This document shows positions 1 to 16,351 of a stretch of DNA of 16,351 bases, piece by piece. This DNA is from Myxococcota bacterium. Its GTDB lineage: Bacteria > Myxococcota_A > UBA796 > CAJQPC01. The DNA lies in the NCBI GenBank assembly GCA_036229005.1, contig JAZAMN010000038.1, positions 1 through 16,351 of the forward strand, written 5' to 3'. How positions within the stretch are numbered: position 1 is the stretch's first letter; the number at the start of each line of letters is the position of its first letter. Made by a program: the position numbers and the translations under genes. The notes beneath the pieces are model-generated. The model saw only the letters and a program-made list of their open reading frames with translations, was not told the DNA's origin and ran no database searches.

Positions 1-34
1 TGCTGAGTGCGGTCAAATCTTCTACGTCGGCCAT
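1..34 (-). CDS. Probable 5' end of a minus-strand gene running off the window (MADVEDLTALS...)
   Basis: ATG at 34-32, open frame to the window edge, GGAGA Shine-Dalgarno-like site at 49-45 (10 nt spacing). Only 11 codons are visible. Confidence 0.45.
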   Translation of the reverse strand, partial: MADVEDLTALS

Positions 35-60
35 GAGCGGTGGGTCTCCAGGTTGTTGTT

Positions 61-74
61 GTTGACAAGTCAAC
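61..74. promoter_or_regulatory. Interrupted palindrome GTTGAC-AA-GTCAAC, candidate operator
   Basis: Perfect 6-2-6 dyad in a locally AT-richer patch, 26 nt upstream of the putative ATG at 34. Contains TTGACA (+) and TTGACT (-). Confidence 0.35.
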
Positions 75-215
75 GTCTATGGAGAACCCCACCGCCTCTT
101 CAACCTGAGGGGGCTGCTACACCACTTCCTGGGACGCTACCTTCCGCGACCTGCACTTCGCCTCCATTTGCCACCGAGGCCCAAGGGCCTCTCTCCCCTT
201 TGGGTCGGGCAAATG

Positions 216-254
216 AAGGCGCAATGCAGCCCGAGGGGCCGACACGCTCCATGG
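216..254. repeat. 39-bp perfect direct repeat, copy 1
   Basis: AAGGCGCAATGCAGCCCGAGGGGCCGACACGCTCCATGG, identical to 476-514. Confidence 0.95.
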
Positions 255-475
255 GCCTCAAGGGCTGAGGGCGGGCGGGACCCTGGCTGGGGTTCTTCGC
301 CAAGGCCCCCTGGATTCGCAGGCCGGCGCGCCCGCTCCAGCGGGAGACCTGTCGCGCCGGCCGCGAAGCCGCGAGGGCCATGCTTGGCCCGAGCCGGGGC
401 TCCCCCGGGGAGTCCCGCTGAGGGGGTGTGTGGGCCGTGCCCCCACAGGGCGGTGGAGTTCGCTTGCGAACTCCC

Positions 476-514
476 AAGGCGCAATGCAGCCCGAGGGGCC
501 GACACGCTCCATGG
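476..514. repeat. 39-bp perfect direct repeat, copy 2
   Basis: Identical to 216-254. Immediately preceded by the hairpin GGAGTTCG-CTTG-CGAACTCC (455-474). Confidence 0.95.
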
Positions 515-580
515 TTGGGGGTGGCTGGGGGCGAATGGGGCAAGTCGGCTGCCTCAGCGCTTGAACTCGGCAGAGGGTCA

Positions 581-663
581 TCGCCGGTCGCCGGTTGCCG
601 GTCGCCGGTCGCCGTAGCCACCCCGATACCCGATACCCGATACCCGATACCTGAACCCCGACC
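581..663. repeat. Two adjacent heptamer tandem arrays: (TCGCCGG)x5 and (CCCGATA)x4 plus degenerate units
   Basis: TCGCCGG-type units at 581-615 (two variant units). CCCGATA units at 622-649, followed by CCTGAAC and CCCGACC. Confidence 0.9.
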
Positions 664-743
664 CCCAATCGTGATCGCCTGGGCGCTCACCGGTCCAGGT
701 TGTACCTTGGTGCACCCACCGCCTCTGAACCCCCCGGAGTCCC

Positions 744-2912
744 ATGCTCCCCGTCCTGCTCCTGGCTCTCGGCGCCCAGGCCGCTGAGCCCCACTACAGC
801 TACCCCAAGCTCGTGACGGCCAACGGCTACGGCGTCGCGGTGTTCAACGCGTCGGGGGCGTCGGGCGCGGTGGTGGAGCTGTTCTCGGATCACCTCTACC
901 AGCAGTACAGCCCCGAGTCCGCGCCCACGCGCGATCTCATGTACGACAGCTACTTCGGCCTGCGCACGGACAGCCAGCACGGGTGGCTCACCGAGGCCAG
1001 CGACTGGGGGATGCTCACGGGCTCCAACGTGATGTGGATGGACCGCAGCCAGGGAGACCTGGCGGTCACCGAGTACGCCTTCGCGCCGATGGACTTCGAG
1101 GCACCAGTGCTGGTGCAGCTCCTGCGGATCGAGAACACGGGCGCCAGCGCGCAGTCCCTGAGCGCCTACTCACTGCACAACCTGCACGTGGGCGACGACA
1201 GCAACGAGAACGAGTACATCCAGCCGCGCGACGGCGGGCTCTACGTGGGCGGGCAGAACAGCTCGCTGGGATTCGACATGGTCCCGCTCGTGGCGCCGAG
1301 CCGCACGGACTGCACGCCCAACAACCCCTGGTACGCGGTGGGAGAGGGCTGGGACCTGGACCAGTGCTCTGGGTCCAACGGCGATGACCGCGTGGGCGCC
1401 ATGCAGTGGGATGTGGAGCTGGGCGCCGGCGAGGTGACCTGGGTGGGCGTCGTGTTGGCCTTCTCCAGCGGGTGGGGCGACCAGACGGACGAGGTGTCCT
1501 CGTTTGTGGGCGGGCGCGCTCCAGAGGCGCTGCTGGCCGATGAGCAGCAGTGGTGGGCCGACTGGCAGGCAGAGGGCGAGATCCCCTCGACCCTGAGCGA
1601 AGAAGAGAAGGAGGTCTACCTGCAGGCCCTGGCCTTCCTCAAGATGGGGCAGGTGCGGGAGGAGGGCGACGCCTACGGGCAGGTGCTCGCGAGCCTGCCG
1701 CTGTCCGCGCCGGTGGGCAACTTCCAGCACATCTGGAACATCGCCTGGGTGCGCGATGGGGCCTACGGGATCCGCGGGCTGTCGCGCTCCGGTCACCACG
1801 AGGAGGCCCGCGCGGCCCTGGCCTTCCAGGTGCAGGAGGGCAAGACGGGGGAGTGGCGCAGCTACGTGGCGGGCATGGACCACGCCCTGAGCGTGTGTCG
1901 CATCTACGGGAACGGGCAGGAGTGGACGGACGTCGACCAGGACGGGCCGAACATCGAGTACGACAACTTCGGGCTCTACCTGTGGGCGGCGGGGATGTAC
2001 GTGCAGGAGTCCGGGGACACTGACTTTGTGGTGGAGCACCAGGCGGCGCTGTTCGACCGCACCGCGGACGTGCTGGTGCGCCTGATCGAGCCCGAGACGG
2101 GTCTGCTGGCGCCGGACTCCTCGATCTGGGAGGAGCACTGGAACGGACACCAGAAGCACTTCACCTACTCGTCCCTCTGGGGCGTGCGCGGGCTGCGGGA
2201 GGCCGCGAACATGGCTGAGGCCATCGGGGAGACCGAGAAGGCCGCGGAGTACCGCGCAGAGGCGGACGGGCTGGCGACGGCCATCGCCGAGCAGCTCGTG
2301 AACCAGGACGGCGTGCTGATGGGCAACCTGGAGGAGTACCAGGACGGCGCCCCCGCGCTGGACCTGGCCGCGGTGGACGCCTTCAACAACGGGACCCTGG
2401 ACCCGCGCAGCGCGGAGTTCGCCAGCAGCTACGCGGCCTGGAACGACGGCCTGCGGGTGCCCCACGGCAAGGGCTTCGCGCGGAACGACGACGGGGACCT
2501 CTACGACTCCCACGAGTGGCTGATGATCGACCTGCGCGTGGCCGAGGCGCTGCGGCGGGCCTGCCGGGAGGACGAGGCCGCGGAGCTCGAGGACTGGATC
2601 ACCGCCCAGGCCCAGCAGAACAAGCTGATCGTGCCGGAGCTCTTTGACCCGGACAACGCCGACTACGCCGGGCCGGCCCCCATGATGGGCTTCGGCTCGG
2701 GACTCTACGTGCTGCAGATGCACACCCGCCAGGACCTGAGCGGGGAGTGCGGGAGCTGGGACACCGCGGGGGACGACACGGGCGGCCCCTACGTCACCCA
2801 GCCCGCCTGCGGCTGTGCAAGCAAGCGCTCGGGGGCCCCGGTGGGGGCGGCTCTGGGCATGGGACTGGCCGCCTTGATGGTGCTGTCCCGGAGGAAGAAC
2901 ACATGGGCCTGA
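744..2912 (+). CDS. Secreted GH15-family glucoamylase-like hydrolase with a C-terminal MYXO-CTERM-like sorting signal
   Basis: 722 aa with strong GC3 bias and a GGAG RBS. Signal peptide MLPVLLLALGAQA. GH15 motifs AWVRDG, DSSIWEE (catalytic acid region) and VPEL (base region). C-terminal ACGCAS + hydrophobic helix + RRK. Confidence 0.85.
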   Translation: MLPVLLLALGAQAAEPHYSYPKLVTANGYGVAVFNASGASGAVVELFSDHLYQQYSPESAPTRDLMYDSYFGLRTDSQHGWLTEASDWGMLTGSNVMWMDRSQGDLAVTEYAFAPMDFEAPVLVQLLRIENTGASAQSLSAYSLHNLHVGDDSNENEYIQPRDGGLYVGGQNSSLGFDMVPLVAPSRTDCTPNNPWYAVGEGWDLDQCSGSNGDDRVGAMQWDVELGAGEVTWVGVVLAFSSGWGDQTDEVSSFVGGRAPEALLADEQQWWADWQAEGEIPSTLSEEEKEVYLQALAFLKMGQVREEGDAYGQVLASLPLSAPVGNFQHIWNIAWVRDGAYGIRGLSRSGHHEEARAALAFQVQEGKTGEWRSYVAGMDHALSVCRIYGNGQEWTDVDQDGPNIEYDNFGLYLWAAGMYVQESGDTDFVVEHQAALFDRTADVLVRLIEPETGLLAPDSSIWEEHWNGHQKHFTYSSLWGVRGLREAANMAEAIGETEKAAEYRAEADGLATAIAEQLVNQDGVLMGNLEEYQDGAPALDLAAVDAFNNGTLDPRSAEFASSYAAWNDGLRVPHGKGFARNDDGDLYDSHEWLMIDLRVAEALRRACREDEAAELEDWITAQAQQNKLIVPELFDPDNADYAGPAPMMGFGSGLYVLQMHTRQDLSGECGSWDTAGDDTGGPYVTQPACGCASKRSGAPVGAALGMGLAALMVLSRRKNTWA

Positions 2913-4744
2913 GCGCATCCCTTCTCACCCTGCTCTCCTGCGTGGACCCCGGCGCGTACGCCGAGGACCCGGTGCTGGAGACCCACGTGGACGACTGGCG
3001 CGACGAGGTCATCTACCAGATCCTGGTCGACCGCTTCGCCAACGGCGACGTCAACAACGACTACAACGTCACCGAGAACCCCGAGGTGCTCGCCCGCTAC
3101 ATGGGCGGCGACTACCAGGGCGTCATCGACAACGTGGACTACCTGAACGCGCTGGGTGTGACCGCGGTCTGGATCTCGCCGGTGGTCGTCAACGTCGAAG
3201 AGGACGCCGGCGTCGCCAGCTACCACGGCTACTGGACCCAGGACTTCACCGGGGTGAACCCGCACTTTGGCGATCTGGTCAAGCTGCGCGAGATGGTCGA
3301 TGTGCTGCACGACAACGGCATCGTCGTCATCCTGGACATCGTCGTGAACCACGTGGGGCAGCTCTTCTACTACGACATCAACCGCAACGGGCAGGCGGAC
3401 TCCACGGTCTACGGCTCGGGCGCGGACGGCGACGCCCTGGAGATCATCTCCGAGTGGGACCCGGCCTACGACTCCCGGCGGGTGCAGGGCTGGACCTCCC
3501 TGGGCGAGAGCGGGGACGCGCCCCTGAACTGGGTCTACATGCCGGAGCTCAACCGCATGCCCCCGGAGCCCGCCGAGTTCCACAACGACGACTGGTACAA
3601 CCGCCGCGGGCGCGTGACCGACTGGAGCCAGCGCGACCAGGTGGAGAAGGGGGACTTCCCCGGCGGCCTCAAGGACCTGGACACCACCAACCCGGCGGTG
3701 CAGCAGGCGCTGATCGACGTGTTCTCCTACTGGATCACGGCGACCGACATCGACGGCTTCCGCATCGACACCCTCAAGCACGTCGAGAACGACTTCTGGA
3801 ACACCTTCGCCCCGGCCATCCGGCAGAACGCCGCGGCGGCGGGCAAGGACCGTTTCCTGATGTTCGGCGAGGCCTTCGACGGCAGCGACGCGCTGATCGG
3901 CAGCTACACCTGCGACACCGTCTCGGACAACCTGGGCAAGTACCCGGACGAGAGCAGCGACGGGCAGTACGTGGGCTGCAGCCACCAGGACCACAGCGGC
4001 GGCGAGAGCTACCAGGGCGTGGACTCGGTGTTCTACTTCTCGCAGAAGTTCCAGGTCTACGACGACGTCTTCAAGTACGGCGGCGCGACCTCCAAGATCG
4101 AGGCCCTGGTCGCCGCCCGCGAGCAGAACTACGGCAGCGAGCCAAAGGAGCGCGGCGCCGGTCACGCCCCCCGGGACATCCTGGTCAACTTCATCGACAA
4201 CCACGACATCCCGCGCTTTCTGTACGACCAACCCAGCGTGCCGGCCCTCAAGAACGCGCTCTTCTTCCTGCTGACCCAGGACGGCATCCCGTGCATCTAC
4301 TACGGGACCGAGCAGGGCTTCCACGGCGGCAACGACCCGGCCAACCGCGAGCCCCTGTGGGAGAGCGGCTTCGACCAGAACGGGGACCTCTTCGTCCACA
4401 CCCAGAGCCTGATCGCGCTGCGAAAGGAGCTGGAGCCGCTGAGGCGAGGGGACTTCAACACCCGCTGGGCATCCGACCGCACCGCCTCGGAGGAGGACGC
4501 CGGCATCTACGCCTTTGAGCGCGCGACCGACAGCGAGGTCGTGCTGGTCGTGCTCAACGTCAACGACGACCAGACCTCCCACACCGGCTGGCAGGGCGCG
4601 GGCATGCCCGTGAGCTTCGCGCCGGGGACCACCCTGGTCGAGGTCTGGCCCACAGACAGCCAGCGCACCTTCACCGTGGGCAGCGACAGCACCGTCATCG
4701 TGGACGTCGGGCCCCGCGGCGGCAGCGTCCTGGTCGCCCAGTAG
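2903..4744 (+). CDS. GH13 alpha-amylase family glycoside hydrolase, probable lipoprotein
   Basis: Start placed at ATG 2903 (GGAGG at 2890-2894; overlaps the GH15 gene by 10 nt). Lipobox-like LLS-C. GH13 conserved regions DIVVNH, DGFRIDTLKH, FGEAF and FIDNHD, plus IYQILVDRF, YHGYW and GIPCIYYGTEQG. Confidence 0.92.
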   Translation: MGLSASLLTLLSCVDPGAYAEDPVLETHVDDWRDEVIYQILVDRFANGDVNNDYNVTENPEVLARYMGGDYQGVIDNVDYLNALGVTAVWISPVVVNVEEDAGVASYHGYWTQDFTGVNPHFGDLVKLREMVDVLHDNGIVVILDIVVNHVGQLFYYDINRNGQADSTVYGSGADGDALEIISEWDPAYDSRRVQGWTSLGESGDAPLNWVYMPELNRMPPEPAEFHNDDWYNRRGRVTDWSQRDQVEKGDFPGGLKDLDTTNPAVQQALIDVFSYWITATDIDGFRIDTLKHVENDFWNTFAPAIRQNAAAAGKDRFLMFGEAFDGSDALIGSYTCDTVSDNLGKYPDESSDGQYVGCSHQDHSGGESYQGVDSVFYFSQKFQVYDDVFKYGGATSKIEALVAAREQNYGSEPKERGAGHAPRDILVNFIDNHDIPRFLYDQPSVPALKNALFFLLTQDGIPCIYYGTEQGFHGGNDPANREPLWESGFDQNGDLFVHTQSLIALRKELEPLRRGDFNTRWASDRTASEEDAGIYAFERATDSEVVLVVLNVNDDQTSHTGWQGAGMPVSFAPGTTLVEVWPTDSQRTFTVGSDSTVIVDVGPRGGSVLVAQ

Positions 4745-4774
4745 GGCAGCGCCAGGTCTACTGGGGCGCTGTCT
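4744..4774. terminator. GC-rich stem between convergent stop codons, possible terminator
   Basis: GGCAGCGCC ... GGCGCTGTC arms span the 13-bp gap between the convergent genes. No U-tract. Confidence 0.25.
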
Positions 4775-7700
4775 CGACCGCGCCCCGGGGCGCGGGGTTG
4801 AAGCCCTCCGGCCACACCGTGGACTCGTTCCAGAGGGCCCCCTTGAGGCGGGCGCCCTCCAGGTGGGCGTCCCGCAGGTTGGCTCCGCGCAGGTCTGCGT
4901 CCCGCAGGTCGGCGCCCGTGAAGAAGGTCATCGCCAGCTCCGCGTTCCGCAGGTCGGCGCCCCGCAGGTTGGCCCCGTCAAAGTGGGCGCGGCGGGCCTT
5001 GATGGTGCGCAGGTTGGCGTTGCGCAGGTCGGCCTCGTCCAGGTGGGCCTCGCGCAGGGAGACCCCCTGGAGGGTCACCCCCTGGGCGTCCAGCCGCTGG
5101 AGCTGGCTCTTGTCCATCACCGTGCCGTTTGCGAAGGTGGCGCCCTCGAAGTTGGCCTCCATGAAGCCCATGCGCTCCATGCTCATGCGCCGCGTGAACT
5201 CCCGGCCGGAGAGGTCCACCCCGTCCGCGTGGCCGGTGGGCCCGAAGGCGCCGTGGGGCGGCATCCCGGGCCAGACGGTGTTCTCGTCGAAGGTCGCGGC
5301 CAGCCAGTGGGCCTGGGACACGTCGCAGCCGGAGAAGTCGGCCATGCGGAGCTGCGCGCCCTCGAAGTGGGCGCCCTCCAGTTTGGCCTGGCTCAGGTTG
5401 GCCGCGAGCAGGCTGGCCCCGCGCAGGTCCGCGCCCTCCAGGCGGGCGTAGGACAGGTCGGCCTGCTCCAGGTCCGCGCCCACGAGCTGCGCGAAGCGGA
5501 GATCCGCGCTCTGGAGCTGCGCGCCCAGGAAGAAGGGCTGGTCCACCTGGAGGTCCAGCAGGTTGGTGCCCCCCAGGCGCGCCCGCTCGCTGTGCAGGGC
5601 CGAGCGCGCGTGGGCCCGCAGGGTGTCGATGGTGTGGAAGTTCTCCGGGAGCTGGCCCACCACGACGCCCAGCATCAAGAAGGCCACCGGCATCGCGCCG
5701 ATCATCAGCTTGCGCTGGGTGCTGCGGCGGCGGGTCAGGAGCTGCTGCTCCAGCCAGCTATCGTTGTGGAGCTCGCGGGAGCGCCGCAGGAACTCCTCCT
5801 CGGCCTCCGTGCGCAGCACCAGGGAGTCGGCGTGGCGCTGGACCACGTCAAAGAACTCCACCGGGAGCAGCTCTTCGTCCCGCTGGCCGCCCCGCAGCCA
5901 CAGGTCGAAGCTGAGCTGGAAGCGGTGCCGCGCCGCGTTGCGCTCGCCGCTCTCCTCGCCGTACTGCTGGATCCGCTGGATCAGGGCCTCGTGGGCGATG
6001 CGGTAGCTGCGCTCCCCCGGGTAGCGGGGGTCGGTGAAGCCCTGGATCAGGCGCCAGCGGTTCTCGAGCTGCCGCAGCACCCGCTTGCGCGCGCTCACGT
6101 CCTGGACCCCGCGCAGCAGCTCGGACTCGGGGGCTGGCCGGGAGGTCGCGGAGCCGGGCAGGTGGGTGAGGGCCCGCAGGATCTCCTTGGCCTGGTTGCC
6201 GGCGGCGTCCTCCAGCCCCGCGATGGCCTCGTCGAGGATGCGGGCCAGGATGCCCCGAGCGCCCCCCAGCCCCTGGCGGTAGTGCGCACGGGTGATGCGC
6301 ACCGGGGTCTGGTCCTTCGCCAGCTCCCAGAGGCGCGAGCCCACGGCCTGGATGCGCGGCGCGACCTCTCCGGCGGGGTCGGCCAGCAGGTCGTCCACGA
6401 TCTCGTCCAGCAGGCCGTCCTCGAAGGAGAAGGGGGCGTAGTCCACCGCGAGCCCCGGGCGACCCGGACCCGACAGGGCCTCCAGGATGTCCCCGCGCGC
6501 CAGCGGCCGCAGCGGCATGGTGCGGAAGAGCTCGTCCAGCGGCAGGTCGTCCAGGGTGCGGAGCAGGGCGCCCAGGTAGTCCTCGCGCAGGCTGAACAGC
6601 ACGCGGGTGTCCGAGCGGGTGCGCAGCAGCAGGTGCAGGCCCTCCGCGAACGCGCGCTGCTGCTCCCCGCTCCCGCCGGTGAACAGCTCCTCGAGCTGGT
6701 CCATCACCAGACAGACCGGGCGGCCGAGCTGCAGGGAGAGCGTGTCCAGGATCTCGGCCATGGGCTGGTTGGGCGCGCTCGCGGTGCTGCGGGAGAGCAG
6801 GCGGCGGGCCTGGGCGCGCAGGTCGCTGAGGGGGGCCTGGCCGCCCCGGACCACCAGCAGCTCGTGCTCGAGCTGCGCCAGCGCCGGCACGATGCGCGCA
6901 TACAGGAAGGAGGTCTTTCCAACACCCGAGCGCCCGGTGATGGCCACCACTGGCGGCCGGTCCGGGTGCTGCCAGATCTCCAGGAAGCGCCGGCTGTCCC
7001 CATCCCGCCCAAAGAAGAGCTCCGAGGTGCTCTCCGAGAAGGGCGCCAGGAAGCGGAAGGGCTCGGTGGGGCGCTGGAGGCTGCGGGTGCGGCTGGCCTG
7101 CGCGGTGGGGCGCCGCTGGAGCGCGGTCAGGGTCGCGATGACCTCGGCCCAGTCGCGCGGGCGCTGGTCCGGATCCTTGGCCAGCAGCCGGTAGACCAGC
7201 TCGACCAGATCCCCGGGGCAGTCGCTGACCAGGGCGCCCAGGGGCGGCGGCTCCTTGTGGACGTGCGCCTGCAGGTAGTCCTGGACGCTCTCCTCCTCGA
7301 AGGGGGCGCGGCCCGCCAGCATCTCGTAGAGCACGCAGCCGAAGGCGTAGAGATCCGCCCGGTGGTCCACCTTCCAGCACAGCGCCTGCTCGGGGCTCAT
7401 GTACCGCGGGGTCCCCACCAACGCGCCCGGGCTGGTCAAGCGCGCCGGCGACAGCTCCAGGGGTTCGGGGGCGGCGGTCGGGTCGGACATGCCCTGAGGG
7501 GTCTCCGCGGTGGGGACGTCCTGGGAGCTCCCGTGCCACGACACCCCATCCCAGGTCTGGTCGGCCAGGGGACCGGGCGGCGGCGTCAGCGTGTCCTGGC
7601 TGGTGTGGCCCAGCGGCAGGCGCTCCACCGAGTTGCGCAGCGCCTCCGGGATCGAGGCCCGGTCGGGGAACGCGCTCCCCTCCGTCAACGCCTGGTCCTG

Positions 7701-8177
7701 CAGGAAGGCCAGACCGAAGTCCAGGATCTTCACCCGCTCGTCCGGCGGCTCGCCCAGCACCGTGATGTTCTCGGGCTTGAGGTCGCGGTGCACCAGCCCC
7801 ACGCCCTGTCCGGCCCCCATGCCCCGCGCCACCTGCAGGCCCAGGTCCACCGCCCGCTGGGGACGCAGAGGGCCCTCGCGCCGCATGAGCTGGGCCAGGG
7901 TGACGCCCTCCAGCAGCTCCATCACCAGGAAGCGCTGGCCGCTGGGCGCGGTGCCCACGTCGAACACCGTCACCACGTTGGGGTGCTGCAGCCGGCAGGT
8001 GGTGCGGGCCTCCTGCTCAAAGCGCGCGACCACCTCGGGACGCACCGTCAGCTCCGGGCGCAGCAGCTTGATCGCCACCCGCCGGTCCAGGGCCTTCTGC
8101 ACGCCCTCGAAGACCTCGCCGACGCCACCACGCCCGATGCGTGCGGTCAGCTCATAGCGCTCGTCGAGGTGGATCAT
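4758..8177 (-). CDS. Hanks-type Ser/Thr kinase fused to an nSTAND1-like P-loop ATPase, one TM helix and C-terminal pentapeptide repeats (1139 aa)
   Basis: Start placed at ATG 8177 (MIHLDERY). Kinase motifs GRGGVG, VAIK, HRDLKPEN, DFG, GTPRYMSPE and DLYAFG. STAND motifs PF.FL..F...FFGR, Walker A GRSGVGKT (6935-6912), Walker B LVMDQLEE, SLREDY and IAHEAL. Hydrophobic helix at 5708-5655. A(D/N)Lxx repeats at ~5580-4830. Confidence 0.9.
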   Translation of the reverse strand: MIHLDERYELTARIGRGGVGEVFEGVQKALDRRVAIKLLRPELTVRPEVVARFEQEARTTCRLQHPNVVTVFDVGTAPSGQRFLVMELLEGVTLAQLMRREGPLRPQRAVDLGLQVARGMGAGQGVGLVHRDLKPENITVLGEPPDERVKILDFGLAFLQDQALTEGSAFPDRASIPEALRNSVERLPLGHTSQDTLTPPPGPLADQTWDGVSWHGSSQDVPTAETPQGMSDPTAAPEPLELSPARLTSPGALVGTPRYMSPEQALCWKVDHRADLYAFGCVLYEMLAGRAPFEEESVQDYLQAHVHKEPPPLGALVSDCPGDLVELVYRLLAKDPDQRPRDWAEVIATLTALQRRPTAQASRTRSLQRPTEPFRFLAPFSESTSELFFGRDGDSRRFLEIWQHPDRPPVVAITGRSGVGKTSFLYARIVPALAQLEHELLVVRGGQAPLSDLRAQARRLLSRSTASAPNQPMAEILDTLSLQLGRPVCLVMDQLEELFTGGSGEQQRAFAEGLHLLLRTRSDTRVLFSLREDYLGALLRTLDDLPLDELFRTMPLRPLARGDILEALSGPGRPGLAVDYAPFSFEDGLLDEIVDDLLADPAGEVAPRIQAVGSRLWELAKDQTPVRITRAHYRQGLGGARGILARILDEAIAGLEDAAGNQAKEILRALTHLPGSATSRPAPESELLRGVQDVSARKRVLRQLENRWRLIQGFTDPRYPGERSYRIAHEALIQRIQQYGEESGERNAARHRFQLSFDLWLRGGQRDEELLPVEFFDVVQRHADSLVLRTEAEEEFLRRSRELHNDSWLEQQLLTRRRSTQRKLMIGAMPVAFLMLGVVVGQLPENFHTIDTLRAHARSALHSERARLGGTNLLDLQVDQPFFLGAQLQSADLRFAQLVGADLEQADLSYARLEGADLRGASLLAANLSQAKLEGAHFEGAQLRMADFSGCDVSQAHWLAATFDENTVWPGMPPHGAFGPTGHADGVDLSGREFTRRMSMERMGFMEANFEGATFANGTVMDKSQLQRLDAQGVTLQGVSLREAHLDEADLRNANLRTIKARRAHFDGANLRGADLRNAELAMTFFTGADLRDADLRGANLRDAHLEGARLKGALWNESTVWPEGFNPAPRGAVETAPQ

Positions 8178-8184
8178 CAGGCAG

Positions 8185-8190
8185 AGTGTA
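8185..8190 (-). promoter_or_regulatory. Candidate -10 box TACACT for a leaderless kinase transcript
   Basis: TAnnnT hexamer ends 7 nt upstream of ATG 8177. No Shine-Dalgarno in the 19-bp divergent gap. Confidence 0.5.
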
Positions 8191-8196
8191 CCGGCG

Positions 8197-9213
8197 ATGC
8201 TCTTCCTCCTGCTGCTCTCCTGCCGCGCCAGCGCCCCGGAACTGCCCACCGGATCGTGGATCCTGGAGGGGGAGTCCGTGTCCGGACAGCTGCGCGTGGA
8301 CGCTTCGGGGTGTCGCCTGGGCCTCTGGGGCGCCGCGTTCACCACCGGACCGCACCTGCGCGTGTGCACTGCGAGCCGCGATGACAGCGGGCTGTGGCTC
8401 TATGTCCCGATCCGCTCGGGCTCCGGCGAGGGCCAGGCCGCCCTGCTCTGGGAGGGCGAGCGCCTCACTCTCCCGCTGGGGGCGAGGGGAGGGGAGTTCG
8501 ACGTGCAGCTCGCCCTCACCCCCGGGGATCTCTCCGCCCCCCAACAGCAGGCACTCTCCGGCGCAGCCGAGGACACGCTGATTCAGTGGGAGGACGCCTG
8601 GACCCTGGGCAGCTTCCGCCTGCAGGCCGGCGACACCCTGGTCGGGGAGCTGCACTTCCAGGGCGAGGCCCCGCCGGTGGTCGGCCTCTACGACCCCTCG
8701 TGGATGACCCGCGGCCTGGTCCCCACCCAGGCGCACGTCCAGGGCCCCGAGTTCATCCTGGAGCTGCCCGTGATGCCCTCCCTGCAGGGCGAGCTCGGCG
8801 TGCTGCGCGTCAACCGCCTGCTGGGCCGCGTGGTGGTGCCCCTGGACGAGGCGCCCACCCCCTACGACCGCCAACTCCAGCTCGTCCCCGGCCAGGTCAG
8901 CGCCCCGGAGCGCGAGGCCACCGTGCAGGCCGCCCTGGACGAGAGCCTGCGCCGGGAGGCCGAGCTGCTCCAGTCGCTCCTCGCCGATGCCTACCGGTCC
9001 AACGGGCCGTGTCCGCACCCGCTGACCCCGGAGTTGGGGGCCGCATTGACCGGCTACTCCGTCACCGCCTCCCCCCTGGAACATGGCGCGTGCGAGCTGC
9101 TGGTGGAGCCGACGGAGGTGCAGCATGGGCGGCGCGTGAGCCTGCGCTTTGGCCCGGATGGCGTGCGCGCGGAGCTGCGGCGGGAGCTCGGGCTGGACTT
9201 CACCCTGGAATAG
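8197..9213 (+). CDS. Hypothetical lipoprotein with two tandem ~119-aa beta-rich repeats
   Basis: 338 aa with GC3 bias. MLFLLLLS-C lipobox-like start. Internal similarity RLTLPLG..FDVQLALTPGDLSAPQQQA vs RVVVPLD..YDRQLQLVPGQVSAPEREA. Confidence 0.8.
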   Translation: MLFLLLLSCRASAPELPTGSWILEGESVSGQLRVDASGCRLGLWGAAFTTGPHLRVCTASRDDSGLWLYVPIRSGSGEGQAALLWEGERLTLPLGARGGEFDVQLALTPGDLSAPQQQALSGAAEDTLIQWEDAWTLGSFRLQAGDTLVGELHFQGEAPPVVGLYDPSWMTRGLVPTQAHVQGPEFILELPVMPSLQGELGVLRVNRLLGRVVVPLDEAPTPYDRQLQLVPGQVSAPEREATVQAALDESLRREAELLQSLLADAYRSNGPCPHPLTPELGAALTGYSVTASPLEHGACELLVEPTEVQHGRRVSLRFGPDGVRAELRRELGLDFTLE

Positions 9214-9271
9214 GGTGCGGCGATCTGTCGCCGGCTGGCCGGGCACCACCCCCTCCGATTAGCTGGCGGCC

Positions 9272-9709
9272 ATGTACTTCGTCGCCATCCTCTTTCCGCT
9301 GCTGGTGCTCGCGCTCTACCTGACCACGGTGGCGACCATCTACGGCCTCACCGGCTGGCCCCACGCCGCCAAGGTGATGCCCGCCCCGCCGGAGCTGCGC
9401 GGTCGGGGGCGTCGCTGCTGGGTGGCGCGCCTGATGGTCACCCGCATGAACGGCCTGCTCAAGCTCGCCGTGCTGCCGGAGGGGCTCTACCTGGAGCTGC
9501 CGATCCTCTGGCGCCTGAACGCCGGCAACATCCTGGTGCCCTGGCACCGCATCGAGGGCGTGGAGACCGACGCCGGCCTCTGGGGGCCCATCGCCCGCAT
9601 CGACATCGAGAACTGGGCCAGCCTGCACGGCCCGATCTGGATCCTGGAGGACTGGGAGGCCGCGGGTCGCCCAGGACATGCGAGCGGTCAGCGCGGCGGG
9701 GAAGAGTAG
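9272..9709 (+). CDS. Small hypothetical membrane protein (N-terminal TM helix, possibly PH-like soluble domain)
   Basis: 145 aa with GC3 bias and a hydrophobic N-terminus. The EGLYL...ILVPW.RI pattern resembles bacterial PH-like domains; this is an inference. Confidence 0.75.
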   Translation: MYFVAILFPLLVLALYLTTVATIYGLTGWPHAAKVMPAPPELRGRGRRCWVARLMVTRMNGLLKLAVLPEGLYLELPILWRLNAGNILVPWHRIEGVETDAGLWGPIARIDIENWASLHGPIWILEDWEAAGRPGHASGQRGGEE

Positions 9710-9732
9710 GGGATCGGCCTGGGGGGCTGGGG

Positions 9733-9738
9733 TAGACT
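9733..9738 (+). promoter_or_regulatory. Candidate -10 box TAGACT upstream of malK
   Basis: TAnnnT in an otherwise GC-rich gap, 25 nt upstream of ATG 9764, followed by an AAGGA RBS. Confidence 0.4.
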
Positions 9739-9763
9739 CGCCGCCCCGAAAACGAAGGACCGC

Positions 9764-10804
<1,041 letters not shown>

Positions 10805-10868
10805 ACGGGCCGCACGCCTGCATGCCGGGCGCGCGTGACTGCTGCGCAGATGGCCGGTCCAAGGCCCC

Positions 10869-12992
10869 ATGCTGCTGCTCATTCCCGCCCTCGCCCTGGC
10901 CGAGCCCGCCGAGCTCTCGGTGTGGCACAGCTACCGCGGCGCCGAGCGGGAGGCCCTGGAGCAGGTGCTCGCCGACTACGACGCCGCCCACCCGGAGCTC
11001 AAGGTGGTCCCCCTGGCGGTGCCCACCGAGTCCTTCGCGTCCAAGCTGGAGGCGGCGGCCCCCCGGGGGAACGGGCCGGAGCTCTTCATCGCGGCCAGCG
11101 AGCGCATCGGGAGCTGGTCGGCTTCCGGCATCGTGGAGCCCCTGGTCATCGACGAGGCGGCCTACCATCCGGTGACCGTGGACGGCGTGCGCTGGCAGGA
11201 GCAGACCTGGGGCGTGCCCTTGGCCAGCAAGTGCCTCGCGCTCTACTACAACCGGGACCTGGTGACCTCGCCGCCGCAGACGACGGATGCGCTGCTGGAG
11301 CTGGCCGGATCCCAGCGGGGTGGGGACCGATATGGGCTGGCCTACGAGGCCGCCTCTCCCTACTTCAACGCCGCCTGGCTGCACGGCTACGGCGGGGGGC
11401 TCTTCACCGCCGGCGCGCCCACCCTGGACAGCCCCGAGAACGCCGCCGCGATGGCCTTCGTGCTGGGCATGGTCGAGGGCGACCTGCTGCCCCAGGAGCC
11501 CACCGGCGCGCTGGTGACCCAGCTCTTCAACGCCGGGCAGGCGGCCATGGTCATCAACGGGCCGTGGATGCTGGGGGAGATCGACCCCAGCGTGGACTTC
11601 GCCATCGCGCCGCTGCCGCTGGTGTCCGAGACCGGGCAGCCCGCTGCGCCCTACGTCACGGTCGAGGCCGCGTTCGTCAGTGCCTACGCCAAGCACCCGG
11701 ATGAAGCGGCAGAGTTGGCCCGTGCTCTGGGGGTGGGGGAGGCCGCCATCGCCCGCGGGGTGCAGGGCCGGCAGACCGTCGCGGAGCTGGCCGCCTGGGA
11801 GGACCCCCGCCTGTCCCAAGACCCGATCCTGGGGGCCTTCAAGGCGCAGCTCGACCGGGGCGTGCCCATGCCCCTGCGCCCGGAGATGGGGGCCACCTGG
11901 GAGCCCATGGCCAAGGCCTGGAGGCGGGTGCTGCGCGGGGCGATGCCTCCGGAGATGGCCCTGTCCGCCGCCCAGACCGAGCTGGAGATCGTGACCCGCC
12001 CGCCGCCCCCCGCGGTGGACTGGCGCCCCTACGCGGCCGTGCTGGGGCTGGGCCTGCTGGGGGTGTTCGGCTGGATCGGCCACAGCGCCTGGCAGCAGCG
12101 CCGGGAGATCGCCCTCTGGCGGCACGCCTACGCCTACGTGGCCCCCGCCGCCCTGGCGATGGGCGCCCTGGTGCTCCTGCCCTTCATCGTGGGCGCCGGC
12201 GTCTCCTTCTTCGCGCACCAGGACGGCAGCTTCACCTTCGTCGGGATCCAGCACTACCTGGACATCGTGCTGGCGCGGGACTGGGCGGTGACCAGCCCCC
12301 AGAGCTTCTGGTTCACCCTTGCGGTGACCGTGCTCTGGACCGTCGCGAACGTGGTCCTGCACGTAGGCCTGGGCGTGGGCCTGGCGATGCTCCTGCGGGA
12401 GAAGTGGGTGCGCATGCGGGGCGTGTTCCGCGTGCTGCTCATCCTGCCCTGGGCCATCCCCAACTACATCACCGCGCTGATCTGGAAGGGCATGTTCCAC
12501 CGCCAGTTCGGCGCCATCAACGGCCTGCTGGTGGCCCTGGGCGCCGAGCCCGTGAGCTGGTTCGGCAGCTTCTGGACGGCCTTCGCGGCCAACCTGACCA
12601 CCAACACCTGGCTGGGCTTCCCCTTCATGATGGTGGTGACCCTGGGCGCCCTCCAGTCCATCCCCCGGGACCTGGAGGACGCGGCCGAGGTCGACGGCGC
12701 CAGCGGCTGGCAGCGCTTCCGGCACATCACGCTCCCGCTGCTGCGGCCCGCGCTGCTGCCGGCGGTCATCCTGGGGTCCGTCTGGACCTTCAACATGTTC
12801 AACGTGATCTACCTGGTCTCCGGCGGCGAGCCCGACGGCAGCACGGAGATCCTGGTGTCCGAGGCCTACCGCTGGGCCTTCACCCGCCAGCACCAGTACG
12901 GCTACGCGTCCGCATACGCGGTGCTGATCTTTGGCGTACTGCTGCTCTACAGCCGGGCGATGAACCGCATCGCCGGCCAGAAGGTGCTCTGA
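10869..12992 (+). CDS. malF: Fused maltose/maltodextrin solute-binding protein and ABC permease (MalE-MalF fusion)
   Basis: Signal peptide; MalE-like N-terminal ~375 aa (LSVWH, ALYYNRDL, FNAGQAAMVINGPW, PMPLRPEM); Pro linker PPPP; multi-TM permease with LILPWAIP, WLGFPFMM and the EAA loop DLEDAAEVDGAS. One uninterrupted frame. Confidence 0.92.
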   Translation: MLLLIPALALAEPAELSVWHSYRGAEREALEQVLADYDAAHPELKVVPLAVPTESFASKLEAAAPRGNGPELFIAASERIGSWSASGIVEPLVIDEAAYHPVTVDGVRWQEQTWGVPLASKCLALYYNRDLVTSPPQTTDALLELAGSQRGGDRYGLAYEAASPYFNAAWLHGYGGGLFTAGAPTLDSPENAAAMAFVLGMVEGDLLPQEPTGALVTQLFNAGQAAMVINGPWMLGEIDPSVDFAIAPLPLVSETGQPAAPYVTVEAAFVSAYAKHPDEAAELARALGVGEAAIARGVQGRQTVAELAAWEDPRLSQDPILGAFKAQLDRGVPMPLRPEMGATWEPMAKAWRRVLRGAMPPEMALSAAQTELEIVTRPPPPAVDWRPYAAVLGLGLLGVFGWIGHSAWQQRREIALWRHAYAYVAPAALAMGALVLLPFIVGAGVSFFAHQDGSFTFVGIQHYLDIVLARDWAVTSPQSFWFTLAVTVLWTVANVVLHVGLGVGLAMLLREKWVRMRGVFRVLLILPWAIPNYITALIWKGMFHRQFGAINGLLVALGAEPVSWFGSFWTAFAANLTTNTWLGFPFMMVVTLGALQSIPRDLEDAAEVDGASGWQRFRHITLPLLRPALLPAVILGSVWTFNMFNVIYLVSGGEPDGSTEILVSEAYRWAFTRQHQYGYASAYAVLIFGVLLLYSRAMNRIAGQKVL

Positions 12993-13849
12993 TGGCCCAG
13001 GGTCGCGAGGTCTCCATCTGGCGCCTGGTGGGCACCCACCTGCTGCTGGTCGTGTTCACGCTGCTGACGCTCTACCCCATCCTGTGGGTGGTCGACATGG
13101 CCCTGACCCCCGGGCAGGCCTTCGCGATGGACCCCATCCCCTGGCCCTCGGATCCCAGCCTGGAGCACTTCCGGGCGGTGATCGGCACAGAGACCGCCGA
13201 CGGGCGCTGGCTCTTCGGGCGGCAGCTCCTGAACTCCCTGATCGTGGCCGGGGTGACCTCGCTGTTGGGGATCAGCCTGGCGGCGACCGCGGGCTACGCG
13301 ATGTCGCGGTGGGCCTTCCCGGGGCGGGACGTGGGCATGGCCCTCTTCCTCATCACGCAGATGTTCCCGGGCGTCGTGATGGCGGTGCCGCTCTACATCC
13401 TGCTGGACGAGCTCTCCATGCTCGACTCCATGCTGGGGCTGGCGCTGGTCTACGCGACGACCTCGGTGCCCTTCTGCACCTGGAACCTCAAGGGCTACTT
13501 CGACACCCTGCCGGTGGACCTGGAGGAGGCCGCGCTCATGGACGGCGCGTCCCGCTGGACCACCTTCTGGCGCATCCTGCTGCCCCTGTCCAAGCCCGCG
13601 CTGGTCGTGACCGGGCTGTTCTCCTTCATGACCGCGTGGAACGAGTTCATCCTTGCGGCGACCTTCCTGGGCAAGGAAGAGCGCTTCACCCTGCCGGTGG
13701 TCCTCAACGGCTACGTGGGCGACTTCGGGACCGACTGGGGAAGCTTCGCGGCCGCCGCCATCCTGGTCTCCCTGCCGGTGCTGGCCCTGTTCTTTGCGCT
13801 GCAGCGGCAGCTTGTCGAAGGGCTGACGGCGGGGTCGGTCAAGGGCTGA
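12992..13849 (+). CDS. malG: Maltose/maltodextrin ABC transporter permease MalG
   Basis: Start at the TGATG overlap with the upstream stop; 285 aa. Motifs QMFP, LKGYFDTLP, EAA loop DLEEAALMDGAS, FMTAWNEF and terminal GLTAGSVKG. Confidence 0.93.
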   Translation: MAQGREVSIWRLVGTHLLLVVFTLLTLYPILWVVDMALTPGQAFAMDPIPWPSDPSLEHFRAVIGTETADGRWLFGRQLLNSLIVAGVTSLLGISLAATAGYAMSRWAFPGRDVGMALFLITQMFPGVVMAVPLYILLDELSMLDSMLGLALVYATTSVPFCTWNLKGYFDTLPVDLEEAALMDGASRWTTFWRILLPLSKPALVVTGLFSFMTAWNEFILAATFLGKEERFTLPVVLNGYVGDFGTDWGSFAAAAILVSLPVLALFFALQRQLVEGLTAGSVKG

Positions 13850-13880
13850 CGCGCCCGCTGGGGGCGTGTATGGTTCAGGT

Positions 13881-15680
13881 ATGAAGAAGACGGTCCTGGT
13901 CCTGAGCGCTCTCGGTCTCACCTCTCTGGCCGGCCTGGCCCTCGCGCAGGAGCCTCCAGTCTCCGTCGAGGTCCTCTCAGGGCGCTGCGAGGCGGGGGAG
14001 GCGATCGCCTGCCGCGAGCTGGGGGACGCATGGCGCTTCAAGCGAGGCACGGAGCGGTGGGACACCCAGGAGGCCGCGGCCGCCTACGAGAAGGGCTGCG
14101 CCGCCGAGGACCTGGACTCCTGCGCGCGCCTGGGCCACCTGCTGCAGTACGGCATGGGGGTGGAGCAGGACCGGGCCCGCGCCCTGGAGCTCTACCAGCA
14201 GGGCTGCGAGGCCGATCGGGGCTTCGCGTGCGCCGGGCTCGGCACCCTCTACGAGCGGGGCTGGGAGGTCGAGCTGGACCTGAATCGCGCAACCGAGCTC
14301 TTCCAGCAGGCCTGCGAGATGGGCTCGGCGCGTGGCTGCGTGGCCTTGGGCGACGCCTACCGGGAGGGCCAGGGGCTGGAGGCGGACGCCAGCTACGCGC
14401 TGCTCTACTACAACCGCGCCTGTGAGGGCGGGTGGGGCGCAGCGTGCTCCCGGCTCGGGGACATGTACGAGGACGGGGACGGCGTGGACGCCGACCTGCA
14501 GCGGGCGGTGCAGAGCTACGAGCGGGGCTGCGCGCTGGGGGACGGCTGGTCGTGCACCCAGGCCGAGACCCAGGGCTTCGCGCTGTCCGAGCCCACCCCC
14601 GAGGAGGCGCTGAAGGGCCTGGAGGGGCTCTGTGATGCCCGCGCCGAGGGGGCCTGCGTCACCCTGGCCCAGGCGCTGGACGAGGGCCGCTGGGGCATCG
14701 CCGAGGACGCCCGGGGTGCGCTGGGGCTGCTCAAGGCGGAGTGCGAAGGGGGAGACTCCTTCGCCTGCGGCTACCAGGCCCGGCTGGCCTTCATGGGGCG
14801 GGGAATGGAGGCCGACAGCCGCCTGGCGGCGGACCTCTGGCAGGGCGCCTGCGACGACGGCGACGGTCAGAGCTGCACCGCCCTGGGCAACCTGATGGAG
14901 ATGGATCTGCTGCCGGGGGACGCGGTCGAGGCCTGCGACCTCTACGCCACGGCCTGCGAGTCCCGCTGGGGCGAGGGCTGCCGGGAGCTGGGGCTCTGCT
15001 TCGAGTCCGGCATGGGCCGCTCCGTGGACAAGGTCCGCGCCGCCGGGCTCTACCAGGAGGCCTGCGAGAAGGGCTCCGGGCGGGGCTGTGCCTTCGCGGG
15101 GAACATGTTCAGCTGGGGGGCCGGCGTGGACGCGGACCCGCTGGCCGCCGTGGACTGGTACCGCCGGGGCTGTGAGCTGGACCAGGACCCCAACGCCTGC
15201 CTGGCCCTGGGCCGCGCCTACGAGACGGGCATGGGCGTGGACAGCGACACCGCGCAGGCGCTGGAGCTCTACAGCGCGGTCTGCGCGCGCGGCGACATGG
15301 AGGGCTGCGTGGCCGAGGGCGTGTTCCACGCCACCGGGGCATCTGGGCAGGTCGACTACGACGTGGCCGCCGAGCGCTTCGAGCAGGCCTGCGAGGGGGA
15401 CTTCGCCGCGGGCTGCAGCTTCCTGGGGGCCCTCTACCTGGGCGGCCAGGGGGTGCGGCAGGACGACGAGTTGGGGGCCATGAACATCGCCCGCGGCTGC
15501 GAGCTGGGCCACGACGAGGGCTGCATGCACCTGGGCATGCTCTACGCCGAGGGCCGCGGCCTGGAGCGCGACAAGAAGCGCGCCTACGCCGCCCTGGAGC
15601 TGGGCTGCATCTTGGGCTCCGAGGAGGCCTGCCTGCTCAGCGAGGAGAAGTGGCGGCGCCTCAAGCGCCTGTCACGGTAG
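13881..15680 (+). CDS. Secreted Cys-rich Sel1-like repeat protein (Hcp-like)
   Basis: Start placed at ATG 13881 (signal peptide MKKTVLVLSALGLTSLAGLALA). About 16 Cx7C pairs within ~36-aa repeats of the type C..G...AC..LG..Y..G.GV..D...A...Y...C. Confidence 0.9.
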   Translation: MKKTVLVLSALGLTSLAGLALAQEPPVSVEVLSGRCEAGEAIACRELGDAWRFKRGTERWDTQEAAAAYEKGCAAEDLDSCARLGHLLQYGMGVEQDRARALELYQQGCEADRGFACAGLGTLYERGWEVELDLNRATELFQQACEMGSARGCVALGDAYREGQGLEADASYALLYYNRACEGGWGAACSRLGDMYEDGDGVDADLQRAVQSYERGCALGDGWSCTQAETQGFALSEPTPEEALKGLEGLCDARAEGACVTLAQALDEGRWGIAEDARGALGLLKAECEGGDSFACGYQARLAFMGRGMEADSRLAADLWQGACDDGDGQSCTALGNLMEMDLLPGDAVEACDLYATACESRWGEGCRELGLCFESGMGRSVDKVRAAGLYQEACEKGSGRGCAFAGNMFSWGAGVDADPLAAVDWYRRGCELDQDPNACLALGRAYETGMGVDSDTAQALELYSAVCARGDMEGCVAEGVFHATGASGQVDYDVAAERFEQACEGDFAAGCSFLGALYLGGQGVRQDDELGAMNIARGCELGHDEGCMHLGMLYAEGRGLERDKKRAYAALELGCILGSEEACLLSEEKWRRLKRLSR

Positions 15681-15776
15681 TGCCCCGCACCCGCTGCATC
15701 GATACATAGTGGGAAACTACGTTTCAACCGACTTGGGCTGGTTGGGCTGCGCATGCCACTCTCGGAGGCTTGAAAC

Positions 15777-16214
15777 ATGGGGAGGCGGAACCTAAGGCCC
15801 AGGAACTCCTGCCGAACCTGTGGCTACAGCTGGCAGCCGAGGGGGCACGACGTTTCGCTCAGGTGCCCCAACTGTAGGTCGACCAGTGTTCAGTCCCACC
15901 CGTTCGAGGCGCCGGCTGGTCCTGCGGGTGGTTTCTTGATTCTGGTTGCGGTCGCCCTTTGTGGGAACTGCTTGTCTGAGGACGAGGACGGCAAAGAGCG
16001 CCGAACGAGGCCCGCCGCGAGGTCAGAGGTAGGTAGAATGGTCGAGGTGAAGAGGTCGTGTGATGTGTGGGGGTTTGCGGCGGATGGGCAGCCGATCGTT
16101 CTACGTAGTGTTGCCGCGGGGACCAGCTTCTCAGTCATCGGTGCAGGGCCTCAGGCGATCAAGGTGGAGGATCCCCTTGGAGATGCCTGGGTCTCCAGGG
16201 CCTGCACTGACTAG
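15777..16214 (+). CDS. Hypothetical protein: N-terminal Zn ribbon, hydrophobic segment, C-terminal SH3b-like domain
   Basis: GGAGG RBS at 15764-15768. CRTC...CPNC motif, hydrophobic GGFLILVAVALCG, and a C-terminal V..GT.F.VIG....IKV......AWV pattern. Codon usage is atypical for this window. Confidence 0.65.
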   Translation: MGRRNLRPRNSCRTCGYSWQPRGHDVSLRCPNCRSTSVQSHPFEAPAGPAGGFLILVAVALCGNCLSEDEDGKERRTRPAARSEVGRMVEVKRSCDVWGFAADGQPIVLRSVAAGTSFSVIGAGPQAIKVEDPLGDAWVSRACTD

Positions 16215-16351
16215 TAGCTGTTCACAGGGAAAGTGACCGACCTCAATCGGCTCGAATGATGGGACATGGAGGAAGCTCGCTCAGATCTGGGTAGTGCCTG
16301 GCGAACTTCTCGCGAGCCATCTCGACGTTGAACATCCAGCGAACGGTGGCG
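16212..16351 (-). mobile_element. End of a probable IS630-family insertion sequence (truncated by the window)
   Basis: Transposase-like C-terminus followed by a short terminal segment ending at CTAG (16211-16214). A TA inside CTAG is the known IS630 target. The other end is not visible. Confidence 0.65.
16243..16351 (-). CDS. C-terminal fragment of an IS630-family transposase
   Basis: Manual translation of 16350-16243 gives ATVRWMFNVEMAREKFARHYPDLSELPPCPIIRAD*. This matches the W.F....AR.K..R.YP tail I recall from a subgroup of IS630 transposases. Confidence 0.7.
   Translation of the reverse strand, partial: ATVRWMFNVEMAREKFARHYPDLSELPPCPIIRAD

Follow-up and report, generated by a model that had tools for sequence, protein, structure and literature searches.

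The locus and its genes

The window (the whole stretch of 16,351 nucleotides that was analysed) contains a gene whose 1139-aa product comprises, in this order, an RD kinase, an nSTAND1 ATPase, an Arg cluster, one hydrophobic helix and a pentapeptide beta-helix. This kinase-STAND-TM-pentapeptide architecture was confirmed. A homologue search recovered 81 proteins with 43-60% identity, which form a tight family. The features of the locus are the following:

4758..8177 (-), kinase-nSTAND1-TM-pentapeptide gene, one open frame, 1139 aa
7128..8156 (-), Hanks-type RD Ser/Thr kinase, aa 8-350 (Pfam Pkinase, PknB fold match, conserved motifs)
7443..7700 (-), activation-segment insert, acidic, Ser/Thr/Pro-rich and of low complexity, about 85 aa, aa 160-245 (low model confidence)
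5877..7061 (-), nSTAND1 NTPase module (NBD, helical domain, winged helix), aa 373-767 (PF20703)
6912..6935 (-), Walker A, aa 415-422
6687..6710 (-), Walker B, aa 490-497
5706..5876 (-), helical linker followed by a long juxtamembrane helix whose end carries the Arg cluster, aa 768-824 (modelled as helix 791-825)
5649..5705 (-), transmembrane helix (predicted), aa 825-843, bearing G837xxxG841-Q842
5598..5636 (-), short helix, aa 848-860, not a second TM (AlphaFold model and hydropathy)
4818..5582 (-), pentapeptide-repeat beta-helix (rod), aa 866-1120, in two blocks with a TxW(P) cap closing each, periplasmic by prediction (PF00805 and model)
8185..8190 (-), TACACT, resembling a -10 box and lying 7 nt upstream of the kinase ATG, predicted to be a leaderless promoter
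8197..9213 (+), divergent predicted lipoprotein gene, 338 aa, lipobox read by eye, possible partner

The start of the kinase gene was placed at the ATG at 8177 because the homologues begin at this shared position and the TACACT box lies just upstream; a longer start (GTG 8369), which overlaps the divergent lipoprotein gene, was rejected. A TANNNT box was present 6-9 nt upstream of the kinase gene in 9/12 loci, and the genome-wide spacing of -10-like boxes peaked at spacer 6 with 185 cases (3069 called genes). The scan for sigma-70 promoters and terminators at the locus gave no match. One RNA run gave a share of 0.05 with four short, dispersed contigs, of which one covered the pentapeptide repeats; this was not accepted as evidence of transcription. 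The pattern scan of the genome contigs identified a single genuine locus. Among the neighbours of the loci examined, no EAD, Trypco1 or diversity-generating retroelement genes were recognised.

The lipoprotein and kinase genes are head-to-head, 19 bp apart, an arrangement found in 18/19 testable genomes. The 30 aligned lipoprotein members share no common Pfam family, the protein had no PDB match, and a pilin-like identity was rejected with leads scoring 0.85-0.86, under the bar of 0.9. Obligate pairing was also rejected: 26/41 lipoprotein-bearing genomes lack the kinase, and in one kinase-bearing genome the 6.5 kb upstream contain no lipoprotein gene. In genomes without the kinase-STAND gene a kinase-AAA-TPR-GAF-sigma54 protein was found near the lipoprotein. 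Its role as a replacement was discarded; the two are exclusive within one family (4 versus 3 genomes), yet three genomes carry both.

Kinase, STAND module and membrane topology

The three domain calls made earlier from the DNA were confirmed by profile searches (Pkinase 133.2 bits, PF20703 159.5 bits, PF00805 131.3 bits). The kinase is intact, as the earlier note proposed, and its motifs are complete and conserved in the family: Gly loop GxGxxG 15-20, VAIK Lys K37, alphaC Glu E56, HRDLKPEN 130-137 (HRD-x-K-x-x-N), DFG 153-155, SPE 261-263 (the APE motif) and D275. In the 82-row alignment the catalytic residues are kept (K37 70/70, D132 73/73 and D153 73/74 of the rows with a residue). Its best fold match was PknB (1mru, Z 31.0, rmsd 2.2, 258 aligned), and fold searches with the full-length model were filled by kinases. 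The activation-segment insert ranges from 6 to 104 aa among 66 full-length members, with a mean pairwise identity of 16% and a median net charge of -7; within its region pLDDT is below 50 at aa 189-248. The Pfam search found no PASTA domains in the protein, and the PknB/Stk1 NCBIfam score was 263.7 bits, below the cut-off of 450.

The nSTAND1 match is far above its curated cut-off of 27.1 bits and covers profile positions 1-378 of 379. Walker A is GRSGVGKTS (415-423; G415 77/77, G420 79/79 and K421 79/79 of the rows with a residue) and Walker B is LVMDQLEE (D493, Q494, E496 and E497 each 82/82). R531 is invariant in 82/82 aligned rows, and P607 and H729 in that alignment or in alignment A1; we take these residues to be the sensor Arg after strand 4, a GxP-like motif and the winged-helix His, respectively. 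The sequence search of the STAND part against PDB gave no match. The structure model of aa 370-810 (pTM 0.72) had as top fold matches NRC2 (Z 15.9, rmsd 5.9, 308 aligned), NLRP2 (Z 15.4) and MalT (Z 15.3, rmsd 5.8, 296 aligned), tied within 1, with Orc1/Cdc6 proteins (Z 14.3-14.8) and Apaf-1 (Z 14.4) close behind. The model supports a STAND-class ATPase with an NBD-helical-winged helix fold, and the conserved Walker motifs, the profile score and the NLR/MalT matches uphold the intact P-loop module described earlier. The full-length AlphaFold model has a pTM of 0.47 and is therefore uninformative on domain coupling.

The membrane helix was called from hydropathy, family conservation and the AlphaFold model. 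Residues 825-843 form the sole strongly hydrophobic 19-mer of the protein (Kyte-Doolittle 2.03, runner-up 1.07), preceded by the basic cluster TRRRSTQRK at aa 815-823, and the single helix of the earlier note was thus recovered. G837 and G841 are kept in 82/82 rows and Q842 in 81/82. The helix is moderately hydrophobic across the family, with values of at least 1.6 in 67/82 rows, below 1.6 in 15/82 and a minimum of 0.98. A second TM is absent, the best window after the helix being below 1.6 in 82/82 rows. The mean of K+R is 5.3 in the 15 residues before the helix versus 2.0 after, higher before in 71/82 rows and equal in 7.

The last ~290 aa are dominated by pentapeptide repeats, as first described, with five PF00805 stretches and a beta-helix in the model; eight or more A(D/N)Lxx repeats form it, which qualifies the domain as a pentapeptide repeat protein. 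Three Cys pairs follow the helix in homologues and occur strictly together (both/single 66/0, 9/0 and 3/0), two of them spaced 20 residues, one coil; among cytoplasmic column pairs strict pairing was 0/23. In a quick tree the main pair was lost as a pair in at least three separate clades. It is absent in the window protein, which has R1097/N1117 at those positions and one unpaired Cys after the helix. Most homologues carry paired cysteines, which the earlier note did not describe; nor did it mention the low-complexity insert of the activation segment, the GxxxG-Q of the helix or the head-to-head lipoprotein gene. At the level of the family the pairing is a well-supported sequence pointer to a C-terminal domain in an oxidising compartment, and an unusually clean sign, though indirect, of repeats lying outside. 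The host genome encodes BamA, DsbA-like and VKOR genes. Together with the positive-inside bias and the lack of a second TM, the pairing argues strongly for an N-in, C-out topology; the beta-helix would, because of it, be periplasmic and the kinase and ATPase cytoplasmic, as was originally suggested.

Inheritance and the receptor reading

The gene is single-copy in 19/127 genomes of the order and its presence is mostly all-or-none per genus. Whole genera lack it (0/4 and 0/3 genomes), and it is therefore dispensable. Genus clades were recovered in both the kinase and the lipoprotein trees. This looks like a housekeeping pattern of inheritance: one copy, a fixed chromosomal site and vertical retention. 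The Arg cluster and helix motif were identified in 60/132 distant relatives, where dCache, PQQ/FG-GAP, PEGA, WD40, TPR or FGE domains come after this helix. dCache is a classic outside sensor.

On balance, the protein is probably a receptor kinase that senses the envelope and has a STAND switch as its gate, single-pass in the inner membrane, with the periplasmic rod reporting the state of the envelope. The one-component layout of the earlier note is supported by the topology (Cys pairing and positive-inside bias) and by the STAND fold matches. The recognised sensor domains that distant relatives place after the same helix support this reading, as does, by analogy, a secreted Caulobacter pentapeptide protein with Cys pairs that, in the available part of PMC12864828, controls envelope-stress signalling. 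It is weakened by the poorly conserved rod surface, the moderately hydrophobic helix, the Cys pair missing here, the dispensability of the gene and the publication of nSTAND1 proteins as predicted counter-invader systems (available text of PMC8195603).

In such a receptor, protomers would pack through the membrane helix, as the invariant GxxxG-Q and general knowledge of this motif suggest. By the rules of STAND biology, a change in the rod (binding, deformation or proteolysis) would be transmitted down helix 791-845 to the winged-helix/helical region, the ADP-bound resting state would be released and ATP-bound modules would oligomerise, the ATPase acting as an on-off gate for the kinase. The clustered kinases may then, in the manner of PknB-type kinases, phosphorylate one another in trans on the activation segment (T248, T256 and the Ser/Thr-rich insert) as well as targets in the cytoplasm.

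The weak conservation of the rod bears on an alternative in which the STAND module answers to a cue in the cytoplasm or membrane (a partner protein, as in MalK-MalT, or the nucleotide state) and the periplasmic rod is an anchor or spacer. Outward-facing positions are poorly conserved (i+1 mostly 19-46%), rod identity is 37-42% versus 55-68% for kinase and STAND, and rod length varies from 252 to 378 aa; this surface and length suit a spacer no less than a sensor. Conservation of the helical/winged-helix part equals that of the kinase (mean identity 64%), MalT is among the top fold matches, and a malK-malEF-malG cluster lies 1.6 kb from the kinase gene here and nearby in several orthologous loci. 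However, the malE-malF fusion is present in 51/61 relatives irrespective of the kinase and malK lies near the lipoprotein gene even in genomes without the kinase; the association therefore looks like old synteny, and a functional tie to the maltodextrin cluster was rejected as unsupported. With recognised sensor domains also standing at the rod's position in relatives, control from inside is unlikely.

An immune role, with the rod detecting periplasmic phage or predator structures and the kinase shutting the cell down, is more doubtful still. It draws on the definition of nSTAND1 within predicted conflict systems (available text of PMC8195603), on NACHT proteins of bacteria in which kinase effectors, pentapeptide sensors or TM regions are noted (available part of 10.1101/2022.07.19.500537), on SIR2, caspase or trypsin effectors in close non-family relatives and on Avs3/4/5 among the STAND fold matches (Z 11.9-13.7). 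Against it, of the 93 genes neighbouring 10 loci, 15 matched PADLOC, all of them in part only; these matches were taken to be generic (ABC ATPase, amylase, kinase, helicase, nucleotide-binding and one methylase-like), with no enrichment of defence genes in this set, and the best 25 of the 33 PADLOC matches of the protein itself cover the kinase only. The gene is also single and fixed in place, and near-identical variants differ at 3.7% of rod sites versus 3.1% for the STAND module, the rod being invariant in 6 of the 10 clusters, without the excess variation in repeats of a hypervariable sensor. Of the envelope, contact or anti-phage sensing proposed earlier, the last is thus the least supported; the family looks like ordinary vertically kept signalling, and its output is likely ordinary lineage physiology and not suicide defence.

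A wholly cytoplasmic or peripherally attached protein with a Qnr/MfpA-like DNA mimic or scaffold is highly improbable: the rod has a net negative charge (block medians -5 and -7), the helix is weak in some members and the window protein has its unpaired Cys, but the strict Cys pairing, the positive-inside bias and the lack of a second TM oppose it, and the Qnr (60.5 bits versus 240) and MfpA (55.4 versus 360) profiles are below cut-off.

The envelope-receptor reading may be extended, speculatively and with small probability, to an NLR pathway of two genes that spans the envelope. Here the lipoprotein, its gene transcribed together with the kinase gene from back-to-back leaderless promoters, would serve the rod in the periplasm as ligand or co-receptor; by binding or letting go it would switch a membrane-anchored STAND oligomer that activates the kinase. 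If true, this would be a non-immune NLR put to use as an envelope-surveying receptor kinase, and it could serve as a model for thousands of nSTAND1-TM proteins.

Significance and comparison with known systems

In the literature surveyed, tested NLR/STAND sensors act inside the cell, while a large bacterial class is predicted to place its repeats across the membrane; the literature searched yielded no experimental study of this membrane-crossing nSTAND1-repeat class and no experimentally tested member. The family provides a single-gene case for asking if driving a STAND switch across a membrane is possible and if such a switch can couple to a kinase. It also bears on what an extracytoplasmic pentapeptide beta-helix senses, nearly all such proteins being without an assigned sensing role in the available part of PMC8145042.

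The chassis is known, and the undescribed system announced by the earlier note does not hold as such. The effector-nSTAND1-(TM)-repeat architecture of the window protein is included in the 2021 catalogue of Kaur, Iyer, Burroughs and Aravind (PMC8195603), whose Figure 2-source data 1 has nSTAND1+TM at 461 text places, and the Arg cluster and helix of the window protein recur in 60 of the 132 distant relatives. The supplement lists Pkinase+nSTAND1+TM+BetaPropeller (Chloroflexi), Pkinase+nSTAND1+TM+EP1 (Kofleriaceae) and CASPASE+nSTAND1+TM+Pentapeptide (cyanobacteria); kinase and pentapeptide together are absent from its 42 kinase+nSTAND1, 13 nSTAND1+Pentapeptide and 6 TM+Pentapeptide places. The new part is this combination and its family only. 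The available text places nSTAND1 proteins among predicted counter-invader systems, and none of its 12 membrane-related passages treats them as receptors; unlike those conflict systems, the present family is single-copy and stably placed.

The Avs/bNACHT anti-phage proteins share the effector-STAND-repeat order and the STAND fold, whereas those of their sensors that have been tested bind to phage proteins inside the cytoplasm and the repeat here is predicted across the membrane, in a context that is not defence-like. SpkB (Slr1697) and other cyanobacterial proteins also combine a Ser/Thr kinase with pentapeptide repeats, with no STAND module listed for them; in the available part of PMC2176072 the role of SpkB is motility, not defence. 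Caulobacter YjbI, as presented in the available part of PMC12864828, likewise has a pentapeptide beta-helix outside the cytoplasm, carries conserved Cys pairs and is linked to envelope-stress signalling, but is a separate secreted outer-membrane protein that acts via two-component systems, with no kinase/STAND fusion.

PknB/Stk1 (kinase-TM-PASTA) is the closest solved kinase fold and has the same layout of RD kinase inside, single helix and repeat domain outside (predicted here); in the window protein a STAND switch stands between kinase and membrane and a beta-helix replaces PASTA. MalT is a soluble protein with a DNA-binding output, controlled by MalK. It resembles the window protein as a non-immune STAND switch with a matching fold, and a maltodextrin cluster lies near the window gene, whereas the window protein carries a kinase and a membrane helix.

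Architecture of the predicted receptor kinase

The protein's domains are established by Pfam domain scan, hydropathy and AlphaFold2, which returned the layout read in the earlier note: kinase, nSTAND1 ATPase, basic cluster with transmembrane (TM) helix, and pentapeptide repeats.

4758-8177, minus strand: kinase-nSTAND1-TM-pentapeptide gene, a frame of 1139 residues
Residues 815-823: basic cluster, N-terminal of the hydrophobic window 825-843
Residues 825-843: predicted TM helix, the sole 19-residue window at Kyte-Doolittle (KD) 2.03 (runner-up 1.07)

Kinase and pentapeptide repeats score 133.2 and 131.3 bits (Pfam), and residues 373-767 match the entire nSTAND1 profile (159.5 bits vs a cut-off of 27.1). 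In the full-length AlphaFold2 model (71-row alignment; mean pLDDT 85.2, pTM 0.47) the individual domains are predicted confidently, unlike their mutual arrangement. From residue 791 to 825 the chain forms one long helix, which leads into helix 828-845; a shorter helix (848-860) then precedes the beta-helix. The model of residues 370-810 (pTM 0.72) matched NRC2 (Z 15.9, rmsd 5.9, 308 aligned), NLRP2 (15.4), MalT (15.3), Apaf-1 (14.4) and Avs4 (12.7), with Orc1/Cdc6 proteins close behind. The three leading matches and the nSTAND1 score place the ATPase in the STAND class. The source genome (6.4 Mb; ~70% GC within the window) contains 73 kinase-profile matches, 70 of them above cut-off, and the study protein is its only nSTAND1 above cut-off.

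Homologue family, topology and proposed mechanism

The query, residues 370-1139, identified 81 homologues (P0003-P0083; 43-60% identity, some partial), below which the bit score falls sharply from 518 to 290. The same gap was found among full-length matches when 1.84 billion representatives were searched with a profile; this search gave 28,823 distant matches at E<=1e-10. Source labels differ, being Myxococcota/Deltaproteobacteria in some homologues and Alphaproteobacteria/Proteobacteria in others; the lineage is probably related to the myxobacteria. The alignment comprises 82 rows, the near-identical P0002 being omitted. Catalytic residues are conserved: K37 (70/70), D132 (73/73) and D153 (73/74) in the kinase; K421 (79/79) and D493, Q494, E496, E497 and R531 (each 82/82) in the ATPase. 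Within the TM, all 82 rows keep G837 and G841, and 81/82 keep Q842. An acidic, variable stretch, 6-104 aa long, is inserted in the kinase activation segment (66 full-length rows).

We strongly infer that kinase and ATPase are cytoplasmic and the beta-helix outside, which upholds the earlier placement. The helix attains KD 1.6 in 67/82 rows and the short helix C-terminal of it in 0/82. Mean K+R is 5.3 in the 15 residues N-terminal of the TM vs 2.0 C-terminal, being greater before it in 71/82 rows and equal in 7. The strongest topology evidence is the pairing of cysteines after the TM. The main pair, columns 1097/1117 (20 residues, one coil, apart), has both in 66 rows, neither in 11, a single one in 0 and 5 uncovered; two further pairs are equally strict (976/987, both 9, single 0; 944/964, both 3, single 0). 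Cytoplasmic column pairs (23) and mixed ones (25) include no strict case; the closest has 29 rows with both cysteines and 15 with one alone. Aligned rows share ancestry and Fisher values are overstated, so the weight lies on recurrent joint losses and gains; a quick tree shows joint loss of the main pair at least three times, in separate clades, of which one includes the study protein. Extracytoplasmic pentapeptide proteins bearing disulfides are described in PMC8145042 and PMC12864828. BamA, DsbA-like and VKOR genes are present in the source genome, with a probable VKOR-DsbA-like fusion (both matches at G000:C11:239853-240905, plus strand, one 451-codon frame). Another open frame there, of 2094 codons (G000:C31:22581-25589, minus strand), is rich in pentapeptide repeats.

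The best-supported reading, held with modest confidence, is a single-pass receptor kinase gated by a STAND switch. With kinase and ATPase inside and the beta-helix outside, protomers would pack via the GxxxG-Q of the membrane helix, nucleotide exchange and oligomerisation would lead to activation, and the output would be trans-autophosphorylation by the kinase. Oligomerisation, signalling direction and an envelope stimulus are suggested by analogy.

A less likely alternative is an inside-out switch in which the rod is passive. The two repeat blocks show 37-42% mean pairwise identity, the kinase 58-68% and the STAND module 55-64% (66 full-length rows, ectodomain 252-378 aa). Slightly less probable still is an immune receptor. 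In its favour, nSTAND1 was defined within predicted counter-invader systems (PMC8195603). Many STAND clades are non-defence (PMC13581612). PADLOC gave 15 partial matches among 93 neighbours from 10 loci, all read as generic, and variable sites among near-identical variants (10 clusters) are 3.7% in repeats and 3.1% in the STAND module. A cytoplasmic DNA mimic is very improbable.

Distribution and neighbouring genes

Within the order, 19/127 genomes (families f1, f5 and f6) were found to have an orthologue, always as one copy, which in one case is divided between two contigs. In 300 genomes sampled across the phylum, matches besides the order's orthologues reached only 29-36%. Inheritance is established: presence is mostly all-or-none per genus (g1 3/3, g6 4/4, g9 3/3, g3 0/4, g4 0/3), the exception being g30 (present in G385, none in G047), and g1, g6 and g9 are recovered in both kinase and lipoprotein trees (12 loci, support 98-100).

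The divergent gene for a predicted lipoprotein (8197-9213, plus strand; no known family) lies head-to-head within 4.2 kb in 18/21 orthologue-bearing genomes, the gap being within ~70 bp in 8/13 measured loci. Contig ends cut off the neighbourhood in G002 and G056, and G386 has no lipoprotein gene within 6.5 kb. The lipoprotein is older and more widespread than the kinase: it is found in one copy in 41/61 relatives, the kinase being absent from 26 of those. C272, C299 and a QHGRR motif are invariant, and its C-terminal part gave weak pilin-like leads. A TANNNT box lies 6-9 nt upstream of the kinase start in 9/12 loci, and a second, on the opposite strand towards the lipoprotein gene, was judged by eye in several. 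Across the source genome, the commonest distance from such a box to the start codon is 6 nt (185/3069 called genes), which suggests widespread leaderless mRNA. Adjacency is no proof of partnership, because overlapping promoters alone could preserve the pair.

Other neighbours are a maltodextrin cluster (744-4744 and 9764-13849, plus strand) of GH15 glucoamylase-like, GH13 amylase, malK, malE-malF (solute-binding protein fused to permease, a fusion in 51/61 relatives) and malG, and beyond malG a secreted-looking Sel1-repeat protein (13881-15680, plus strand). A kinase-AAA-TPR-GAF-sigma54 activator (L050:931-5463, minus strand, 1510 aa) has its gene upstream of malK in several genomes without the receptor kinase. 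In families f4-f6 (L029, L046, L047, L051, L052, L060) two phage-baseplate/VgrG OB-fold genes lie by the lipoprotein (Phage_base_V, Pfam, in the one scanned), with an unassigned conserved gene and, in some loci, a small protein PAAR-like by eye. An insertion 3' of the kinase in one genome brings in a small HTH gene together with one that looks HipA-like by eye (L025:5528-7140, plus strand).

The wider class and known systems

Distant nSTAND1 proteins numbered 144 (141 from the profile search, 3 from the homologue search), 132 being usable, with a full nSTAND1 match and enough C-terminal sequence. An Arg-preceded hydrophobic helix was found in 60/132; in 53 it begins no more than 15 residues from where the profile ends, and these include all 21 proteins marked as kinases with a strict motif, which undercounts them. 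In 32 chosen proteins (Pfam), WD40, TPR, PQQ/FG-GAP, PEGA, dCache, FGE and pentapeptide domains follow the helix, and kinase, SIR2, cyclase and trypsin domains precede the ATPase, as does caspase among distant proteins. From these helices and varied flanking domains, the transmembrane layout is a common chassis. P0231, a kinase-nSTAND1-TM protein carrying dCache outside, suits as a class test case because dCache ligands are tractable.

Among NACHT proteins, 10.1101/2022.07.19.500537 names kinases as effectors and pentapeptide repeats as sensors, as well as TM regions; a periplasmic sensor is predicted for one NACHT target (PMC10907252). Pentapeptide is not mentioned in the text and supplement searched of PMC13581612, nor STAND or pentapeptide in the passages searched of 10.1101/2025.01.12.632604. 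In the non-subscription literature searched, the kinase-nSTAND1-TM-pentapeptide family was neither described nor tested. Figure 2 source data of PMC8195603 list nSTAND1 with TM at 461 places; kinase and pentapeptide together are absent from the 42 kinase+nSTAND1, 13 nSTAND1+pentapeptide and 6 TM+pentapeptide places there, where PDF line breaks may conceal a row. The earlier reading as a candidate undescribed system is weakened: the kinase-nSTAND1-TM-pentapeptide combination is new, but the nSTAND1-TM layout is catalogued there and common. What is new is the domain combination and the orthologous family. PMC8195603 already has kinase-nSTAND1-TM-propeller and caspase-nSTAND1-TM-pentapeptide proteins, and SpkB (PMC2176072) combines kinase and pentapeptide, resembling the study protein in these two parts.
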